Positions 1 through 64,000 of a DNA stretch of 64,000 nucleotides are shown here, piece by piece. This stretch comes from a virus (taxonomy: Duplodnaviria; Heunggongvirae; Uroviricota; Caudoviricetes). Location of the stretch: IMG/VR virus record IMGVR_UViG_3300031088_000793. One strand, 5' to 3'. The notes beneath the pieces were generated by a model. The model worked only from the letters and a program-made list of their open reading frames with translations, was not told where the DNA came from and searched no databases. The position numbers and the translations under genes are program-made. How positions within the stretch are numbered: the first letter of the stretch is position 1; each line of letters opens with the position of its first letter.

Positions 1-338
1 GTCCGGAGAATCGAAGAATCGCCTCTCTGATGAGGTTCAGGCTGAGGCCGTCGAGGAAGCGCTCGCTGCCCTTTGCCGCCACATCGTTCCGGTGGGAGTG
101 GGTAGCTCCGCCGACTGCCCGGAGAAGCTCACTGTCTTCCTCTGCCGTCATCCTTGAGAAGCCCGGGCGGTAGCTGAGAAAGCGAACCCTTGAGCTGGGA
201 GCGAAGTCATCGAGCATCCGGACCATGCGCTCGTTGACACAGCCCTCGGGTCCAGTGAAATCAGGACGGGGGCTGTCGGAGGTAGCTTTCCCTACTCCGG
301 ATGAGCTTGAGCTCACTCCTGGGCCGATGAAGAACATG
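1..338 (-). CDS. hypothetical protein, N-terminal part; the gene continues beyond the window start
   Basis: Minus-strand ATG at 336-338 (MFFIGPGVSSSSSGVGKAT...) and the reading frame stays open to position 1. The G-rich N-terminus is not a canonical Walker A motif. Confidence 0.4.
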
Positions 339-392
339 GGATCATCCTATACGCTGAGGGAGCTCACCGCAACATCAGTAGCCGATGGCCCG

Positions 393-1487
393 TCAGTCCT
401 CCGGGGATTTGAAAGCGACAGCCAGAGGCTGAGCTGGCTGCACGGGATCCACAGCACGGCTAGCACTGCAGATCGATCGATGCCAGGGACCGATGCTGTT
501 GACAGTGAGCCGGCGAGCGGCGGCGAACTGAGCTCCCGTCTCGGGGCTCCTGATGGAGAGTGCCTGCACATCTCCACAGTCGCCGCAGCGCTCGAAGCGA
601 AGGTACATCTCAGTGCCAGCGACTCGGGCTAGGGTTTCCCGATTGGGGAAGCTGCCGGAGCTGAAGCCGATGCGCTTGTAGCTCTCGGGTGCGATGAGCG
701 CGGCTGAGAGCTCTCGCTTGATTGCCGCACGGAGCTCAGCTGGCATGCCGATGGCCCTGGGAGCAGCAGCATAGTCTGAGGCGAGTTGGGTGCGACGGAG
801 GAAGTCAGGCATGACCCTAGAAAGCCTGTCTTGGAGCACCGCCACAGACGGATGGCTTGACCTACCCAAGAGCTCGATCTTGCTGATGGAGGTCACGGGG
901 ATGAGCTTCGCACCTGGCGCTCGGTCTTCGCTCCTGCCAGCCTCGAGCTCTCCCGTGAATCGAAGGACCATGGGCTTCCCCAGGATTCTCACTGAGAAGT
1001 CGATGGGCCGCTGATCGCCGCGCGTAGGGAGATCGTCCCACTCATAGGACCTACTCACTATGTGGAGCATGTGATCGACGGGAATTGACTCTCCGCGGAC
1101 TCGGGCGCCGATGATGTTCCTCTTGGGGCCGACGAGCGCGAAGGTAATGGCCTCATAGCCTCCAGCGTGATTCTCAAGGAGATCAGCGATGATGTTTCGG
1201 CTGATGCCGTCGAGGAGTTCGTCCCGGTGGCGCTCCTGAAGAGTGGCAGCGCCGAGCCCACGCTTGACTTCCTCTCCAGCCGAATCCTTGGAAAGCCCCG
1301 TGCTGTATAGCACCGGGAAGCTGATACCAGTTTCGTTCCGAGGGAAGAGCCTAGCATAGTGCTCGATGGACTCTAGAGAATCTCGCTCAGGCTTCTCAGC
1401 GATGCGGCTAGAGCCTCGCTTTGCTTTGCTCAATTTCAGCTCAGAGCCTCCCACTGCGGGGCCGGCGAGCTCATCGAGAAGGAACAT
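393..1487 (-). CDS. hypothetical protein (364 aa) with a CGDCGD Cys pair
   Basis: Long minus-strand ORF in the dominant orientation. A conserved leaderless promoter (TTGCGG-N17-TAGCAT-N6-ATG) sits at 1494-1523. No catalytic motif was recognised. Confidence 0.6.
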   Translation of the reverse strand: MFLLDELAGPAVGGSELKLSKAKRGSSRIAEKPERDSLESIEHYARLFPRNETGISFPVLYSTGLSKDSAGEEVKRGLGAATLQERHRDELLDGISRNIIADLLENHAGGYEAITFALVGPKRNIIGARVRGESIPVDHMLHIVSRSYEWDDLPTRGDQRPIDFSVRILGKPMVLRFTGELEAGRSEDRAPGAKLIPVTSISKIELLGRSSHPSVAVLQDRLSRVMPDFLRRTQLASDYAAAPRAIGMPAELRAAIKRELSAALIAPESYKRIGFSSGSFPNRETLARVAGTEMYLRFERCGDCGDVQALSIRSPETGAQFAAARRLTVNSIGPWHRSICSASRAVDPVQPAQPLAVAFKSPED

Positions 1488-1534
1488 GGGGCAATGCTAT
1501 CATCTTCGAATCGCTACCGCAACTGCCCTCAGGA

Positions 1535-1993
1535 CTAGGGGAGGAGCTTCGGCGCTCCTGAGCTGAAGGAAAAGCTCCAGCCACAGACTCGCTTTCCCAG
1601 CGGACCGAGGTAGAAGTGGGTGGTGAGATCGAAGCTCATGAAGTCATAGGGGCTCAGACCGATGCGCTTCAGATGGCGGCGAGCGTGGGCCATTGCCTCA
1701 TCGGGATCAGAGGCTGAGACGGGGAGCACAGTGGGGAAGCTCAGGTAGCCGAAGGGTTCTTCCTGGCCCCGCATGGCCACGGCAACGATCCGCGCCGCAC
1801 TCCTAGCGCTGTCCGCATCCTGAGAGTCGATGGCTCTGCCCTGGTCAACTGAAACTCCACCCAGAGCCTTGCTCTCTGCGGCCGCAGCATGCTCCTCCAC
1901 GGCCTCGGTGGGGTCGTAGTAGACTACCTCCTGGCCATCCTCGAGCTCTACTGGTGAGCGGCCAGTGAAGCCGTTCTCAGCTGAGGTTCCCAT
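1535..1993 (-). CDS. hypothetical protein (152 aa)
   Basis: Minus-strand ORF packed against its neighbours and overlapping the upstream gene by 17 nt. Confidence 0.5.
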   Translation of the reverse strand: MGTSAENGFTGRSPVELEDGQEVVYYDPTEAVEEHAAAAESKALGGVSVDQGRAIDSQDADSARSAARIVAVAMRGQEEPFGYLSFPTVLPVSASDPDEAMAHARRHLKRIGLSPYDFMSFDLTTHFYLGPLGKRVCGWSFSFSSGAPKLLP

Positions 1994-2627
1994 GGAGCTC
2001 TCCTCTCTGATCCGCTACTGCCGGTGCAGTCGGCTCACTGGGCTGCGCTGCAGCTACCAGGGACGGGAGCCTCGGGAAGGGCTTCAGCGCAGCCTCGACG
2101 GCGCTGCGAACCTCCGCGAGCCTTCCGGTGGGAAGATCGATGATCGGAGCTCTTCCGTAGGTCTCTTCGAGGTTGGCGAGGGTCTTGGCCACGACGCTCA
2201 GGGCTACGAAGCGCTTGATCCTTCGAGTCTCCATGAGCTTCGAGATGAGGAAGATCAGGATGAGCGCTCCATAGTAGACGGAGACGGGGAGGCCGAGGTC
2301 GAGCTCAGGATAGAGGATCCGGTAGCCGAAGAGTCCGAGGATGAAGCTACTGGAGAGGATCGAGAGGAAGGACCAGAGCGCTGGAGTGGAGAAGAGCCCT
2401 GTGCGCCTCTGCTCAAAGCTGTAGCTCACGGCCTCTACGCCGGGAGCATCCGTGCCGTGGATTCGCTCTCGGACGGTGGTCCGGGATAGCCTACCCTCGA
2501 AGTCGGAGCCCTCGAAGCTTCCGAGCTCTGTCTCCCGGAGCACGGCTGAATTCACCGTGACCTGAACGCCGTACTTAGTGCCGCTGGGCTGAGCCGGCTC
2601 TGCGGCCTCAGTCTGCTCTGTGCTCAC
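1977..2627 (-). CDS. hypothetical membrane protein (216 aa)
   Basis: Hydrophobic segments (LWSFLSILSSSFILGLFGY, VYYGALILIFLISKL) consistent with TM helices. Confidence 0.55.
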   Translation of the reverse strand: MSTEQTEAAEPAQPSGTKYGVQVTVNSAVLRETELGSFEGSDFEGRLSRTTVRERIHGTDAPGVEAVSYSFEQRRTGLFSTPALWSFLSILSSSFILGLFGYRILYPELDLGLPVSVYYGALILIFLISKLMETRRIKRFVALSVVAKTLANLEETYGRAPIIDLPTGRLAEVRSAVEAALKPFPRLPSLVAAAQPSEPTAPAVADQRGELHGNLS

Positions 2628-2714
2628 TTGCTATCTCCTGCTTCGGGTGCCAGCCCTGGGGCTAGTGCTGTGGAGCTATGCTAACCCATTGCCGACGCCG
2701 GAGGCGAATCGACA

Positions 2715-3299
2715 CTATTCAGCGTCTGCCTCGGACTCAGCTGGGATCGAAGGGCGGCTCTCCATGAGTCCTCCGAGGAGCTTCTCACCGTCGGCGCCGT
2801 AGGCCGTCCAGCCATCGTTGCCGAAGCCCATCTTGCTCGCGTAGAAGAGCGGAGAGAGCTCATCTGAGTCGCAGTCTGTGGCCCCGAGCGTTCGGGCATC
2901 GCTGAGACCTTCGATGGCCAGACTTCCGTCCTCGAGGACGATGTACTTGCTCGAAGCCTCGAAGCAATCATCCACCAGCGATACGGATCCGCTGTGGTGG
3001 AAGGTCATGGTGGGATCTCCGGGGAGGTCGCTGTTAGAGACCTCCATCTCAAAGTCCACGCCCCGGGCCTCATCTTCCTGAGCCTGCTGCCAGCTGTTGG
3101 CCAGAGCCCTCTCCCGGAGCTCCCGATCTCGTTCCCCGGAGAAGCTCAAATGACCTAGAGCCCAGAGGGCCCCGGCGACGAGGAGAATCGCTGCGCTGGC
3201 GATGAGTAGAGCCTTGAGCGTGGGTCGCCTCCGCAGCGCGGGGCCCTCCTCTTCCGGGGAAAGGAGCTCGTCAAGCTCACTGTCTTTCTGCTCATCCAT
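2715..3299 (-). CDS. hypothetical membrane-anchored protein (194 aa)
   Basis: Acidic N-terminus followed by a single TM segment (LLIASAAILLVAGALWALG). Overlaps the next gene by 8 nt. Confidence 0.55.
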   Translation of the reverse strand: MDEQKDSELDELLSPEEEGPALRRRPTLKALLIASAAILLVAGALWALGHLSFSGERDRELRERALANSWQQAQEDEARGVDFEMEVSNSDLPGDPTMTFHHSGSVSLVDDCFEASSKYIVLEDGSLAIEGLSDARTLGATDCDSDELSPLFYASKMGFGNDGWTAYGADGEKLLGGLMESRPSIPAESEADAE

Positions 3300-4014
3300 G
3301 GTTGCTCCTCTTGATGCAGGATTGCTCCAGCAAATCTCTTCGACTATCGTAGGAGTCGCCGTTTAGGCAGCCTCGTTCCAGAAGCTCACGCTCAATGCCC
3401 AGGATGTCCGCTCTGACTTCAGCCGCTCTTCGATCCAGGCGAATTGCTCTGCGCTTTAGCTTGCGCTCCTTTCTGTCATTTGTTGCCAGTTCAGCTCGAA
3501 GCTTGACTTGCTTCAACTGGAGGCGCGCATCTGCATCTATGAGTGCTCTCTGCTCGGTGCTGGGCTGGGGAAGGAAACTGAATGTGATGTGGCGTCTTGT
3601 TCCGCGCTTCCGGTCAACGGCTATAAGGCCGTAGGATACCGGATAGTAGTTCGTGGAAATCAGCGGGTGGTATCTCAGAAAGCCACCGTAGGTCAGGATC
3701 AGAGCCACACTCAGTGGCAGTCCCACCGAGAATCCTCCCAGTACTTCTCCTGACAACAGGGCGGTTCCGGGAACTGCTGCCAGCCAGGCTCCTCCCACTG
3801 AGGAAAGCCCCACATTGAGTGCTGTGGCTAGCCGAAGCTTGGATCGCTGCGCCGGAGAGAACTCTGCGGAAACGGCTACTGGCTCTGGAACCGATTCTGT
3901 GACGGCGGTTTCCTCCAGGGCTACCCTATCTACAGACTGACCGACTTCGGAAGACTCCGAGGAGGCCGGCGCTGGAGGTAGCTCAGAGCCGGTCCCCTCC
4001 TCGAAGATCTTCAC
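3292..4014 (-). CDS. hypothetical membrane protein (240 aa)
   Basis: Two hydrophobic segments in the middle and a charged coiled C-terminus. Confidence 0.55.
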   Translation of the reverse strand: MKIFEEGTGSELPPAPASSESSEVGQSVDRVALEETAVTESVPEPVAVSAEFSPAQRSKLRLATALNVGLSSVGGAWLAAVPGTALLSGEVLGGFSVGLPLSVALILTYGGFLRYHPLISTNYYPVSYGLIAVDRKRGTRRHITFSFLPQPSTEQRALIDADARLQLKQVKLRAELATNDRKERKLKRRAIRLDRRAAEVRADILGIERELLERGCLNGDSYDSRRDLLEQSCIKRSNHG

Positions 4015-4019
4015 AGTGT

Positions 4020-4808
4020 TCAGTTCTCCTGAGTGGTATCGCCGTGGCCCTGGGGAAGCTGGTCCGTGAGGTATCCAGCGTCCCGCAGAGCATCCACGAG
4101 CTCAGTTGAGGAGGCTCCGCCGTCGAGCTGCCTGTCCACGAGGATGTAGAGCTCTCGCTGACGCTCCTGAAGCCGCTGCTCTTCGAGCTCTCGGGCTCGG
4201 GCCGCTAGCTCTCCGGCTAGAGCCATGAGCTCGAAGAGAGGGCTACTTTCCCAGTCCTCGTCCTCCTCGGGGAAGGGCTCGATCTCGAAGCGGGGGTCAG
4301 GGTTCTCTACCCCATCTGCTCGAAGGATCTCAACAGCTGCTGCTCGAAGCTCCCGGCTGCGCTCCTCGTCATCGTAGAAGAGACCGTCACCCCGGACACC
4401 GGTGCTGTAGACCGGCTCGGAGGAACTGTGGTCCGGGTAGTGGGCTCGGAAGTAGCCGTGGCGAAGTCTGAGGTAGCCGATCTGTCGGCCGTCTCGGAAG
4501 AAATCGTACTGCTCGGGTGCGGCAGCACAGGTGCGCTTCAGCTCCAGCTCCACAGGATTGAGCTCAGCTGGCTCCTCGGGAAGAATTCCCGCGTCCTTGA
4601 GGTAGCCGTAGAGCGCTACGGCCTCGTCGTGGCCTGCTAGGGGATTGCCAACGCTGTCCACGACGCCGTAGTCCCTGAGCCCTCGGACGAGCGCTGTGAG
4701 CGCCCTGTGCTCCAGGGTGGGCTCGAGCCCGGGCAGTGTGGGCTGTTCCATCTTGATTCCTTCGTTCTGTGAGCCCATCTTATCGAGCGAAGTCGACATT
4801 GAGCTCAT
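4020..4808 (-). CDS. hypothetical protein (262 aa)
   Basis: Minus-strand ORF in the dense array. Confidence 0.55.
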   Translation of the reverse strand: MSSMSTSLDKMGSQNEGIKMEQPTLPGLEPTLEHRALTALVRGLRDYGVVDSVGNPLAGHDEAVALYGYLKDAGILPEEPAELNPVELELKRTCAAAPEQYDFFRDGRQIGYLRLRHGYFRAHYPDHSSSEPVYSTGVRGDGLFYDDEERSRELRAAAVEILRADGVENPDPRFEIEPFPEEDEDWESSPLFELMALAGELAARARELEEQRLQERQRELYILVDRQLDGGASSTELVDALRDAGYLTDQLPQGHGDTTQEN

Positions 4809-5340
4809 CGGTCTCGGGGTTGACCGAGAGCGTCAGCGTTTCTCCGGAGATCAGCCCCGAGAACTGGAGGCTGTTCCGAGCGCTCATGGTCAGCGAGCGG
4901 CCGCCCTTGCCTCCCATGATCCGGACGAAGTAGATGCCGGGTCGATCCTTCCGAGAGAGCTCCACGGTGACTCGAGCCTCTCGGCCGTTGGTGAGCAGGA
5001 GCTCCTCGCTGATGGTTCCGTCCCGGCGGGTCGTGGTCTCCTTGACCACCAGGGGTGAGCCCTCGAGCTTCAGCTCCAGCGGCTGAGGTCCCGCGACTCG
5101 CTCGATGGCCTCGCTCCGGGAGATGTTCTCATCCTCGATGAGCTCAGCAACGCTCTCCTCGAGTTCGAGGGCTGCGAGGATCCGCTTGGAGCCCCAGCGC
5201 TTGGCGAGCATGGTGACGAGGGAGCGAGCTGCATCCCAGGCCTCCGAGCCGCTCTCGTAGTTGCTCTTGGTCGCCTGGTAGACGGCGTTGGTCTCCTGGT
5301 CGAGGAACTCCAGTTCCTGGACGATCTTCTCACTATTCAT
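4780..5340 (-). CDS. hypothetical protein (186 aa)
   Basis: The ORF starts 6 nt downstream of a TAGCAT -10 element, making it leaderless, and TTGCGG lies 17 nt further upstream. Confidence 0.6.
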   Translation of the reverse strand: MNSEKIVQELEFLDQETNAVYQATKSNYESGSEAWDAARSLVTMLAKRWGSKRILAALELEESVAELIEDENISRSEAIERVAGPQPLELKLEGSPLVVKETTTRRDGTISEELLLTNGREARVTVELSRKDRPGIYFVRIMGGKGGRSLTMSARNSLQFSGLISGETLTLSVNPETDELNVDFAR

Positions 5341-5427
5341 AGCGCAATGCTATACCATTGACTCTCCGCCCGCAACCGAAGGGCCAAGCGGGTTGCGGCG
5401 GGCCAGAGGTCCGTTGTATAGTCCACC

Positions 5428-5848
5428 CATGCGCCGAATCACCACCACAGACCAGGAACTGCTCCTGGAGGTCTCCCCCTGCACCGAGGAAGAAGTCGAC
5501 AGCTTCACTGCGGGCGACTGCTGGAAGCTTGCCCACGAGCTCCACAGCCAGGGGGCCGGTGAGCTCACGGGGGTCGTGGACGCCCGGGATCCATCCTTCT
5601 GGATCCACATGGTGGTGGAGCTCCCCGACGGCAACTTCCTCGATGTCTACGGCATTCAGAGCCGGGAGCAGCTCATGGATCGCTGGGCTCCCTACTTCGC
5701 TGGGAGCAAACCCGCCACGGCTCGCTACGATCTCTCGCAGCCCAGGCTCTGGGAGGAGCTCACGGGAGACCAGGACTTCGATCTCGCTGACCCCGAAGAG
5801 GTCGCCGAGGTTGCTCAGCGGCTCATCGAGTGGTCCGAGGACCTCTAG
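5428..5848 (+). CDS. hypothetical protein (~140 aa), the only plus-strand gene in the window
   Basis: Internal ATG (MRRITTTDQELL) of track ORF 5288..5848. Preceded by TTGCGG-N18-TATAGT-N6-ATG, so leaderless, in a divergent promoter pair with the 4780..5340 gene. Confidence 0.55.
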
Positions 5849-5860
5849 GTTCAATCCTCG

Positions 5861-7138
5861 CTAGAGTGCTAGGAAGCTGTTGCAGTAAATCGTTGCGCTC
5901 TTGACGCCCGAGCTCTCGAACTTTCCGAGGAACCTCTTAGCGATTCCGGCCTTCTCTGTGGGTGACAGGTCTACGAAGTTCAGCTCTGGAGTGTCATTGA
6001 GCTCTACTCTAAGGTGCTTCTCGAAGGAACTGTGCTTGGACATCACTAGCTTCTGAAGCGTGGGGGCAAAGGAGGTGCAAACCTTCTCCGTGTGCTCAAG
6101 GAGCGACTCAAGGTTAGCTCTGTTGGCGACTGAGAGCGGAGCGAGCATGCCGCTATCCCTGAACATTGCGTAGGAGGGGAGCTGCTTAGCGTAGTCGATG
6201 ATCTCTGAGTCACCTGAGATGTTGGCACTAAGCGTGAGCACTGCCTTGGTTTTACTGTAGGCAGATGCGATGGTCTTGCTATCTTCAGATGCATCTCGCT
6301 TGAAATCCCGCTCGAAGGAAAGCATGGCGACCGCCTGGAATGCTCCGAGGGAATCGGTGAGAATGGGCGTCGTGAGTACACCTTCTCCGTAGAGCTCGTC
6401 GCTCACGACCTGCACATTGAGGATAGCGTTCATCTGTCCAGTGACTGCCTTCTCAGAGGAGGCTCCGGCTCTGACGATTTCCCTGAGACCGTCGAAGTAA
6501 TCCCTGGAGGGGCTCGATTCACGAGCGTCTTCCTTCGCGCTCACTCGAATGGCGTAGACTTCCTTGCCACCCCTGGTGACCTTGTGCTTGAGGAAGATGG
6601 GAATAGCTGCTCTCACTTCGCTCTCTTCAGCGCCATCCCGGGCAAAGCCCAGCGCCATCTTGAAGAGCTTCTTGTAGCCAGCCTTATACTTCTTCGAGAA
6701 GTCCTTGTGGAATGACTCGAAGGCGTCAGCGGTGAGGTAGGCGCGCTTCTGGTCAAGGAGGTCTTGCTGAAAGTCAAAGGGGCTCTGGCAGCTCTTCTTC
6801 TGATTGCAGTCTGAGCAGATGGGGCAGATGTTGCCGTCAGCAGAAAGCCCAAGGTAGTAAACGGGGATGAGATGGTCCCACTGGATTGCCTGGGTCTCTG
6901 AGAGGACCCAGTCACCATCACGGAGCTCAAGGATCTGCTTGCCGCAGAACGGATCCCTACCTCCGGTGAGCTCTCCCAGGAGCTCTGCAGCGTAGATCGC
7001 GTCGAAGCGTTCGTAGGCGTTGTCGGCGATGTCTCGCTTAGTGAGCTTCCTGTGGCTGTAGTTTGAAACTACGGTGGGAGCCTTCGCTCGGATACCCTTT
7101 GCTCGGGCTTCCTCATAGCTAATCGGCGTCTGGTCCAT
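5861..7138 (-). CDS. HNH endonuclease domain protein (425 aa) with a long C-terminal extension of unknown function
   Basis: Zinc-ribbon HNH motif (CGKQ...WDHLIPVYYLGLSADGNICPICSDCNQKK). GC is about 50%, against about 62% for the surroundings. Confidence 0.75.
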   Translation of the reverse strand: MDQTPISYEEARAKGIRAKAPTVVSNYSHRKLTKRDIADNAYERFDAIYAAELLGELTGGRDPFCGKQILELRDGDWVLSETQAIQWDHLIPVYYLGLSADGNICPICSDCNQKKSCQSPFDFQQDLLDQKRAYLTADAFESFHKDFSKKYKAGYKKLFKMALGFARDGAEESEVRAAIPIFLKHKVTRGGKEVYAIRVSAKEDARESSPSRDYFDGLREIVRAGASSEKAVTGQMNAILNVQVVSDELYGEGVLTTPILTDSLGAFQAVAMLSFERDFKRDASEDSKTIASAYSKTKAVLTLSANISGDSEIIDYAKQLPSYAMFRDSGMLAPLSVANRANLESLLEHTEKVCTSFAPTLQKLVMSKHSSFEKHLRVELNDTPELNFVDLSPTEKAGIAKRFLGKFESSGVKSATIYCNSFLAL

Positions 7139-7248
7139 GGTGTCTCATCATTCTGTGTACTGTTGGCATGGAGTTCTCTTGCACAGCAGGCCTATGATTG
7201 CGAGGTTGTGGCCCAACTCGCGGCGCTGTTTTGATGTCCATGTATTTA

Positions 7249-7277
7249 GTATCGACAGATTCCACGAATGTTGACAA
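7249..7277 (-). promoter_or_regulatory. candidate sigma-70/SigA-like promoter for the HNH gene
   Basis: Minus-strand -35 TTGTCA, 17 nt spacer, -10 GATACT, about 100 nt upstream of the ATG at 7138 in an AT-richer 466-bp intergenic region. Confidence 0.3.
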
Positions 7278-7465
7278 AACTGATGAAATGTTTTTCCTGA
7301 GCGAACCTATTTCCTTTGAGCGTATGCGAACAGGGTCGAGATCATGCCGTAGGAAACCACAGGATCGATCCTAAGCGCCGCTATCACAGCATCGGTGCGT
7401 GCTTACACAGTAGCACACAACGGGCTAAGGCAGGCAGCAACGACCCGAGGGTATCAGACCGCAGA

Positions 7466-7497
7466 AAGGCCCGGACCTAACACGGTCCGGGCCTTCT
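7466..7497 (-). terminator. hairpin terminator downstream of the MazG-like gene
   Basis: Perfect 11-bp inverted repeat AGGCCCGGACC/GGTCCGGGCCT with a 6-nt loop, followed on the minus strand by TTTCTG. Confidence 0.5.
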
Positions 7498-7512
7498 GAT
7501 GGGATGCTAGAG

Positions 7513-7542
7513 GGCTGTCTAAGACAGAGCAGAGACAGCCCT
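7513..7542 (-). terminator. second hairpin (possible terminator or RNA structure)
   Basis: 9-bp inverted repeat GGGCTGTCT/AGACAGCCC immediately after the stop of 7606..7926. Confidence 0.35.
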
Positions 7543-7605
7543 GAGCGATGATGTGAGATTGCTATGCTCTGGGCTTAGACGGCATCCTCGCAACGCTCAG
7601 GCGGA

Positions 7606-7926
7606 TTAGCTGATGTTGCGGCCCTTGTCCTTGCGAATCTTGTGCTCCACCGCGTCGAGAAGATCGAACTCGCGCTTCTCCGAGATGCCGAGGAGGCAGA
7701 AGAGCACATCCGCCGACTCTTCCTTCAGATGGTTGAGATTCTTCGCAGAAGGATCAGCTTCGTAGTCCGCCAGGGCCTCCATGAGCTCATCGAACTCCTC
7801 CTGCAGCTTGCTGGTCTTGGAGTAGCGAGTCCAGCGAGTGCCGCGGAGCTTAGAGTAGAGGTGGAGGTAGCCGTTGAGCCGAGGCTTAGCCTTACCGGAG
7901 CCGGAGATACCGTCCTTGGCTGCCAT
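7606..7926 (-). CDS. MazG-like nucleotide pyrophosphohydrolase (106 aa)
   Basis: Helical EExxE-type motifs (LQEEFDELMEAL, EESADVLFCLLGI) and a size typical of the small MazG/HisE-like all-alpha NTP pyrophosphatases common in actinophages. Confidence 0.65.
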   Translation of the reverse strand: MAAKDGISGSGKAKPRLNGYLHLYSKLRGTRWTRYSKTSKLQEEFDELMEALADYEADPSAKNLNHLKEESADVLFCLLGISEKREFDLLDAVEHKIRKDKGRNIS

Positions 7927-8001
7927 GGGAAACTCCTAGAGCTGAATCAGTGGATGTGGTTGGAGCAACACTAACCCCACGGGCTCATGCTGTCAACACT
8001 C

Positions 8002-9198
8002 TCAGGCTCGCAGGGGTGCGACAGCTCGAAGGGGCACAGCATTGGTCCGCAGCTCTGCCATCAGTGGACAGATGAAGGGGTCTACCTTGGTGGAGAGCCC
8101 AACGCCGTTGAGGAAGCGCACTACCTCGCCGAAGCCACTGAAGAGCCCCATCTCCTTGTAGGCGATGCCCTTCTCCCGGCAGAACTCCTGAACGATGGGC
8201 CGAACCCGGGCCAGGTTGGGTCGAGCCATCGAGGGGAAGAGGTGATGCTCGATCTGGTAGTTGAGCCCACCGAGGAGCGTGTCCTTGACCCGGCTGGGAG
8301 TGATGTTCCGGGAGGTGAGGACCTGACGCTCAAGGAAGCCGATCCGAGAGCTTCTCTCCACCAGGGGCATGCCGATGTGGTTCACCGCGAAGGCGGCGCC
8401 GAGGAAGAAGCCGAAGGAGAGCATGTAGGTCATCCAGGCGATGGGAGAGACCCAGAGCGGAAGGAAGAGGAAGTAGACAGCCATGGGAGTGAGGAGCCGG
8501 ACGACGAGCATGGCCCCCTCGATCCAGCGGAGGTTGGCGCCCCGGCCAGTCTTCCTACCGAGGCTCTTGAAGGAGTCCAGGAGGAGGTCGAAGCTCGTGA
8601 GGAAGATCAGCACGGGGAAGAGCCAGCCCTGATTCCTCGTCAGCATGCGCTCAGCTGATGGCTTCTCGAACTTCTGCTCGGTGGAGAAGGCGATGATCCG
8701 CAGGGAGATGTCCGGGTCGCTGTCCACCATGTTGGGCTTGCCGTGGTGGCGGTTGTGCTTCTGGAGCCAGAAGCCGTAGGACAGCCCCGCGAAGAGATTG
8801 GCCATCACCATACCCACCCAGGTGTTGGCTCGATGATCCTCGAAGACCTGATTGTGGGCGAGCTCATGGGCGATGAAGGCGTACTGAGCGGTGAGCAACC
8901 CCTGGAAGACGATGAGGGGCAGCACGAGGAGAGTTATGGGCCCCGAGAGGAAGATTCCCATGAGGATGATCCCGGCCCAGGTCATCAGTGAGAGCAGAGT
9001 GACCACAGCGAAGGACCAGCCATAGAAGGCAGGGTGCTTCTTCAGAAGTCCCTCGTCCTTGACCTTGGTGAGGAGCTCACTGTAGACGGAGAGGTTTTTA
9101 GCGGCCACGGTGTAGCTCCAGATCGTCGGTGTGAGCTCTACTATCAGCGCTGCGGGAAAGGATATGCCGCAGAGGGCATGAAGGAGGGGCTCAAGCAC
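8002..9198 (-). CDS. membrane fatty-acid (acyl-lipid/acyl-CoA type) desaturase
   Basis: Three His boxes in the expected order (HELAHN, HNRHHG, QIEHHLFP) with TM helices in the N-terminal half. Confidence 0.85.
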   Translation of the reverse strand: MLEPLLHALCGISFPAALIVELTPTIWSYTVAAKNLSVYSELLTKVKDEGLLKKHPAFYGWSFAVVTLLSLMTWAGIILMGIFLSGPITLLVLPLIVFQGLLTAQYAFIAHELAHNQVFEDHRANTWVGMVMANLFAGLSYGFWLQKHNRHHGKPNMVDSDPDISLRIIAFSTEQKFEKPSAERMLTRNQGWLFPVLIFLTSFDLLLDSFKSLGRKTGRGANLRWIEGAMLVVRLLTPMAVYFLFLPLWVSPIAWMTYMLSFGFFLGAAFAVNHIGMPLVERSSRIGFLERQVLTSRNITPSRVKDTLLGGLNYQIEHHLFPSMARPNLARVRPIVQEFCREKGIAYKEMGLFSGFGEVVRFLNGVGLSTKVDPFICPLMAELRTNAVPLRAVAPLRA

Positions 9199-9249
9199 TA
9201 TGGCTGGAGCCCCTCCTCTGTGGATCTACCGTCAGCTCCGAGCGGCTGC

Positions 9250-9627
9250 TCAGCGCAGGGGGCGGTTGAGCGGAGCGATCATGCCTCCTCCATCGGGATC
9301 CTCCTCGAAGCAGAAGAGTCCGCCAGCGCCAGCCTCGTAGCCGTCCCGGTCGTAGACCACGCAGGTGAGCTCAGTGCCACCCTCTGTGGTGTAGCTGAAG
9401 TCGAAGACATCTCCCCTGCGGCTAGAGCCGGGCACCTCCACATAGGTCGAGGTCTCGCCCTCCGTGGGTTCAGCCTGGCTGCTGTCTGGGCTCTGATCCG
9501 CTGGAGCCTCAGTCGGAGCGCTGCTGCAGCCCGAGAGTAGAGCTGCGATGAAGCCCAGCGCTACGATGAGCGAGAAGACCCTGAAGATCGCGGATGGCAT
9601 TCCGCCGATGGTCCTTTGACTCCCCAC
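9250..9627 (-). CDS. lipoprotein (125 aa)
   Basis: Signal peptide with lipobox (LLSGC) followed by a Ser/Pro/Glu-rich linker. Confidence 0.6.
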   Translation of the reverse strand: MGSQRTIGGMPSAIFRVFSLIVALGFIAALLSGCSSAPTEAPADQSPDSSQAEPTEGETSTYVEVPGSSRRGDVFDFSYTTEGGTELTCVVYDRDGYEAGAGGLFCFEEDPDGGGMIAPLNRPLR

Positions 9628-9671
9628 GGGAGCCTCCTGTTCTGGGCCTTGGCCCCTAGCTCTGAGCCCGC

Positions 9672-10130
9672 TCAGACGAAGTGGTAGAAGTTTCCGTCAT
9701 CGGGGTCGACACTCCAGCCGAGCTCCTCGAGCCGCTGAATCTGCTCCTCGGAGAAGTACTCAGGATCGATGCTGCTGTAGATCACATCGTGCTCAGCGGA
9801 GAGCCACTGGCCGCCACCGTGCTCCCGGAGCACCGTCCGGAGGATGGCGAGGGCCTCGATGAGACGGTCGTATTCCCGAGACTCGTTGGAGGACGGAATC
9901 TCGTCCACACCTTCTCGGTAGATCTCCCAGCCGTTGGAGTTCAGAGTCATCTGATCGATGTTGCCGGGGAACTCCCCGGAGAGAACCTCGATGCTGGCGA
10001 TGTGAACAGCTGAAGGGGCACCTGCCATGCCTTCGAAGTCGTTGAGGAGGTAGCCTCGGAGCCTGATGGCGTCCTTGATAGCGATGATGTTGGAGCCCTG
10101 GGGTGCAAGGCCGAAGAACTGTGCGCTCAT
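9672..10130 (-). CDS. hypothetical protein (152 aa)
   Basis: Minus-strand ORF in the dense array. Confidence 0.5.
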   Translation of the reverse strand: MSAQFFGLAPQGSNIIAIKDAIRLRGYLLNDFEGMAGAPSAVHIASIEVLSGEFPGNIDQMTLNSNGWEIYREGVDEIPSSNESREYDRLIEALAILRTVLREHGGGQWLSAEHDVIYSSIDPEYFSEEQIQRLEELGWSVDPDDGNFYHFV

Positions 10131-10183
10131 GGGGAGCCTTTCCGTTGGAGTAAGATCGATGGATCGGTAGCTGACGGGGCCGC

Positions 10184-10615
10184 TCAGTGGAAGCTCTCAG
10201 CTATCTTTCCGCGGGCGTACTCGACCACAGCTCCACGCTCCAGCGAGGGGAAGGCCTCGAGGAGCTCGTCGGTGAGCACAGTGATGGCTTCGGCTTCCTC
10301 GGGGTTGGGGATCTCCGGCACATCCATGGTGAGATGGGGAAGAGGGGTGGTCTTGAAGAGCGAGATCTCGCTCTCTCGCCAGCCGCTGAAGACGAAGGGG
10401 TAGGGCCACCACTGACCCGTCTCCGTGAGCTGAGCCATCTCGTCCTCGAAGAGGTCCTCCATGCCGGGCTGGTCGAGCTTGTAGACCCCCGGCTCGGTGG
10501 GCACGGGGTAGCGCTGAGGCTCACTCTGGGGCTTGCTGTACTGCTGAAGGAGCTGGTTCACCTCTGCTGCGAGTCCCGTGGCTTCGGGGAGGCAGCGTGC
10601 GTTCTCAGAGGACAA
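10184..10615 (-). CDS. hypothetical protein (143 aa)
   Basis: Minus-strand ORF overlapping the next gene by 11 nt. Confidence 0.5.
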   Translation of the reverse strand: MSSENARCLPEATGLAAEVNQLLQQYSKPQSEPQRYPVPTEPGVYKLDQPGMEDLFEDEMAQLTETGQWWPYPFVFSGWRESEISLFKTTPLPHLTMDVPEIPNPEEAEAITVLTDELLEAFPSLERGAVVEYARGKIAESFH

Positions 10616-10931
10616 CGGTCTCAGCCTCCTTCGCGGCCTTCTTGGCCGCCTTCTCCTCGGCGGCAGCGAGCTGCTCGACGAGCTTCACGGCGATGTACTG
10701 AGCGGGAAGGAGGTAGCCCGATTCGACGGGGCTCTGGTTCATCCACTCGCTGCGGAGCGCGGGGATCTTGCGGTTGATCTCGGCAGCGGTGAACTCGGGG
10801 TAGCGGCTGGAGATGGCCTCGCCCATGTTGAACTGGGAGTCGAAGTTCTTCTCCTCCAGGACCTCGAAGATCCTGTCAGAGAGGTTGGTGATGTGAGCGA
10901 AGTTCTCGAAGATCGGGCTGTGGGTAGCCAT
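10605..10931 (-). CDS. hypothetical protein (~108 aa; true start probably the ATG at 10931, MATHSPIF)
   Basis: The track ORF starts at a TTG. An internal ATG has a GGAG Shine-Dalgarno 9 nt upstream and sits downstream of promoter 10976-11004. Confidence 0.5.
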   Translation of the reverse strand: MATHSPIFENFAHITNLSDRIFEVLEEKNFDSQFNMGEAISSRYPEFTAAEINRKIPALRSEWMNQSPVESGYLLPAQYIAVKLVEQLAAAEEKAAKKAAKEAETVVL

Positions 10932-10975
10932 TGCGGTGTACTCCAATGATTTCGGTGGCAGTGCGGTGTAGATCC

Positions 10976-11004
10976 AGAGTACACGGCGACTCGAATCAGC
11001 GCAA
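10976..11004 (-). promoter_or_regulatory. conserved promoter (-35 TTGCGC, N17, -10 TACTCT)
   Basis: Member of the recurring TTGCGN-N17-TANNNT family, followed by a ~38-nt leader with a Shine-Dalgarno sequence. Confidence 0.45.
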
Positions 11005-11059
11005 TGGGAAGGGCCGGAAGCAACTTTCCGCTCCCGGCCCTTCCTCTCTGAGTTCTAGC

Positions 11060-11881
11060 TCAGCGGTTCAGCGCCCTGTACTGCGCCTCTTCCCAGCGGT
11101 CCTTGGCCGAAGAACCCATCTCGTCCCAGTTCATGGGACGCTTGACTCCAGCTGCCTCCAGGCTGGCGGCAATGTTCTGAGGAATCCGAGCTGAGCTGAG
11201 CTTGGGCTCTCCGGTCGCAGCATCTCGAAGCTCATCCTCAGAGTGGATCACCCGCAGCTTTTCACCTCGAGCGATGACGCCCAGCCGACCAGCACTCGTG
11301 ACCAGGAAGCTAACGCCCTCGTTTCCAGGCTTACCGTAGTGTCCCAGGCCGTCGTGCTCGTAGCCAAGCTCTGTCAGGGTGTCGAAGGATTCACTGTGAG
11401 TCCGGCGTCTCTGCTCAATGGCCACAGCGCTCCCGATGTCCCGATCCCAGACGAGCCCAGGTCTTCCAGCGTTGAGCTGATCTGAGGAGCGAGCGCTGAG
11501 CTGCGTGAGCTCTTCGTCTGAGAGCCCTTCGAGCTTGATTCCCAGTGCCTTCCGACCTTCCCGGGCAGCGAGCATGCTCCCTGCGTTCCCAGCGGTGCTG
11601 AGCTCTGCTCTGAGACCCTCGTAGCGCTCCTCTGTGGATACCGACGGCTTGGGAGCTGTGGGCGCAGGAGCAGCGCCGTAGCGTGCCTCAAGGAGTGACT
11701 TGCCGAGCTTCGACTCGGGGAGCCTGTCCATGGCGTAGCGCTCGATCTCGTCGGCTCGCTCACTGTCATCAGCACTGCGAGCAGCCGTGAGATCAGCCTC
11801 GACCTTGCTCTCCACGCCTCCGAGCTCTCCCTTGGAGGCGAACTCGCCGTTCTCCTTGCGGTAGGGGTTGTAGCCAGCCAT
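11060..11881 (-). CDS. hypothetical protein, paralog family A (273 aa)
   Basis: Its N-terminal ~75 aa (GYNPYRKENGEFASKGE...DRLPES.LGK.LLEARYGAA) is shared with the 16686..18059 protein. Confidence 0.6.
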   Translation of the reverse strand: MAGYNPYRKENGEFASKGELGGVESKVEADLTAARSADDSERADEIERYAMDRLPESKLGKSLLEARYGAAPAPTAPKPSVSTEERYEGLRAELSTAGNAGSMLAAREGRKALGIKLEGLSDEELTQLSARSSDQLNAGRPGLVWDRDIGSAVAIEQRRRTHSESFDTLTELGYEHDGLGHYGKPGNEGVSFLVTSAGRLGVIARGEKLRVIHSEDELRDAATGEPKLSSARIPQNIAASLEAAGVKRPMNWDEMGSSAKDRWEEAQYRALNR

Positions 11882-11957
11882 CTCTTGCTCCTCTAGGTAG
11901 ATCGTCTGTCGGATTGCTATCTAATCCGTTTAGATCCCTGAGCACCAGGGGCTGAAG

Positions 11958-12512
11958 CTATGCTCCGATGATGGCGTTCCGGTCGATGCCTGCCTGAACA
12001 GCCTCCGCCCAGTCCACCATCCGGAGGAGATCGGCCTTCGTGAGCCCGCTGTGGGAATCCGTGGCGATGATCAGCGAGGGAGCAACGGTGTGCTCCTCGA
12101 CGAACTCGCGCCAGAAGAGAGGAGCCTTGTCATCGATCCAGATGAAGGGCCGGGGGTTCTCTCGCTGATCGGCGATGATGTGGAGGGCCTTCCACTCAGT
12201 CCACTCCTTGCTCCCCTTGGCCTCGTGGTTCAGCGCGGCGGGAGCGTGCTCCTCATGGGGGAAGCCCATGCCCTGGGCGGCTCGCTTGATCAGCGAGTGC
12301 TCGTTCCAGGTGGTGAGCCAGACCAGGCCGAAGCCAGCGACTCGGAGGAACTCTCCGAAGAGCTCCAGCATCTCCTGATCCCAGGCGATGATGGTCTCAG
12401 CTCTGAAGAACTTGGAGCCAGCTGTGGCTACCCGGGCGGTCCGAAGGCCGGAGCGCTTCGGAGTGTTGTGGACTCCGTCGAAGTCGGAGTAGGCTACGCC
12501 GTTGATGGTCAT
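11958..12512 (-). CDS. HAD-superfamily hydrolase-like protein (~185 aa; start at MTINGVAY)
   Basis: HAD motif I-like DFDGV near the N-terminus and a motif IV-like WIDDK. The ORF upstream of this ATG is a likely extension artifact. Confidence 0.45.
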   Translation of the reverse strand: MTINGVAYSDFDGVHNTPKRSGLRTARVATAGSKFFRAETIIAWDQEMLELFGEFLRVAGFGLVWLTTWNEHSLIKRAAQGMGFPHEEHAPAALNHEAKGSKEWTEWKALHIIADQRENPRPFIWIDDKAPLFWREFVEEHTVAPSLIIATDSHSGLTKADLLRMVDWAEAVQAGIDRNAIIGA

Positions 12513-12522
12513 GGGATCTTCC

Positions 12523-13263
12523 TCAGTTCTTCGTAAGGTATTCGGCGGGCACCAGGAGCTGGTTACCCTGAGGGTCCATGCAGACCACATTGCGGTTCCG
12601 GGGCTCCGTGGCGATGTAGCTGCGACCCTCGTGGATGTAGGTGCTCTTCCCCAGGATGATCTCGACCTCCCGGCCTCTGCCGTCCTTCAGCTTCACCGCT
12701 CGCTGGGCGATCTTCGAGGGGTCCCCGTAGTTCGGGTGAAGCCGATCCACGGAGAGCGTGTAGAGCTTTCCATCGGCAGCCTTGCCGAGGAACTTCTTGC
12801 GCTGAAGATCCATGACCGTGATGAGGCCGAACCTCTCGACCGTGAGGGTGGTCTCTCCCAGGATCACCGGAGTGGGGCCGTAGCTGGTCTTGACCTGCTT
12901 CGTCTCCCCGTGGTCATGGGTGTTGACGAAGCCCTCAGCCTTAGCCTTGGGGGTCGCTCCCAGCTCTCGGGCCATGGCCTTCCAGCGGGGCCCGTGGCCT
13001 GCAGTTGGGCCTGCGATGGCGTGGGCTGCCTCGTGCATGGCAGTGTCCACAGCCTGAGCCCAGTCGCTGAGGATGACCTTCCGGGAGATGGTGATCTCCT
13101 TGGTGCTGTAGGCGCAGACTCCGAGGCGGTGGCTTTCCCGGCTGAAGATCACTGACCAGCCCGAGAGGCCTCGAGTGCTGAGAGTGTCGAGGATCATCGA
13201 CTCGATGAGTCTTTCAGCTGAGCTCTTGGGGAGCCAGTAGGTGCCGCGCTTCGTGGTGGTCAT
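12523..13263 (-). CDS. SprT-like zinc metalloprotease domain protein (246 aa)
   Basis: HExxH motif (MHEAAHAIAGPTAGHGPRW) in a SprT-like context. A leaderless consensus promoter sits at 13270-13298. Confidence 0.65.
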   Translation of the reverse strand: MTTTKRGTYWLPKSSAERLIESMILDTLSTRGLSGWSVIFSRESHRLGVCAYSTKEITISRKVILSDWAQAVDTAMHEAAHAIAGPTAGHGPRWKAMARELGATPKAKAEGFVNTHDHGETKQVKTSYGPTPVILGETTLTVERFGLITVMDLQRKKFLGKAADGKLYTLSVDRLHPNYGDPSKIAQRAVKLKDGRGREVEIILGKSTYIHEGRSYIATEPRNRNVVCMDPQGNQLLVPAEYLTKN

Positions 13264-13269
13264 GGGGCT

Positions 13270-13298
13270 ATGCTATACGGACTGGAGCGAACTCGCAA
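13270..13298 (-). promoter_or_regulatory. conserved leaderless promoter (-35 TTGCGA, N17, -10 TAGCAT, N6, ATG)
   Basis: Plus-strand ATGCTA and TCGCAA elements at the family spacing, directly upstream of the 13263 start. Confidence 0.5.
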
Positions 13299-13330
13299 CC
13301 GGAGTATCAATCGGGCTGCGAGCTCTAATC

Positions 13331-13936
13331 CTACTTGAGCCTGTAGAGTCCGCTCTCATCCCTGTAGAGCTTGTTGACGATTCCGCGGTTACTGAGGAGG
13401 AGAAAGCCATCGCCGAGGTGAGAGCGGCCCTGGGCGACTGCCTTAGCGGCATTGATGATGGTCTCCTCGTTGTCGCCGCTTCCATCATCCCCAGAGGCGA
13501 TCATTCCGACGAACTCCCTCGTGGTGAGATCCCTGCCCAGGCCGAAGGGCCCGGCGCTCTCGGGAAGCCACTTCTCCAGGGCGATCCTCGTTTCGGAGTA
13601 CACCTTGTTCAGGTTGACCCCGATCTTTCCGGGGAGGATTGCCACCAGCAGGATCAGCACGACGGCGAGGAAGATGGGAGCGACGAAGCCCACCAGCATC
13701 GAAGCGAGGAGCGTGCCGAAGTTACGCTCACCCCCGGTTGAGCTGGTACTGGGGATGGCGAACAGAAGCCCCACCAGGGCGAGCCCACCGATGACTGCGA
13801 TGGCCACGCCGATCCAGCGGTTGATGGTCATGGCCAGCTTCACCGCCACGGGATCGTAGATGGGAGCGAAGGCAGAGTAGTCGTCGGAGCTCTGGGGATT
13901 GCGGGGAAGGTTTCTGCGGAACTCTGACAGGTTCAT
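13331..13936 (-). CDS. hypothetical multi-pass membrane protein (201 aa)
   Basis: Three or four hydrophobic helices (IGVAIAVIGGLALVGLLFAI, LLASMLVGFVAPIFLAVVLILLVAIL). Confidence 0.55.
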   Translation of the reverse strand: MNLSEFRRNLPRNPQSSDDYSAFAPIYDPVAVKLAMTINRWIGVAIAVIGGLALVGLLFAIPSTSSTGGERNFGTLLASMLVGFVAPIFLAVVLILLVAILPGKIGVNLNKVYSETRIALEKWLPESAGPFGLGRDLTTREFVGMIASGDDGSGDNEETIINAAKAVAQGRSHLGDGFLLLSNRGIVNKLYRDESGLYRLK

Positions 13937-14007
13937 GGGCGTCTTTCGTCTATGGAAATCTGAAGTCTCAGATCCGATTACACACGAAGGCAGCCTGGCT
14001 ACAAACC

Positions 14008-14072
14008 TCTGAGGGGCAGTCTGAGCGCGCAGCCCAGGGCATCGACAGCTGTTGGCCTCTGGGCTGCAGTTC
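14008..14072. repeat. 18-bp motif CAGTCTGAGCGCGCAGCC plus adjacent hairpin; a second copy lies at 35089-35146
   Basis: Exact 18-mer shared by two distant intergenic regions, both upstream of minus-strand genes, each followed by a GC-rich inverted repeat. Confidence 0.5.
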
Positions 14073-14154
14073 TGTTGATCTCCGGATACTTATCTCTGGA
14101 GTGGCGTTCCTGGATAACGCAGCACCGAGGGCGATTATCAGGCCGAAGTACCGC

Positions 14155-14427
14155 TCAGAAGAGGATGAGCGCCTGGGCCTCCCGGCGCCTGTGGTCGATG
14201 ACCTGAACCGACTTGCCCGACTTCATCTCGCCGTCAAGGTAGCTTGAGATTGAGATCACCCTCCGGACCGACTCAGTGAAGCTGATTCCCCTGCTATCGG
14301 CGAACTCCCGGAGGGCTTCTGCGGTGGGGCGGTTGAGGTTCACGCTGAGCCGGATGAGGTCTGGCCGCTCACGACTCTGCTCATCGGCGGACTGGACTGG
14401 AGCCTCTGACTCTTCGAAGATACGCAT
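14155..14427 (-). CDS. ribbon-helix-helix (CopG/Arc-like) DNA-binding protein (90 aa)
   Basis: RLSVNLNRPTAEALREFADSRGISFTESVRRVI matches the RHH beta-strand plus helix pattern. Confidence 0.5.
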   Translation of the reverse strand: MRIFEESEAPVQSADEQSRERPDLIRLSVNLNRPTAEALREFADSRGISFTESVRRVISISSYLDGEMKSGKSVQVIDHRRREAQALILF

Positions 14428-14632
14428 GGAACCCCTCTCTAGTGCTCACTATCGCCTGAGCAAGAGCGCTCTTCAGCAAACGGAAAAGGGCCCAGAGAGA
14501 AGGCCACTTCCCCTGAGCCTACCCCCGGAGAACCGAAATCCTCCGTATGCCGCCGGGCACTCCCTGCGGAGCTAGAGCTACCATACCAAGCTCGATGGCC
14601 TTCGACAGCACAGTGCTGGATAGCCTGAGGCT

Positions 14633-15193
14633 CTACTCCTCGATGTAGTCCAAGGGGCAATGGCCAGTGCTGCCCACAGTGCGCTCGAAGATTGCGATCT
14701 CGTCCTGATCCTCGGAGAGTACTTCGAGGTCCTCAGGGTCCAGAGTTCCGTAGATCTCCGAGTGCTTGCCGAGGATCTCACCGAAGTAGACCCTGGAGCC
14801 CATGGCCTCGTCGATCTCCGACTGAGTGGCCACGAAGGTCGAGTCCACTGTGCCCATCCTAGGGACATCCCACTGGAACTTCCAGAGCTTCTTGGGCTCC
14901 TCTGAGTCTGCGGCAGGATCCGCGGGGCTAGCGGCTTCAGCTCCGCGCTTGGCCTCGATCTGGGCTCGGAGCTCATCCGCTAGCCTTGAGCCTCCCTTGC
15001 CCTGCAGGCTGAGCGCAGTGAGCTCCACGAGCTCAGGATTGGTGGCGAGGTTGAGCTCCAGGAGCTCAGCCAGGGGAGCTAGAGCATCTCGGATCCCAGA
15101 GCCATAGAGCTCGTAGAAGACACCTCGCTCGCCATCGGCCTCATCCCGCATGGTCTCGATGAGCTCGCTGATTCCGTAGCTAGCCATGGTCAA
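14633..15193 (-). CDS. hypothetical acidic protein (186 aa)
   Basis: Minus-strand ORF overlapping the next gene by 4 nt. Confidence 0.55.
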   Translation of the reverse strand: MTMASYGISELIETMRDEADGERGVFYELYGSGIRDALAPLAELLELNLATNPELVELTALSLQGKGGSRLADELRAQIEAKRGAEAASPADPAADSEEPKKLWKFQWDVPRMGTVDSTFVATQSEIDEAMGSRVYFGEILGKHSEIYGTLDPEDLEVLSEDQDEIAIFERTVGSTGHCPLDYIEE

Positions 15194-15678
15194 TTCTCCT
15201 CATCTGCAGGAACCCACTGGGGGAGCTCTCTGCGCTCTCGTTTCCAGCGACGGACGGGCTGACCCACAGCCATCGAGTAGGATTCCCGGGCCTCGGCCTC
15301 GGTGGGAAGCTTATCCCGGGACAGGGCATGGGGAGCCCAGCCGTACTCGTACTCCACTGGAGCAGCTCGCTCAGCCTCGGGATCTCTGAGCGCGGCGGCC
15401 ACAGCCTTCACCATCTCAGCGAAGCTTTGATTGTCCTCGAGCTCGTTGAGGTCGAGTCGGATGCTGCTCTCGAGGAAGGGCTCCAGGGCCTCCCAGACAG
15501 CATCTTCCGTGGGCTCAGCATCTCGCCGGAAGCCTGCTCTCAGGATGGCGTCGGCCTCGGGCCTGTAGGGATAGAGGTTCTCGTCCTCGTCCAGCCTACT
15601 CTCCGCATCGCCCAGCCCTCCGAGATCGGCCATGAGCCGAGTGAGCGCTTCCCTGTCGCTCATCCCTTCGATGCCCAT
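15190..15678 (-). CDS. hypothetical protein (162 aa)
   Basis: Minus-strand ORF with an ATGA overlap to the upstream gene. Confidence 0.55.
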   Translation of the reverse strand: MGIEGMSDREALTRLMADLGGLGDAESRLDEDENLYPYRPEADAILRAGFRRDAEPTEDAVWEALEPFLESSIRLDLNELEDNQSFAEMVKAVAAALRDPEAERAAPVEYEYGWAPHALSRDKLPTEAEARESYSMAVGQPVRRWKRERRELPQWVPADEEN

Positions 15679-16046
15679 CAGCTACCCTTCTCTTCCTTCT
15701 CAGCGTCGTGCTTGCTGCTGTCCCAGAGCTCCTGAAGGCCGATGATCTCCTCAGCTCGCTGATCCTCGGAGAGGTCGCTGTTGAGCTCGATGCCGTAGCT
15801 GTTGCCCACTCCGGGGCGAGGAGGAGGCGTGTCGTAGATCTTATCCATGGCGTTGGATTCGCCGGGAGCTCGATCCTTGGGCCTGGGGGCTCTCACGGGA
15901 GGCTCCTTGCCATCCTCGATGACTCGGAAGCTCAGGAAGCTCCGGAGTCGCTTCAGCAGTCCGACGCGCTCGGTGGGCTCTTCGCCTCGGCGCTTGAGCA
16001 TCGCGGAGCCGAAGAGCACGAGGGCTCCCATGAGGATGAGGCTCAT
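15678..16046 (-). CDS. small membrane protein (122 aa)
   Basis: N-terminal TM segment (MSLILMGALVLFGSAML) followed by a charged tail. Confidence 0.5.
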   Translation of the reverse strand: MSLILMGALVLFGSAMLKRRGEEPTERVGLLKRLRSFLSFRVIEDGKEPPVRAPRPKDRAPGESNAMDKIYDTPPPRPGVGNSYGIELNSDLSEDQRAEEIIGLQELWDSSKHDAEKEEKGS

Positions 16047-16558
16047 CGGTCCGCTCCAAGCTCTGCCGCGTCCTGGGGCGCCTCGTAGAAGGCCAGGGAG
16101 GTGTCGATGAGATCCACGGTTCGGCGGATGTAGTCAGTGCCGCCATCCACGAAGTTCTTGCCGCACTTGCACTCCTGGAAGTCGTGGCGGCTATTGCTCT
16201 GCAGCTCGTCGCCGCACTCGGGGCAGACGCCGGAGTTGCGGAGCACAGCGCTTCCCGAGCGGAGGAAGCCGTAGTCGTCGGGATCGATGACCACGGGCAC
16301 GGGGCGCTCCGAGAACTGAGGAACTCGCACGCCCTGGGTCTCGCTCACGGTCACCCCGGGAACGATCCGGACCATGGAGCCAGAGACGAAGGCCAGGGGC
16401 CAGTCCCGCATGGAGTGCTCGGTGGGCTTATGGACAGGACAGACATCGCCGAAGCACTGACTCTCTCCGTGGAAGTTCAGCACGAGCTGACCCGAGGAGA
16501 GCGTCACATCGGGCCGCTGCTTTGGAGCACCGTAGATCTTGGCTGAGTGTAGAGCCAT
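16043..16558 (-). CDS. hypothetical protein with a C-terminal zinc-ribbon (171 aa)
   Basis: CPECGDELQSNSRHDFQECKCGKNF four-Cys motif, with additional upstream Cys residues (CFGDVCPVH). Confidence 0.55.
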   Translation of the reverse strand: MALHSAKIYGAPKQRPDVTLSSGQLVLNFHGESQCFGDVCPVHKPTEHSMRDWPLAFVSGSMVRIVPGVTVSETQGVRVPQFSERPVPVVIDPDDYGFLRSGSAVLRNSGVCPECGDELQSNSRHDFQECKCGKNFVDGGTDYIRRTVDLIDTSLAFYEAPQDAAELGADR

Positions 16559-16630
16559 GGCCTACTCCCTTTCTCTGAATGTGGATAGACTGCTATCACC
16601 ACCTTACATCACTGCGGTGGAAAGCACAAC

Positions 16631-16665
16631 GGCCACAGACCCGGAAATTCAGGTCTGTGGCCGTC
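16631..16665 (-). terminator. hairpin downstream of 16686..18059
   Basis: 11-bp inverted repeat GGCCACAGACC/GGTCTGTGGCC with a 13-nt loop, followed on the minus strand by GTTGTGCTTTCC. Confidence 0.4.
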
Positions 16666-16685
16666 CGAGGCCCTGCGCTCAGAGC

Positions 16686-18059
16686 TCAGTCGCCGCTGTC
16701 GTGGCTTCCCGAGTAGCGGCCAGTGCTGTGGTCGTAGCGATAGCCGGGCTGAGTCGAATCGCCACCGAAGATCCGCTCCACATCGACATCCACCAGCCCG
16801 TAGCTCTCGATCTTTGCTCGGTCGAGCTGCATGTCTGCCTGGTGATAGCCCCGTCGAGTGCTGGTCTCCCCGCCAGAGAGAATGAGGTCCCTCTGAAGAT
16901 TGAACCTACCGCCGATTTTCCAGGATGCCGCCTGCACTCGCAGGTGCGACTTGACATCGGGATCGGCTTCCTCCAGTCGCTTCTTCGCGCTATCGCCGAG
17001 CCTGGGGCTTTCGTAGAGCTTGAGCTGATCCATCCTGGGATCACCCACGAAGCGGTCAAGGATCTCAGGCGATGTGCTGGTGTTGAGGAGAGCGATGCTG
17101 CTGGCGATGCTCTTACTCTCTTGGCCGTAGGGGTCATCCTTGCCGTAGGCATCCTTCGTGGGCCGATCCCAGTGGCCACTGGTGGAGAGCCTTGCTGCCT
17201 CTGCGAGGACTTCCTGGTTCGAGGACCACTCGAAGCGCGCCGACGCGGAGGGAAGTTCCTTGAGCCGCTCCGGGCTGATCCGATCCTTCTCGATGGCGAT
17301 GGAGCCAGCGAGGGGTGAGCTCTTGGCGTAGTCGAGGGCAGTGTCCTCGGAGATCAGGTTGTCGGTGTTCTTCATGGCCATTCGGACCAGTGGGCCCATG
17401 TAGGCTCCGCCGATGGAGCCCTTGTCCTTGTCCGAGATCTTCCGAAGCTCCTTGAAGGTAGCGTCGTCCATCCAGTCGGCAGCAGCTGCGGCTTCGGCGC
17501 GATCCTTGTAGAGCTTAGCCAGGGAGCCCGTTGCTCCCATGCCGCGCTCGAGGTTGTGCTTCACGGCGTTGGCCACATGGGTGGGGTGCATGATCCGGAG
17601 GTCGCTGGAGGGGTGGTTTGCGATCTCCTGCCGAGTTGCGTCATCCTCGCTGACGATGTAGGCGGACTCCAGCGCTTCCTTCGTAGCGAACTGGTTCCTC
17701 GCGAGGTTACGCCGGGCTGCCTCGTTGCCTCGACGGGCGATCTCGAGCTGGAGATCCTTGTCCTCAGTGTCCTTGGCGAACTTCTGAAGCTCTCGGAGGC
17801 CGAGCTTGGAGTGATCGACCGACTTCGAAGTGGTCGCAGCAGCACCGTAGCGCTCCTCGAGGAGCTTCTTGCCGATGGGGCTCTCGGGGAGCTTCTCCAT
17901 GGCGTAGTCCTCGATCTGAGCGGCGAGCCTCTCGTCTCCAGCATCCTGAGCGTCCACGAGGTCGCTGGCGAGCTTCTCATTGAGGTCTCCCACCTCCCCC
18001 TTGGAGGCGAACTCGCCGTTCTCCTTGCGGTAGGGGTTGTAGCCCGGTCCATCTGCCAT
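16686..18059 (-). CDS. hypothetical protein, paralog family A (457 aa)
   Basis: Shares the GYNPYRKENGEFASKGE...YGAA N-terminal module with 11060..11881. The remainder is unique. Confidence 0.65.
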   Translation of the reverse strand: MADGPGYNPYRKENGEFASKGEVGDLNEKLASDLVDAQDAGDERLAAQIEDYAMEKLPESPIGKKLLEERYGAAATTSKSVDHSKLGLRELQKFAKDTEDKDLQLEIARRGNEAARRNLARNQFATKEALESAYIVSEDDATRQEIANHPSSDLRIMHPTHVANAVKHNLERGMGATGSLAKLYKDRAEAAAAADWMDDATFKELRKISDKDKGSIGGAYMGPLVRMAMKNTDNLISEDTALDYAKSSPLAGSIAIEKDRISPERLKELPSASARFEWSSNQEVLAEAARLSTSGHWDRPTKDAYGKDDPYGQESKSIASSIALLNTSTSPEILDRFVGDPRMDQLKLYESPRLGDSAKKRLEEADPDVKSHLRVQAASWKIGGRFNLQRDLILSGGETSTRRGYHQADMQLDRAKIESYGLVDVDVERIFGGDSTQPGYRYDHSTGRYSGSHDSGD

Positions 18060-18206
18060 GGTGGTCTCCTCGGTTTCTGCTGAAGGTTGCTATCAGCTGT
18101 TCTCTGCGACGGAGGGTGATCTAATGTGAGCATGTGCCAGAGCTCGAAGGCCACGCCTTAGGATGCAACCTCGCGCCACACAGGCGGGAGGCTCAGAGGG
18201 CGAGGG

Positions 18207-18452
18207 CTAGAGCTCGCCGTGGAAGGTCTCCAGGAGGGCGTCCACGGGGACGAGCTCGTCCCAGTTGGGGTCGATGGCCTTCTGGTGGAGGCGCTCGAGG
18301 TAGATCGACGCTCGGAGGTTGTCCTCGAGCTTCTTGCTACCGAGGCTGCGGCCGATCTTGGCGATCTCGTTGACCGAGAGTCGCTCACCGGCGAGCTTGA
18401 GCTGCGCGGTGAAGGCTTCGATCTTCTCTTCGTCCTTGGGGCTGATTGCCAT
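18207..18452 (-). CDS. hypothetical protein (81 aa)
   Basis: Strong AGGAGG Shine-Dalgarno 7 nt upstream, downstream of promoter 18531-18559. Confidence 0.55.
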   Translation of the reverse strand: MAISPKDEEKIEAFTAQLKLAGERLSVNEIAKIGRSLGSKKLEDNLRASIYLERLHQKAIDPNWDELVPVDALLETFHGEL

Positions 18453-18530
18453 GGTGAATCCTCCTGCTTGGGGATAGCTATCGACGAGCCCTGGGCTGCG
18501 ACGCTAAGACTATGGGGCTGTGGAGAACCA

Positions 18531-18559
18531 ACGGTACACCACGGAGGCGCTCACCGCAA
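18531..18559 (-). promoter_or_regulatory. conserved promoter (-35 TTGCGG, N17, -10 TACCGT)
   Basis: Family motif, followed by a ~70-nt leader with an AGGAGG Shine-Dalgarno. Confidence 0.45.
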
Positions 18560-18563
18560 CATC

Positions 18564-19697
18564 CTAGAGCCGGAAGAGCAGCTCCAGCAGAGGTCGCCAG
18601 CTGTCTGCCCTCTGCTGATCTTCGCTCCGGGACGCTGAGCCGAAGCGGGCGAGCTCATCTCCGGAGACTGTGTAGAGCTGGAGCTCCCGGAAGTCCTCTG
18701 AGTAGTAAGCCGAGTCCGCCGTGAGGATCCCAGCGGGGAGTGAGTCGCCGCAGGACTGATCCTCTGCGACCTCAAAGCCGCCGATGAGCACGCCTCCGAG
18801 GGTTCGCTCGTAGGGCGCTAGAGCCTGGCTACAGCCCTCTTCCAGGGTCACTAGTCCCGACTCCCGGTCGAAGCGCAGATTCAGAGCGCTGTCTTCGGCG
18901 GAGATCCAGCTGTAGCCATCCGGAGCGGGAGGATCGAGATGGAGATCAGCTGGGGAGAGCTGCTGATGGAGCTGCGAGACCCCCAGGCCGAAGAGCGTCG
19001 AGAGGAGAAGTGCTGCCGCTAGGGCTCTGCGCTTCCTCCGAGGGGCGACCACGGCGAGGGAGCTCCGGAGGATGCCGATGCCCCGAGGGATCATCAGCGC
19101 GGCAAGGCCGAGGGCTGCGATGGCGTCGGCTCGGAGGAAGCCGAATGCCAGCACTGCGATGCCTCCGGCTATAACCACCAGGGAGCCGAGGGCGTCGCTG
19201 ATGACCTCGAGGAAGGCTGCTCGGAAGTTGAGGTTGGCCTTCCTGCTGGAGTAGAGGATACCTACGCAGACGAGGTTGGCCACGAGTCCCACTGAGGCGA
19301 AGACAAGGAGGTACTCACCGGCGATGGGATGGGGCACGATGAGGGACCGGAGCCCTCGGAGCGCGGCGTAGATACCGACACCCACGAGGAGCGTGGACTG
19401 GATCAGCGCAGAGAGCGCCTCGAGCCGTTCCTGAGCTGCTGCGCTCGGTCTCCGGGGAACCAGAGAGACTCCGAAGGCTACGGCGATGCCGAGGAGATCC
19501 ACGAGCATGTGGACAGATTCAGCCAGGAGTGCGATGGAGCCGGTGAGGAGCGCTCCGACGAACTGAGCTCCACAGGCAGCCAGGGCGATGAGGAGCACTG
19601 CTCCCAGTCGGAAACGGAGGAGCCTTCGATCCTCAGCTCCCACAGGAGAGGGGAGAGCGTGGCTGTGGCCCATCTGCTCTCCCCTCTCTCGCTTCAC
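18564..19697 (-). CDS. cation diffusion facilitator (CDF) family transporter with an atypical C-terminal domain
   Basis: His-rich N-terminus, TM2 LAESVHMLVDLLGI and a six-TM core typical of CzcD-like CDF proteins. The C-terminal ~150 aa have two Cys residues and no obvious CDF cytoplasmic-domain signature. Confidence 0.7.
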   Translation of the reverse strand: MKRERGEQMGHSHALPSPVGAEDRRLLRFRLGAVLLIALAACGAQFVGALLTGSIALLAESVHMLVDLLGIAVAFGVSLVPRRPSAAAQERLEALSALIQSTLLVGVGIYAALRGLRSLIVPHPIAGEYLLVFASVGLVANLVCVGILYSSRKANLNFRAAFLEVISDALGSLVVIAGGIAVLAFGFLRADAIAALGLAALMIPRGIGILRSSLAVVAPRRKRRALAAALLLSTLFGLGVSQLHQQLSPADLHLDPPAPDGYSWISAEDSALNLRFDRESGLVTLEEGCSQALAPYERTLGGVLIGGFEVAEDQSCGDSLPAGILTADSAYYSEDFRELQLYTVSGDELARFGSASRSEDQQRADSWRPLLELLFRL

Positions 19698-19713
19698 ACC
19701 CTATCGCCGACGA

Positions 19714-21060
19714 TCAGTCCTCGATGTAGGAGTGGCCCTCGTAGTAGGGGACCCAGTCGTTCTTCGCGTAGTTCTTCAGCTCAGCTCCGGTGAGCCGAAG
19801 CATGATGGCGTGGCGGGCCAGGGAGTCGATCACCGCAGGAGTGATGATCTTTCCGGTGGCGCCGACCTTCTCCTCGATGATCTGGAGGAGCTCCTCGAGG
19901 AGCGCATCCGTCTCGCCGGAGAGCCGCTTCCGGATCATGGCCAGGTGAGCTCCAGGCTGCACATCCACGATGAGAGCCCGCTGCTCGAGCCGGCCGGGCC
20001 GAACCACAGCCTCATCGAACTGCGAGGAGTCGTTGGTGGTCGCGAGGATCATCTGACCACCCTCCTGGTCGAGGCCGTCGAGCTCGTTGAGGAAGGAGCT
20101 GAAGTCGTTCTCCCCTCGCTCGCCGAAGAAGGACTCCACATCCTCCAGCACGATGAGCACAGGCTCGTAGCGATCAGCGAAGGCGAAGATGTCCTCGATG
20201 GAGGAATCCGGAGTGGCGTAGACCACCGTGGTCTCCCCGGAGAGGTCCCGGGCGATTCGCCGGGCCAGGGTCGTCTTGCCGGAGCCGGGAGGTCCCTCGA
20301 GGAGAAGGCCTGCCCGGGCGGGAAGGCCGAGTTCCTTCAGTCGATCCCGGATCTCAGAGTCCGCGATGGAGCTCATCCAGCGCACGGCTGCCTCCACCTC
20401 GGGTGAGTAGCCCGAGATCTCTCCGAGCTCGAGGTCGATGATCTTCACCGAGCTGCCATCGAGCCGAACGATCTTGCCATCGTAGGGGTCGGGGAGGATC
20501 ACATAGTCCTCGACGGTGGTGATGAGCTCGTTGATGCCGCCTTCGACCGCCTTGCCGTAGAGAGTGAGATCGACTCGGCCCTCGTAGTTCAGAGCGAAGC
20601 GAACCATGATCTGCTCGGCAGCGTTGAGGAAGTAGCGATGCTCGGAGCTCATGAGCGCGGGGACATACTCCCCGGTCTCCACGGACTTTGCTGAGCCCTT
20701 CCAGGGATCCTCCGGCCAGACCTCCCAGTCGGCCGACTTGACGAAGCGCTCATGGGCCCGAGTATTCCAGAGCTGCTGGTAGTGGGCGCTCGGCGAGTGG
20801 TAGGTCTCCGGCCACTCATCGATGGCCTCCTGGATGTGCGAGGGAGTCTCGGCGGTCGAAGGGGTCGGCGTGAGCCCGTGGAGCACTGCCTTGAAGAAGC
20901 CTCGGCTCGCGTCGGCAGTGTAGGGCTCATCCCAGCCGTTGGAGAGGATGATCTGGCCGAGCTGGAGTCCCAGGGCCTGCTCCAGGGTCTCCCGGGGGAG
21001 CACCGCGAGGGCCTCGAGCTGAGGGTCGATGGGCTCCGAGGCCCCGGTCTTGTCGGTCAC
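19714..21060 (-). CDS. AAA+ ATPase (448 aa) with an N-terminal ~230 aa domain of unknown function
   Basis: Walker A GPPGSGKTT, Walker B VLIVLEDVE, sensor-1 TTN, and an arginine finger region (VVRPGRLEQ). Confidence 0.85.
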   Translation of the reverse strand: MTDKTGASEPIDPQLEALAVLPRETLEQALGLQLGQIILSNGWDEPYTADASRGFFKAVLHGLTPTPSTAETPSHIQEAIDEWPETYHSPSAHYQQLWNTRAHERFVKSADWEVWPEDPWKGSAKSVETGEYVPALMSSEHRYFLNAAEQIMVRFALNYEGRVDLTLYGKAVEGGINELITTVEDYVILPDPYDGKIVRLDGSSVKIIDLELGEISGYSPEVEAAVRWMSSIADSEIRDRLKELGLPARAGLLLEGPPGSGKTTLARRIARDLSGETTVVYATPDSSIEDIFAFADRYEPVLIVLEDVESFFGERGENDFSSFLNELDGLDQEGGQMILATTNDSSQFDEAVVRPGRLEQRALIVDVQPGAHLAMIRKRLSGETDALLEELLQIIEEKVGATGKIITPAVIDSLARHAIMLRLTGAELKNYAKNDWVPYYEGHSYIED

Positions 21061-21108
21061 TGGAATTGCTCTTTTCTGCGGTTTGAGTGGGGAGGTGTAG
21101 GGTGAGGC

Positions 21109-21417
21109 TCAGCGAAGGTTGTAGCCCAGGGCGAACTGGACCTCGACGCCGCCGAGCTGAGTGCGGGGCCGGCTGATGAGGAAGAGCTCCGAGTGCCAGC
21201 GCTTGTCCTCCTCCATGGCCTCCTTGGCCTCGACGAGCCGGGGGTGCCAGAGCGTTCCGTCGAGGCTGGGGATGGGCTCGTAGCCCACATCGGTGGCCAC
21301 ATGGCCCCGGTAGCTGTAGCCGTACTCGAGCTCGACGATGGTCACGGTGGCGGGCTCCGAGATGGCCTGAAGATCGTTGCTCAGGGTCTTGAGAAGCTCG
21401 GGGAAGGGCTTTGCCAT
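21109..21417 (-). CDS. hypothetical protein (~102 aa; start at MAKPFPEL)
   Basis: Internal ATG of track ORF 21109..21471. Minus-strand packing. Confidence 0.45.
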   Translation of the reverse strand: MAKPFPELLKTLSNDLQAISEPATVTIVELEYGYSYRGHVATDVGYEPIPSLDGTLWHPRLVEAKEAMEEDKRWHSELFLISRPRTQLGGVEVQFALGYNLR

Positions 21418-21496
21418 TGATCTACTACTCTCAGTGCGGGAGCGAGATGCTCCAAGTTCGGTTCGAGCCACGGCTGTGGCCGAAGGAAGTGCTGGC

Positions 21497-21763
21497 TCAG
21501 GCGGTGGCGGTGGAGATCGTGCCGTCGCGCTCGTCGAGGATGCGGCCGAGGATGTTGATGTCCTCGAGGATGGCGAGCTTCACTCGGACGAGGCGCTTGA
21601 CCTCCTTGAGGGCGGCCTTGGTGTTGGTGGTGCCGGACTTGTAGAGCTCCGAGGCAGCGGAGAGCTGAACCTTGGACTGCTCGTAGTCACCGATGTAGAC
21701 CTTCTGGATCCCGTGGATCTCAGCGGAGGTCAGGTTGGAGTAGTTCTGGGGCTGAATGGCCAT
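21497..21763 (-). CDS. hypothetical protein (~88 aa; start MAIQPQNY)
   Basis: The family promoter at 21815-21843 lies inside the longer track ORF. The internal ATG has a GAGG Shine-Dalgarno 9 nt upstream. Confidence 0.45.
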   Translation of the reverse strand: MAIQPQNYSNLTSAEIHGIQKVYIGDYEQSKVQLSAASELYKSGTTNTKAALKEVKRLVRVKLAILEDINILGRILDERDGTISTATA

Positions 21764-21814
21764 GAGGGAGCCTCTCTGCGGGGGATCGGTGATCCCGGTG
21801 GTGTGGTGTAGTTT

Positions 21815-21843
21815 CACCATACACCGCTCAGAGCATCAGCGCA
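21815..21843 (-). promoter_or_regulatory. conserved promoter (-35 TTGCGC, N17, -10 TATGGT)
   Basis: Family motif. Its position implies a later start codon for the downstream gene. Confidence 0.4.
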
Positions 21844-21861
21844 ACTGGCAGAATTCTGAGC

Positions 21862-22170
21862 TCAGTCCCGGCTGCTCTGACCCTCGGAGCCCTCGCCGTA
21901 GGATGGAGTGGCCATCAGACCCTCGAGCCAGTGGAGCTCCTCGAGCCGCTGCTGAGAAGTTAGGCTCCTGTCGTACTCAGAGCGCTGGGGCACAGGTCGG
22001 ACCGCGTCGAAGAGCCCGACGCTGCGCTCAGTGCGCCGATAGATGGTCAGCGCAGCTGCAGCGAAGCCGAAGAGCACGAGGGCTGCGACCACAGCAGAGA
22101 TCCAGATACCCTCGGGTGAGAGAGCCTCGAAGGGGATCCGAGGGGGCATCGGAGCGAAGACATGGATCAC
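21862..22170 (-). CDS. small membrane protein (102 aa)
   Basis: TM segment AVVAALVLFGFAAAALTIY. Confidence 0.45.
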   Translation of the reverse strand: MIHVFAPMPPRIPFEALSPEGIWISAVVAALVLFGFAAAALTIYRRTERSVGLFDAVRPVPQRSEYDRSLTSQQRLEELHWLEGLMATPSYGEGSEGQSSRD

Positions 22171-22259
22171 GGCTGTGCTTCCTTCAGTGTTTCAGCATGG
22201 GTTGCATCTAAGATCGATGCTCTATGTCCACTATGCGGCGGACTATCGGAGGGGTCTAT

Positions 22260-22544
22260 CTACCAGCCCCGGCGCTCAGCCTTGAGCGCGAGGGCCACGG
22301 ACTCAGCAACGAGCTCTCGGAGCGCAGTTACCCGGGCTGCCTGCTCCCGGCGGGCGGCGTTGCGATTGCGCTTGCAGCGACCTCCCATAGCCAGGAAGGT
22401 TCCGGAGGTCTCATCCCAGCTGCAGCTGCAGCCAGTTGCCGAAGTGTGGCTCCAGCTCAGCTCTCCCACGATGAGGATCTCCTGCTGGTTGGGCACAGGG
22501 AGTTCCTCCATGGGCACGGACTGTTCAGCAGTAGCGGATTCCAT
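22260..22544 (-). CDS. possible small protein (94 aa)
   Basis: Fills the gap between neighbouring minus-strand genes. No other support. Confidence 0.3.
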   Translation of the reverse strand: MESATAEQSVPMEELPVPNQQEILIVGELSWSHTSATGCSCSWDETSGTFLAMGGRCKRNRNAARREQAARVTALRELVAESVALALKAERRGW

Positions 22545-22914
22545 AGCATTCCCAGTTCTCGACGAAGGTCATGGGCCGGTGGATCGGTCCAGCGGCGGGT
22601 TCTCCGATGCGCTGAAGCTTCGGAGCGATGTAGCTGAAACCGTCGGCTGTGTAGCTTCCCCGGTGGGAAACGGCCTCCACTCCGTAGCCCCGAGCGAGCT
22701 GGGCTAGGAGCTCAGTCGCATAGCCCCGGTGGCGATGGCCTTCCCGGGTCTCGATGTCGCAGAGCTCCAGGACGGTGCCCTGGGGTCCGCTGAGCTCGTA
22801 GATCTTAGCGTAGGCTCGAGGCTCACCGGCCACGAGGAGCCAGTAGTGATGGCCCAGATCGGGTCCAGTATAGCTGAGCTTCAGCTCGAAGCTCTGCTCA
22901 CCGGCGGTTGTCAT
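22525..22914 (-). CDS. GNAT-like acetyltransferase (129 aa)
   Basis: RHRGYATELLAQL resembles the GNAT motif A acetyl-CoA binding loop (R/Q-x-x-G-x-A), and the size fits. Confidence 0.45.
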   Translation of the reverse strand: MTTAGEQSFELKLSYTGPDLGHHYWLLVAGEPRAYAKIYELSGPQGTVLELCDIETREGHRHRGYATELLAQLARGYGVEAVSHRGSYTADGFSYIAPKLQRIGEPAAGPIHRPMTFVENWECYGIRYC

Positions 22915-22935
22915 GGGGCCAAATTACACCATGGA

Positions 22936-23202
22936 TCAGCTGTTGGCAACATCCGACTGAGGAGGATCGGTGGGCTCACCCTTGGCGAGCCGGAGCTGCT
23001 CAGCCGCTGCCTTCTTGTCGCTCTCGCGGAGGGTCAGGGAGTAGATCACGAGGAGGATGCCGATGACCAGGAAGGCTCCCTTACCGATCCCCACGACGAT
23101 GAGCACCAGGCCGATGAGGAAGAAGGGATTGGCCCACATGTCCCAGCCCGGCTCCTTGGAAACCTCGGGCTCAGGGTTCTGCTTGCTGTTCTCAGTTGCC
23201 AT
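22936..23202 (-). CDS. small membrane protein (88 aa), paralog of 23355..23630
   Basis: Charged N-terminus followed by two hydrophobic helices (FFLIGLVLIVVGIGKGAFLVIGILLVIY). Similar architecture to its neighbour. Confidence 0.5.
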   Translation of the reverse strand: MATENSKQNPEPEVSKEPGWDMWANPFFLIGLVLIVVGIGKGAFLVIGILLVIYSLTLRESDKKAAAEQLRLAKGEPTDPPQSDVANS

Positions 23203-23446
23203 GGGGATTCTCCTTCGAGGTTCTGAGCTTCCCTCTCATGAGATCCCGGAGGGGATACTCCGGAAGAAGGAAGTAGGGCACATGGAAGCCCAGCGCCTGG
23301 AAGAGCGCTACGCTGTAGAAGATCGGACCTGGGAGCTCGGAGCGCCGGGGAGCCTCAACGGCCATCGTGCTCACCTCCCCCGTCGCTAGCTTCAGATTCA
23401 GCTGAAGCCGGAGAGTCGCTGCTGGGCTTGCTGGCAGCTGCCTCAT
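23192..23446 (-). CDS. possible small protein (84 aa)
   Basis: Fills the gap between neighbouring genes. Weak support. Confidence 0.3.
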   Translation of the reverse strand: MRQLPASPAATLRLQLNLKLATGEVSTMAVEAPRRSELPGPIFYSVALFQALGFHVPYFLLPEYPLRDLMRGKLRTSKENPHGN

Positions 23447-23630
23447 CCTTCATGGAGAACGAGAGGAAGATGAAGGACAGCCCCACGAAGACGAAGGTGA
23501 GCTCACTGGATAGACCGATGACCACGAAGGCGATGCCGATGGCGAAGAAAGCCCCGCCGGTGCCGTTGAGCTCAAGCCATCTCCAGGGACGATTCTCAGT
23601 CTCCGGGATCGCGGGCTTCTTCTCTGCCAT
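23355..23630 (-). CDS. small membrane protein (91 aa), paralog of 22936..23202
   Basis: GAFFAIGIAFVVIGL...FVFVGLSFIFLSF, the same two-helix layout. Confidence 0.5.
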   Translation of the reverse strand: MAEKKPAIPETENRPWRWLELNGTGGAFFAIGIAFVVIGLSSELTFVFVGLSFIFLSFSMKDEAAASKPSSDSPASAESEASDGGGEHDGR

Positions 23631-23679
23631 GGTGCTCAGCTCCTTCGCAGTTCCTTCGGCGATTGCCTCCAGAGCTCTA

Positions 23680-24627
23680 TCAGTGAGCGGCTGTGCCCCT
23701 ACGCTTGGCGATTGCCGCGCCGATGAAGTGCACGGGGAGGAAGATCAGCACACCCCAGAGGATACCGAAGGCGGTGGAGGCCAAGGTCTCGCCGAACCAG
23801 GCGATGATCCCGTTGTAGTGGTGGAAGAACTCCTCCAGGCCGTGGAGGCTGTGGGAGAAGATCTCGATGCCGATGTCTCCCAGGGATTTCCAGACCAGGT
23901 GGCCACCGACCCAGAGCATGGCGAAGGTACCGACCACGCTCAGCGTCTTGAAGACTCCGGGCATGGCCTGGAGGAGGCCGAGGCCGAAGAGTCGAACTCC
24001 ACGGCCCTTCCGGCGTGCCATGTGGAGACCGATGTCGTCCACCTTGATGAGCAGCCCGACCACGCCGTAGACCAGCGCCGTGAGGCCGACGGCCACGATG
24101 GAGAGCATGAGGAGCTTGCTGATCCAGTTGTCGATGTCGATGGAGGACAGCGAGATCAGCATGATCTCAGTTGAGAGCACCAGGTCGGTGGTCACCGCGC
24201 TGGTCACCATCTTCTTCTCCAGCTCCTCCGAGCTGTTGGCTGCGAGGCGCTCTTCCTTGTGGCCCTTGAGGAGCTTCACCATGAGGAGGAACTTCTCGGC
24301 TCCCTCGAAGGCGAGGTAGGAGCCACCGATCACGAGGAGGTAGGGCAGCGCTGCCGGCAGGAGCCAGGAGAGCAGCATGAGCAGGGGGATGACGATGAGG
24401 AACTTGTTCCGGAGGCTACCCTTGGTGATCTTCCAGATCACGGGGAGCTCACGAGCGGGCGAGAGTCCTGTGACGAGCTGTGGCGCTACAGCGATGTCGT
24501 CGACGATGACGCCGGAGGTCTTGACCGCGGTTCGGCTCGCGCCGAGGGCCACATCGTCGATGGTCGCGAGCGAGGCCTTGGCGAGGACAGAGATGTCGTC
24601 GAGGAGGGCGAAGAATCCCGAGGGCAT
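23680..24627 (-). CDS. DUF808 (YedI-like) inner-membrane protein
   Basis: N-terminus MPSGFFALLDDISVLAKAS and the overall TM pattern match the DUF808 family. Confidence 0.7.
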   Translation of the reverse strand: MPSGFFALLDDISVLAKASLATIDDVALGASRTAVKTSGVIVDDIAVAPQLVTGLSPARELPVIWKITKGSLRNKFLIVIPLLMLLSWLLPAALPYLLVIGGSYLAFEGAEKFLLMVKLLKGHKEERLAANSSEELEKKMVTSAVTTDLVLSTEIMLISLSSIDIDNWISKLLMLSIVAVGLTALVYGVVGLLIKVDDIGLHMARRKGRGVRLFGLGLLQAMPGVFKTLSVVGTFAMLWVGGHLVWKSLGDIGIEIFSHSLHGLEEFFHHYNGIIAWFGETLASTAFGILWGVLIFLPVHFIGAAIAKRRGTAAH

Positions 24628-24689
24628 GATTTCCTTCAGTGTGGTGGAAGTGGTGTGAGCAGGTAGCTCCGAGGATGACTATACACCAT

Positions 24690-24728
24690 GGAGATCCCGG
24701 AGCGAAACAGTCTAGATCGCTCCGGGAT
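24690..24728 (-). terminator. hairpin downstream of 24740..25126
   Basis: 13-bp perfect inverted repeat GGATCCCGGAGCG/CGCTCCGGGATCC with a 13-nt loop. Confidence 0.45.
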
Positions 24729-24739
24729 CCTGGGATGAC

Positions 24740-25126
24740 TCACTCGTCGATGCCGTCTTTCCAGCTGTAGTAGCCAGCCTCGACTCGAGCGATCTCCTCA
24801 TCTGTGAAGTCATCGTCGTAGTAGTCCCCTGAGCCGATCTTGCGAGCCTTGGCCACAGCCTCAGGGTCCGAGAGATCCAGTCCCTCGATCTCTGACAGAT
24901 CGTGGAAGTCGAGGAAGCGCTGGTAGTTCTCTCCAGTGAGCTTTCGGACCACCTGGTCCATCATCCAGTTCTGCATCCTGTAGCCATCGCCACTGTTGTA
25001 GCGGACGATCAGCGCCAGCGCGTCGGCGATGGCGTCCTCCTGGTCCTTGGCCGCGGCGAACTGTCGAAGCTTCTCTCGATCCTCGGCGGGAACAGAGTGC
25101 TCTGCGGGCCGCTCCTCTTCTGCCAT
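24740..25126 (-). CDS. hypothetical acidic protein (128 aa)
   Basis: Minus-strand ORF with a GAGATAGGAAA-type translation initiation region. Confidence 0.5.
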   Translation of the reverse strand: MAEEERPAEHSVPAEDREKLRQFAAAKDQEDAIADALALIVRYNSGDGYRMQNWMMDQVVRKLTGENYQRFLDFHDLSEIEGLDLSDPEAVAKARKIGSGDYYDDDFTDEEIARVEAGYYSWKDGIDE

Positions 25127-25151
25127 GGGCTTTTCCTATCTCTCGGTGTTG

Positions 25152-25427
25152 CTAGTGGGTGGGCTGATCGGAATTGGTGGACTCGGCAGCGGGGTTCTCT
25201 GAGTCCAGGGCAGCGTAGTACTCGTCGAGGAGATACATCAGCGCCTCGCCGTTGTCCCCGTCCCCTCCAGCCCTGAGACCCATGGAGTCGTCTCCGAACT
25301 TCCAGTCGTACTCTGCAAGGAAGCCGTAGAGAGCCTCACTCCGGGGATCGTGCTCGATACCCTTATCCCAGCGGTCATCGGGGCTGATGGTGAGCTTGAC
25401 CTCAGGTGTCTTCGGCTGTTGAGCCAT
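25152..25427 (-). CDS. hypothetical protein (91 aa)
   Basis: Minus-strand ORF. Confidence 0.5.
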   Translation of the reverse strand: MAQQPKTPEVKLTISPDDRWDKGIEHDPRSEALYGFLAEYDWKFGDDSMGLRAGGDGDNGEALMYLLDEYYAALDSENPAAESTNSDQPTH

Positions 25428-25462
25428 GAAAATTCCTCTCTCGGTGCTGCTGGTAAGTTGGA

Positions 25463-26371
25463 TCAGTGGCTCTTCTGGAGATCCTCGTAGACTCCACCCC
25501 GAAGGCTGGAGACCTCGCTGAAGACGACCACAGCATCGGGATCGGTCTCGATGATTCGCTCCGTGAGCTCCGATGTCTCGAGCCGGGTAAGGACGAAGCG
25601 GAGCTGGTGGACTTTGCCGACGAAGCCCTCGCCGTGCTTCCAGTGCTTCTTCTCGTCGATGACCACATGGCGCTTGGTGATGCTCACGATGGTCTCAGCG
25701 ACTGCCTCGGGATGCTCAGTAGAGACCACGGCCGACTTGAACTCATTGGTGCCGTTGACGATCTTGTCGATGAGCGTCGAGACCACCACATAGAAGAGCA
25801 GGGCCGAGGACATGGCGGACTGCCAATCCATGACGAAGCCAGCGACGAGGAAGACGCAGACATTGATGCCGAGGATGAGCTGGTCCACCGAGTAGGCGCT
25901 CCGGTTGGAGATAATCGTAGCCAGGGCTTCGGTGCCGTCGAGGGCTCCACCATTCCGGAGGGCGATACCCACGCCGAAGCCGAGGAGTGCGCCTCCGTAG
26001 AAGAGCGCCAGCACATAGTTGTCCGTCCAAGGATCCATGTGGTGCCAGAGCACGGCGAAGGTGGCCAGGGTCGCCACGCCCAGTGTGGTACGGAGCGCTG
26101 AGCGTCTGCCGAGCTTCCACCAGGTCAGTGCGATGAAGGGCAGATTGAGCACAGCGATGAAGACACCCACCGGGATGTCGATGAACTTGGAGAGGATGAT
26201 GGAGATACCCGTGAGGCCTCCGTCGAGGAAGCCGTGGGGGATGAGGAAGGCCTCGAGGCCGAGCGCTGCTAGGAGTCCACCTCCCACGACGAGGGCGATG
26301 TGGTAGAGCTCTCGGAGGATCGGGTGGTGACCCTGGAGCTTGCTCATGGTCCGGTGGACGGTCTTTTCCAT
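25463..26371 (-). CDS. YitT-family membrane protein (DUF161 core plus C-terminal DUF2179-like domain)
   Basis: ILRELYHIALVVGGGLLAALGLEAFLIPHGFLDGGLTG matches the YitT N-terminal signature, with a soluble C-terminal domain. Confidence 0.7.
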   Translation of the reverse strand: MEKTVHRTMSKLQGHHPILRELYHIALVVGGGLLAALGLEAFLIPHGFLDGGLTGISIILSKFIDIPVGVFIAVLNLPFIALTWWKLGRRSALRTTLGVATLATFAVLWHHMDPWTDNYVLALFYGGALLGFGVGIALRNGGALDGTEALATIISNRSAYSVDQLILGINVCVFLVAGFVMDWQSAMSSALLFYVVVSTLIDKIVNGTNEFKSAVVSTEHPEAVAETIVSITKRHVVIDEKKHWKHGEGFVGKVHQLRFVLTRLETSELTERIIETDPDAVVVFSEVSSLRGGVYEDLQKSH

Positions 26372-26512
26372 CTGTCTGTAGTTCTCTCTGTGGTGGGTAG
26401 GCTTCTTCTATGCCTAGCAGATCAGAGCCGCTGTTCTGAGCGACTCTGAGTGCTTCGATGACGGGTTGTGCGGTAGGTGGTCTGGGAGGCTTAGGATCGA
26501 TCCTCGGGTGAA

Positions 26513-26953
26513 TCAGTTGGCGTAGATCAGGGCCTGCTTGAGCTCCTTGGCGACGAAGCGAGCGGCAGCCGCGTCCTCGAAGGCCCAGGGGAGCTGTCGG
26601 GTGATGGCCTCGAAGGCACGGGCCTCGAGGAGCCCGGGGAGCGCGCCGCTGAAGGCAGCGTGGTGCTCGGCCTCGACCGCGGCGAGCTCCTCGATGAGCT
26701 CTTCCTTCGGAGCCTTGGCACCCAGGGCCCGGTCGAGCTCGCTGCGAGCCTTGGACCAGGCAGCCTTGAGCTTCTGGTAGGCCTCCAGGGTCGCAGCCCA
26801 GTGCTCGTTCTGCTCGGCCTTGAAGGCCTCCAGGGAGTCGATGTCCTGAGCGATGGGGAAGCTCTCGATGCCGTGGGCTTCGAAGAAGGCGGTGACCGCC
26901 TCGATGGAGAGGATCGAGTCAGCGGGAGTGGCGGGGGTCTGGGTGGCGTCCAT
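26513..26953 (-). CDS. hypothetical protein (146 aa)
   Basis: Leaderless consensus promoter with a perfect TTGACA -35 at 26960-26988. Confidence 0.55.
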   Translation of the reverse strand: MDATQTPATPADSILSIEAVTAFFEAHGIESFPIAQDIDSLEAFKAEQNEHWAATLEAYQKLKAAWSKARSELDRALGAKAPKEELIEELAAVEAEHHAAFSGALPGLLEARAFEAITRQLPWAFEDAAAARFVAKELKQALIYAN

Positions 26954-26959
26954 GGGGCT

Positions 26960-26988
26960 ATGCTACGCCACTGCTTTCAGCCTGTCAA
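26960..26988 (-). promoter_or_regulatory. conserved leaderless promoter (-35 TTGACA, N17, -10 TAGCAT, N6, ATG)
   Basis: Plus-strand ATGCTA at 26960-65 and TGTCAA at 26983-88. Confidence 0.5.
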
Positions 26989-27011
26989 CAGCGGAGGAGC
27001 TATCGGGGAAC

Positions 27012-27413
27012 CTAGAACCGAGTAACCCCAGCACGCTTACGCTGGACCTTGCTGTAGTCGACCTCGATCTGAGCGGGATCTTCGCTGTCGGCGATGAGGG
27101 GAAGAAGGATGCTGTCCTGCTCACCCACTGAGCTTCGAGAGAGGATCTCAGGGTAGTTGGCCTTCACGGTCCAATAGCCCAGCTTCAGCTGCCCGCTGTA
27201 GGAAGCGCCGTGGAGCTCGTAGGTCACAGCAAAGCGGAAGTCGGGGAAGTCGCTGCGCTCATCCTTCAGGATCTTGCTGACACCTGTGACTCGGCCATCG
27301 ATGGGGACTCCGTTCTCCTTCAGACCCCTGCGCTTCCTCAGCGCGAGGAAGACAAGTGCGACAGTGATTGCCAGCGGCACGATTGCCACGAGAGCGATGG
27401 ATGTGGGACTCAT
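27012..27413 (-). CDS. membrane-anchored protein (133 aa)
   Basis: N-terminal TM segment (IALVAIVPLAITVALVFLAL). Confidence 0.5.
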   Translation of the reverse strand: MSPTSIALVAIVPLAITVALVFLALRKRRGLKENGVPIDGRVTGVSKILKDERSDFPDFRFAVTYELHGASYSGQLKLGYWTVKANYPEILSRSSVGEQDSILLPLIADSEDPAQIEVDYSKVQRKRAGVTRF

Positions 27414-27464
27414 GGAGCTGCCTCTCTATGGATGGGATGAATCGAGCTGTGGTAATAGGATGAG

Positions 27465-27794
27465 CTATCGGAAACTCTCAGGTGAACAGGAGACGGCTCC
27501 GTTCTCCTCCCGGAAGATGAAGTCACCCTCCTGGCAGCTGTCGTAGACCTCGCCGGTCACGGACCACTGATCCCGAGTCACGCCCTCCTCGTCGGGATAG
27601 CTGTACTCCACGCTGAGGTAGTAGTAGGGAGTGGTCTGGGGAACGGAGACCTTGCCCACTGGGATCAGGCTCGTGGTTGAGCCTTCTTCCCTGTCGATGA
27701 CCTTCCCATAGACCTGCGTGTAGCTGCTGGCGCAGGCCGTGAGCCCGAAGCTAAGCCCCAATGCGAGGATCGCTACCGCGACTCTTTTCTGCAT
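27465..27794 (-). CDS. lipoprotein (109 aa)
   Basis: Signal peptide plus lipobox LTAC. Confidence 0.55.
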   Translation of the reverse strand: MQKRVAVAILALGLSFGLTACASSYTQVYGKVIDREEGSTTSLIPVGKVSVPQTTPYYYLSVEYSYPDEEGVTRDQWSVTGEVYDSCQEGDFIFREENGAVSCSPESFR

Positions 27795-28005
27795 TGGTCA
27801 GCGGCTCAAGAGCTTGAGCTCGATGGGGAGCGTGGCCCCCAGCACGGTGGCCGAGATCGCAGCGGGAACGGCCCGGAGCTGGCGGCGGAGGAGGGAGGCG
27901 AGCTTGCCGTGGTCGGCGCTGCCGGTGGAGCTGAGGGTGGGAGCCATGGCTCTGTCTACTTTCTGTGAGAGTGTGCTATCAGCCTGATGGCTGTGCTGCC
28001 GGAGA

Positions 28006-28470
28006 TTACTCGGCGGGGGTGCTCTGGCCGTTGAGCTTCGGAGCGAGCCGGAAGCTCTCGACCTGTTCGATGCCCTTCTGGGCTACCTCGGCTGGAGTGT
28101 AGATCCGGCTACCGGGATCCCTGGAGGTTCCAGCGTAGATCGGATTCTCCTCGGTGGAGAGCTTGCTCTCTGCGATGGTCTTGAGCGTGCCCAGAGCGTA
28201 GTCGAGCTGAACCTTCATGAGCCAGATGGCCTGGTCCAGTCGAGCCTCATCGGGTATCTTGAGCTCTACGGAGGCTCCGTCAGCCATGTGGTTGGCTGCG
28301 ATGTGCCGCTGGATGACTTCCCTGGGATCGGCGCCCCTTCGGAGCACTGCGCTGAGCTTAGCCTCGAGGGCCTCCTGCATCTCAGCGGGAATCTCCACCT
28401 GAAGCCCGTCACAGACACGGCGAACTTCGGCGTCAAGCGCTTCTTCGAATTCAGCATCCTGGGACATCAT
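28006..28470 (-). CDS. hypothetical protein, paralog family B (154 aa)
   Basis: C-terminal block ...SKLSTEENPIYAGTSRDPGSRIYTPAEVAQKG is shared with 28765..29208 and 30472..31341. Confidence 0.55.
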   Translation of the reverse strand: MMSQDAEFEEALDAEVRRVCDGLQVEIPAEMQEALEAKLSAVLRRGADPREVIQRHIAANHMADGASVELKIPDEARLDQAIWLMKVQLDYALGTLKTIAESKLSTEENPIYAGTSRDPGSRIYTPAEVAQKGIEQVESFRLAPKLNGQSTPAE

Positions 28471-28497
28471 CGCTATTTCCTCGATTCTCTTTGGAGC

Positions 28498-28722
28498 TCA
28501 GTCGGTGGGGTCGACCACGGGGAGAGTGATGGCTCCCGTGATCGCGGCCACATGGGCTTCGGTCAGAGCCTCCCGGAGCTGGGGAGGGAACTCGCTGCCG
28601 AAGCTCTCGATGAGCTCGTCGGCGGCTGCCAGAGCCTCGTCCTGGGAGGGAGTGGGGAGCTCTGAGTTCAGGCTGTCGGCCACTTCGGCCTCGATGGTCC
28701 GGTCGTACTCGAGATCTGCCAT
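28498..28722 (-). CDS. hypothetical acidic protein (74 aa)
   Basis: Minus-strand ORF. Confidence 0.45.
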   Translation of the reverse strand: MADLEYDRTIEAEVADSLNSELPTPSQDEALAAADELIESFGSEFPPQLREALTEAHVAAITGAITLPVVDPTD

Positions 28723-28764
28723 GGGATTCTCTCTTCCTTCGGGTCGGGTGCTGAGGGGATGGAG

Positions 28765-29208
28765 CTAGATGAGGGGAGCCAGGAGGCTGAGACTCTCCCG
28801 GGCGATCTGCGCCGGGGTGAAGATAGCGTTGCCGGGGGTGCGCTTAGTGGGATCTCCACCGTCGGCGTAGAGGGTCTCGGACTCCGAAGAGAGGCCGCCC
28901 TGGGCGATGAGATCCAGAGCGCTGCGCATCGCGGCGTGCTCCTTGAGAACCACTGCGAGCGCCCGGTCCTCGGGCTCGTTCTCGGGGATCGACAGGCTGC
29001 CGTCGGGCTGACCGTGGTAGCGGGCGAGCTTCTGGGCCAGGAACTGGGAGGGACTCGAGGCAGACTGAAGCCTCTTCCGGTAGTCAGCCACCATGCCCTC
29101 TGCGATTTCCTGAAGGTCCTCGGGGAGGGAAGTGAAGACGACGCTCTTCCGGTAGCGAGCCACCTCGGCCTCGATCCAGTCTTCCTGGGAAAGCTTGCTG
29201 TCAGCCAT
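28765..29208 (-). CDS. hypothetical protein, paralog family B (147 aa)
   Basis: Shared C-terminal block (ETLYADGGDPTKRTPGNAIFTPAQIARESL). Confidence 0.55.
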   Translation of the reverse strand: MADSKLSQEDWIEAEVARYRKSVVFTSLPEDLQEIAEGMVADYRKRLQSASSPSQFLAQKLARYHGQPDGSLSIPENEPEDRALAVVLKEHAAMRSALDLIAQGGLSSESETLYADGGDPTKRTPGNAIFTPAQIARESLSLLAPLI

Positions 29209-29211
29209 GGT

Positions 29212-29318
29212 CAGTTTCCGTTCTGTGGGGTGCGGCGGAAGGTTCGCACGGTGCGGCCCTTTCCGAGGGGGTAGCGGTAGGGCCTGGCCGGAGCCTTGGT
29301 CTGAGCGGTGGCGTCCAT
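29212..29318 (-). CDS. possible 35-aa basic peptide
   Basis: Small ORF (MDATAQTKAPARPYRYPLGKGRTVRTFRRTPQNGN) exactly 6 nt downstream of a consensus leaderless promoter (29325-29353). Confidence 0.3.
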
Positions 29319-29324
29319 GGGATC

Positions 29325-29353
29325 ATGCTACACCCAAAGGGAGATCCCCGCAA
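29325..29353 (-). promoter_or_regulatory. conserved leaderless promoter (-35 TTGCGG, N17, -10 TAGCAT)
   Basis: Embedded in the hairpin GATCCCCG-CAACCACCTGGGCTA-CGGGGATC. Confidence 0.45.
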
Positions 29354-29391
29354 CCACCTGGGCTACGGGGATCGGTGAGGCTTCGGCTGAG

Positions 29392-29694
29392 TCAGCGAGT
29401 GCGCTCTACCCAGACACCGCCCGGAGTGCGAGCGCCACCACCCGAAGCCGTGAGGATCCAGCCGATGCCGGCCTTGCTGATCCCCGGAGTGGTGAGCCGG
29501 TCGCCGACCTTGGCTCCGGCATCCACGGCCTTGAGCACGAGGTCCAGCGTGGTGCCGTCGTAGACGAAGCGAGTGAGGGAGGCCATGAGGTAGGCCGCGG
29601 TCCTGCTGCGAGCGCCGAAGACTCCGGAGAGCGCCTCAGCAGCCGCGGTGGGCGTGGCGATCTTGGCGGAGCGGGCGAGCGTGGGGATAGCCAT
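29392..29694 (-). CDS. hypothetical protein (100 aa)
   Basis: Minus-strand ORF. Confidence 0.45.
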   Translation of the reverse strand: MAIPTLARSAKIATPTAAAEALSGVFGARSRTAAYLMASLTRFVYDGTTLDLVLKAVDAGAKVGDRLTTPGISKAGIGWILTASGGGARTPGGVWVERTR

Positions 29695-29698
29695 GGCC

Positions 29699-29962
29699 CT
29701 AGGCCAGCTTCTGGATCATGGCGTCGAGGCCGGGAGCTGCCTTGTGGGCGCCCTGGGGGTGGCGAAGGCCGAGCTCGACGCGGAGGAAGTCGATGAGCTC
29801 ATCCCGGGTCAGGCCCTCGCTGGGGAGCTTGTGGACAGCCTCTTCGAAGCTCTCCTCGATGAGGGAGTGAGCATCATCGAGGGCGTCGAAGCGAGCGGTC
29901 TCCTTGATCTCCTTCTCGGTCTTCTTGGGCTTCTTCGGGGCGGGGGTGGTGTTGGCGTCCAT
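29699..29962 (-). CDS. hypothetical protein (~87 aa; start MDANTT)
   Basis: The second ATG is 6 nt downstream of -10 TACGAT with TTGCGG 17 nt upstream, making the gene leaderless. Confidence 0.5.
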   Translation of the reverse strand: MDANTTPAPKKPKKTEKEIKETARFDALDDAHSLIEESFEEAVHKLPSEGLTRDELIDFLRVELGLRHPQGAHKAAPGLDAMIQKLA

Positions 29963-29969
29963 GGGGCAA

Positions 29970-29998
29970 TCGTACATGGAGCAGAAGAGCCCCGCAAC
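29970..29998 (-). promoter_or_regulatory. conserved leaderless promoter inside the palindrome GAGCCCCGCAA...TTGCGGGGCTC
   Basis: -35 TTGCGG, N17, -10 TACGAT, N6, ATG. Confidence 0.45.
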
Positions 29999-30052
29999 CG
30001 TCAGATTGCGGGGCTCGATCCGGAATCGCTCCCGGTGAATCTACATCTTGCT

Positions 30053-30367
30053 TCAGTTGAGGAGATCTTTCTTGTTCACTGTCCAGGTGTGGACAGGCCT
30101 GGGCTGAGCGATCTCATCGCAGAGGTACTGGGTGACCTTGACGGTGCCGGTGGGAGCCAGCGTGTAGTCGAACTTCAGCTCGGTCCAGTGGACCAGCTCT
30201 GCCTTGAGATCTCGACCCTCGGTGGCCTGGATGTGCTTCAGCGCGGCGTTCTCGAGGTACTTGGCCAGAGCACGCTTCGTGGCCTTGGCGGCCTTGAGCT
30301 CACCGATGGTGTTGGCATCCGTGAGCTTCGTCGCGGCGAGCTTGGCCTGGTAAGTGTTCTTCTTCAT
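30053..30367 (-). CDS. hypothetical basic protein (~105 aa; start MKKNTYQ)
   Basis: Internal start of track ORF 30053..30505, which avoids overlap with the upstream gene. Confidence 0.45.
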   Translation of the reverse strand: MKKNTYQAKLAATKLTDANTIGELKAAKATKRALAKYLENAALKHIQATEGRDLKAELVHWTELKFDYTLAPTGTVKVTQYLCDEIAQPRPVHTWTVNKKDLLN

Positions 30368-30471
30368 GGTTCTGCTTCTTCCTTGTTGTTGGCGGGCGTT
30401 CAAGTAACCCCGTGGTCGTGGTGCGTACAGATGAAACAGTACACCCTGATGCCTATCAGCGCAACCGAGCC

Positions 30472-31341
30472 TCAGCGGCCGAGCTTGACCTCCTTGAGCC
30501 TCCACTGAACGAAGTCGTCGAGGCCGTGCTGAGCGACCTCTCTCGGCGTGAAGATCGAGTTGCCGGGGCTGACATTGCCGCCCGCGTAGACGCGCTCGTG
30601 CTCGCAGGAGAGCTTCGAAGTGGAGATGACCTCCAGGGTGGCCCTGGCGATGTTGACATGGTGAGCCAGGAGGAAGGCTGCCTCGTCCCGGGTCCCCTTG
30701 GGCACAGCGACTTCCCGGCCCTTCAGCCCGTAGCGCTCCGAGATCAGCGAGCCGATGTAGTAGGCTGGGTTCAGGTTGCCGACGATCTGGCGCTCGATCT
30801 CCTCGGTGAGCACAGCGAGGAGCTGAACCACATCGAGATCTGCGGTGTTGAGGCTCTGGAAACTCTCGAGGTTGGAGATGAGCCGCTGAATCTCAGCGGC
30901 TCGCTCCTCCGGATCGGCGAGGTTCGCCTCGCTCGTGGTCCCATCGGGTAGAACTCCGCCGAAGCTTCCCCGCTCCGGCGTCCGACTGAGAGCCGAGATG
31001 GCCAGGGCCTGGGGAGTGGGGAAGTCGGAGCCCTCGGGGGCGGGGTGGCGACCGCAGTCGAACCACTCGCTCCCGACGATCTCCTTCAGGGCGCGCTTGA
31101 GGTGGGCGAGCTCAGTGAGCAGTGCGCTCAGCGCCTGGAGCTCCGGAACCTTTGCCGACTCGGGAAGGAGTGCGCCCTCGGAGTCCCGGTGCAGCCTGTT
31201 GAGGTAGTGGTTGATCCCGGCGAAGGGGTCCCGGAGCTCCTCGAGGAGCTCTTCCCGGGTGAGCTCCTTCTCTCCGCGCTCGCTGCGAAGCTTGAGTGCT
31301 TCCTCGATGCTCTTGGCCGTGGCCAACTTCTCTGCTACCAT
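30472..31341 (-). CDS. hypothetical protein, paralog family B, long form (289 aa)
   Basis: C-terminal block (ERVYAGGNVSPGNSIFTPREVAQHG) is shared with 28006 and 28765. AGGAG Shine-Dalgarno 9 nt upstream. Confidence 0.6.
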   Translation of the reverse strand: MVAEKLATAKSIEEALKLRSERGEKELTREELLEELRDPFAGINHYLNRLHRDSEGALLPESAKVPELQALSALLTELAHLKRALKEIVGSEWFDCGRHPAPEGSDFPTPQALAISALSRTPERGSFGGVLPDGTTSEANLADPEERAAEIQRLISNLESFQSLNTADLDVVQLLAVLTEEIERQIVGNLNPAYYIGSLISERYGLKGREVAVPKGTRDEAAFLLAHHVNIARATLEVISTSKLSCEHERVYAGGNVSPGNSIFTPREVAQHGLDDFVQWRLKEVKLGR

Positions 31342-31384
31342 GCTGATGCTCCTGGCTGAATGTGGTGGATGGTTCTACTACACA

Positions 31385-31413
31385 ACGCTACACCAACGGG
31401 AAGAGCCCCGCAA
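31385..31413 (-). promoter_or_regulatory. conserved promoter (-35 TTGCGG, N17, -10 TAGCGT) with a ~35-nt leader
   Basis: Sits inside the hairpin GAGCCCCG-CAACCGCTAGGGCTA-CGGGGCTC. Compared with the hairpin at 29341, the stem covaries and the loop is conserved. Confidence 0.45.
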
Positions 31414-31450
31414 CCGCTAGGGCTACGGGGCTCTCCGTGTCGCTCAGGTG

Positions 31451-32491
31451 TTACTGGGTGGGAGCGGGCGCCGAGCTACCGGGGACCACGACTGCCGATC
31501 CACCACCGGGCCAGCAGCTGAAACCTGCGGGCAGCGTGTAGTTGCTCTGCGAGGCGTCCTTGAGCAGGTCGAAGCAGCGCGAGACGAGCACATTGGGGTC
31601 GTTGCTCACCGAGTCGGAGAGCTCCTGGTTGGCTCGAGCCTGAGCCTTGGCGGTCTCTTCCTGCTGCGTGGCGATCCGGGTCTCACCGATGGCGGCCACA
31701 TAGTCGTCGAGCTTGCGCTGCGTGTTGTCCGAGAGCTTAAGGTAGGAGAAGGTGATGCCCTCGATCTGAGCCTGGTCCTTCTCCGAGAGGCGCTCCTTCA
31801 TGTCGTCCTCGATGACCTTGGAGATCTCGCCGTAGTCGGGAGCGAAGGACAGGTCCACCGAGAGCTCGTCGCTGCCGACGGACTTGAGCTGAGCGATGGG
31901 GTTGTAGTCCTTCAGGGCTTCCTGGACCGACTGCTTGAGCTGGGTGCTCACGATGGCCGAGCGGAAGGACATGGTGGGGTCGTCGGAGCGGTGCTGCTCG
32001 TAGACGCCGGCGGCCTTCTCAGGGTTGATCTGCCAGCGGTTCACGATGTCAGCACAGCCCTGGCTGCCGTCACCGATGCGGACGGGGATGCAGGCTTCGC
32101 CCTCGTACTGGTCGGTCTGGATAGTGCCGTCGATCTCGACGACCTTGGTCCAGGGTGCCTTCAGGTGGGGGCCGGGGTTCAGGGTCTTCTCCGAGACGGC
32201 GCCGAAGTTGACGGCGACGCCGACATTCTTCGCCGAGACGGTGGTGAAGGCCATGGAGATGAGGATGACCAGTGCGACGGTCGAGACCAGGACGCCACCC
32301 CAGCGGATGCCGTTGCTGGCGAGGCTCGCGGCCTTCAGTCGGCTGATCTGCTTCTCGGTGCCGAGGCCGTCAGCCTGAGCCTTGGCCAGGGTCTGGTCGG
32401 CGATCTTCCGGCGCTTGGAGCCGGTGCGGATGGCGGTGAGCCCTCCGAGGAGAACGATGAGGAGGAACACTGTTCCGAATACTGCGCCCAT
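31451..32491 (-). CDS. SPFH/band-7 (prohibitin/HflKC-like) domain membrane protein
   Basis: N-terminal TM helix, then NVGVAVNFGAVS...PGPHLKAPWTKVVEIDGTIQTD, typical of an SPFH domain, followed by a coiled-coil rich C-terminus. Confidence 0.65.
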   Translation of the reverse strand: MGAVFGTVFLLIVLLGGLTAIRTGSKRRKIADQTLAKAQADGLGTEKQISRLKAASLASNGIRWGGVLVSTVALVILISMAFTTVSAKNVGVAVNFGAVSEKTLNPGPHLKAPWTKVVEIDGTIQTDQYEGEACIPVRIGDGSQGCADIVNRWQINPEKAAGVYEQHRSDDPTMSFRSAIVSTQLKQSVQEALKDYNPIAQLKSVGSDELSVDLSFAPDYGEISKVIEDDMKERLSEKDQAQIEGITFSYLKLSDNTQRKLDDYVAAIGETRIATQQEETAKAQARANQELSDSVSNDPNVLVSRCFDLLKDASQSNYTLPAGFSCWPGGGSAVVVPGSSAPAPTQ

Positions 32492-32560
32492 TGCGTAGTA
32501 CCTTTCGATGTGGTGGTGGATTGGGACAAGGAATACATTACACGGTGCTCAGCACCGAGG

Positions 32561-32935
32561 TCAAATCGAGCTCTTTCCAGCTGCGCTTTGAGGTGGCGTT
32601 CCGGCAGACCAGTCGAAGCTCATGCCGAAGTCCTCATCCAGAGACCAGGCTTCGATGAACTCCTCGTAGCTGTCTCCGGTGAGCCTCCGGAGGATCTGAT
32701 CCACAAGCCACTGCTGCTCACCGCTGCCGGGGAGCTGACCGTGGAGCTGAAGGAGCTCTAGGATCTGAGCACCGCTGCTTCGAGCCACTTCGGGATCCGA
32801 GGAAAGATACGGAAGGAAGGTAGACCAGCTCGGAAGCGGCTCAGAGCTCATCTCCAGCTGGACCTGCGGCCGACGGCGGAGTCGAAGCCGCTCGAGGAGG
32901 CCGATCCAGATACTTCTGATGCTGTGCTTAGCCAT
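32561..32935 (-). CDS. hypothetical protein (124 aa)
   Basis: Minus-strand ORF. Confidence 0.5.
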   Translation of the reverse strand: MAKHSIRSIWIGLLERLRLRRRPQVQLEMSSEPLPSWSTFLPYLSSDPEVARSSGAQILELLQLHGQLPGSGEQQWLVDQILRRLTGDSYEEFIEAWSLDEDFGMSFDWSAGTPPQSAAGKSSI

Positions 32936-32970
32936 GCTGTTTCCTTCCTTCCGTGCTCGATCCTAGAGGA

Positions 32971-34080
32971 TCAGTTCTGAGCTTCTGCGAGGGAGAGCTC
33001 CACGGTACGCTCAACGGCTAGCTCTCGAAGCCGAAGATCGGTGGCCTCCTTGATGGACTTGGAGAGTTCGTACTGAAGCTCGTCTGCTCCAGCAGAGACG
33101 GGCGCGCCGAGCACCACGATCTTGCTGATGCGCTCGTAGGGTCCCCGGTAGATCCGGTAGGAAACCTCAGCTTCGAGCATGGCTCCAAAGCTCTCGTCGT
33201 CACCCTTGAGCCTGCGGCGAGCGTTGCGCGCACGGACAGCGAGCTTCGGGTCGGGAGTCTCGTCGAGAGGAGATCCCTGGAGCTGCAGGAACTCTTCGGC
33301 CTGAGCCCTGATCTCTTCCTGGAATGCCTTGGTAGCTGCCAACTCCAGCACGGGAATGAGCAAAGAGGCGCCGGTAAGCTTCAGGATCTCGAAGAAGATC
33401 TCACTGTTGGAGTACTCGCTTGCTAGCGCTCCTTCGAGCTGAGGGAGGTCAAATTCCCCCAGCTCTTCGATCAGTGCGGAGAGCTGCTCCGTGCTGGTCA
33501 CCGAGTTCAACAGCGCATCGAAGCCGATTGCGCTGGCGATCACACCTCGAGTGAGCTCCTCGCTGTCCGTCTCGACGAGCTCTCTGAGCACTGCCGTCTT
33601 GAGCTCATCGGTGACCTTGACCTTCCCCGACCGGATCAGCTGGGCGGCGACGAAGGGACTGAGCTCGAACCAGAAGTCCTGAATCTCCTTGGAGGAGAGG
33701 TACTCAGCGTTGTCGGCGTCTGCGTTGAGTGCCGCTACTCGGACCTCTCGGCTCACCAGGGGGTGGCGGATGAGCTCGACGCCCTTCGGTGGCACAGTGG
33801 GGTAGAACGGCCGCCTGCTGTGCCTGAAGAGCTCGCTGCGCTCCGCGATGGCCTCCTCACTGACATCCTTGGCAGAGAAGAACCAGATCGCGGTGGCCAC
33901 ATCACCTGAGCTGTCGATGTAGTCCAGGAGCTTGTCTTCGAGCTCCTCCGAGATCAGGTTGGGGTCGAGCCCCTTGGAGTTGCTCCAGAAGAGATCTTGG
34001 GTGGTGCCCCAGGGGCTCAGTGCCTCGAGGACAGCTCGCTCTGTGCGGAGCTCTTCGAGCTCGAGTGTGGTGTTGTCCAT
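32971..34080 (-). CDS. hypothetical protein (369 aa)
   Basis: Long minus-strand ORF. Confidence 0.55.
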   Translation of the reverse strand: MDNTTLELEELRTERAVLEALSPWGTTQDLFWSNSKGLDPNLISEELEDKLLDYIDSSGDVATAIWFFSAKDVSEEAIAERSELFRHSRRPFYPTVPPKGVELIRHPLVSREVRVAALNADADNAEYLSSKEIQDFWFELSPFVAAQLIRSGKVKVTDELKTAVLRELVETDSEELTRGVIASAIGFDALLNSVTSTEQLSALIEELGEFDLPQLEGALASEYSNSEIFFEILKLTGASLLIPVLELAATKAFQEEIRAQAEEFLQLQGSPLDETPDPKLAVRARNARRRLKGDDESFGAMLEAEVSYRIYRGPYERISKIVVLGAPVSAGADELQYELSKSIKEATDLRLRELAVERTVELSLAEAQN

Positions 34081-34152
34081 GGTGTTCTCCTACTGTTCTG
34101 CCTGTCAGGGCGTCGGTTAAAGATCAGGTCTGTGAAAAGCTGTGGGCAGATC

Positions 34153-34908
34153 CTACTGGCTGCTGAGCCTCGGAGCGCTGGCGGAGCGTGGTTCAGCTCT
34201 AGCGCGCTCCCTGGAGAGCTCAGAGAGCAAGGCGAGGGCAGCAGAGGGACTGAAGCCGAAGAGCGTAGCGCCTCCCTGCTTCGAGACCCAGCGCTGGCGC
34301 TCCCCGTCGGTGGAGAGCTTGCCGTACTCGCGCCTCTCTGCTCCAGAAAGGTCCTGCCAGAAGCGCTTCGTGTTTCGCTCCACGGCATCCCTCCGGCGAC
34401 GCTCCTCAGCGTCCTCGGAGCGCTGGCGGCGCACTATCTCTCGCTCGATCTCTCGGAGTGCCTTTGACTGTCGCACTGAGCGTTCCGGAGAGAGCTGGAG
34501 CCCTCCGAAGTGCTCGCTGCAGATGAGCTCATCGAGGAGCTGAATCTCTGCAGTTCCTGGAAGGCTGCCGGAATCTGCGCCGAAGGCAGCGCTGTAGAGT
34601 CCCAGGGAGAGGAGCCACTGCTGGCGACTCTCGGCGTCGGGGAGCTCAGCGAAGTCCTGCCAGTCCGAGGCTGGAACCGAGGAGATTGCTCGGAGCTGCC
34701 GCTGGGAATCGACCTGCTGGAGCTTCAGCTCCTCCTCGATCTGGAGCATGGTCGAATCGAGCTTGCCTCCCCGGGACTTGCTCCGAGGCGAGATGTGCTT
34801 CAGTGCGCCGAGGCTGGCTGCGATGGAGGAGCTCAGCTGGAGTCGACGCCTTCGGGCTTCGGCTCTAGCAGCCGCAGGGCCCTGCGGCTGATCGGTCTCT
34901 CTCGCCAT
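34153..34908 (-). CDS. hypothetical Arg-rich protein (251 aa)
   Basis: Downstream of promoter 34981-35009 and the 18-bp repeat plus hairpin element. Confidence 0.55.
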   Translation of the reverse strand: MARETDQPQGPAAARAEARRRRLQLSSSIAASLGALKHISPRSKSRGGKLDSTMLQIEEELKLQQVDSQRQLRAISSVPASDWQDFAELPDAESRQQWLLSLGLYSAAFGADSGSLPGTAEIQLLDELICSEHFGGLQLSPERSVRQSKALREIEREIVRRQRSEDAEERRRRDAVERNTKRFWQDLSGAERREYGKLSTDGERQRWVSKQGGATLFGFSPSAALALLSELSRERARAEPRSASAPRLSSQ

Positions 34909-34980
34909 CGGCTCTTACTCCATCTTTGGGCCGAGCTATGCTCAGCTGCTAACAGTGTTCTTCCAGAACTCCTGTGGCCT

Positions 34981-35009
34981 ATTCTATACGCTGAGACTGC
35001 TTCCCGCAA
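34981..35009 (-). promoter_or_regulatory. conserved promoter (-35 TTGCGG, N17, -10 TAGAAT)
   Basis: Family motif with a ~75-nt leader and a GGAG Shine-Dalgarno. Confidence 0.45.
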
Positions 35010-35088
35010 CCACCGAAATCCAGTCGCTGAAGATCAGCACTCGAGGATCGGGATCTGCACTCTGCTGACCTCCCTGAGGAGTAGATTT

Positions 35089-35146
35089 TGACAGTCTGAG
35101 CGCGCAGCCTAGAGGGGTTGCCCCTTCGACCCTCTAGGCTGCGCTA
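35089..35146. repeat. second copy of the 18-bp motif CAGTCTGAGCGCGCAGCC plus a 15-bp perfect inverted repeat
   Basis: GCGCAGCCTAGAGGG...CCCTCTAGGCTGCGC with a 15-nt loop. The 18-mer is identical to the one at 14010-14027. Confidence 0.5.
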
Positions 35147-35231
35147 AGCTGGATAGTCTGGCACTATCCTAAGGATGGTCGCTTTCGCATGACGACGAAG
35201 CTTCCATGACTTTCAGTGAAAAGATGGGTGG

Positions 35232-35537
35232 CTAGAGGGCTTTCTTTTCGGCAGCCTCAACGGTCAGAAGCTCTCTGTAGAACAGCTCGAAGCGAAGCTT
35301 AGCCCTGTTTGACGCGAACTTGAGTAGCATGGCGGTGACGAAGAGCAACGGCAGGCAGGGGTAGAAGATGCTGGCTGGCAACAGGTAGCCCATCAGGCCG
35401 CCGAAGATGACGATCAGCGCAGTGGAGATCAGGCCGAAGTGCCTGTAGAGAGGCTTGAGCACTCGAAGCTTGCGCTGAGTTCGAGCGAGCGCCTTTGCTT
35501 CGGGCTTGCTGAGGGCTTCACCGTCGAGGAGAATCAT
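35232..35537 (-). CDS. small membrane protein (101 aa)
   Basis: Two hydrophobic helices. Confidence 0.45.
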   Translation of the reverse strand: MILLDGEALSKPEAKALARTQRKLRVLKPLYRHFGLISTALIVIFGGLMGYLLPASIFYPCLPLLFVTAMLLKFASNRAKLRFELFYRELLTVEAAEKKAL

Positions 35538-35636
35538 GGTTAGCCTTTCAGCTGAGTGGAGTATGGATGAGCTATCAGTTCAGGATGGCAGGGCGGAACT
35601 TGTCTACCATGAGCTTATTCTACAACCATCTCTCGC

Positions 35637-35900
35637 TCAGCGCAATAGGAACCTTCGAAGACCGAGAGTGAATACGAGCGACGCTCCAAGGATCAGAGCC
35701 CAGCCCAGGGGATCGCTCGCGAGGAGGGGCTCGGGGGTGTCATTGAGAACAGGCGCGCAGAGCTCATAGCTACCCACGCAGCCGCTCGCAACGGTGGTCA
35801 TCAGACCCACCCAGAGAAGTGCGGCCACGGCCAGGAAGGATCCCAGGAACACAAGGCTGCTCACCATCCGCGCCTCGGTCGACTCTTTCAGCTTTGCCAT
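35637..35900 (-). CDS. small membrane protein (87 aa)
   Basis: Two hydrophobic helices. Confidence 0.45.
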   Translation of the reverse strand: MAKLKESTEARMVSSLVFLGSFLAVAALLWVGLMTTVASGCVGSYELCAPVLNDTPEPLLASDPLGWALILGASLVFTLGLRRFLLR

Positions 35901-35970
35901 AGTAGATCCCTCCGTCGGGACTGACTATCGCTGGGAGAGGCGTCCAGGCTCAGTCGAAGCTTCTGGCTTC

Positions 35971-37188
35971 TTAGTTCTCGCCCTCGTATTCGTAGGTCTT
36001 TCCCCGCCTGTCGAGCTCAATGGCCGCCTCAGCGAAGCCCGAGAGGTCGTGATTCCCTCGAACCCCTCCAGGGCCGCTTCCGAAGCGGGAGAGGATCTCG
36101 GGCGAGACCTCGCGAATCTCCGTGCCGTAGTAGCTACGGATGTCCTCTGCGCTCTTGACTCCGTAGGCGTCGATGAAGCTGCCTGGACTCTCCTTGCTCT
36201 CTACGAAGGCGTGGGCCACATGGTCTCCGAGCTGGCCCCTGGCTGCGGCTCCATCCAGAGTCACACCTGGTGGCAGTTGCTCATCCATCGCAAAGAAGAC
36301 TCGGCCGCCCTGCTTCTCGTGGATGGCCATAGCCAGATCTCCACAGAGGCCGTTGACGAGGTAGTGGCGCGTCTTCGGATCACTGAGATCACCGTCAGCC
36401 ACGGCCACAGCACCGAGGTCGAGATTCAGCTGAACAGTGCCTCGCTCTTCGGCTCCGGGCTGAGCGATGGAGGGAAGTTCCTCTTCTTCGTAGCCGTCCT
36501 CGAAGTCCTCATCCTCGGATTCTTCGAAGTCTTCCCAGCTCAGACCGTCGAGATCCTGAGCGTAGCGCTCGCCTCTACCGTCGAGCTCGATGGCGCTCTG
36601 AGCGAAGCGGCCGAGCCGGTCAGCGCTTTCGCTGTTGCCGAAGTGCTGGAGCATCTCGGGAGTGCCGCGGAGGATGGCCGCATCCTCTCCGTAGCTGTCG
36701 CCCAGGGACTCCGCATCCTGTCTGCCGTAGCTGTCGAGGAACTCCCCCGGAGTGCTCGGCGACTCGAGCACCACATGGGTACTGGCTGCTATCACGGCGT
36801 TGGGCTCCTCAGCGAAGGCCCGGGCAAGATCCTCCTCGCTCTGGTAGCTGAAGGAGAGGAAGTAGGGAGTGCCGCCAGTCTGCCGGTGAATGGCCAAAGC
36901 GAGATCGCCGCAGAGCCCGCCGCTGAGGGCCATTCGCGCCCGAGCGTCGCTGAGGTCACCGTCCAGCACTTCCCACTCGCCGAAGTTGCTGCTGAGGACC
37001 ATGGTCGAAGCATCGGCGAAGCCACTCTGAGCGACTGGAGGGAGGGCTCCACCCATCTGCTCTGCGAAGGCGCTCTCTGCCTCGGCCGCCGAATCGTAGT
37101 GGCCGTCGGCCTCGTAGGGGCATCTTCCGACCTCTGCCCCACAGGGCGCGGGGCCGTCGGGGCTCAGGTGGATCTGTCCTCGTGCCAT
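35971..37188 (-). CDS. hypothetical protein, paralog family C, with internally duplicated domain (405 aa)
   Basis: Two copies of a ~170-aa module (DGDLSD...GLCGDLA(L/M)AIH...FA(Q/E)(S/A)AIELD(G/R)RG). The N-terminus G.IHLSPDGPAPCG..GRCPYE matches 37721..38365. Confidence 0.6.
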   Translation of the reverse strand: MARGQIHLSPDGPAPCGAEVGRCPYEADGHYDSAAEAESAFAEQMGGALPPVAQSGFADASTMVLSSNFGEWEVLDGDLSDARARMALSGGLCGDLALAIHRQTGGTPYFLSFSYQSEEDLARAFAEEPNAVIAASTHVVLESPSTPGEFLDSYGRQDAESLGDSYGEDAAILRGTPEMLQHFGNSESADRLGRFAQSAIELDGRGERYAQDLDGLSWEDFEESEDEDFEDGYEEEELPSIAQPGAEERGTVQLNLDLGAVAVADGDLSDPKTRHYLVNGLCGDLAMAIHEKQGGRVFFAMDEQLPPGVTLDGAAARGQLGDHVAHAFVESKESPGSFIDAYGVKSAEDIRSYYGTEIREVSPEILSRFGSGPGGVRGNHDLSGFAEAAIELDRRGKTYEYEGEN

Positions 37189-37315
37189 TGCTGTTCCTCC
37201 AGGTTCAGAGCTCTATCTAACGAGCCTTCTCTAGGCCTTGAGCGCTGCTAGGCTGCGCCCTGAGCGCCCGCTACTGTCAGAACGACGGCATGCTGCGACC
37301 ATCGTAACTGAGGGC

Positions 37316-37708
37316 TTAGACGGAGGATGCTGGAGTGACCCTGGAGGCCACCCGGTGGGCTCGGAAGCGGATCTTCAGGGAGCGCCAGAATTGCTTGGCT
37401 CTGGATGCAACTGCTGAGGTGAAGCGCTGGATGGGAGGAAACTCCAGGCCGAGGATCGAAAGTCCGAAGAAGACGATGAGCCATCCCGGCCCGGGGAGCG
37501 GCACGAGGATGAGTCCGACGGCGATGACCAGGACGCCAGCAACTGAGACCAGGATCTTGTTGGCAATCCGGAGTGAGGGATGCTTGGTGGCGACCCAGCT
37601 CCGGTAGCGGCTGTAGCCGGATTGGCTGGTATGGCTATGCGGCGCGATGATTCGAGAGGGACCCTTCATGGCATGGCCATATCGGGCGGGGCCACGAGCA
37701 GGGCTCAA
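37316..37708 (-). CDS. PGPGW-motif transmembrane protein
   Basis: LVPLPGPGWLIVFFGLSILGLEF is the signature of the putative transmembrane protein PGPGW family. Confidence 0.6.
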   Translation of the reverse strand: MSPARGPARYGHAMKGPSRIIAPHSHTSQSGYSRYRSWVATKHPSLRIANKILVSVAGVLVIAVGLILVPLPGPGWLIVFFGLSILGLEFPPIQRFTSAVASRAKQFWRSLKIRFRAHRVASRVTPASSV

Positions 37709-37720
37709 AGCTAGCCGCGA

Positions 37721-38365
37721 TCACTCATAGAAGTCGTCGTAGCTGTACTCGTAGCTCGTTCCCTGGCGCTCGAGTTCGAGTGCTGCTTGAGCGAAGCCTG
37801 AGAGATCGTGATCGGCACCGCTGTGGGCATCTCGGAAGATGTGGATCGGAGCCTCTCGGAGGGGATTCTCGAAGAAGTCTTCGATCTCCTCTCGGCTTTT
37901 GACGCCATAGCCGTCGAGGAACTTCCCCGGATGCTCCTTGCTCTCCACCACAGCGTGCATGATGAAGTTAGTGATCTCGCTGATGTCCTTCATCCTTCGG
38001 AGATCCTCCTCGTAGGGCCCCGAACGGCCGCCGTCGATGGCGAGGTAGACCTTTCTGCTTGGATCGAGCTCATGGATGGCGTTTGCGAGATCTGCGCAAA
38101 GTCCGTTGGCGAAATGACCTCGAACCATGGGGTTGCTCAGATCACCGTTGGCTACTGGGAATTGGCCGTAGTGGGTCTCGATGACAACCCTCTCCGGAGC
38201 CTTTCTGGAGGCGACAGGAAGCGCTCCTCCCTGGGACTCTGCGAAGGCGGATTCAGCTTGAGCGGCATCTCCATAGTGACCCGACGGCTCATAGGGGCAC
38301 TGTCCCGTAGTGACGCCGCAGGGCGCAGGGCCCTCCGGGCTGAGGTGAAACTGCCCCTTGGCCAT
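37721..38365 (-). CDS. hypothetical protein, paralog family C, single module (214 aa)
   Basis: MAKGQFHLSPEGPAPCGVTTGQCPYEP...ANGLCADLANAIH...FAQAALELERQG is the same module as in 35971..37188. Confidence 0.6.
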   Translation of the reverse strand: MAKGQFHLSPEGPAPCGVTTGQCPYEPSGHYGDAAQAESAFAESQGGALPVASRKAPERVVIETHYGQFPVANGDLSNPMVRGHFANGLCADLANAIHELDPSRKVYLAIDGGRSGPYEEDLRRMKDISEITNFIMHAVVESKEHPGKFLDGYGVKSREEIEDFFENPLREAPIHIFRDAHSGADHDLSGFAQAALELERQGTSYEYSYDDFYE

Positions 38366-38510
38366 AGTGGATCTCCCTGTCGAACGCTACTGAAGTGATT
38401 CGGTCGAAGCGCTCTCTAACGAGTCTCAGGAACAGCGAGGCAGCGGCAGGAGCATTCAGCATGGGCTCAAATGTTCACGCAGTAGAGACTGTTGAGTCCA
38501 AAAGAAGAAG

Positions 38511-38725
38511 AGGCGACCCCTGACTATGAACACCACATCCGTGTCAGGGGCCGCCTCTAGGCGGAGGGCCTCGCCTCGCTATGAACACCACATCCGTGCG
38601 AGGGACTCTTCTCCGAAGGAATAGCAGCGGACACCACATCCATTGCCGCTATTCCCGCTAGTGGGATTCCCGGGGAGCCATTTGAACACCACATCCGCCG
38701 TGCTCGACCCGGGAATCCCAGTCTG
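38511..38725. ncRNA. candidate structured RNA or DNA element made of four tandem hairpins, each displaying the conserved loop (G)AACACCACATCC
   Basis: Loop repeats at about 38526, 38581, 38629 and 38683. Stems: 15 bp with 1 mismatch (GAGGCGACCCCTGAC/GTCAGGGGCCGCCTC), ~6 bp (CCTCGC/GCGAGG), ~9 bp with a bulge (GAATAGCAGCGG/CCGCTATTC), and 12 bp (GGGATTCCCGGG/CCCGGGAATCCC). The stems differ while the loop is conserved. Confidence 0.35.
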
Positions 38726-38793
38726 TGTTGAGTTTTAGGTCCTCAGTTTCCCGAGGACCAGTCTGTGGGGCCTCCCCGGAGGGAGGGCGAGGC

Positions 38794-39936
38794 CTACTTG
38801 GAGGCCCAGCTGAGGCCGCGAGCCTTGAGCTCGACCTCGGCCTCGGCGTCCGTGAGGGGCGTCTTGCGGTAGTTGCCCCGCACATCGAAGCGCTTGAAGT
38901 CCTCATCGGACTTGGCTCGAAGATCGACCATGTACTTCTCAGCGAGGAGGTCCTCGAGGGAGTAGTAGCCGAAGGGCTGTGAGCTCCGGCCGTTGGGGAG
39001 CCTCATGCTGTAGCCGTTGAGCCAGTACTCCACCGTGCCGCCCTCGCCCGGGCTGGGGCGGCCCAGGGCGTAGTAGCCACCCATGGGCCCAGCCTTGACG
39101 GCCTCGGCGACGGGCTTCAGGAGCTCCATCTGCTCACGGTACCAGCGGTTGCGGGCAGAGATCTGATCCTTAGCCTCCTCGGTGAGGTCTCGGCCATCGA
39201 AGAGGCTGAAGCCGCTGCCGAAGGCACCGATCCCTCCGCCGCCTACGACGAGGTAGCCAGCCTTGGCGGCCTCGACGAGCTTCGAGAGCACGGCGCTGAA
39301 GAGGTTGTCGTGCTTCCTGAAGACGAGCACGGAGCCGTTGTGGAAGTAGCCGGGCTGAGAGCTGACCTCGGGCTCACTGGGGATGGAGTCACCCTGGAGC
39401 TCGGCGAGATCGAAGTCGGTGTGGAGCTTGACGAGCCCATCGCGCTTGAGCTTCGAGTAGCCCTTGATGCCTCGGCTCTTGGCGAGCTCCTTGAGCTCAG
39501 CGACGGTGCTGTTCCAGTACTTGCGCTCGAGGGCGAAGCTGCCGTCCTCGTAGCGCTCAGCGCCGTCGATGTACTTCCGGGCGGCTTCGAGCTCACGCTC
39601 AGCGTCGTAGACGAACTGCTGAGCCTGGAAGGCGATGAGCTCATCCGTCTCGAGGACGAGGTGAGCCTGGGGAAGACCCTCGATGAGTCTACCCTCGTTC
39701 AGGATGTACTCCTGAGCCAAGAAGGAGTCCGCCTGAGCGGTCTGGGAGAAGAGCGTGGCCATCTGACCGGCACCGGCCTCTTCCTCGTAGCGGAAGTCGC
39801 AGCTGTACTGGACGCCGAGGATCGGGTCGCCACCGGGGTTCTCCGCGAGAGCGAGCTCAGCGGTCCGGCTGCGAGCGCGGCCCCTGCTGATCGCTTCGAG
39901 ATCGAGGCGGGCCTCGAAGTCTTTGTAGATCGACAT
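38794..39936 (-). CDS. hypothetical protein with a Rho_N/SAP-like motif and a glycine-rich loop (~380 aa; start MSIYKDF)
   Basis: TVAELKELAKSRGIKGYSKLKRDGLV resembles the Rho termination factor N-terminal/SAP motif. LVVGGGGIGAFGSGF resembles a Rossmann-like (SLOG/LOG-type) nucleotide-binding loop. Confidence 0.5.
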   Translation of the reverse strand: MSIYKDFEARLDLEAISRGRARSRTAELALAENPGGDPILGVQYSCDFRYEEEAGAGQMATLFSQTAQADSFLAQEYILNEGRLIEGLPQAHLVLETDELIAFQAQQFVYDAERELEAARKYIDGAERYEDGSFALERKYWNSTVAELKELAKSRGIKGYSKLKRDGLVKLHTDFDLAELQGDSIPSEPEVSSQPGYFHNGSVLVFRKHDNLFSAVLSKLVEAAKAGYLVVGGGGIGAFGSGFSLFDGRDLTEEAKDQISARNRWYREQMELLKPVAEAVKAGPMGGYYALGRPSPGEGGTVEYWLNGYSMRLPNGRSSQPFGYYSLEDLLAEKYMVDLRAKSDEDFKRFDVRGNYRKTPLTDAEAEVELKARGLSWASK

Positions 39937-40041
39937 GCTCTGTGATCCTTCGGTCGTGGTGTGTTTCGGCGTGGTAGGTCCATCATACGCACAGGCGCTG
40001 ATGGCTGTCAACTCCAGGAGCAAAACTCCCGGAAGCTGCTC

Positions 40042-40302
40042 TCAGCTGCGGCGATTCCGGGCGCTAGCGTAGAGCGACCAGTTGGAGGACTCGTTGGAGA
40101 GAGTGCCCTGAACCAGGGTGAGGGCACCGCTGGCGGCCTTGATCCCCGGGGTCTTCATCTCGACATCTTTCTCGCCGGCCTCGATGAGCTTGACGGCTTC
40201 CTTCAGGGCCTGATTGGCCTTGGAGGCCAGGTTCCGTGCAGCTTCGAGCTTCTCAGCGATCTCGGCCGCGTTGGCGGCGGTGCCGGTGGTTGACTTAGCC
40301 AT
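40042..40302 (-). CDS. small Ala-rich helical protein (86 aa)
   Basis: Minus-strand ORF. Confidence 0.45.
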   Translation of the reverse strand: MAKSTTGTAANAAEIAEKLEAARNLASKANQALKEAVKLIEAGEKDVEMKTPGIKAASGALTLVQGTLSNESSNWSLYASARNRRS

Positions 40303-40373
40303 GGGAGGCCTTTCTCAGTGGGGTGAAGTGGGGAAGGCGAGCAGCGAATGAGCGCCGCCCGCCGGGGAGTGAA

Positions 40374-40709
40374 TTAGGCCAGGTCGTAGTAGGTCACGGT
40401 CTTGGTCTTCTCTACGACCTCGTGGAGAGTGATCTTGGTGCCGATGAGGCTCTCTCGGAAGGGGTTCTGCGAGGACCAGGACTCCGACCACTCGACGATC
40501 TTGACTCCGTAGAGCTTTCCGTCCCGGACCCGGGTTGCGAGGTAGAAGACATTGGTGTACTCGCTGGGGAGGTTGGAGAACTCGGTGATGACCTTGAGGT
40601 CGGTGAAGCCGGGGAGGTAGCGGCTGAGCTCACCGGAGGCCAGCTTGCCAGCCTCTTTCTCGAAGGCCCGGCGTGCGTTGGTCCGGTCGACCTTGATGGT
40701 GGATCCCAT
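40374..40709 (-). CDS. hypothetical protein (~111 aa; start MGSTIKV)
   Basis: Internal ATG of the track ORF. Confidence 0.45.
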   Translation of the reverse strand: MGSTIKVDRTNARRAFEKEAGKLASGELSRYLPGFTDLKVITEFSNLPSEYTNVFYLATRVRDGKLYGVKIVEWSESWSSQNPFRESLIGTKITLHEVVEKTKTVTYYDLA

Positions 40710-40857
40710 GGTGTGCCTCCTCGGCATAGTCTGTGGGTAGTCGGGAAATACCCTGCTTCCCGGCTAGCACAAGTCTAACACCTTCGCTGGAGCTTCGCAA
40801 CTGCCCAACGGAGAGAGCCCCCGACCCGAAGGCCGAGGGCTCGATCCTAGAACTGGC

Positions 40858-41973
40858 TCACATGTCCTGGGGAACGGGGTTGGTGGGTCTGAAGGGCACG
40901 GTGAGATCGAAGTCGCTCGACTTCGGCACGGCGCCGTCCCAGTTCTTGCCGGTCTTGGCATTGTAGTCAGCTGCCGTGAAGGGACCGACCTCGTCGCCCA
41001 TCACTGAGACCTGATTGCTGTCCTGGAACTCAGTGAAGCGACCCTCTGAATCCCAGGCAATGTAGCTAGGGCCCTGAGCTCTCTCGGCGAAGACATTGCT
41101 GTCCGTCCTGTAGGTCACTGAGCCCGATCCGTCTGCGTTCTCCGCGATGATGATTCGAGCGTAGCCATCCCGAGTGCCAGTGAGATACATCTTGAGATAG
41201 GTAGAGCCATCCTGACTCAGGACGAGGTTCTGCGGTCGAGAGTCACTCCTGTAGGGGGTGCCACCCTTGGGTGAGGTCATCCTGTCGATGGCCAGAGCAC
41301 CGTCACTTCTGATCTGCGAGTTTACAGCGGAGAGCTGACCATCCTCATCGATGTAGCGGGACTCAGAGTATCCGCTGGGACCGTCATTGCTGTACTTGTA
41401 GACGCCCCAGTGGGCTGCAGGCTCTCTGAAGTCAGTGAGTGTGCACTGACCGTTGAGGTTGGTTCCGTAGGTCAAAGTGGTTGGGCTGTTCGGATCGAAG
41501 CTATCAACCATCTGGCTAGAGAGGATCACCGCGTAGGGCATGGATCCATCTGCGGGGAGTCCTGCGATGCTCTCGCCGTCAGTGTTAGAGGAGCGAATCG
41601 ACTGCCAGCCCTCGGCGTGGGTCAGCGCCTGCTCACCGGCAGCTACACGCTCCTCATTGGCCTTGGAGAAGTCAACCATGTCCTGGGTGATCCTGAGGCT
41701 CAGCGAGACACAGTCAAAGTTAGCAACCACTGCGAGGCCGGGGAACTCATCGCCTCCACCGGGATTCTCCTCTCCAGGAGCTTCACCTTCCTGAGCGGTA
41801 CCTCCGATTCCGGCCGTAGCCTTGAACTCGGGGCTCTCCACATTCTCAGCGTGGACGAAGAAAGATCCACCGTCGAGCGCTGCGGAAGCGGGTACTGCGA
41901 CGAGTGGAATAGCGATGGCCATTCCGAGTACTGAGAAGATAAGCCGATGGCGCTTGCCGAATGCTGTGCTCAA
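40858..41973 (-). CDS. secreted protein, paralog family D, member 1 (371 aa)
   Basis: Sec signal peptide (AVPASA/ALDGGSFFVHAENVE). Shares with the other members the N-terminal FFVHAQNIE..FKATAG module, the MVDFSKANE core and the C-terminal NWDG...SDFDLT.PF block. Confidence 0.65.
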   Translation of the reverse strand: MSTAFGKRHRLIFSVLGMAIAIPLVAVPASAALDGGSFFVHAENVESPEFKATAGIGGTAQEGEAPGEENPGGGDEFPGLAVVANFDCVSLSLRITQDMVDFSKANEERVAAGEQALTHAEGWQSIRSSNTDGESIAGLPADGSMPYAVILSSQMVDSFDPNSPTTLTYGTNLNGQCTLTDFREPAAHWGVYKYSNDGPSGYSESRYIDEDGQLSAVNSQIRSDGALAIDRMTSPKGGTPYRSDSRPQNLVLSQDGSTYLKMYLTGTRDGYARIIIAENADGSGSVTYRTDSNVFAERAQGPSYIAWDSEGRFTEFQDSNQVSVMGDEVGPFTAADYNAKTGKNWDGAVPKSSDFDLTVPFRPTNPVPQDM

Positions 41974-42119
41974 GTTGTCTCCCTCCTAGGGTCGGTGGAG
42001 CATATCGAAGGCCCGATGCGCTAAAATCTCAAATCTTAGCAAGCCCCAGCAACGAGGAACCGCCCGGCTGCTCCGATCCGAAGAGCGAAGCAGCCGGGCG
42101 GCTATGGGGAAGGAGGTGC

Positions 42120-42617
42120 TCAGAGGTAGCGCTTCTCGATCTTGGCGATAGCCTCGAGGAGGACGGCGATCTCGGGGAGCCCACCGGGAGGAGCGTGGAG
42201 CACGGCGACTCCATTCTCCTCGGCGGTTGCGAGCTCCATGTCGGTACCCACGGCCTCGACGCCAGCGGGAGTGACCGCCACGACGAGATCCGACTCGATG
42301 ATGGCCATGTCGTTGACTCGCTGAGCCGACTCATGCCAGCCGCCCGACCAGGCCCGGTGAGGGGAGTAGACGAGGCAGCCGTTGTGGATCAGCTCGGCAC
42401 GGACGAGATCCCGCCAGGCAGCGTAGATCTTGTACTCCTCGGAGTCGATGCGGCCCCACCAGGTCTTGATGGGGCCGATGACCACCACTCGGAGGGGAAC
42501 GCCGTCGGGGAGATCGGTCTCCACGGCGCCGTTGCCACCGACGGCGAGGAGAGCCTTGAAGCGATCGACCATCTCCTCAGTGGTGGGAGGGAAGTCAGCA
42601 GGGTTGAGTTCTGTCAT
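42120..42617 (-). CDS. nucleoside 2-deoxyribosyltransferase-like (Rossmann/SLOG-type) protein
   Basis: VYSP...ESAQRVNDMAIIESDLVVAV...GTDMELATAEENGVAV resembles the nucleoside deoxyribosyltransferase-like fold motifs. Confidence 0.45.
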   Translation of the reverse strand: MTELNPADFPPTTEEMVDRFKALLAVGGNGAVETDLPDGVPLRVVVIGPIKTWWGRIDSEEYKIYAAWRDLVRAELIHNGCLVYSPHRAWSGGWHESAQRVNDMAIIESDLVVAVTPAGVEAVGTDMELATAEENGVAVLHAPPGGLPEIAVLLEAIAKIEKRYL

Positions 42618-42659
42618 AGTCGGATCCTATCGCAGCTTCCGCCAGCTGTCAAAAGCTGA

Positions 42660-43382
42660 CTAGAGCCGCTCTCCCAGGATCACAGACCAGTTGAGCTCTG
42701 AGCGCTCGAAGGGGAGCTGAAGCTCCCGGTTCGAGCTTCCGATGGAGCTCACGCCCTGCTCCCAGCTGATCTTCCTTCGCTTCAGGCTGCTGGCCATGGC
42801 TGAGATGAACTCGCCCCGAGACTCAGCGTCCATGACGAGCTCCACGCTCCAGTAGCGCACGGGCATGGAGCCGAAGTGGTTCTGACCGAAGCCGTCGGGA
42901 TTGGGAAGGAGCTTCCCCATGATGCTCTCAGTCCAGAAGCGATCCTCGAGATCCTTCGCAGAGAGGAAGCCAGCCCTGTTGGCGTCCTGCTTCGAATCGA
43001 ACCACTTCCCATCGAGCTGAGCCTGAACTGCCTGAGCGTTCCGAACTGCCTGATTCGAGGGTGGTTGCCGGGTCCTCTTCTGCCTCGCTGGCTTGCCGTT
43101 GAGCTTGCTCTTGGGGTGGGTCCCTCGCTCTCGCCTCCGGACGCTCTCTGAGCTAGAGCGCACCTTGGAGCCACCCAGGGCCTTGGCTGAGATCTCAGGC
43201 TCGCCGTTGTCTCGAGCCCAGCCATTGACCTCGCTGAGGTCCCGGGCTCTTCCGAGCTCAGAGATTCCACTGTCCACTTCGGGAACAGCCTTCTTCAGCT
43301 TGCTGATCGAGCGAGAGCTCCAGCCGAGGTGAGCGAGGTCTCGCACTGAGACCCAGCCCTGATCTACCCACTTAGCAGCCAT
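42660..43382 (-). CDS. protein with an N-terminal Lsr2-like DNA-binding motif (240 aa)
   Basis: LSEVNGWARDNGEPEISAKA resembles the Lsr2 C-terminal DNA-binding helix (AIREWAR.NGH.VS.RGRIPA), followed by a basic linker. Confidence 0.45.
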   Translation of the reverse strand: MAAKWVDQGWVSVRDLAHLGWSSRSISKLKKAVPEVDSGISELGRARDLSEVNGWARDNGEPEISAKALGGSKVRSSSESVRRRERGTHPKSKLNGKPARQKRTRQPPSNQAVRNAQAVQAQLDGKWFDSKQDANRAGFLSAKDLEDRFWTESIMGKLLPNPDGFGQNHFGSMPVRYWSVELVMDAESRGEFISAMASSLKRRKISWEQGVSSIGSSNRELQLPFERSELNWSVILGERL

Positions 43383-43387
43383 GGGCT

Positions 43388-43621
43388 TTAGCGGCCTGTG
43401 GCTTCAGCATCGGGCTTTGCCCGGGCCCTCCAGAGGGTGAGGGCAGCGGAGCCGACGAAGAAGAGCGCTCCTAGGATACCCACGGAGAACACGGCCCAGA
43501 ACTTGCCGCCATCGAGCCCTGAGGCCACGAGGAGGCTGATTCCGAGGAGGCCGAGGGCAACGATCAGATCTGAGAGCAGGCTGCTGCCGATGGACTTCTT
43601 TGCTTCGCTGCTGTTTGTCAT
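43388..43621 (-). CDS. small membrane protein (77 aa)
   Basis: Two TM helices. Confidence 0.45.
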   Translation of the reverse strand: MTNSSEAKKSIGSSLLSDLIVALGLLGISLLVASGLDGGKFWAVFSVGILGALFFVGSAALTLWRARAKPDAEATGR

Positions 43622-43676
43622 GGAACTACGCTACCGAAGCGAGGCCGGAATCGCTACCGGCCCCGCAGGTCCCCCA

Positions 43677-44765
43677 TCAGTTGCTCGGAGCGAAGGGGAT
43701 CGTCTGGTGGAAGTCGCTGGGCTTGGAGTAGAGACCGTTCCAGTTCTGGCCTGTTCCGGCGTTGTAGCTCTCCTTGGTAGCGCCCTGGAGCTTACCGTTG
43801 GCGTCGTAGAGCCCGGTCACCTTTCCAGCACTGTCGAAGGTGATTCCCACGGGCCCCTGAGCCCTCTTGGCATTGGTGGGCACCAGGGTCTCGAAGTTGT
43901 TCAGGAGCTGGTAGATCAGGGTGCTTGAGCCATCTGGATAGATCTCAAGCTTGACCATGTTGTAGCCATCGACGGTTGTGGGGAAGAGCACATTGAGGAG
44001 CTTGCCGTCTGAGTAGACTCCGAGGAAGTAGGGCTTGACTAGGCTAGCTGCGGGGTTGGAGGATGAGGGGGAAGACTTCCTGTAGACTTCCTTGCCTCCA
44101 TCGCTGAAGACCTTCGAGGAGATAGCCCTGAGGTCACCCTCCTCCTCGATGTAGCGCACCTCTTCCTTGGCTGTCTTGTCCTGGATCGTGTAGAAGATGG
44201 CGTTGGCCTTGGGGATCTCCCGCAGATCCAGAGCCGAGCAGTACTCAGGGTCATCGATGAACATGAGCTTAGTGTTGCGGGTGTCATCGGGGTTGTCGAC
44301 CACATTGGGAATGTCCGCGGTCGTGCTGAGGTGGACGATTCGAGGCTTAGAGCCATCGGCTGGGAAGCCAAGTCTCATCCTGCCAGCAGATGCATCGTAG
44401 TGAGAGATCACGGCCCATCCACCGGAGTGGTACTTGATCTGATCCCACTTGCCCTGAGCTACTAGGAGCTCGTTGGCCTTGGAGAAGTCAACCATTTCCT
44501 TGGTGACCTCGAAGTTCAGCGCACCACAGCGGTAGCTAGCGAAGACTCGGGAGTCGCCCGTGTTGCCTCCACTGGGATCCGAGACGATCTTGGTCCCCAT
44601 GCCCGCGATGGCCTGCACACCGGCTGTGCTCTTGTTCTGAGCCTTGACGAAGAACCCTCCACCCGGAAGGCTAGCAGATGCTGGAAGTGCTGCGAGGGGT
44701 ACTGCGAGGATGAGGCCCAGGGCTGATACCATCAGCAGCTGCCTTCGGGATGCGGGTCTCTTCAC
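43677..44765 (-). CDS. secreted protein, paralog family D, member 2 (362 aa)
   Basis: Signal peptide ...ALPASA/SLPGGGFFVKAQNKS, the MVDFSKANE core, and the C-terminal NWNGLYSKPSDFHQTIPF block. Confidence 0.65.
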   Translation of the reverse strand: MKRPASRRQLLMVSALGLILAVPLAALPASASLPGGGFFVKAQNKSTAGVQAIAGMGTKIVSDPSGGNTGDSRVFASYRCGALNFEVTKEMVDFSKANELLVAQGKWDQIKYHSGGWAVISHYDASAGRMRLGFPADGSKPRIVHLSTTADIPNVVDNPDDTRNTKLMFIDDPEYCSALDLREIPKANAIFYTIQDKTAKEEVRYIEEEGDLRAISSKVFSDGGKEVYRKSSPSSSNPAASLVKPYFLGVYSDGKLLNVLFPTTVDGYNMVKLEIYPDGSSTLIYQLLNNFETLVPTNAKRAQGPVGITFDSAGKVTGLYDANGKLQGATKESYNAGTGQNWNGLYSKPSDFHQTIPFAPSN

Positions 44766-44930
44766 TGCTCATCTTCCTAGCTCTTAGGGTGCATTTTTCG
44801 CAGGATCGGGTGGGTCCTGTTCTACCCTGAGGCCTGTGTCAGTGTGGTGCTCAGATCCGAAGTGCCTGGGGCAAGGCGGATGGCCTGAGAGTCGGGTAGC
44901 CCTACTATCGCATAGCCCATACCCCTCGGC

Positions 44931-44974
44931 ATCGAGTGGAGCCCCGGGAATTCCGAACCGGAGCTCGATGTTCC
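44931..44974 (-). terminator. hairpin downstream of 45054..46187
   Basis: 12-bp inverted repeat GAGCCCCGGGAA/TTCCCGGGGCTC with a ~20-nt loop. Confidence 0.4.
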
Positions 44975-45053
44975 CGGGGCTCAGCGATCAGCCCAGTAGC
45001 CCTACTGAGGAGGCTTAGCCGTGAAGGATATCCGGGGGCTCTCGCCGCGCTGC

Positions 45054-46187
45054 TTAGAGGCTGGGAGGCGTCGGCACGAAGGGGAAGCTCAGGTCGAAGT
45101 CCGAAGGCTTCTGGTAGGAGCCGTCCCAGTTCATTCCGGTAGCCTCGTTGTACTCCTCGACGGTGAATGGTCCACCGCGCCAGAATACGGTGGAGCCGGG
45201 CTTGCCACCCTCGAGCCCTGTGATCTCACCCTCAGCGTTCCAGATGATGCCGGTGGGACCCTGCGTTCTGTTGGGAGCACCGATCTTCAGGGATGTGGCT
45301 GAGTTTGCCCCCAGGTAGTTGCTGTAGGAGATCGATCCCGAGCCATCGGGATTGGCTGTGACAGTGATCCTGTTGTAGCCGTCGATGGTCTCCTTGAGGA
45401 TGAGCTCTGCTCTTACCACACCGGCCTGGCTCTTTGAGAGCGAGTAGGGCTTGCTGTTGCTCTTTGCAGGGTTGTAGGAAACCGCCGATTCCTTTCGACT
45501 GATGGTGTTAGCGCCGTCTGCCTGCCGTGCTGAGCTCACGGCCACAAGTGCGCCGTCTTCCCGGAGGTAGCGACTCTCGGAGAATGCACCGTTGGAGAGC
45601 ATCCAGTAGCCGAAGCCCTTGCCCTCGGCAGCTCCGGAGCGAGCATCGAGGTAGCTGCAGTTGGCACTGTTGTCAAGCCTGAGCACAACGCCGTTGGTGG
45701 GACCGGGCTGGTCGCTAGTTGCGGGAAGTGCCATGTCTGACTTCAGGTAGACCAGCGGAGGAACTGATCCGTCCTCGGGATAGCCGGCGATCATCTTCCT
45801 CTCAGTTGCTGAGAAGTAGGCCATCGACTGCCAGCCCTCTGCGTTGGTCTGAGGCGCCTTGCCCTCGGCTGCAAGAGCCTGGTTCGCCTTGGAGAAGTCC
45901 ACCATGGCCTGAGTCACTGCGAAGCCCAGCGGGCCGCAGCTGTAGCTCGCGAGGGTAGCTGAGCTCTCGTCCCCGCCGGGATCGACCTCTCCGCCGCCCG
46001 GGGCTGAGCCGTCTGACTTCAGGCCTGCATAGGCTTCGTACTCGGGCTCTTCGATGTTCTGAGCGTGGACGAGGAAGCGGCCGTCGTCGAGGCTTGCCGA
46101 TGCGGGCAGAGCTACGAGGGGGACGAGGATGGCGGCGCCGATGGCTGAGACGATGATGCCCTGGCGCCTACGAGTTGCTCGATTCAA
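45054..46187 (-). CDS. secreted protein, paralog family D, member 3 (377 aa)
   Basis: Signal peptide, LDDGRFLVHAQNIEEPEYEAYAG, MVDFSKANQ, and the C-terminal NWDGSYQKPSDFDLSFPF block. Confidence 0.65.
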   Translation of the reverse strand: MNRATRRRQGIIVSAIGAAILVPLVALPASASLDDGRFLVHAQNIEEPEYEAYAGLKSDGSAPGGGEVDPGGDESSATLASYSCGPLGFAVTQAMVDFSKANQALAAEGKAPQTNAEGWQSMAYFSATERKMIAGYPEDGSVPPLVYLKSDMALPATSDQPGPTNGVVLRLDNSANCSYLDARSGAAEGKGFGYWMLSNGAFSESRYLREDGALVAVSSARQADGANTISRKESAVSYNPAKSNSKPYSLSKSQAGVVRAELILKETIDGYNRITVTANPDGSGSISYSNYLGANSATSLKIGAPNRTQGPTGIIWNAEGEITGLEGGKPGSTVFWRGGPFTVEEYNEATGMNWDGSYQKPSDFDLSFPFVPTPPSL

Positions 46188-46263
46188 AGCTGGTTCTCCT
46201 TGATTGCAGGTGGAGCCATATCGACAACCGTTGGAGAATTCAGTGGATCTCTCTGCGAAAAGA

Positions 46264-46300
46264 AGCGACTGTCCTCGAACCGAGGCTCGGGGACAGTCGC
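46264..46300 (-). terminator. rho-independent terminator downstream of 46322..47461
   Basis: 10-bp stem GCGACTGTCC/GGACAGTCGC followed on the minus strand by TTCTTTTCG. Confidence 0.55.
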
Positions 46301-46321
46301 TCTAGGCTAGACCGAGATCAG

Positions 46322-47461
46322 CTAACTGAGAGGGACAGCTTCGAAGGGGATTGTGAGATCGAAGTCAGTGCCCTTGAGGTAGCTTCCGTCCCAGCTCTGC
46401 CCAGTGAGCTCATTGTACTTGGCCGCTGTGAAGGCGCTGTCTCCGAAGTTCTCGTGGCTGTCGTAGGATTGAAGGTAGGTGAAGTCCCCAGAAGAGTTCC
46501 ATCTTACAGTCACAGGTCCGTTCTTTAGAGGGGCATAGGTCTCCGCCTGCTGTCCATCAGCCGTGAGCCCTCTGTGATCCAGGTATTGCACCTCTCCCGA
46601 GCCGTCGGCATTCACTCCCAGCGAGACCTTGTTGGCGCCGTCGATGGGCGTCTTGAGGTAGACCTGAATCGTGAGGCTACCGTCCAGCCCTCGGTAGATC
46701 ACAGAGGGCTTACTGTCGCTCTTAGCGTGGTCCACTAGGGACCCTGAGACGCCCCTGTCGACTGTGGTTCTACCGTCCGTCTGCTTTGCCACGGTGACTG
46801 CGCGGAGCTCGCCTTCCTCGAGGATCCAGCGCGTGTCCGCATAGTAGTCTCGCTCAGGCGCGTTGACCTGATCGTAGGAGGGATAGGCATTGTAGGACAG
46901 CCTGTCTCCGTTCTTGGGCGTTGAGCGCCTGTCGTAGATCTGACACATCTCGCCCTCCTGGTAGGCAAAGGCCTTGGTGTCAGGAGTAAGACTCAGGGGT
47001 GCTGGAACTGCCATGCTGTCGGATAGAGTGACGAGTAGGGCCTTAGCCTCGCCCTCGGGATAGCCCAGCGCGACGCTCCTCGTAGCCATGTAGAAGCTCG
47101 ACATCGACTGCCAGCCATCCGGAGAAGTTTCGGGAGTCCGAGACTCATTGGCCTTGGAGAAGTCCACCATGGCCTGAGTGATCTTGAGCTCCATGGGACC
47201 GCACTGGTAGCTTGCGAGCACACCGGAGCTGTCGGTGGGTCCGCCAGGGCTTTCTGTACCTGAGCCACCGCCTCCACTGGGATCTACTCCTTTGAGTCCA
47301 GCAGTGGCCTTGAATTTGCTGTCTTCGATGTTCTGCGCGTGGACGAAGAACCCACCCCCATCGAGGCTTGCCGATGCGGGAACAGCGATGAGTGGCACAG
47401 CTAGAGCTGCACCTAGAGTGGCGAGGAAGATCTTCCTCGCTTTGCGGGGCGTTCTGTTCAA
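46322..47461 (-). CDS. secreted protein, paralog family D, member 4 (379 aa)
   Basis: Its N-terminal 60 aa are nearly identical to member 5 (MNRTPRKARKIFLATLGAALAVPLIAVPASASLDGGGFFVHAQNIEDSKFKATAGLKG). Confidence 0.65.
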   Translation of the reverse strand: MNRTPRKARKIFLATLGAALAVPLIAVPASASLDGGGFFVHAQNIEDSKFKATAGLKGVDPSGGGGSGTESPGGPTDSSGVLASYQCGPMELKITQAMVDFSKANESRTPETSPDGWQSMSSFYMATRSVALGYPEGEAKALLVTLSDSMAVPAPLSLTPDTKAFAYQEGEMCQIYDRRSTPKNGDRLSYNAYPSYDQVNAPERDYYADTRWILEEGELRAVTVAKQTDGRTTVDRGVSGSLVDHAKSDSKPSVIYRGLDGSLTIQVYLKTPIDGANKVSLGVNADGSGEVQYLDHRGLTADGQQAETYAPLKNGPVTVRWNSSGDFTYLQSYDSHENFGDSAFTAAKYNELTGQSWDGSYLKGTDFDLTIPFEAVPLS

Positions 47462-47505
47462 GATCTTCTCTCCCTGATGAAAGCAGCACTGGTCACATCA
47501 TAGGA
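47455..47505. repeat. duplicated ~50-bp 5' region, also present at 48895-48945
   Basis: CTGTTCAAGATCTTCTCTCCCTGATGAAAGCAGCACTGGT versus CTGTCCAAGATTTTCTCTCCCTGATGAAAGCTGCACTGGT, immediately upstream of members 4 and 5. Confidence 0.6.
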
Positions 47506-47639
47506 ATTGAGCTCTCCAGCCGCGTAATCGGTGAGGTTCCGAGGCTGGAGAGATTCCGCATCTAGAATGCTGAAATGTTCCTATGTGACGGATTATCAAC
47601 ACAGCTGAAGCGCCGGAGATAGCACCGTAGACTCACTGA

Positions 47640-47680
47640 CAGGAATTGCCCCTCGGAGCTCAGCTCCGAGGGGCAATTCC
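47640..47680 (-). terminator. strong hairpin downstream of 47700..48902
   Basis: 19-bp perfect inverted repeat AGGAATTGCCCCTCGGAGC/GCTCCGAGGGGCAATTCCT with a 3-nt loop. Confidence 0.5.
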
Positions 47681-47699
47681 TGAGATCCTAGTTCAATCG

Positions 47700-48902
47700 C
47701 TAGGAAGCAGTGGGCTGGAAGGGGGGAGTGGTGTTGAAGTCGGAGAACTTGGGGTAAAAGCCATCCCAGTTCTGGCCAGTAGCTGCGTTGTACTCAGCCA
47801 CTGTCGGGTAGGAATTCTCGCCGTCAGCTGATGAGTAGAAGCGCATGTTTCCATCGCCGAGGTCTACGATCCTACCGGGGCCCTGCTTTCTGTCTGACTG
47901 CTCAGTCAGGGCATAGCCATTGGAATCGGATCCGTTGTACTTCAGATACATGATCTCGACACTGTTGATGCGGATGTAGTCGTAGCCATCTCGGATCGAG
48001 TCATAGCGAATAGTAAGGTTATTATCTCCAGTAAGGGAGTAGAAGGGCAGATTCGAAGCCGTTGCGGGAGGGCTAAAGTCCAGCATGCTCTTCTGGCGGG
48101 CCACCGAGATCCTGCCGCCGGTCTGTGTGGCAACATTGACCAGGTTCAGCTGACCTTCCTCCATCACATAGCGACTTTCGGAAATGCTCGGAGCTCCCGA
48201 TCCAGAGGGGGCAAAGTTATATGCAACCATCGCACCGGCCTTAGGTGCTCCTCTGAGATCGTAGTACATATACATCCCGCCGCTATCGAGGACCTGGAGC
48301 TTTACGCCCGAAGAGGGAGCTAGAGAGACGGGCAGAACACCGACTCCAGCATTGAGGTTCACGACCTCAGGTCGAGATCCATCCTCGGGGAAGCCTAGCC
48401 GCATTGTGTTTGAAGCTGCATCGTAGGAAGAAATGGACTGCCAGCCATCGGGGTGAGTTCGAGGAGCCTTGCCTTCAGCCACTAGGGCCTCATTGGCGTT
48501 GGAGAAGTCGACCATTGCCTGTGTGACCCTGAAGCTCACAGGGCCCTTCTGGTAGTCGACCAGGAGGCTAGAGCTGTCCTCTGGACTACCGGGAACTGCT
48601 CCATCTCCACCCGTGCCGCCGCCGGGCGTAGTGCCACCGGAACCATCTCCAGGTGTAGTGCCACCGCCGCCAGTGCCATCTCCGGGAGTTGTGCCTCCAC
48701 CGGAGCCGCCACCGCCGCCGGGGTTGGTGCCTTTGAGGCCGGCCGTAGCCTTGAACTTGCTCTCCTCGATGTTCTGCGCGTGGACGAAGAATCCACCTCC
48801 ATCGAGGCTTGCCGATGCGGGAACGGCGATGAGGGGGACGGCTAGAGCTGCCCCGATGGTGGCGAGGATAATCCTCTTCTGTCTACGGGGTGTCCTGTCC
48901 AA
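47700..48902 (-). CDS. secreted protein, paralog family D, member 5 (400 aa), with a Gly/Thr/Pro-rich low-complexity linker
   Basis: Signal peptide and the shared N- and C-terminal modules. Linker GGGGSGGGTTPGDGTGGGGTTPGDGSGGTTPGGGTGGDG. Confidence 0.65.
   Translation of the reverse strand: MDRTPRRQKRIILATIGAALAVPLIAVPASASLDGGGFFVHAQNIEESKFKATAGLKGTNPGGGGGSGGGTTPGDGTGGGGTTPGDGSGGTTPGGGTGGDGAVPGSPEDSSSLLVDYQKGPVSFRVTQAMVDFSNANEALVAEGKAPRTHPDGWQSISSYDAASNTMRLGFPEDGSRPEVVNLNAGVGVLPVSLAPSSGVKLQVLDSGGMYMYYDLRGAPKAGAMVAYNFAPSGSGAPSISESRYVMEEGQLNLVNVATQTGGRISVARQKSMLDFSPPATASNLPFYSLTGDNNLTIRYDSIRDGYDYIRINSVEIMYLKYNGSDSNGYALTEQSDRKQGPGRIVDLGDGNMRFYSSADGENSYPTVAEYNAATGQNWDGFYPKFSDFNTTPPFQPTAS
48600..48725. 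repeat. coding tandem repeat (Gly-rich linker of member 5)
   Basis: Imperfect ~30-nt units encoding TTPGDG(S/T)GGG. Confidence 0.5.
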
Positions 48903-49212
48903 GATTTTCTCTCCCTGATGAAAGCTGCACTGGTTTGCATCGTAGGCTCAAGGTCTATTGCTACGCTCTCCCGGCACCGGAGCTGGTTGGCACTCCGGAT
49001 TCGAGCGTCGCTGCACTTGGAGCACAGAGAGTCGCCTACCCAATCCACTATCAACAACGGTTGCAATTCAAGTTAGCCTCCGCTGAAAAACGAAGAGGCC
49101 AGTCAGGGAATCTGGACCTATTCACCAGGACCTGTGTGAATGGTACAAGAAAGTAGCTGATCTGTTGGCGCTATTGCACAATGGCTCCTCAGCGCCATTC
49201 CCTCGGCCAAAG

Positions 49213-49251
49213 AGAAAGGCCACCTTCCTTCCCAGGTGGGGAGGCGGTGGC
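49213..49251 (-). terminator. rho-independent terminator downstream of the small ORF 49280..49449
   Basis: GGCCACC...GGTGGCC stem with inner pairing, followed on the minus strand by TTTCTCTTTGG. Confidence 0.45.
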
Positions 49252-49279
49252 CTGAGCGGATGGAGCTAGGAGCGGATGC

Positions 49280-49449
49280 TCACCAGCCCGAGCGGACGGC
49301 GGCGCGCTTCGCGGTCGAGCGAGTGCGCTGACGGGGCGGGCGGTTGTCGTGGGTGCCCCAGGCACCGGAGAACGCACGCTCCGTGGCGGCCTTGGCAGCG
49401 ATGGGGTTGGCGGTGGCGCGGAACTTGGGGTTCTTCTTGGCAGCCATGG
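49280..49449 (-). CDS. possible small basic protein (55 aa)
   Basis: MAAKKNPKFRATANPIAAKAATERAF... with an AAAGGAC Shine-Dalgarno, a promoter-like TTGTGC-N16-TATTGT upstream, and a terminator downstream. Confidence 0.35.
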
Positions 49450-49584
49450 GAAAGTCCTTTGTGCGGGGGATGGTGAGTCCCGGGGGTGTGGTGTGATTCC
49501 TACAATACACGATCTATCGTAGCGCACAACCCCCGGAACCGAAACTCTTCCAGCGACTTTAGCGCGGCCTGAGATCCATCCGAA

Positions 49585-50769
49585 TCAGTTGCAGAGTCTG
49601 AGCACTCCATTGGCCATGGGTGCTACCATGCAGCTACCGTCGGTAGCGGACTTGGAGAGCAGACCCGGAGCCTTCTCTCCAGCGACCTCGGACCAGCTCA
49701 CGCCACCGTCGCTAGAGCCATAGAGAGCGACCTTGCCCACTGACCAGTCAATGCTCGAAGCGATGAGCCGATCTCCCGTAGATCCGAGAAGCGAGGAGTA
49801 GGCGGGAAGTCCAGTAGCACTCAGAGGACTCCAGCTGCCTCCACCTGTTGAGGCAAAGTAGCTCGGCTCAGTGCCGTCGGTAGCTCCGAGGGCCGTGGAG
49901 TTGCGGATCACAGTGCCACCCTGCTCGATAGCGCCGTTGGCCATCCTGCCGATGGGGCTCTTGGCCAGGGATGTTCCGGGGATCTGCTGAGCAGAGAGCT
50001 TCCAGTTGGCCCCATCGGAGGACTCGATCAGAGCGCTGCTGATGTTGCCATCCGCTGTGCCGACGAGCCCCGTAGCTGCTACGAGCTTACCGCCGAAGGA
50101 GTATACCTCTACGATGGAGGTTGAACTGTAGGCTGCGACGACTTCAGGAGGAAGCGCTGCGTTGCTCCAGCTGACTCCATCCCGGGAGTAGATCAGAGGC
50201 GCTACGCCGCTCTCCCCAGAGCCGCCCGCTACAAAGGCCCCATTGCCGTAGGCCACATAGGTGAAGCTGCTAAGATTCGAGCTCTGCTCAGTCCAGTTAG
50301 CACCGTCGGTGGAGCTCATGATTCTGCCATCATTGGAGACGGCAACATAGCGGCCACCGCCGTAGGCCACGCTGAGCCAGCCACCTTCGGGCGCATCGTC
50401 GCTCGCGGTCCAAGTCTTACCGTCCGCGGAGCTCATGGTTCTGTGAGCGCCGCCCGTCGAGACCGCCACATACTTGCCGGCTCCGTAGGTCGCGCCTGTC
50501 CAGTTACCGTCGGGAACCGTATAGAGCTCAGCCTGACCTGGCTCAGCGGGGCTGGGAGTCTCTTCGCCACCTCCGGGTGGCAGTGAGACCCCTCTCATGC
50601 CAGCAGTTGCTTCGTACTGCTTTTCCTCGATGTTCTGAGCGTGGACAAGGAAGCCGCCTCCATCCAGTGCGGCTGAGGCTCCAGGGACCAGAGCAAAGCT
50701 GCCTACCGCCGCGATGGCTAGCGCTCCGAGTAGTCGATTTCTGCTCTGTAGTGGCTTCTTGCTCATCAT
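49585..50769 (-). CDS. secreted BNR/Asp-box repeat protein (sialidase-like beta-propeller), family D-related N-terminus
   Basis: Signal peptide and ALDGGGFLVHAQNIEEKQYEATAG as in family D, followed by at least six Asp-box repeats (SSADGKTWT, STDGANWT, SRDGVSWS, SSDGANWK, STGGGSWS, SSDGGVSWS). Confidence 0.7.
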   Translation of the reverse strand: MMSKKPLQSRNRLLGALAIAAVGSFALVPGASAALDGGGFLVHAQNIEEKQYEATAGMRGVSLPPGGGEETPSPAEPGQAELYTVPDGNWTGATYGAGKYVAVSTGGAHRTMSSADGKTWTASDDAPEGGWLSVAYGGGRYVAVSNDGRIMSSTDGANWTEQSSNLSSFTYVAYGNGAFVAGGSGESGVAPLIYSRDGVSWSNAALPPEVVAAYSSTSIVEVYSFGGKLVAATGLVGTADGNISSALIESSDGANWKLSAQQIPGTSLAKSPIGRMANGAIEQGGTVIRNSTALGATDGTEPSYFASTGGGSWSPLSATGLPAYSSLLGSTGDRLIASSIDWSVGKVALYGSSDGGVSWSEVAGEKAPGLLSKSATDGSCMVAPMANGVLRLCN

Positions 50770-51031
50770 TGCGCTCCCGATCCGAGGTACAGCTTGGTTG
50801 AGAGCTATATCGGGAAATCGCCCAGGTCACAGCATTGTTTGACATTTCAATAAGGATATACTGGCCATAGAATCCAGATGATGCAGAGGCGTTGCTACTG
50901 TTGAAGAGCAATCTCTTGAGCTCGTTAGACGCAGCATAGGAGACGATAGCAAAGAGCGCCGAAGGGGATGTGTGATACTTCCCGCTCCGGCGCTCAGAGG
51001 GCTGACTACGGCCTCCTAGTAGCGCTTGGGG

Positions 51032-51310
51032 CTATCTACGGAGGAGATCCTGAAGCTCAAGCTCGACCCCGTGCTCCCGGAGGTACTCGAGCTCCTCCTG
51101 AGCCTGGAGGAAGCCGATGGCGGTGGTGCTCCACTCTCCGGATTTGTGGAGGATCCTCGTGCCGATGATTCGCTTGCCGAAGAGGCGACGCTCAGAGATC
51201 ACGAGCTTCAGCACCCAGCCGGGATCGCTACCCTCCGAGATCGTCCGCTCACTCCGGAGCGTGAGCATCCGGCCAGCACTGTCGCTGTAGCTTCGAACCT
51301 TGGTGGGCAT
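51032..51310 (-). CDS. hypothetical protein (92 aa)
   Basis: Minus-strand ORF with an ATGA-type junction to the upstream gene. Confidence 0.45.
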   Translation of the reverse strand: MPTKVRSYSDSAGRMLTLRSERTISEGSDPGWVLKLVISERRLFGKRIIGTRILHKSGEWSTTAIGFLQAQEELEYLREHGVELELQDLLRR

Positions 51311-51642
51311 CAGTTCTCTTCCTTATCTGAGTCGATGGAGCTCTGAAGCCTCTGGGGATCGATGCCGATGCGGCGAAGTCCGTCGAGGTCGTAGATGAAC
51401 TGTACACCACCGAGCTCGGGATCGTGGACCAGGAAGGATCCTGGCAGGAGACCGATCACGGTAGCCCGGTCCACCATGCTTCGAACCTGCACAGCCCTCT
51501 CGCTCACTCCCGCCCTGGCTGTGAGCTCATAGTGCTGATCGCTACCCCCGTGGAGATTGAGGAAATCGAGGATCTCCTCCGGGCTCGCCGCTCCCACGGG
51601 GAGCACGGCCAGGGGTCTCCTGGGATAGCTGATCAGCGCCAT
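51310..51642 (-). CDS. hypothetical protein (110 aa)
   Basis: Minus-strand ORF. Confidence 0.45.
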   Translation of the reverse strand: MALISYPRRPLAVLPVGAASPEEILDFLNLHGGSDQHYELTARAGVSERAVQVRSMVDRATVIGLLPGSFLVHDPELGGVQFIYDLDGLRRIGIDPQRLQSSIDSDKEEN

Positions 51643-51651
51643 GGGTTACTC

Positions 51652-52572
51652 TCAGACCTCGGTGCTCTGGCTGTCCTCGTCGACGAGCCTCGTGGAGAAG
51701 CCCTCGGCGCTGATGAGGATGAGGAGCTTGCTTCCCTCGGGGACCTCGGGGTAGAGGTAGCCGAAGTCAGTGCGGACAGAGTAGCCGTCCTCATCGCTCC
51801 ACTCGACCTCGATCTCCACGGGAACGGCCGAGCCACTCTCCGAAGTGACGATGTAGGCGTCCGACTCCGCGAAGCCCTCGATGCTACCGTCCTCGGGGTT
51901 GTCGCCGTTCTGGACGACCACGAAGCCATCCGAGAAGAGGGAGACCAGGAGGCTGTTCCGGGGCTCGATGCCCTCGGCGAGCCAGCGCTTGGCTCCATCG
52001 TAGGCCCGGTCGAAGGCAGGACGAGCCTCGCCGTAGACCTTGGCGGCAGCGGGCTTGACCTCGCCGTAGATCCGCTCCACCGTGGGCCGAGCGCCCTGGT
52101 AGACCTTCTCGACGGTGGGGCGAGCTTCCTGGTAGACGCGCTCCAGGGTGGGGCGAGCCTCCTTGGAGATCCGGTCGAAGGCTCCCCTGCCGAAGCGCAG
52201 AGCGTTCCTGCCCGCAGCGCTCGCAGTGGTGCCAGCACCTCCGAGGCCCTTGAGGAAGTCCTCCCGGACCTGACGCTCGTAGCGCACCACGGCCCGGGCC
52301 CGCTCAGCCTTGAGGAGCTCGGCGAGCAGGGTGAAGCGGACGCTGTTGCTCTCGTAGGGAGTGAGCGCAGCCCCCTTGACCCGGGTGAGGCCGACGAGCT
52401 TGCCCCAGCGGCTGATCTCCACGAGGAAGTGGACATCCTGTCCGAGGGCGGGACGGACCAGGGCGATGAGCCCGCCGTCGCTGTTGGGGATGGTCTCCTC
52501 GAGGCGGCCGAGGAGGTAGCGAGCCGAGGCCTCTGCGAGGATGGTCTTGAAATCGTTGCTGTTCTTCGTCAT
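51652..52572 (-). CDS. hypothetical protein with tandem 11-residue repeats (306 aa)
   Basis: EARPTLERVYQ-EARPTVEKVYQ-GARPTVERIYG-EVKPAAAKVYG-EARPAFDRAYD repeat array in the middle. Confidence 0.55.
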   Translation of the reverse strand: MTKNSNDFKTILAEASARYLLGRLEETIPNSDGGLIALVRPALGQDVHFLVEISRWGKLVGLTRVKGAALTPYESNSVRFTLLAELLKAERARAVVRYERQVREDFLKGLGGAGTTASAAGRNALRFGRGAFDRISKEARPTLERVYQEARPTVEKVYQGARPTVERIYGEVKPAAAKVYGEARPAFDRAYDGAKRWLAEGIEPRNSLLVSLFSDGFVVVQNGDNPEDGSIEGFAESDAYIVTSESGSAVPVEIEVEWSDEDGYSVRTDFGYLYPEVPEGSKLLILISAEGFSTRLVDEDSQSTEV

Positions 52573-52588
52573 CTGTCTATTCCTTCGG

Positions 52589-53356
52589 TCAGTCGTCGGT
52601 CAGTAGCTCATCGGTGCGCTGAGCGTGCTCGTAGCCCGCCACCCAGCCTTCGGCTCGGGCGATGATCCTATCGGCAATCGCCCTTATCTTATCCTCCGTG
52701 GAGTAGGCGGGTCGGTCCTCCCGGAGCACGATGGGATCGGGGTAGCTGAAGTAGTAGCGGAGGCCGCCGAACTTCTCCTTGATCTGGGTGATGTTGTAGC
52801 CGGGGATGAGCTCTTCGAGCTCCAGGTGGGCGGTGAGGATGGCGGGATACCAGGGGTGGTTCCTGAACTGCTCCACATAGTAGCCGTTGTTCTCCGGGCG
52901 GCTCTTCACCATGCCCGGCTGCGCTTCGTAGCCCGAGGGCTCGTAGGCCGGAGCGCCATCGGGGCCTGGCTCGTAGGCCTCAGCCCGGCGGCGCTCGAGC
53001 TCAGTGCTGAGGCCCTGATCCTGGAGCGCCAGGGCTCGGGCTCGGTTGAGCTTGCGCTCCTGATCCTCCGGGGAGAGCTCCCTCTTGGCGATCTGAAGGA
53101 AGCGCTGCTGGAGCCCAGTGGCTATATCCAGGGCCTCGAGCTCTTCGAGGCCCAATCCGCTGAGGTCCTCGGGCAGGGGCTCAGGGAGCTCCAGGGAGAA
53201 GTAGAGCTCTTCCTCTTCTGCTCGGAGCAGAGTTCTCAGAGAGAAGAGCTGAGCGAGGAGCGTGTTCCGGCGCTCGGGTTCAGCCTCGAGCCGGAGCTCC
53301 TGCTGCTTGTGCTCCACTGCGGTCTGGAGCTCTTCGATGGTCGATCGATCAGCCAT
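52589..53356 (-). CDS. hypothetical protein (255 aa)
   Basis: Minus-strand ORF. Confidence 0.55.
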   Translation of the reverse strand: MADRSTIEELQTAVEHKQQELRLEAEPERRNTLLAQLFSLRTLLRAEEEELYFSLELPEPLPEDLSGLGLEELEALDIATGLQQRFLQIAKRELSPEDQERKLNRARALALQDQGLSTELERRRAEAYEPGPDGAPAYEPSGYEAQPGMVKSRPENNGYYVEQFRNHPWYPAILTAHLELEELIPGYNITQIKEKFGGLRYYFSYPDPIVLREDRPAYSTEDKIRAIADRIIARAEGWVAGYEHAQRTDELLTDD

Positions 53357-53358
53357 GA

Positions 53359-53613
53359 TCAGCGTTCCTCCTTTGCGAGGCTCTCCCAGTCACAGGAAAG
53401 CCCTCCTGAATTGTAGCTCTCTGAGGCCCAGATGCAGAGCACCGTCCGACCATCCGGAAGCTTCTCCTCGAAGCTATAGTGAGCGTGGGGTGTCTGCGGC
53501 TCTTGGGCGGCTTCGGCCTTCTGGGCGTCCTGCGTAGCAGGAGTCGCACAGCCAACGAGGCTCAAGCTGAGCCCCAGCAGAGCAGCTGCGACCAGTGTCT
53601 TTCTACGCTTCAT
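53359..53613 (-). CDS. lipoprotein (84 aa)
   Basis: Signal peptide plus lipobox LVGC. Confidence 0.5.
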   Translation of the reverse strand: MKRRKTLVAAALLGLSLSLVGCATPATQDAQKAEAAQEPQTPHAHYSFEEKLPDGRTVLCIWASESYNSGGLSCDWESLAKEER

Positions 53614-53626
53614 GGTCGATTCCTTT

Positions 53627-54178
53627 CTAGGCGGGCCATCTGAGGTTGATCTCGCTGTAGTCGTAGGCTCCGAGCTCTACGACCTTGGTGGACTGATTGT
53701 TTCCCGTCCCCTTGAAGCCCCGGACAGTGAGAGTGTCTCCGTGGGAAACGGAGACCTGCTCCCCGTCCTTGAGGCTCAGCGTGTAGAGAACTGAGCCCTT
53801 GACATCTGGCCTGTGATCAGGATTCGATCTTACACCATGGAGGAAGCCGATGTGTTCGTGGACGATGGGTTCGGGGTCCACGGGCGTTGAGGCGGCCTCA
53901 ATGGGCTCCCGGTAGCCCTCTTCATCGTCGAAGTCAAAGTCGCCGAAGTCACCCTCGTCGAGGTAGCCGTAGTAGGATTGGCTGTAGCGGCTCGGTCGCT
54001 CCAGCCGCCGGATGTGGATGGGAAGCCCGATGGCGCCAAGGAGGAGGCGGGCAGAGGGCAGCGTAGGCAGCGGGGCCTTTGCTGCGCGCTCCGCTTCGAA
54101 GTCCCTGCGGCGCTTCGCATCGATCTCCTCGGAGCTCAGGCCCCGATCCTCGGGCTGGCCCTCGTCTATCTCGATCAC
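53627..54178 (-). CDS. hypothetical protein (183 aa)
   Basis: Minus-strand ORF overlapping the next gene by 4 nt. Confidence 0.5.
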   Translation of the reverse strand: MIEIDEGQPEDRGLSSEEIDAKRRRDFEAERAAKAPLPTLPSARLLLGAIGLPIHIRRLERPSRYSQSYYGYLDEGDFGDFDFDDEEGYREPIEAASTPVDPEPIVHEHIGFLHGVRSNPDHRPDVKGSVLYTLSLKDGEQVSVSHGDTLTVRGFKGTGNNQSTKVVELGAYDYSEINLRWPA

Positions 54179-54606
54179 TGGTCGTCCTCCTGAGCTGACG
54201 CTTCGCCCTGGCGCTCGATGCTGTCCCAGTCAGGGCTCTGGTGGATGACCCGCCAGCCCGAGGTCTCTGAGGTCACTGCCTGGATCTGAAGCACGGAGTC
54301 TTCGAGATCCAGGGGCCGGGGCCCTTCTGACCCGGCCAGGGTGATGCTGAGAGTGTCTCCCCCTCGGATCGCATGTCCCTGGATGCGGAGGTCTGAGAAG
54401 TCCACGAGGAGAAGCGTGCCTGCCATCTCCAGGGAGAACAGCGCATCTGCCCGGATAGAATCGGCTTCCTCGTGGTGGAGGTCGATGGTCTGGATCGAGA
54501 TGCTCCGGATCCGGATGACCTTGCCGATGTGGCTGAGGAGCAGCTCATTGAGCTGTCGGCCGCCCTTGGGCTCTACGGCTCCAGCGAGCTCGGATACCTC
54601 GATCAC
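54175..54606 (-). CDS. small protein, paralog family E (GTG start, VIEVSEL...)
   Basis: GTGA start/stop overlap with the upstream paralog. Shares MIE(V/L)S... at the N-terminus and ...SG.W(K/R).IH... near the C-terminus with 54603..55004 and 55001..55345. Confidence 0.45.
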   Translation of the reverse strand: MIEVSELAGAVEPKGGRQLNELLLSHIGKVIRIRSISIQTIDLHHEEADSIRADALFSLEMAGTLLLVDFSDLRIQGHAIRGGDTLSITLAGSEGPRPLDLEDSVLQIQAVTSETSGWRVIHQSPDWDSIERQGEASAQEDDQ

Positions 54607-55004
54607 AGCTTCAGCTCCTCTGTGGTTGCGGTGACCCACTCGGAGCCCCGGTGGATGAGCTTCCAGCTGCCGGAATCCTCCTGGAAGACCTCGATGAGCG
54701 AGAGCTCGTGATCCACAGAGATGGGATCTCCCCAGGAGAGTGCGACGCTGAGCCTGGAGTAGGTTCGGTTGCTCCTGTTGATTCGATGGCGCTCTTCGTC
54801 AGCCAGCGACACACCCATCAGCAAACCTGTGCTGTCGGAGATCTTTCTGTCGACTCCGTCTACGCGGTAGTTGTAGTCGTAGCTCTTGACATTGCTCACG
54901 GTTCGAACTCGGAGAGTCCTACCGTGGAGGCTCAGGAGCAAGCCGTGGAGGTCCTGAGCGTTCTCGATCTGAGCGATGGCCGATTCCTCTGAGACTTCGA
55001 TCAT
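54603..55004 (-). CDS. small protein, paralog family E (133 aa)
   Basis: MIEVSEESAIAQIENAQDLHGLLLSLHGRTLRVRT...EDSGSWKLIHRGSEW. Confidence 0.5.
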   Translation of the reverse strand: MIEVSEESAIAQIENAQDLHGLLLSLHGRTLRVRTVSNVKSYDYNYRVDGVDRKISDSTGLLMGVSLADEERHRINRSNRTYSRLSVALSWGDPISVDHELSLIEVFQEDSGSWKLIHRGSEWVTATTEELKL

Positions 55005-55345
55005 GCTGTTTCCACCTTCTTAGCTTCAGGAGCGATGGAGCCGAGGTAGATCTGCTTCCACTCTCCGCTATCTGCCTGGAGCACCTCGACGGAGCTCGTC
55101 CGACGAATGAGAAGCATCGTTCCCAGACCTTCGATGAGGAGGAAGAGCCTCTGACCCGAACGGCTAATGCCGCCCTCCTCGAAGCTCAATCCCTGGAGCC
55201 TTCCGAGATTCCGGATCCGCTCTCCGGTGGAGGTGTTCACGGTGCCAGCCCGGACGACCCGGCCGTAGTAGGGCTGAAGGAGCTCGTAGAGTCCCTCGAC
55301 TGAGATCGACTCGGTAGCTACTGCTGCATCGTTCTGAAGTTCGAT
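55001..55345 (-). CDS. small protein, paralog family E (~115 aa; start MIELQND)
   Basis: Internal ATG of the track ORF. ...ADSGEWKQIYLG C-terminal block. Confidence 0.45.
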   Translation of the reverse strand: MELQNDAAVATESISVEGLYELLQPYYGRVVRAGTVNTSTGERIRNLGRLQGLSFEEGGISRSGQRLFLLIEGLGTMLLIRRTSSVEVLQADSGEWKQIYLGSIAPEAKKVETA

Positions 55346-55350
55346 CATTG

Positions 55351-55656
55351 CTAGAGCCTCTCGTTGATCGGGCTGCCGGGGTTGAGGACCTTCCAGACAC
55401 CGTCCATCAGAATCTCGATCCGGTGGAGACGGTTGAAGCGCCAAGGCTCCTCCTTGCCAAGGCTGAAGTAGGGACGATCCCCATCGAAGTAGTCGTCCCG
55501 GTTGTAGCCGATGCGCTGAAGGATGCCGACGCGCTCGACCAATCCCCTGCGGATCAGGACGGTGTAGCCGATGTAGCTTCGGAGCTTCTCGTAGAGCTCG
55601 ATGTCCGTAGCGGCGTTCTGGAGGGGCTTCTCGCTCTCCTCAGCGACTGAGATCAC
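55351..55656 (-). CDS. hypothetical protein (101 aa), possibly a distant family E member
   Basis: MISVAEESEKPLQNA... N-terminus is similar to the family E starts. Confidence 0.45.
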   Translation of the reverse strand: MISVAEESEKPLQNAATDIELYEKLRSYIGYTVLIRRGLVERVGILQRIGYNRDDYFDGDRPYFSLGKEEPWRFNRLHRIEILMDGVWKVLNPGSPINERL

Positions 55657-56204
55657 TTGCTCTGCTCCTCGAAGCCATCCTGGATCAGCGGGGAGCCCGA
55701 CTTCAGCGCGGGGAAGAGGAATCCCATCCCCAGCATCTGTGCGGCCTGCTCACCGGTGATCCCCAGGGCCTGCGGGCTGGCCACATCCCAGAAGTCGAGG
55801 AGCGCGCCGAGGCCGATGAAGCCGATGGCGATGCCCTGGTCGCCGAGCCAGCGGCCGAGTTCGATGTAGCTCGGGCCGGCGAGGAGTGCCTCCCGGTCGA
55901 GCTCAGAGAAGACGCCGGTGACCTGCTCCAGGGCACCGTTGAGGGCATCGTGGAACTCATCCTGAGTGACCAGTACCCGGCCCTCCAGGGTGGTGGCGGT
56001 GAGCTTGAAGAAGCCAGCGTCCAGAGCACCCTCGGGGAGCTCATCGGCCTCACCGAGCTGGAGCTGGATCACGCTGGCCCGAACGAGCTTGGCGAGCTCG
56101 TGGACGGCGTCCACGGAGCCGCCAGCAGCCAGGGACTTCTCAGCCTCGGCCTTGAGCTCAGCCCAGGGGCTCTCGGGGCGGATCTTCAGTTCTGTGGTGC
56201 CCAT
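55653..56204 (-). CDS. hypothetical protein (183 aa)
   Basis: AGAGG Shine-Dalgarno, downstream of promoter 56255-56283. Confidence 0.5.
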   Translation of the reverse strand: MGTTELKIRPESPWAELKAEAEKSLAAGGSVDAVHELAKLVRASVIQLQLGEADELPEGALDAGFFKLTATTLEGRVLVTQDEFHDALNGALEQVTGVFSELDREALLAGPSYIELGRWLGDQGIAIGFIGLGALLDFWDVASPQALGITGEQAAQMLGMGFLFPALKSGSPLIQDGFEEQSK

Positions 56205-56254
56205 CGGTTACCTCTTTCGGGAATGGCTGAAGTCTGTGGTGTTGCTACGGTTCA

Positions 56255-56283
56255 ACCATACACGAAGGAGGGCCGAGCCGCAA
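56255..56283 (-). promoter_or_regulatory. conserved promoter (-35 TTGCGG, N17, -10 TATGGT)
   Basis: The -35 lies within the hairpin GGGCCGAGCCG...CGGCTCGGCCC. Confidence 0.45.
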
Positions 56284-56322
56284 CTGCTGCGCGGCTCGGC
56301 CCTCCTTCGGAAGTGCGAGGGC

Positions 56323-56610
56323 TCAGATCCCTTCGAAGATCAGGGCTCCCTGGTAGTCAGCGTCCCGGTTCCGCTTCGAGATCCTCAGGAGCTCGGTGCT
56401 GGTGTCGTACTCCCGGATAGTCCCAGAGATCTTGAGCTCCAGGAAGGTCTCGGTGTAGAAAGCTGACTCCAGACGGCCTGAGAGCACTCCCTCGACCGTC
56501 TCGATGATGACCACTTCGCCGATGCTGTCGGCGATGCGCTCCAGGGCCTTCTTCATTGCTTCTCTGTCTGCCATAGCTGACTCCAATGTTCCGTCGGGTG
56601 GAGTCCGCAT
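56323..56610 (-). CDS. hypothetical protein (95 aa)
   Basis: Minus-strand ORF. Confidence 0.45.
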   Translation of the reverse strand: MRTPPDGTLESAMADREAMKKALERIADSIGEVVIIETVEGVLSGRLESAFYTETFLELKISGTIREYDTSTELLRISKRNRDADYQGALIFEGI

Positions 56611-56631
56611 ATCGCGGCCAGAGAGTCAGCT

Positions 56632-56964
56632 TCAGGCCTGGAGCTCAGCTCGGAGGTCCCCGATGCCAGCCCTGATTGCGCCGAAGACGATGGTGGACTT
56701 GAGCCTGCCCATGGAGTTGAGCTCTGTCTCCAGATGATCGAGGATGCGGTTGAGCTCCTCCGAGCTCGCCACAGAGGAGCTCAGAGGCACGGAGCCATTG
56801 AGCTCAGCTCGGGTTGCCTCCAGTGCGAGGGCCATGGACTCCCTGTCGATCTTCGTGCCCTCTGGGATGTGGCTCACTCCCCGGCCCAGCACAGCTCGAA
56901 CGGCCTCCGGGCTCGTTCCGGTCTTGGTCGAGGTGTCATCGATGAGGATGCCGACTGCGCTCAT
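56632..56964 (-). CDS. hypothetical protein (110 aa)
   Basis: Minus-strand ORF. Confidence 0.45.
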   Translation of the reverse strand: MSAVGILIDDTSTKTGTSPEAVRAVLGRGVSHIPEGTKIDRESMALALEATRAELNGSVPLSSSVASSEELNRILDHLETELNSMGRLKSTIVFGAIRAGIGDLRAELQA

Positions 56965-57217
56965 GGGTTGCTCTTTTCTGTGGAGTACTGGCCACCGGCA
57001 AGAGCGCCAGCGGCGATGGATCTGAGGGTAGGAAGCACCGGAGCGGGGTAGCTCTCAGGTGCTGAAAGGCTGCTAGAGACGAACAGCCTAGAGCATCGAT
57101 GGTACCGATGCCCTAGGCTGTGGTTTCGCCGATTTCGCGGATGCTTCTCTCGGAAGCGGCCATCCTGGATGACGATGGAGTAGCGACGCTTTCCCGGAGG
57201 AAGTGCCGCCCTCGAAC

Positions 57218-57667
57218 CTACCGAAGCTTCGAGCGACGAGCCTCGAGATCAGCGATCTGAGCGTCGAGATCCCGGCGCTGTGCATCCAGGGCTCGGCGCC
57301 GTGCCTCAATGGCAGCAAGAGCTCGGTCCTCGATGGCCGTAGCGGCGAGGTCGATGATCTCCTCGGCGTCCTTCGGCGAGACTCGGACCGTGATCTGAAG
57401 CGCGATCTCGTCGGAGGCGCTGCCGTAGCTGGTGTTGCGCTGACCTCCGAGCTCATCCACGCTGAAGTAGCCCTTGCGGTCGTAGAAGTGGCCACCGGCG
57501 AAGGCCACGGGGAGCCTCAGCGCAGCAGCGTTGGCCACGAGCGCCGTGATCTTGGCAGCGAGCTCCTGGCTCGGCTCCTCGATCTCGGGGAGGTGGGCGG
57601 GGATGTCGAAGTAGTGATCGGGCTTCGCGTCGTAGGCGACCAGCTTGCGGATCTCGAACTCTGCCAT
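57218..57667 (-). CDS. hypothetical protein, paralog family F (~149 aa; start MAEFEI)
   Basis: Shares (P/L)(V/I)AFA(G/A)GH(F/V)Y(D/S)RKG(Y/F) and a C-terminal coiled coil with 57751..58188. AGGAAAT Shine-Dalgarno. Confidence 0.5.
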   Translation of the reverse strand: MAEFEIRKLVAYDAKPDHYFDIPAHLPEIEEPSQELAAKITALVANAAALRLPVAFAGGHFYDRKGYFSVDELGGQRNTSYGSASDEIALQITVRVSPKDAEEIIDLAATAIEDRALAAIEARRRALDAQRRDLDAQIADLEARRSKLR

Positions 57668-57707
57668 GGGATTTCCTATCTCTAAAGTGCGGCTGCGGTG
57701 TGAAGCC

Positions 57708-57736
57708 AACCTATCATGGAAAAGCCCTCACCGCAA
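57708..57736 (-). promoter_or_regulatory. conserved promoter (-35 TTGCGG, N17, -10 TAGGTT)
   Basis: Family motif with a ~40-nt leader. Confidence 0.45.
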
Positions 57737-57750
57737 CCGCTTCGGTGGAG

Positions 57751-58188
57751 CTAGAGGGCGGCTCGCTCAGCTTCGAGCTCAGCGATCCGGGCATCGAGCT
57801 CGGCGCGCTTAGCGCTTCGGCCCTGGAGCTTCGCCTTCTCGCTGACATCTTCGATCAGGTCGTCCGCCAGGGACTGAGGAAGCCGCACGGTGACCTGGAG
57901 GAGCACATCGTCGGAGTCGCTGCCGTAGCTTCGGTTCCGGCTCTCGTCGCCGACCTTCCCGAGGGGATCCTCGGCGAGGAAGCCCTTCCGGGAATAGACA
58001 TGGCCAGCGGCGAAGGCGATGGGCGCTCCGAGGGACTCCGCAGCGGCGATGAGCTTGAGGATCTCTCGGCCCTGGAGCTCTGTGGCCTCGGGCAGGGGAG
58101 CCACTCCCTGGAGCACACCCGTCGAGCTGTAGTTGGGCACTGAGCCCGTGAGAAGAGGGACGATGTTGAGTCGCTTGCGATCCGCCAT
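57751..58188 (-). CDS. hypothetical protein, paralog family F (145 aa)
   Basis: See 57218..57667. Confidence 0.5.
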   Translation of the reverse strand: MADRKRLNIVPLLTGSVPNYSSTGVLQGVAPLPEATELQGREILKLIAAAESLGAPIAFAAGHVYSRKGFLAEDPLGKVGDESRNRSYGSDSDDVLLQVTVRLPQSLADDLIEDVSEKAKLQGRSAKRAELDARIAELEAERAAL

Positions 58189-58244
58189 GGGATGCTCCTT
58201 AGGTCTGCGGTTGCTGAGTGAGGAATCCTGCCCGGAGGCTGGAC

Positions 58245-58949
58245 TCAGTTGCTGTTGTTCTGGCGATCCTTCTCGGCGGCAGCGTCCTCGACCTCGGAGG
58301 CGATGACTGCCACCCAGAGAGCGTCGATGGCGTCGACCGAGCGATCCTTGCTCTGGGCCTCGATCTTGAGGTCCGAGGTCAGGGAGAAGGCGGCCTTGGA
58401 GATCTTGTACTCCTCCGAGCCGCTCTTGCCCTTCACGGCGAAGTTCATGGTGAGGCTGAAGTTCTGCTTGGCCGAACCGACGGCCTTGCCCTCGGCGTCC
58501 TGGATCTCGTACTCCGAGAGGAACATGCTGAGCTTCTGCTGGATGACGCCTCGGGGCGTGTTGCTGTAGTCGTAGGTTTCGGCCCGGTGATGGACCACCC
58601 GGTATCCCTCAGCCTCGCTGCCGACGAGGTTGCCCGCGGTGGAGAAGAGGGAGTAGGTGTCGCCGATGGCGTAGATGGCCTGGCCCCGGATCTCACCGAT
58701 CTCAGTGCCGTCGGCGGTGATGGTCCAGCGGTCGCCGAAGGTGAAGGCAGCCTTCTTGGCCTCGATGACAGAAGCGCCCTCCAGGGTGTCGAGCACGGCC
58801 TCGGAGTCGGCCACATCGGCGGTGACAAGGGGCTCAGTGGAGCCTCCGTTGGCCATGGAGCAGCCGGTGAGCACCGAGAGCACAGCGGCCGTGGCGAGAG
58901 CGGTGGCGGCCAGACGGCGGCCGGAGCGGAGGAGGCGAGTGGCGGTCAT
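58245..58949 (-). CDS. lipoprotein (234 aa)
   Basis: Signal peptide plus lipobox LTGC. Leaderless consensus promoter at 58956-58984. Confidence 0.6.
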   Translation of the reverse strand: MTATRLLRSGRRLAATALATAAVLSVLTGCSMANGGSTEPLVTADVADSEAVLDTLEGASVIEAKKAAFTFGDRWTITADGTEIGEIRGQAIYAIGDTYSLFSTAGNLVGSEAEGYRVVHHRAETYDYSNTPRGVIQQKLSMFLSEYEIQDAEGKAVGSAKQNFSLTMNFAVKGKSGSEEYKISKAAFSLTSDLKIEAQSKDRSVDAIDALWVAVIASEVEDAAAEKDRQNNSN

Positions 58950-58955
58950 GGGTAG

Positions 58956-58984
58956 ATGCTACAACGGACTCAGTAAAAGCGCAA
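58956..58984 (-). promoter_or_regulatory. conserved leaderless promoter (-35 TTGCGC, N17, -10 TAGCAT, N6, ATG)
   Basis: Plus-strand ATGCTA at 58956-61 and GCGCAA at 58979-84. Confidence 0.5.
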
Positions 58985-59053
58985 CCGCTGACATCCCTGA
59001 GCCAAGGATGCCAGCGGCCGTGAGGAGCTGGAAGCTACTGAGTGCCTCGAAGG

Positions 59054-59287
59054 CTACGCGGGAAGGGCGAAGCCGAGCTTACCCAGAGCGATCTCCACCA
59101 GGGACTCGATGATGTCGTCATCCTCCCGGGCGAGGCTGAAGTCCTCGAGGCTCATGGTGCCCTCGCTCCAGCCCTCGTAGACCCGGTCGCAGGAGTAGAT
59201 CTCTTGGCCGAGGTAGCTGGCGAAGGCCTCGCGGAGCTCGTCGGCCTTGGCCTGGTCGATGACCTTGGGGGATGTGGTGGAGTCCAT
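59054..59287 (-). CDS. hypothetical acidic protein (77 aa)
   Basis: Minus-strand ORF. Confidence 0.45.
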   Translation of the reverse strand: MDSTTSPKVIDQAKADELREAFASYLGQEIYSCDRVYEGWSEGTMSLEDFSLAREDDDIIESLVEIALGKLGFALPA

Positions 59288-59291
59288 TGCT

Positions 59292-59801
59292 CTAGTCCTT
59301 CTCGGTGGTGGTAGAGTTGATCAGTGTCTGCATGCCCTTGAGCACGCCGTGGACATCACCCTCTGCGCCGAAGGCCAGAGTGATGTGGAGATCCTTCGCG
59401 GGGAGTCCCAGGGACTTCCTCCAGTCAGCCACGGCCTGCGAGCGGCACACGGCGAACCAGGTCGAGCGGCCCTCGCTCGAAGCGGTGCCGACGCCGTAGA
59501 CAGCGAAGCGGATCGGGCTCTTGGGAAGCTCCAGCTTGCTGCCAGCCTGCTTGAGCTCCCGGGTGACCTTGCGAAACTCACGAGGCTCGATGATGGTCAT
59601 GTGGTAGCGGTCTGCGCCGTCTCGGAGATCCCGGTGACCCTTGAGCTCCTCGAAGTCATCTCCGAGGATGGCCTGGAGCTCGATCTCCAGGGGCTGGAGC
59701 GCAGCGGCATCCACGGAGAGAGCAGCGTAGGAGCCCTTGAGCACCTTGGCTGCACCTGAGACCGTCAGGGGCTGCTCAGCGGTGGGGATTCGGATGTCCA
59801 T
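59292..59801 (-). CDS. 2H phosphoesterase superfamily protein (LigT/cyclic phosphodiesterase-like; start probably MDIRIP)
   Basis: Two H-x-T-x motifs (HMTI and HITL) about 75 residues apart. Promoter 59808-59836 places the leaderless start at the second ATG. Confidence 0.5.
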   Translation of the reverse strand: MDIRIPTAEQPLTVSGAAKVLKGSYAALSVDAAALQPLEIELQAILGDDFEELKGHRDLRDGADRYHMTIIEPREFRKVTRELKQAGSKLELPKSPIRFAVYGVGTASSEGRSTWFAVCRSQAVADWRKSLGLPAKDLHITLAFGAEGDVHGVLKGMQTLINSTTTEKD

Positions 59802-59807
59802 GGATCC

Positions 59808-59836
59808 ACCATACGCCATGGGGAGCTACTGCGCAA
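59808..59836 (-). promoter_or_regulatory. conserved leaderless promoter (-35 TTGCGC, N17, -10 TATGGT, N6, ATG)
   Basis: Family motif. Confidence 0.45.
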
Positions 59837-60152
59837 CCCGCGCTTCCCGCATGTAGCCTATCTCTTCGATGCTCCAGCGGATGGCCCTCCAGAGCTTGGC
59901 ACCTACGATGGGAAGCCCGATGAGTGTCCAGAAGCCCAGAAGGATCAGCGGATCCAGGCTCAGCCCCAGAACGAAGTAGCCTGCGAGGAGCAGTGACCTC
60001 AGAACCGGTGACAGAAGCCAGAGTCCGTAGTTCCGCCTGATCAGCGCAAACTGAATCCTGAACACAGCAAAGAGGAGTAGAGCCATCACTGCGTTTGCCG
60101 TGAGCCAGCGAGCTACCTCTTCAGCGACCGTCAGCACTACCGAGAGTTCCAT
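59826..60152 (-). CDS. membrane protein (108 aa)
   Basis: Three hydrophobic helices. Overlaps the promoter for the downstream gene. Confidence 0.45.
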   Translation of the reverse strand: MELSVVLTVAEEVARWLTANAVMALLLFAVFRIQFALIRRNYGLWLLSPVLRSLLLAGYFVLGLSLDPLILLGFWTLIGLPIVGAKLWRAIRWSIEEIGYMREARVAQ

Positions 60153-60154
60153 GA

Positions 60155-60406
60155 TCAGTAAACGAGCCCGTAGCCGACGGGCTTGTCACCCGCGACCAGT
60201 GAACCAAGGCCCCCGAAGAGTAGTGGAGCGGTGGACTTGAGTCCCCCAGCAGCACCGATGCTGAGTACCCCACAGACAAGAATGACCAGGGAGACGACGA
60301 GTAGGGTGAGCATCGTTGCGAAGCTTCCGGCGATCTCGAGAGGGCTGTAGTGGAAATCAGGCGCTCTGTTGGCGAAGTCCTCGAAGATCTGGTTTCGCAT
60401 GTCCAT
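60155..60406 (-). CDS. small membrane protein, paralog family G (83 aa)
   Basis: C-terminal GDKPVGYGLVY matches GNQHVGYGLFY of 60406..60966. Confidence 0.45.
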   Translation of the reverse strand: MDMRNQIFEDFANRAPDFHYSPLEIAGSFATMLTLLVVSLVILVCGVLSIGAAGGLKSTAPLLFGGLGSLVAGDKPVGYGLVY

Positions 60407-60966
60407 CAGTAGAACAGTCCGTAGCCCACATGCTGGTTGCCAGTGAGCACCGAACCTGCATCGCCGAAGATTGACCGGGCAGGCTTGACGAGCTTCCAGC
60501 TCACGGCGGGGAGGCCAGTGAGAACCAGGAGCATAGCTAGCCTCAGGTTGTCCTCAGCATCTTCGGTTTTGAGAGCGAGCTCATTGCTATCGTAGCCGGT
60601 AATGATGTAGAAAGCGTTTGCGGGGAGCTCGCCGCCTGCCTCGCCCTCGAGCTCATCAGCGGACAGGATGTCGATGTCACTGCGGGCTCCGACGAGATCA
60701 CTTTCGCCGTAGTAGGCAGTGCCGAGCTCTCGCTGGATTGCGATGAGCTGCTTCTCACTGGGGCTGAACTGCTCGTAGTCTGCCCAGAGAGCCGGAAGCC
60801 CGAAGCCGAGCTTGGCCACATTGGCCTCATAGTTGGCCTTGAGGAGTTCCTCAGCGATCTCAGAGCCGTCGGTGGAATAGACCTCGATGTGCTTGACATC
60901 GGTCTTGCCATGGCCATCGTCGGACCAGTCGCCGAAGGTGACAGAGAAGGGAAGTGACTGAGCCAT
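60406..60966 (-). CDS. hypothetical protein, paralog family G (186 aa)
   Basis: Shared C-terminal tail with 60155..60406. ATGA junction. Confidence 0.5.
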   Translation of the reverse strand: MAQSLPFSVTFGDWSDDGHGKTDVKHIEVYSTDGSEIAEELLKANYEANVAKLGFGLPALWADYEQFSPSEKQLIAIQRELGTAYYGESDLVGARSDIDILSADELEGEAGGELPANAFYIITGYDSNELALKTEDAEDNLRLAMLLVLTGLPAVSWKLVKPARSIFGDAGSVLTGNQHVGYGLFY

Positions 60967-61053
60967 GGGAACTACTTTCTACGGTTTTCGATCGAGCTGT
61001 TCAGATTGGGGAGTCGGCCGACAGTATGAGTTCAGCTGTCGGCCGACTTGAGC

Positions 61054-63216
61054 TCAGAGGAGCTCGAGGAGTGCGGCCCGGTCCACGGGCTCCTGAATCG
61101 TTGCCACTCCGTGAGCAGAAGCCCAGAGCTCGGCGAGGCGACCCATGGAGAACTTCGGACGGGCGAGCTCATCGTAGACGATGGCGCCCACGGTGTCGTC
61201 CTCGGTGGAGGACAGCCCCGAGGCGGTCGAGCCGTTGGAGGAGTCGATCCAGACGAGGCGGCCCGTCTCCAGGTTCACAGCGAAGGGCACCGACTGAGTG
61301 GACTTCGTGGTGGGCTTGAAGGCCGTGGCCACCGAGCGCGCATCGAAGGTCTGACCGGCCTTGCCCTCGCTCCGGAGCATGGCTCCAGCGATGAAGTCCA
61401 CATCGGCCATGGGGAAGCCGGACCAGGACTGCACGGTCATGGCCACCCACTTGGCTCCACGGAAGCGAGCGCGGAGCTTCACCAGCTTCAGGTCGATGAA
61501 CTCAGCTGCCGAGTCGCCGGGGTTGACATACTTGTCTCCGGAGTAGGTGCTCCAGTCTCGAGCCATGTTCCAGGAGTTCCAGGTGGTCACAGCGACCTGC
61601 TCGAAGTCCCCGTCGAGGACCACAGCGCCGATGTCCATGTAGCCACCGGTGATCTGATTGTTGTTCCAGTGGCCGAAGATCCGCAGGGTGTCACCCTCGC
61701 CGGCCAGGGCAAGCTCCTCGCCTCGGTCCAGCACTCGATCAGCGGTGGCCGCGTCCCGGCGAACCAGGGGCACGGGGAGCTCGGAGCTGATGCCCACGGG
61801 GCCGCTGGGAGCACCCTTGGAGCTCAGCGAGCCTCGGATGGCATCGTCGAGCGCGCCGAGGATGGCGGCCTGGTAGTGGGCATCGATCTTGGCGACCGCA
61901 GCCCGGTCCTGCATGGTGTTAGTGAGCCCAGCCACTCGCGTAACTCGAGCGTGCTCGTCGTTGGCGGAGAGGACACCGTTGTAGGCGGAGATCAGCGTGG
62001 TGAGCGCAGCGCCCCGGCCCACGATGCCCACGGCATCGGCGAGCTTCGCAGCGTCCGAGTCGTCGGTGGTGAGCCTGAGGATGGCCACGAGGCGGCGCAG
62101 GAGGTTGCCGGGCTGGTACTCAGCGAGGAGCTGAGCAACAAGGCCGGTCTCGCCCTTCTCCAGACCCTCCTCCACCAGGGAGTTCAGGGTGCGGTACTCG
62201 ATGTTGCCGTGGATGATGTCAGCAGCCCTGCGGGCAGCGTCGCTGAGCTTCAGGTCGTAGGGGTGCACCGTCCGGAGCACGCCACGCCAGAGGTTCACTC
62301 GAGCGAGGAGTCGGTCAGCGTGGAAGCCACTCGTGAGCTCGCCGAGGCGAGCGACCAGAGCACCTCGCAGGAAGCGAGGGATGTTGGAGTAGCGCACGGC
62401 GCGAGCGTGGCGATCCGCCAGGGTGCCCACGGCCAGAGCGTAGTTCTCTGCCCACCTGGCTCCCGAAGGAGCGGTGTAGAGCGAGAGCACGACTCGAAGG
62501 AGGTGATCCACCGAACGGACGCTGGAGAGCGCGATGCTGAAGAGCGACTCGGAGGTGAAGTTCGAGGTCGGAGCGATCCAGTCGCGGACGGCCTCGACGA
62601 AGACCTGGATGTTCTCACCGTTGGAGGCAGCGCGGAGCACAGCATCCGTGGAGGAGGAGAGCTCGACGGCCCGGTCGCGGAGCGCCTCGGTGCTGTAGAT
62701 CACAGCGACGGCGCCAGCGAGGAGCTCCCGGTCGGCCTCGGAGAGGGCAACGGGGTCGCCGACGAGCTCAGCGATGAGAGCCTGGGATGCGTCGGTTGCC
62801 TTGAGCACACGGAGCGCCCGGGCGCTGCGCAGCATGTCCTCGAGGGGAAGACCCTCGCGGACCACGGTGGGGTAGTCGGGGAGGAAGACGCCGCCGGTCC
62901 AGTAGTGGAGGAGCTGCTCGACGATGAGCGTGGTGGTGGAGAGCGCCTCGACCTGCTCGGGGAAGCCAGCGTAGATGGGGTCCATGGCCCGGTCTGCGCC
63001 GATCACAACGCGAGCCTCGGCGATGCTGTCCTTGAGCGAGGCTGCGGTGAAGCCTGCGAGCTCCTTGGGATCTGCGACGAAGCCGAGGTTGGCGAGCTCC
63101 AGCACGGCAGCGTAGCGCACGGCGTCGCTGGCGGGCGTCGATGCCGGAGCATCGGGAGCGATGAGGATGCCGCGGCGAAGGGCCGAGCGGCGGAAGGAGG
63201 CTGTGAGCTGAGCCAT
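61054..63216 (-). CDS. large hypothetical protein (720 aa)
   Basis: The longest ORF in the window. Consistent codon usage. AAAGGAGAAC Shine-Dalgarno. The antisense 730-aa ORF is a GC artifact. Confidence 0.65.
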   Translation of the reverse strand: MAQLTASFRRSALRRGILIAPDAPASTPASDAVRYAAVLELANLGFVADPKELAGFTAASLKDSIAEARVVIGADRAMDPIYAGFPEQVEALSTTTLIVEQLLHYWTGGVFLPDYPTVVREGLPLEDMLRSARALRVLKATDASQALIAELVGDPVALSEADRELLAGAVAVIYSTEALRDRAVELSSSTDAVLRAASNGENIQVFVEAVRDWIAPTSNFTSESLFSIALSSVRSVDHLLRVVLSLYTAPSGARWAENYALAVGTLADRHARAVRYSNIPRFLRGALVARLGELTSGFHADRLLARVNLWRGVLRTVHPYDLKLSDAARRAADIIHGNIEYRTLNSLVEEGLEKGETGLVAQLLAEYQPGNLLRRLVAILRLTTDDSDAAKLADAVGIVGRGAALTTLISAYNGVLSANDEHARVTRVAGLTNTMQDRAAVAKIDAHYQAAILGALDDAIRGSLSSKGAPSGPVGISSELPVPLVRRDAATADRVLDRGEELALAGEGDTLRIFGHWNNNQITGGYMDIGAVVLDGDFEQVAVTTWNSWNMARDWSTYSGDKYVNPGDSAAEFIDLKLVKLRARFRGAKWVAMTVQSWSGFPMADVDFIAGAMLRSEGKAGQTFDARSVATAFKPTTKSTQSVPFAVNLETGRLVWIDSSNGSTASGLSSTEDDTVGAIVYDELARPKFSMGRLAELWASAHGVATIQEPVDRAALLELL

Positions 63217-63224
63217 GTGGTGTT

Positions 63225-63300
63225 CTCCTTTGGAAGCTGAGGTCAGGAAAGACGAGACGGCGAATTTTAAGAGAAAGTAGCCACCCCAAGGGGCCTGACA
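63225..63300. repeat. ~75-bp direct repeat, copy 1 (promoter/5'UTR of 61054..63216); copy 2 at 63423-63500
   Basis: GAAGCTGAGGTCAGGAAAGACGAGACGGCGAATTTTAAGAGAAAGTAGCCACCCCAAGGGGCCTGACA versus GAAGCTGAGGTGAGGAAAAGCGAGACGGCAGAATTTTTCCAGTAAAAGTAGCCACCCCAAGGGGCCTCACA. Confidence 0.6.
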
Positions 63301-63369
63301 ATTTCCACCCTAACATGGCCCCGGAGCTCCTGTCAACTTCCCTAGGCCATCAGTTTCCGAAGGACTGCC

Positions 63370-63460
63370 GAGCCAAAGAAAAATCCCCCGGAGCCAGCGA
63401 TGCTGTCCGGGGGATTTACTGTGTTGAAGCTGAGGTGAGGAAAAGCGAGACGGCAGAATT
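63370..63460 (-). ncRNA. candidate small RNA: duplicated promoter/leader fused to a rho-independent terminator
   Basis: Repeat copy 2 supplies the promoter-like region and a leader homologous to the 5'UTR of 61054..63216. It is followed by hairpin 63377-63418 (AAATCCCCCGGA/TCCGGGGGATTT) and TTTTTCTTTGG on the minus strand. Confidence 0.3.
63377..63418 (-). terminator. rho-independent terminator
   Basis: 12-bp stem, 13-nt loop, with a T-rich tail (TTTTTCTTTGG) on the minus strand. Confidence 0.55.
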
Positions 63461-63846
63461 TTTCCAGTAAAAGTAGCCACCCCAAGGGGCCTCACATTTG
63501 GAACTCTATCACACTACTGAGCGAGTGTGCAACCTCGGAGCGCTCGGTAACCTACCGGGCCTCCGGATGAGCCTCTAGCTACCCAGAGTGGACCTACGAG
63601 GATTCGAGGGATCCACCGAAGCGGGGAAGGACGGAGAGCCCTTCGGAGCCGGTACCGATGCTCCGCCGCGGACCTTTGCCCGCACCGTGAGGAACACTGC
63701 TCCTGCGACGGCTACGAGTAGAAGGATGATGGGTAGTGCGATTTCCAAGAGGAACTCCTTGTGTGTTGTGAATGGATCACCCCTATCACAGCCCGATGCT
63801 GCTGAGGTGGGTTGCTGAGGCGATCCGAGGAGTTGCTCTCAGCGAG

Positions 63847-63944
63847 GCTTAGAGACCGCGCTTCCTTCTGTAGATGAGAAGTGCGACGCCGCCGACTACG
63901 ATGGCTGCCATTGCGATGACGATGATGAGGCTGCTGGTGTCCAT
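63847..63944 (-). CDS. possible 31-aa transmembrane peptide
   Basis: MDTSSLIIVIAMAAIVVGGVALLIYRRKRGL: one hydrophobic helix plus a basic tail. A similar TTG-initiated peptide with an AAGGAG Shine-Dalgarno lies at ~63590-63765 (-). Confidence 0.3.
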
Positions 63945-64000
63945 GGGATTCTCTTTCTGTTTAGGGGAACTGCTCCGGTCACATTATCAACAGAGGTGCC

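Follow-up and report, generated by a model that had tools for sequence, protein, structure and literature searches.

A conserved structured RNA, present in two copies upstream of an alpha-solenoid/TerD-like protein gene of a phage, as a candidate Y-RNA-like partner

Results

Organisation of the locus

The window (the whole 64-kb stretch of phage DNA that was analysed) carries, on its minus strand, a gene for a 720-aa protein that is preceded on the same strand by a direct repeat and followed by two conserved neighbours; the features are listed in Table 1. One of these neighbours encodes a 2H phosphoesterase and gives the gene a context of RNA end healing; among the related loci we compared, L007, L008, L009, L012, L016, L019 and L021 have a homologue of it at 1–2 kb on the downstream side.

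Table 1. Features of the locus upstream and downstream of the 720-aa protein gene. Positions are those of the window.
Feature	Position	Strand	Detail or basis
-35 box, promoter A	63527..63532	-	TTGCAC (a 1-nt shift reads TGCACA); read from sequence
Extended -10 box, promoter A	63503..63511	-	TGATAGAGT; read from sequence
Predicted stand-alone small RNA	63375..63497	-	about 120 nt, ends predicted from promoter spacing and terminator
RNA module, copy A	63433..63496	-	CM R1 69.2 bits, E 1.3e-14; RNAfold; pair counts
Copy A, helix P1	63495-63490 with 63440-63435	-	
Copy A, helix P2	63483-63476 with 63454-63447	-	
Copy A, loops	63489-63484; 63475-63473; 63446-63441	-	5' loop; UAC; 3' loop
Intrinsic terminator of copy A	63375..63417	-	12-bp perfect stem and U-tract; inverted-repeat search and RNAfold
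Terminator A, arms	63417-63406 and 63392-63381	-	12 nt each, 100% complementary
-35 box, promoter B	63331..63336	-	TTGACA; sequence; conserved in L004, L005, L006, L007, L009, L012 and L027
Extended -10 box, promoter B	63307..63315	-	TGTTAGGGT; sequence and other loci
RNA module, copy B (5' leader of the 720-aa gene)	63240..63300	-	CM R1 65.9 bits, E 8.8e-14; RNAfold
Copy B, helix P1	63299-63294 with 63247-63242	-	
Copy B, helix P2	63287-63280 with 63261-63254	-	
Shine-Dalgarno of the 720-aa gene	63225..63230	-	AAGGAG; read from sequence
720-aa protein	61054..63216	-	N-terminal alpha-solenoid (about residues 1-470) and C-terminal TerD-like beta-sandwich; candidate RNA-binding partner
186-aa protein, phrog_20092	60406..60966	-	conserved downstream neighbour, function unknown
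2H (LigT-like) phosphoesterase	59292..59819	-	conserved downstream neighbour; Pfam 2H-SAK 1.7e-17

The repeat search returned two blocks, 63265-63315/63461-63511 and 63233-63268/63426-63461, with a 3-nt indel between them. Both copies, here called A and B, are on the minus strand, lie 196 bp apart and are 76–85% identical; in each, putative -35 and extended -10 boxes precede a segment that is predicted to be transcribed. The original prediction, that a promoter-like segment and leader recur at about 85% identity, holds for the segment it compared (63500-63423 against copy B, 63 of 74 columns, 85.1%); the duplication is real, but the full unit is longer than had been proposed and includes the candidate promoter, running from 63536 to 63426 in copy A and from 63340 to 63233 in copy B (76% identity over 112 columns). 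The 23-nt and 29-nt cores of the repeat have exactly two occurrences in the window and none in 100 shuffles.

The two candidate sigma-70/SigA-type promoters read TTGACA-18-TAGGGT (B) and TTGCAC-18-TAGAGT (A), each with a TGn extension; promoters of this type have 16–18 nt between the hexamers. Both score under the threshold of a generic promoter scan, and their position is conserved across loci: a TTGACA-like box is found at an equal upstream distance for most copies in other loci, and most non-tandem copies have a TGnTAnnnT element whose end is about 7 nt from the start of helix P1. Downstream of copy A comes a G+C-rich stem-loop and then a U-tract, as in a rho-independent terminator and as the original prediction had it; TTTTTCTTT follows the arms on the minus strand and ends at 63375, and the 13-nt loop is closed further in the RNAfold structure. 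A consensus terminator scan missed this element because its loop limit is 8 nt. Orthologous terminators follow stand-alone copies in other loci, and a terminator lies within 75 nt of 25 of the 33 non-tandem, non-leader copies, against a background of 5%. Both the duplication and its linkage to a terminator, which the original prediction expected of relatives, are present there.

Between the end of copy B and the ATG of the 720-aa gene there are 23 nt, which include the Shine-Dalgarno that had been predicted, and in all 17 leader-type copies across loci the module ends 21–31 nt before the start codon. Since copy A has a candidate promoter of its own and is terminator-linked, the earlier prediction of a non-coding minus-strand RNA whose 5' part resembles the leader is sound, although the predicted length is about 120 nt (from about 63497 to about 63375) rather than about 90. 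The 61-aa open reading frame called here (63310..63495, minus strand) had been considered spurious, and this is borne out: it starts on a GTG of helix P1, is frame-shifted in the near-identical locus L004, where the encoded protein is 97% identical, and is reduced to 10 aa in L027.

The repeat is a folded RNA supported by covariation

The repeated segment is a conserved folded RNA module of about 60 nt, of which copy A forms a predicted stand-alone small RNA gene and copy B the predicted leader of the 720-aa gene. Helix P1, of 6 bp, closes the module at its base; above it come a 5x5 internal loop rich in pyrimidines, helix P2 of 8–9 bp with tandem G.U/U.G pairs, the sequence UACUU and a variable apical loop. 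The original prediction had proposed RNA folding and a comparison with related elements; in both window copies the RNAfold minimum-energy structure is the covariation structure (z = -2.55 for copy B), and this structure is conserved across loci. Among 49 copies the assigned partners pair in 96.4% of cells, compared with 40–58% when the partners are slid, and both sides have changed at 10 of the 14 pairs, giving 126 compensatory cells, a count that none of 500 shuffles reached. The outcome was the same with 59 copies (96% of cells paired against 40–61% in the slid controls, and compensatory changes at 10 of 14 pairs).

Because of its conserved G.U pairs the module structure is strand-specific; these pairs, together with a strict strand bias, point to RNA and led us to reject a DNA-level palindrome or operator. 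The unpaired nucleotides are highly conserved, with CUCCUU, UACUU and GCYUUU kept across loci of 33–62% GC. In the window copies the variable part is only an apical loop of 18–22 nt, without a tRNA-like domain. According to RNAfold the copy A module and the terminator hairpin fold independently and the Shine-Dalgarno is unpaired; no complementarity was found between the module and either the terminator or the Shine-Dalgarno, from which it is separated by a 10–25-nt spacer.

Two further ideas were considered and rejected. The loops CUCCUU and CCUUUC might have imitated the 3' tail of 16S rRNA or sequestered the Shine-Dalgarno, but they are not conserved in the clades of phages Weasels2 and RcXuper, and the leader Shine-Dalgarno is unpaired. 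Similarly, an antisense interaction of GGYUAC with 16S helix 45 was discarded, as this segment covaries with its partner inside P2. No relevant Rfam match was obtained for the whole window at the gathering threshold or for 62800–64000 at E <= 10.

Copies A and B are ancient paralogues. Window copy B is 93% identical to its counterpart L005B and 80% identical to window copy A, and in a clade with a protein identity of about 64% the B copies are closer to window copy B than the A copies are. Where A and B differ inside helices the differences are compensatory, for example GTCAGG/CCTGAC in copy B and GTGAGG/CCTCAC in copy A. The two-copy arrangement is kept in at least 10 loci, with protein identity down to about 53%.

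The module is linked exclusively to one gene family

About 40 loci, ranging from 33 to 62% GC, have the module upstream of a gene for a 720-aa protein homologue and on the strand of that gene. Matches to CM R1 occurred only upstream of the gene and on the gene's strand, 52 of them in the seed loci and 16 in eight held-out loci; the window holds exactly two copies, and there were none elsewhere in the loci searched. In a reverse test, in which IMG/VR was scanned with an RNA pattern for subfamily 2, a single contig was recovered, and it has four tandem copies right before a 701-aa open reading frame; the pattern for subfamily 1 gave no matches in IMG/VR. A megablast of the region against phages gave no match.

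The arrangement of copies varies among loci. In nine or ten a single copy is followed by a terminator, a Shine-Dalgarno and the gene, without a second promoter, and in WXIN-type phages there are tandem arrays of 3–5 copies that lack promoters. Some stand-alone copies are situated 1–2.3 kb from the gene, with opposite-strand genes in between in L041 and L043. The module is predicted to start at, or within 1–2 nt of, the transcription start of its own promoter.

The candidate protein partner of the module is not a recognisable Ro60

The 720-aa protein belongs to an unannotated family of large and huge phages, which clusters at 50% identity into about 2,200 representatives. None of 68 family members gave a Pfam match even at E <= 10. 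A TROVE domain was not detected when the protein was compared by hhalign with six Ro60 proteins (probability 0.4%) or with human Ro60 (not significant); a PDB profile search returned no Ro60, and Foldseek against the PDB gave nothing significant. The C-terminal domain is a TerD-like beta-sandwich and not a vWA domain with a MIDAS site. Unlike described members of the TerD family such as SCO6318 (2qz7) and K. pneumoniae TerD (2kxt), it is fused to a 470-residue alpha-solenoid and lies outside a Ter operon context, and the Pfam TerD model does not score. A protein-pattern scan of IMG/VR found no relative, and since GTDB genomes yielded just one short MAG contig the gene is essentially one of phages or metagenomes. 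No description of this RNA or protein was found in the literature searched.

Distant relatives carry candidate Y-RNA-like units

In the cultured phages Weasels2, RcXuper and RpAliso a distant homologue of the protein is adjoined by four units each that have the same basal architecture as the module. CM R1 gave marginal or no matches on Weasels2, RcXuper and a canonical Ro locus; the model is too narrow for the distant clades, whose units were recognised by eye and by folding. One or two of the units in each of the three phages contain a permuted tRNA-like insert and are recognised by the Rfam YrlA model with 26–42 bits (E 1e-3 to 1e-6). These scores fall below the Rfam gathering threshold (69 bits, RF02553), in a range similar to the 37–52 bits given by YrlA next to genuine phage Ro60. 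The YrlA model found no match in XacN1, SCTP-2 or LpeD, nor, even at E <= 10, in 62800–64000 of the window.

The relatives' units lie among tRNA, tmRNA and RNA-repair genes, the gene context in relatives including tRNA, tmRNA, a CCA-type nucleotidyltransferase and RtcB. A tblastn search with human Ro60 found no canonical Ro60 in the window or in the 125 kb of Weasels2 searched. Only in L029 is there a canonical Ro60 fragment, 2 kb away, and some phages might accordingly use the RNA with a true Ro60.

Discussion

Known bacterial and phage Y RNAs include YrlA (RF02553), YrlB and Yrn1 of D. radiodurans, and their partner is Ro60/Rsr, a protein with TROVE and vWA domains (Chen et al., 2014; PMC4201824). 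The module described here resembles them as a candidate small RNA closed by a basal stem between its 5' and 3' ends, in which internal loops are conserved, P1, the internal loop and P2 being backed by covariation; it is in this stem that a protein-binding site would be expected. It also resembles them in its location, often in several copies, a few hundred bases to a few kb from a same-strand gene whose large product is a predicted helical-repeat protein. The likeness to YrlA in particular comes from the relatives, where one or two units per genome hold a tRNA-like module, with T-arm and D-arm permuted, that is matched by the YrlA model, and where the gene context is one of tRNA, tmRNA and RNA repair. 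The window RNAs differ from YrlA in being minimal, at about 60 nt, without the tRNA-like domain (T-arm, acceptor-like stem and D-arm), and in having the basal-stem sequences CUCCUU/UACUU/GCYUUU instead of the Ro-binding helix and the YrlA motif GNCGAA, which is absent from them. Their neighbour, moreover, is an alpha-solenoid/TerD protein and not a TROVE/Ro60 gene on the same strand within about 4 kb: the 720-aa protein is not a recognisable TROVE protein and has a TerD-like domain in place of vWA. Finally, the mRNA of the protein would have a module copy as its leader, a double use that the literature searched does not describe for Y RNAs.

We propose, with a probability of roughly 0.55, that a Y-RNA-like RNA partners a Ro-analogous protein in a ribonucleoprotein resembling that of Ro60 with Y RNAs, and that one copy of the RNA is reused as the mRNA leader. 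Copy A would give rise to an independent small RNA of about 120 nt, ended by its intrinsic terminator, while copy B would form the 5' end of the mRNA for the alpha-solenoid/TerD-like protein. The module would be the specific binding site of this protein, and the small RNA and the protein would assemble into the particle. Through the leader copy the protein could also attach to its own mRNA, 23 nt ahead of the start codon, with translational feedback or loading in cis as the possible result. A cellular role in RNA surveillance or repair during infection seems likely from the analogy with Ro60 and from the gene context (2H phosphoesterase, tRNA, tmRNA, nucleotidyltransferase and RtcB). The evidence favours a small RNA that is the protein's partner and a leader copy that feeds back on expression; the decoy of the original prediction would be one possible direction of such mimicry. 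That prediction is in part supported, but it missed a conserved class of structured RNA tied to a protein family, and the link to Y RNAs in relatives.

There are precedents for leaders of this kind. The thrS operator mimics tRNA-Thr, and the leaders of ribosomal-protein mRNAs mimic rRNA sites. As in these autogenous operators (E. coli thrS and ribosomal-protein leaders), the leader here bears a copy of the RNA structure that would be the protein's target elsewhere, and this copy lies immediately before the Shine-Dalgarno, within reach of the 30S footprint. Theirs are housekeeping RNAs, whereas the candidate ligand here would be a dedicated small RNA encoded next to the gene, for which a separate promoter and terminator are predicted, and the binding is presumptive.

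Co-location alone does not separate a partner RNA from a cis-regulator of the operon. It is conceivable, if rather unlikely, that the module is a riboswitch or attenuator that responds to a small molecule, or to some host or phage factor but not to the 720-aa protein, and acts through the downstream terminator or the ribosome-binding site, with the stand-alone copies as by-products or trans-acting sponges. In the nine or ten single-copy loci that have a terminator and no second promoter, gene expression would have to proceed by read-through; the leader copies hold a fixed distance of 21–31 nt from the ATG, and conserved unpaired nucleotides are typical of ligand pockets. Such a regulator is, however, hard to reconcile with a P1 that neither overlaps nor pairs alternatively with the terminator or the Shine-Dalgarno, with a module that folds independently of the downstream hairpin, with strongly terminated stand-alone copies up to 2.3 kb away, some of them followed by opposite-strand genes, and with the 3–5 tandem copies of WXIN-type phages. 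The tRNA-like inserts on the same basal stem in relatives likewise suit the scaffold of a ribonucleoprotein and not an aptamer.

Bacterial mRNAs can be stabilised by 5'-terminal hairpins, and the module might be a generic expression cassette, a strong promoter with a hairpin that counters 5'-end-dependent decay, duplicated because it was useful. A module that begins where transcription is predicted to start, and a candidate promoter for each copy, would agree with this. We consider it improbable, since a stem alone would do, yet CUCCUU, UACUU and GCYUUU are conserved across 33–62% GC; the module occurs only with this gene family, twice in 64 kb and nowhere else in the loci; and many copies are terminated after about 120 nt, leaving nothing to stabilise.

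Less probable still is a processive antiterminator RNA working in cis on the polymerase, as putL and putR do in phage HK022. The put arrangement, which it resembles, also has two promoter-proximal copies of a structured RNA upstream of terminators in a phage genome, and in the window each copy comes directly after a promoter and before a terminator. The put element has two stems, though, where the module is a single extended hairpin; it also differs in its linkage to one protein family and in its stand-alone terminated copies. The promoterless tandem arrays and the tRNA-like inserts do not fit, and at L043:1639 and L041:2948, where the terminator is followed by opposite-strand genes, antitermination would drive antisense read-through. 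The idea that the repeat is a neutral remnant of a recent promoter/UTR duplication without a function of its own, which the original prediction had entertained and which 76–85% identity at 196 bp might suggest, can practically be set aside in view of the retention of two copies in at least 10 loci down to about 53% protein identity, B copies that resemble each other more between genomes than A and B do inside one, compensatory substitutions and conserved terminators.

If the proposed Y-RNA-like partnership is correct, it would add a new covariation-supported RNA family, and the cognate RNA would provide the first functional handle on an unannotated protein family of about 2,200 representatives. 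It would also be a second protein solution to the Ro/Y-RNA design, in which a helical-repeat protein is combined with a basal-stem RNA able to carry a tRNA mimic, and an unusually clean natural case in which a protein's partner RNA also serves as the leader of that protein's mRNA. Deposited phage genomes leave the intergenic gaps beside these genes unannotated, and RNA genes could then be entered there. The cultured phages WXIN, Weasels2, RcXuper and RpAliso make this reading directly testable. More tentatively, and with somewhat less than even odds in our estimation, large phages of Actinobacteria, Proteobacteria and other hosts may possess a second, non-TROVE lineage of Ro-like ribonucleoproteins, in which an alpha-solenoid/TerD protein (more than 2,000 clusters) would work with its own family of multi-copy Y-like RNAs, some of them tRNA-like and one an autoregulatory leader; the particle would serve to survey or repair RNA, or else to counter host defences that target RNA.

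Two copies of an RNA element upstream of the 720-aa gene

A repeat search of the window recovered, on the minus strand upstream of the gene for the 720-aa protein, a direct repeat in two blocks separated by a 3-nt indel. The original prediction had put its identity at about 85%, and an alignment of the segment at 63500-63423 with the gene-proximal copy indeed shows identity in 63 of 74 columns (85.1%); with the promoter included, the full unit is 76% identical over 112 columns. The 23- and 29-nt core strings occur exactly twice in the 64 kb and never in shuffled sequence. The gene-distal copy (copy A) stands alone, while the gene-proximal copy (copy B) forms the 5' leader of the mRNA, and the features associated with each are listed in the Table. 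Generic promoter and terminator scans of the window called neither the two promoter-like elements nor the copy A terminator; the -10 hexamers are TAGAGT (A) and TAGGGT (B), and the terminator loop exceeds the limit of the scan. As expected for the rho-independent terminator that had been proposed, a perfect hairpin and U-tract follow copy A. The 61-aa ORF that had been suspected of being spurious is unconserved even among the closest relatives.

Table. Features of the window and of the RNA module
Feature	Position	Strand	Description
720-aa gene	63216-61054	-	
Invariant protein motif	~62858-62817	-	residues 120-133
Repeat unit, distal	63536-63426	-	
Repeat unit, proximal	63340-63233	-	
Promoter A (promoter-like, from sequence)	63532-63527; 63511-63503	-	TTGCAC, 18-nt spacer, TGATAGAGT
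Promoter B (promoter-like, from sequence)	63336-63331; 63315-63307	-	TTGACA, 18-nt spacer, TGTTAGGGT
Copy A internal loops	63489-63484; 63446-63441	-	
Copy B internal loops	63293-63288; 63253-63248	-	
Terminator hairpin after copy A (from sequence)	63417-63381	-	12 bp, perfect; U-tract ends 63375
Shine-Dalgarno after copy B	63230-63225	-	AAGGAG, then ATG
P1			6 bp, base of module
5' internal loop			C-UCCU-U
P2			8 bp (9 counting a U.G pair); conserved tandem G.U/U.G inside
After P2 5' strand			UAC-UUU, then variable A/U-rich apical loop, UGG often present
After P2 3' strand			3' internal loop GCYUUU, then P1 3' strand
186-aa gene	60406-60966	-	C-terminal ...VGYGL(F/V)Y
83-aa gene	60155-60406	-	C-terminal ...VGYGL(F/V)Y
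Fatty-acid desaturase	8002-9198	-	
Cation-efflux protein	18564-19697	-	
AAA/STAND-like ATPase	19714-21060	-	
SPFH/Band-7 protein	31451-32491	-	

The element is a covarying RNA structure

The outer-arm differences between the copies are mutually complementary (GTGAGG...CCTCAC in A, GTCAGG...CCTGAC in B), and a comparative test was therefore undertaken. A MAFFT alignment of 49 copies supported the module structure given in the Table: 96.4% of cells were paired, compared with 40-58% when partners were slid, and both-sided changes were seen in 10 of 14 pairs, with 126 compensatory cells; none of 500 shuffles matched these values, and the result was reproduced with 59 copies. Folding the RNA and looking for conservation in relatives had been suggested at the outset, and the RNAfold minimum-energy structure of each isolated window copy proved to be exactly the structure that covaries across the related loci. 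From its conserved G.U pairs and invariant orientation we conclude that the element is a sense-strand feature at the level of RNA.

The family consensus of the internal-loop strands, CUCCUU and CCUUUC, matches substrings of the 3' tail of actinobacterial 16S rRNA (ACCUCCUUUCU); the loops of the window copies deviate slightly (CCCCUU and GCUUUU/GUCUUU). This likeness is probably a coincidence, since the loops of the Weasels2 and RcXuper phage clades are not rich in pyrimidines.

Most non-tandem copies start about 7 nt past an extended -10 box (TGnTAnnnT), which places the hairpin at the 5' end of the predicted transcript. Leader copies (n=17) keep a fixed spacing, ending 21-31 nt 5' of the start codon. 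Stand-alone copies are followed by terminators: a terminator-like hairpin with U-tract lies within 75 nt of 25 of the 33 other non-tandem copies, against 5.2% of random windows, as counted by a script that overlooked two or three further examples. A number of stand-alone copies, 0.6-2.3 kb away from the gene, are independent small RNA genes; at two homologue-bearing loci (L043:1639 and L041:2948) opposite-strand genes intervene, the other distant copies being L021:1354 and L023:1207.

Three arrangements recur. In the first, which the window shares with at least 10 further loci, a promoter-RNA-terminator unit precedes a second promoter with its RNA copy, the Shine-Dalgarno sequence and the gene. 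In the second, a single copy leads into a terminator, and the gene with its Shine-Dalgarno sequence comes next without a promoter of its own, so that one promoter would yield chiefly small RNA and a little read-through mRNA. In the third, found in phage WXIN and in L018, L032 and L046, three to five tandem copies lack promoters and terminators; like the second, these arrays fit a requirement for RNA in excess over protein. A palindrome, ATCAACCCAGGAGGGTTGAT, occurs in two to three copies between the copy A terminator and promoter B in L006 (~1180-1250) and L007 (~2310-2380), and at equivalent positions in L009 and L012; it resembles a set of operators through which a DNA-binding protein would regulate promoter B, and is absent from the window.

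The RNA accompanies one protein family

The 720-aa protein has more than 200 metagenomic homologues, and its phage relatives include WXIN (47% identity) and Weasels2 (28%); the family comprises 2,210 representatives at 50% identity (E <= 1e-3), nearly all of 680-750 aa. The loci fetched comprised 32 from metagenomes, a single MAG contig and WXIN; nearly all have the RNA upstream of the gene, over a GC range of 33-62%. The covariance model R1 gave 52 matches in the seed loci, 16 in 8 held-out loci obtained via other homologues and two in the window; matches were confined to the upstream side and strand of the gene in the loci searched, and a canonical Ro locus and the remainder of Weasels2 gave none. 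In a reverse test, an RNA-pattern scan of IMG/VR returned one contig, with 4 tandem copies directly 5' of a 701-aa ORF. Two further clades sampled from an exhaustive homologue search, L060 (AT-rich, E 1e-50) and L061 (E 1e-87), also carry units of this architecture directly 5' of the gene. No Rfam family matches the element. This strand-specific, covarying structure is thus tied exclusively to one gene family, and we conclude that the RNA family is real and conserved, with an associated protein.

The protein itself matches no Pfam family. Its AlphaFold2 model (mean pLDDT 87.5) predicts an N-terminal alpha-solenoid of ~470 residues and a C-terminal beta-sandwich, and it groups among helical-repeat RNA-binding proteins, with poor superposition. 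Foldseek against viral models returned full-length relatives in LpeD and Campylobacter phages, and one phage TROVE protein (probability 0.96, E 0.037). Sequence-level tests detected no relationship to TROVE. The sole hhalign alignment, which was not significant, matches R-x-G-x-x-x-x-D-x-L-R-x-x-(R/H), invariant in both families (R120-x-G-x-P-x-x-D127-x-L-R130-x-x-R133 here, R-x-G-W-x-x-x-D-x-L-R-x-x-H in TROVE), and may be a hint of remote homology. The protein is not demonstrably a TROVE protein, and has a TerD-like domain instead of the vWA domain.

Cultured phages suggest a link between the RNA and Y RNAs

Distant homologues in cultured phages gave the decisive lead to Y RNAs. The unannotated 390 nt 3' of gp266 in Weasels2 contain four units, each with a P1 of 4-6 bp, a 5x5 internal loop, a P2 of 8 bp, UACUUC directly past the P2 5' strand and GCUCA past the 3' strand. 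Instead of an apical loop, unit 3 has ~85 nt containing a T-arm and D-arm in permuted order, and it matches the Rfam Y RNA-like model YrlA at model positions 23-86 (26 bits, E 0.0014). RcXuper and RpAliso have four units each, 5' of the homologue; YrlA matches there scored 40.7, 34.7 and 42.3 bits (E 1e-6 to 4e-4), and the simple units closely resemble the window RNA (for example, RpAliso ...CAAGGGCAUACUUCUA...CGCCCUGCGCUUUCCUCGUU). Sub-threshold scores of this kind are normal among phage YrlA RNAs, because in a control YrlA beside genuine phage Ro60 genes reached just 37-52 bits. The window RNA is nevertheless not a YrlA member: it falls below the Rfam threshold, its copies lack the tRNA-like domain and there is no TROVE neighbour. 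No canonical Ro60 was found in the window or in the 125 kb of Weasels2 searched.

In Gordonia phage Boopy (MK894436; L050:4684-4823), a full-length YrlA match scoring 52 bits overlaps SEA_BOOPY_158, which is annotated as tRNA-Leu but is probably a Y RNA. At L029:6-275 (-), the contig end truncates a canonical Ro60/TROVE gene, leaving an N-terminal fragment (E 1e-12); this is on the strand opposite to the RNA and the homologue, ~2 kb upstream of them, and both protein types therefore occur in at least one phage.

Gene neighbourhood

Genes near the homologues include tRNA arrays, tmRNA, tRNA nucleotidyltransferase, RtcB and 2H/LigT enzymes, and canonical phage Ro60 genes have surroundings of the same type. 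A 2H phosphoesterase 1-2 kb 3' of the gene is a conserved feature of the window's clade. Phage tmRNA genes lie just 5' of the homologue in RcXuper (L045:517-933), RpAliso (L055:703-991) and MT835874 (L059:808-1108); in the first two, which are alphaproteobacterial phages, the tmRNA is permuted and missing from the record annotation, and the third record carries no annotation whatever. In the window, the genes for the 186-aa and 83-aa proteins come directly 3' of the 720-aa gene. The 186-aa gene (phrog_20092) also follows the homologue in L004, L005, L007, L008, L009, L012 (where it is duplicated), L016 and L019. A TnpB/Cas12f-like ORF (OrfB_IS605) lies 1.2 kb 3' of the gene on a 765-kb contig (L043:7278-8564); it is missing from L044, a 505-kb sister contig that is syntenic in other respects, which suggests a recent insertion. 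Window genes lie nearly all on one strand, no tRNA or structural genes were identified in it, and its content fits a huge phage or similar large element.

Alternative explanations

A riboswitch or attenuator could account for a structured leader; no alternative pairing exists, however, and it is further opposed by the stand-alone copies far from the gene, by the tandem arrays and by the tRNA-like inserts. A generic 5' stabiliser would suit a hairpin at the transcript 5' end, but here the loops are conserved and the RNA is exclusive to one gene family. Action as a put-like antiterminator would result in antisense read-through, which counts against it. The reading of the repeat as a neutral remnant of a recent promoter duplication is refuted: copy B is 93% identical to its counterpart in L005 and only 80% to copy A, and in the L006-L012 clade (protein ~64% identical) the B copies are 80% identical to the window's copy B, the A copies ~70%. 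Because B copies are closer across genomes than A is to B within the window, the two are old paralogues, both retained long-term.

Proposed function

The original prediction of a non-coding transcript stands, at a predicted length of ~120 nt instead of ~90; copy A is likely (probability about 0.8) to be made as an independent small RNA. We slightly favour the view that the adjacent protein binds the RNA module. At copy B, bound protein might possibly repress the mRNA that encodes it, or load onto that mRNA; the leader copy resembles autogenous operators by mimicry, such as those of thrS and the ribosomal-protein leaders. Searches of Rfam 15 and of the accessible literature, the latter not exhaustive, turned up no description of the RNA or of the protein, and the RNA family is apparently undescribed so far. 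The pair, known here from sequence, is likened in its way of working to Y RNA and Ro protein, and is best classed with the Ro/Y-RNA kind, as a variant whose binding and function are proposed; by analogy with Ro60 and Y RNA, and more tentatively still, the particle may take part in RNA surveillance or repair.
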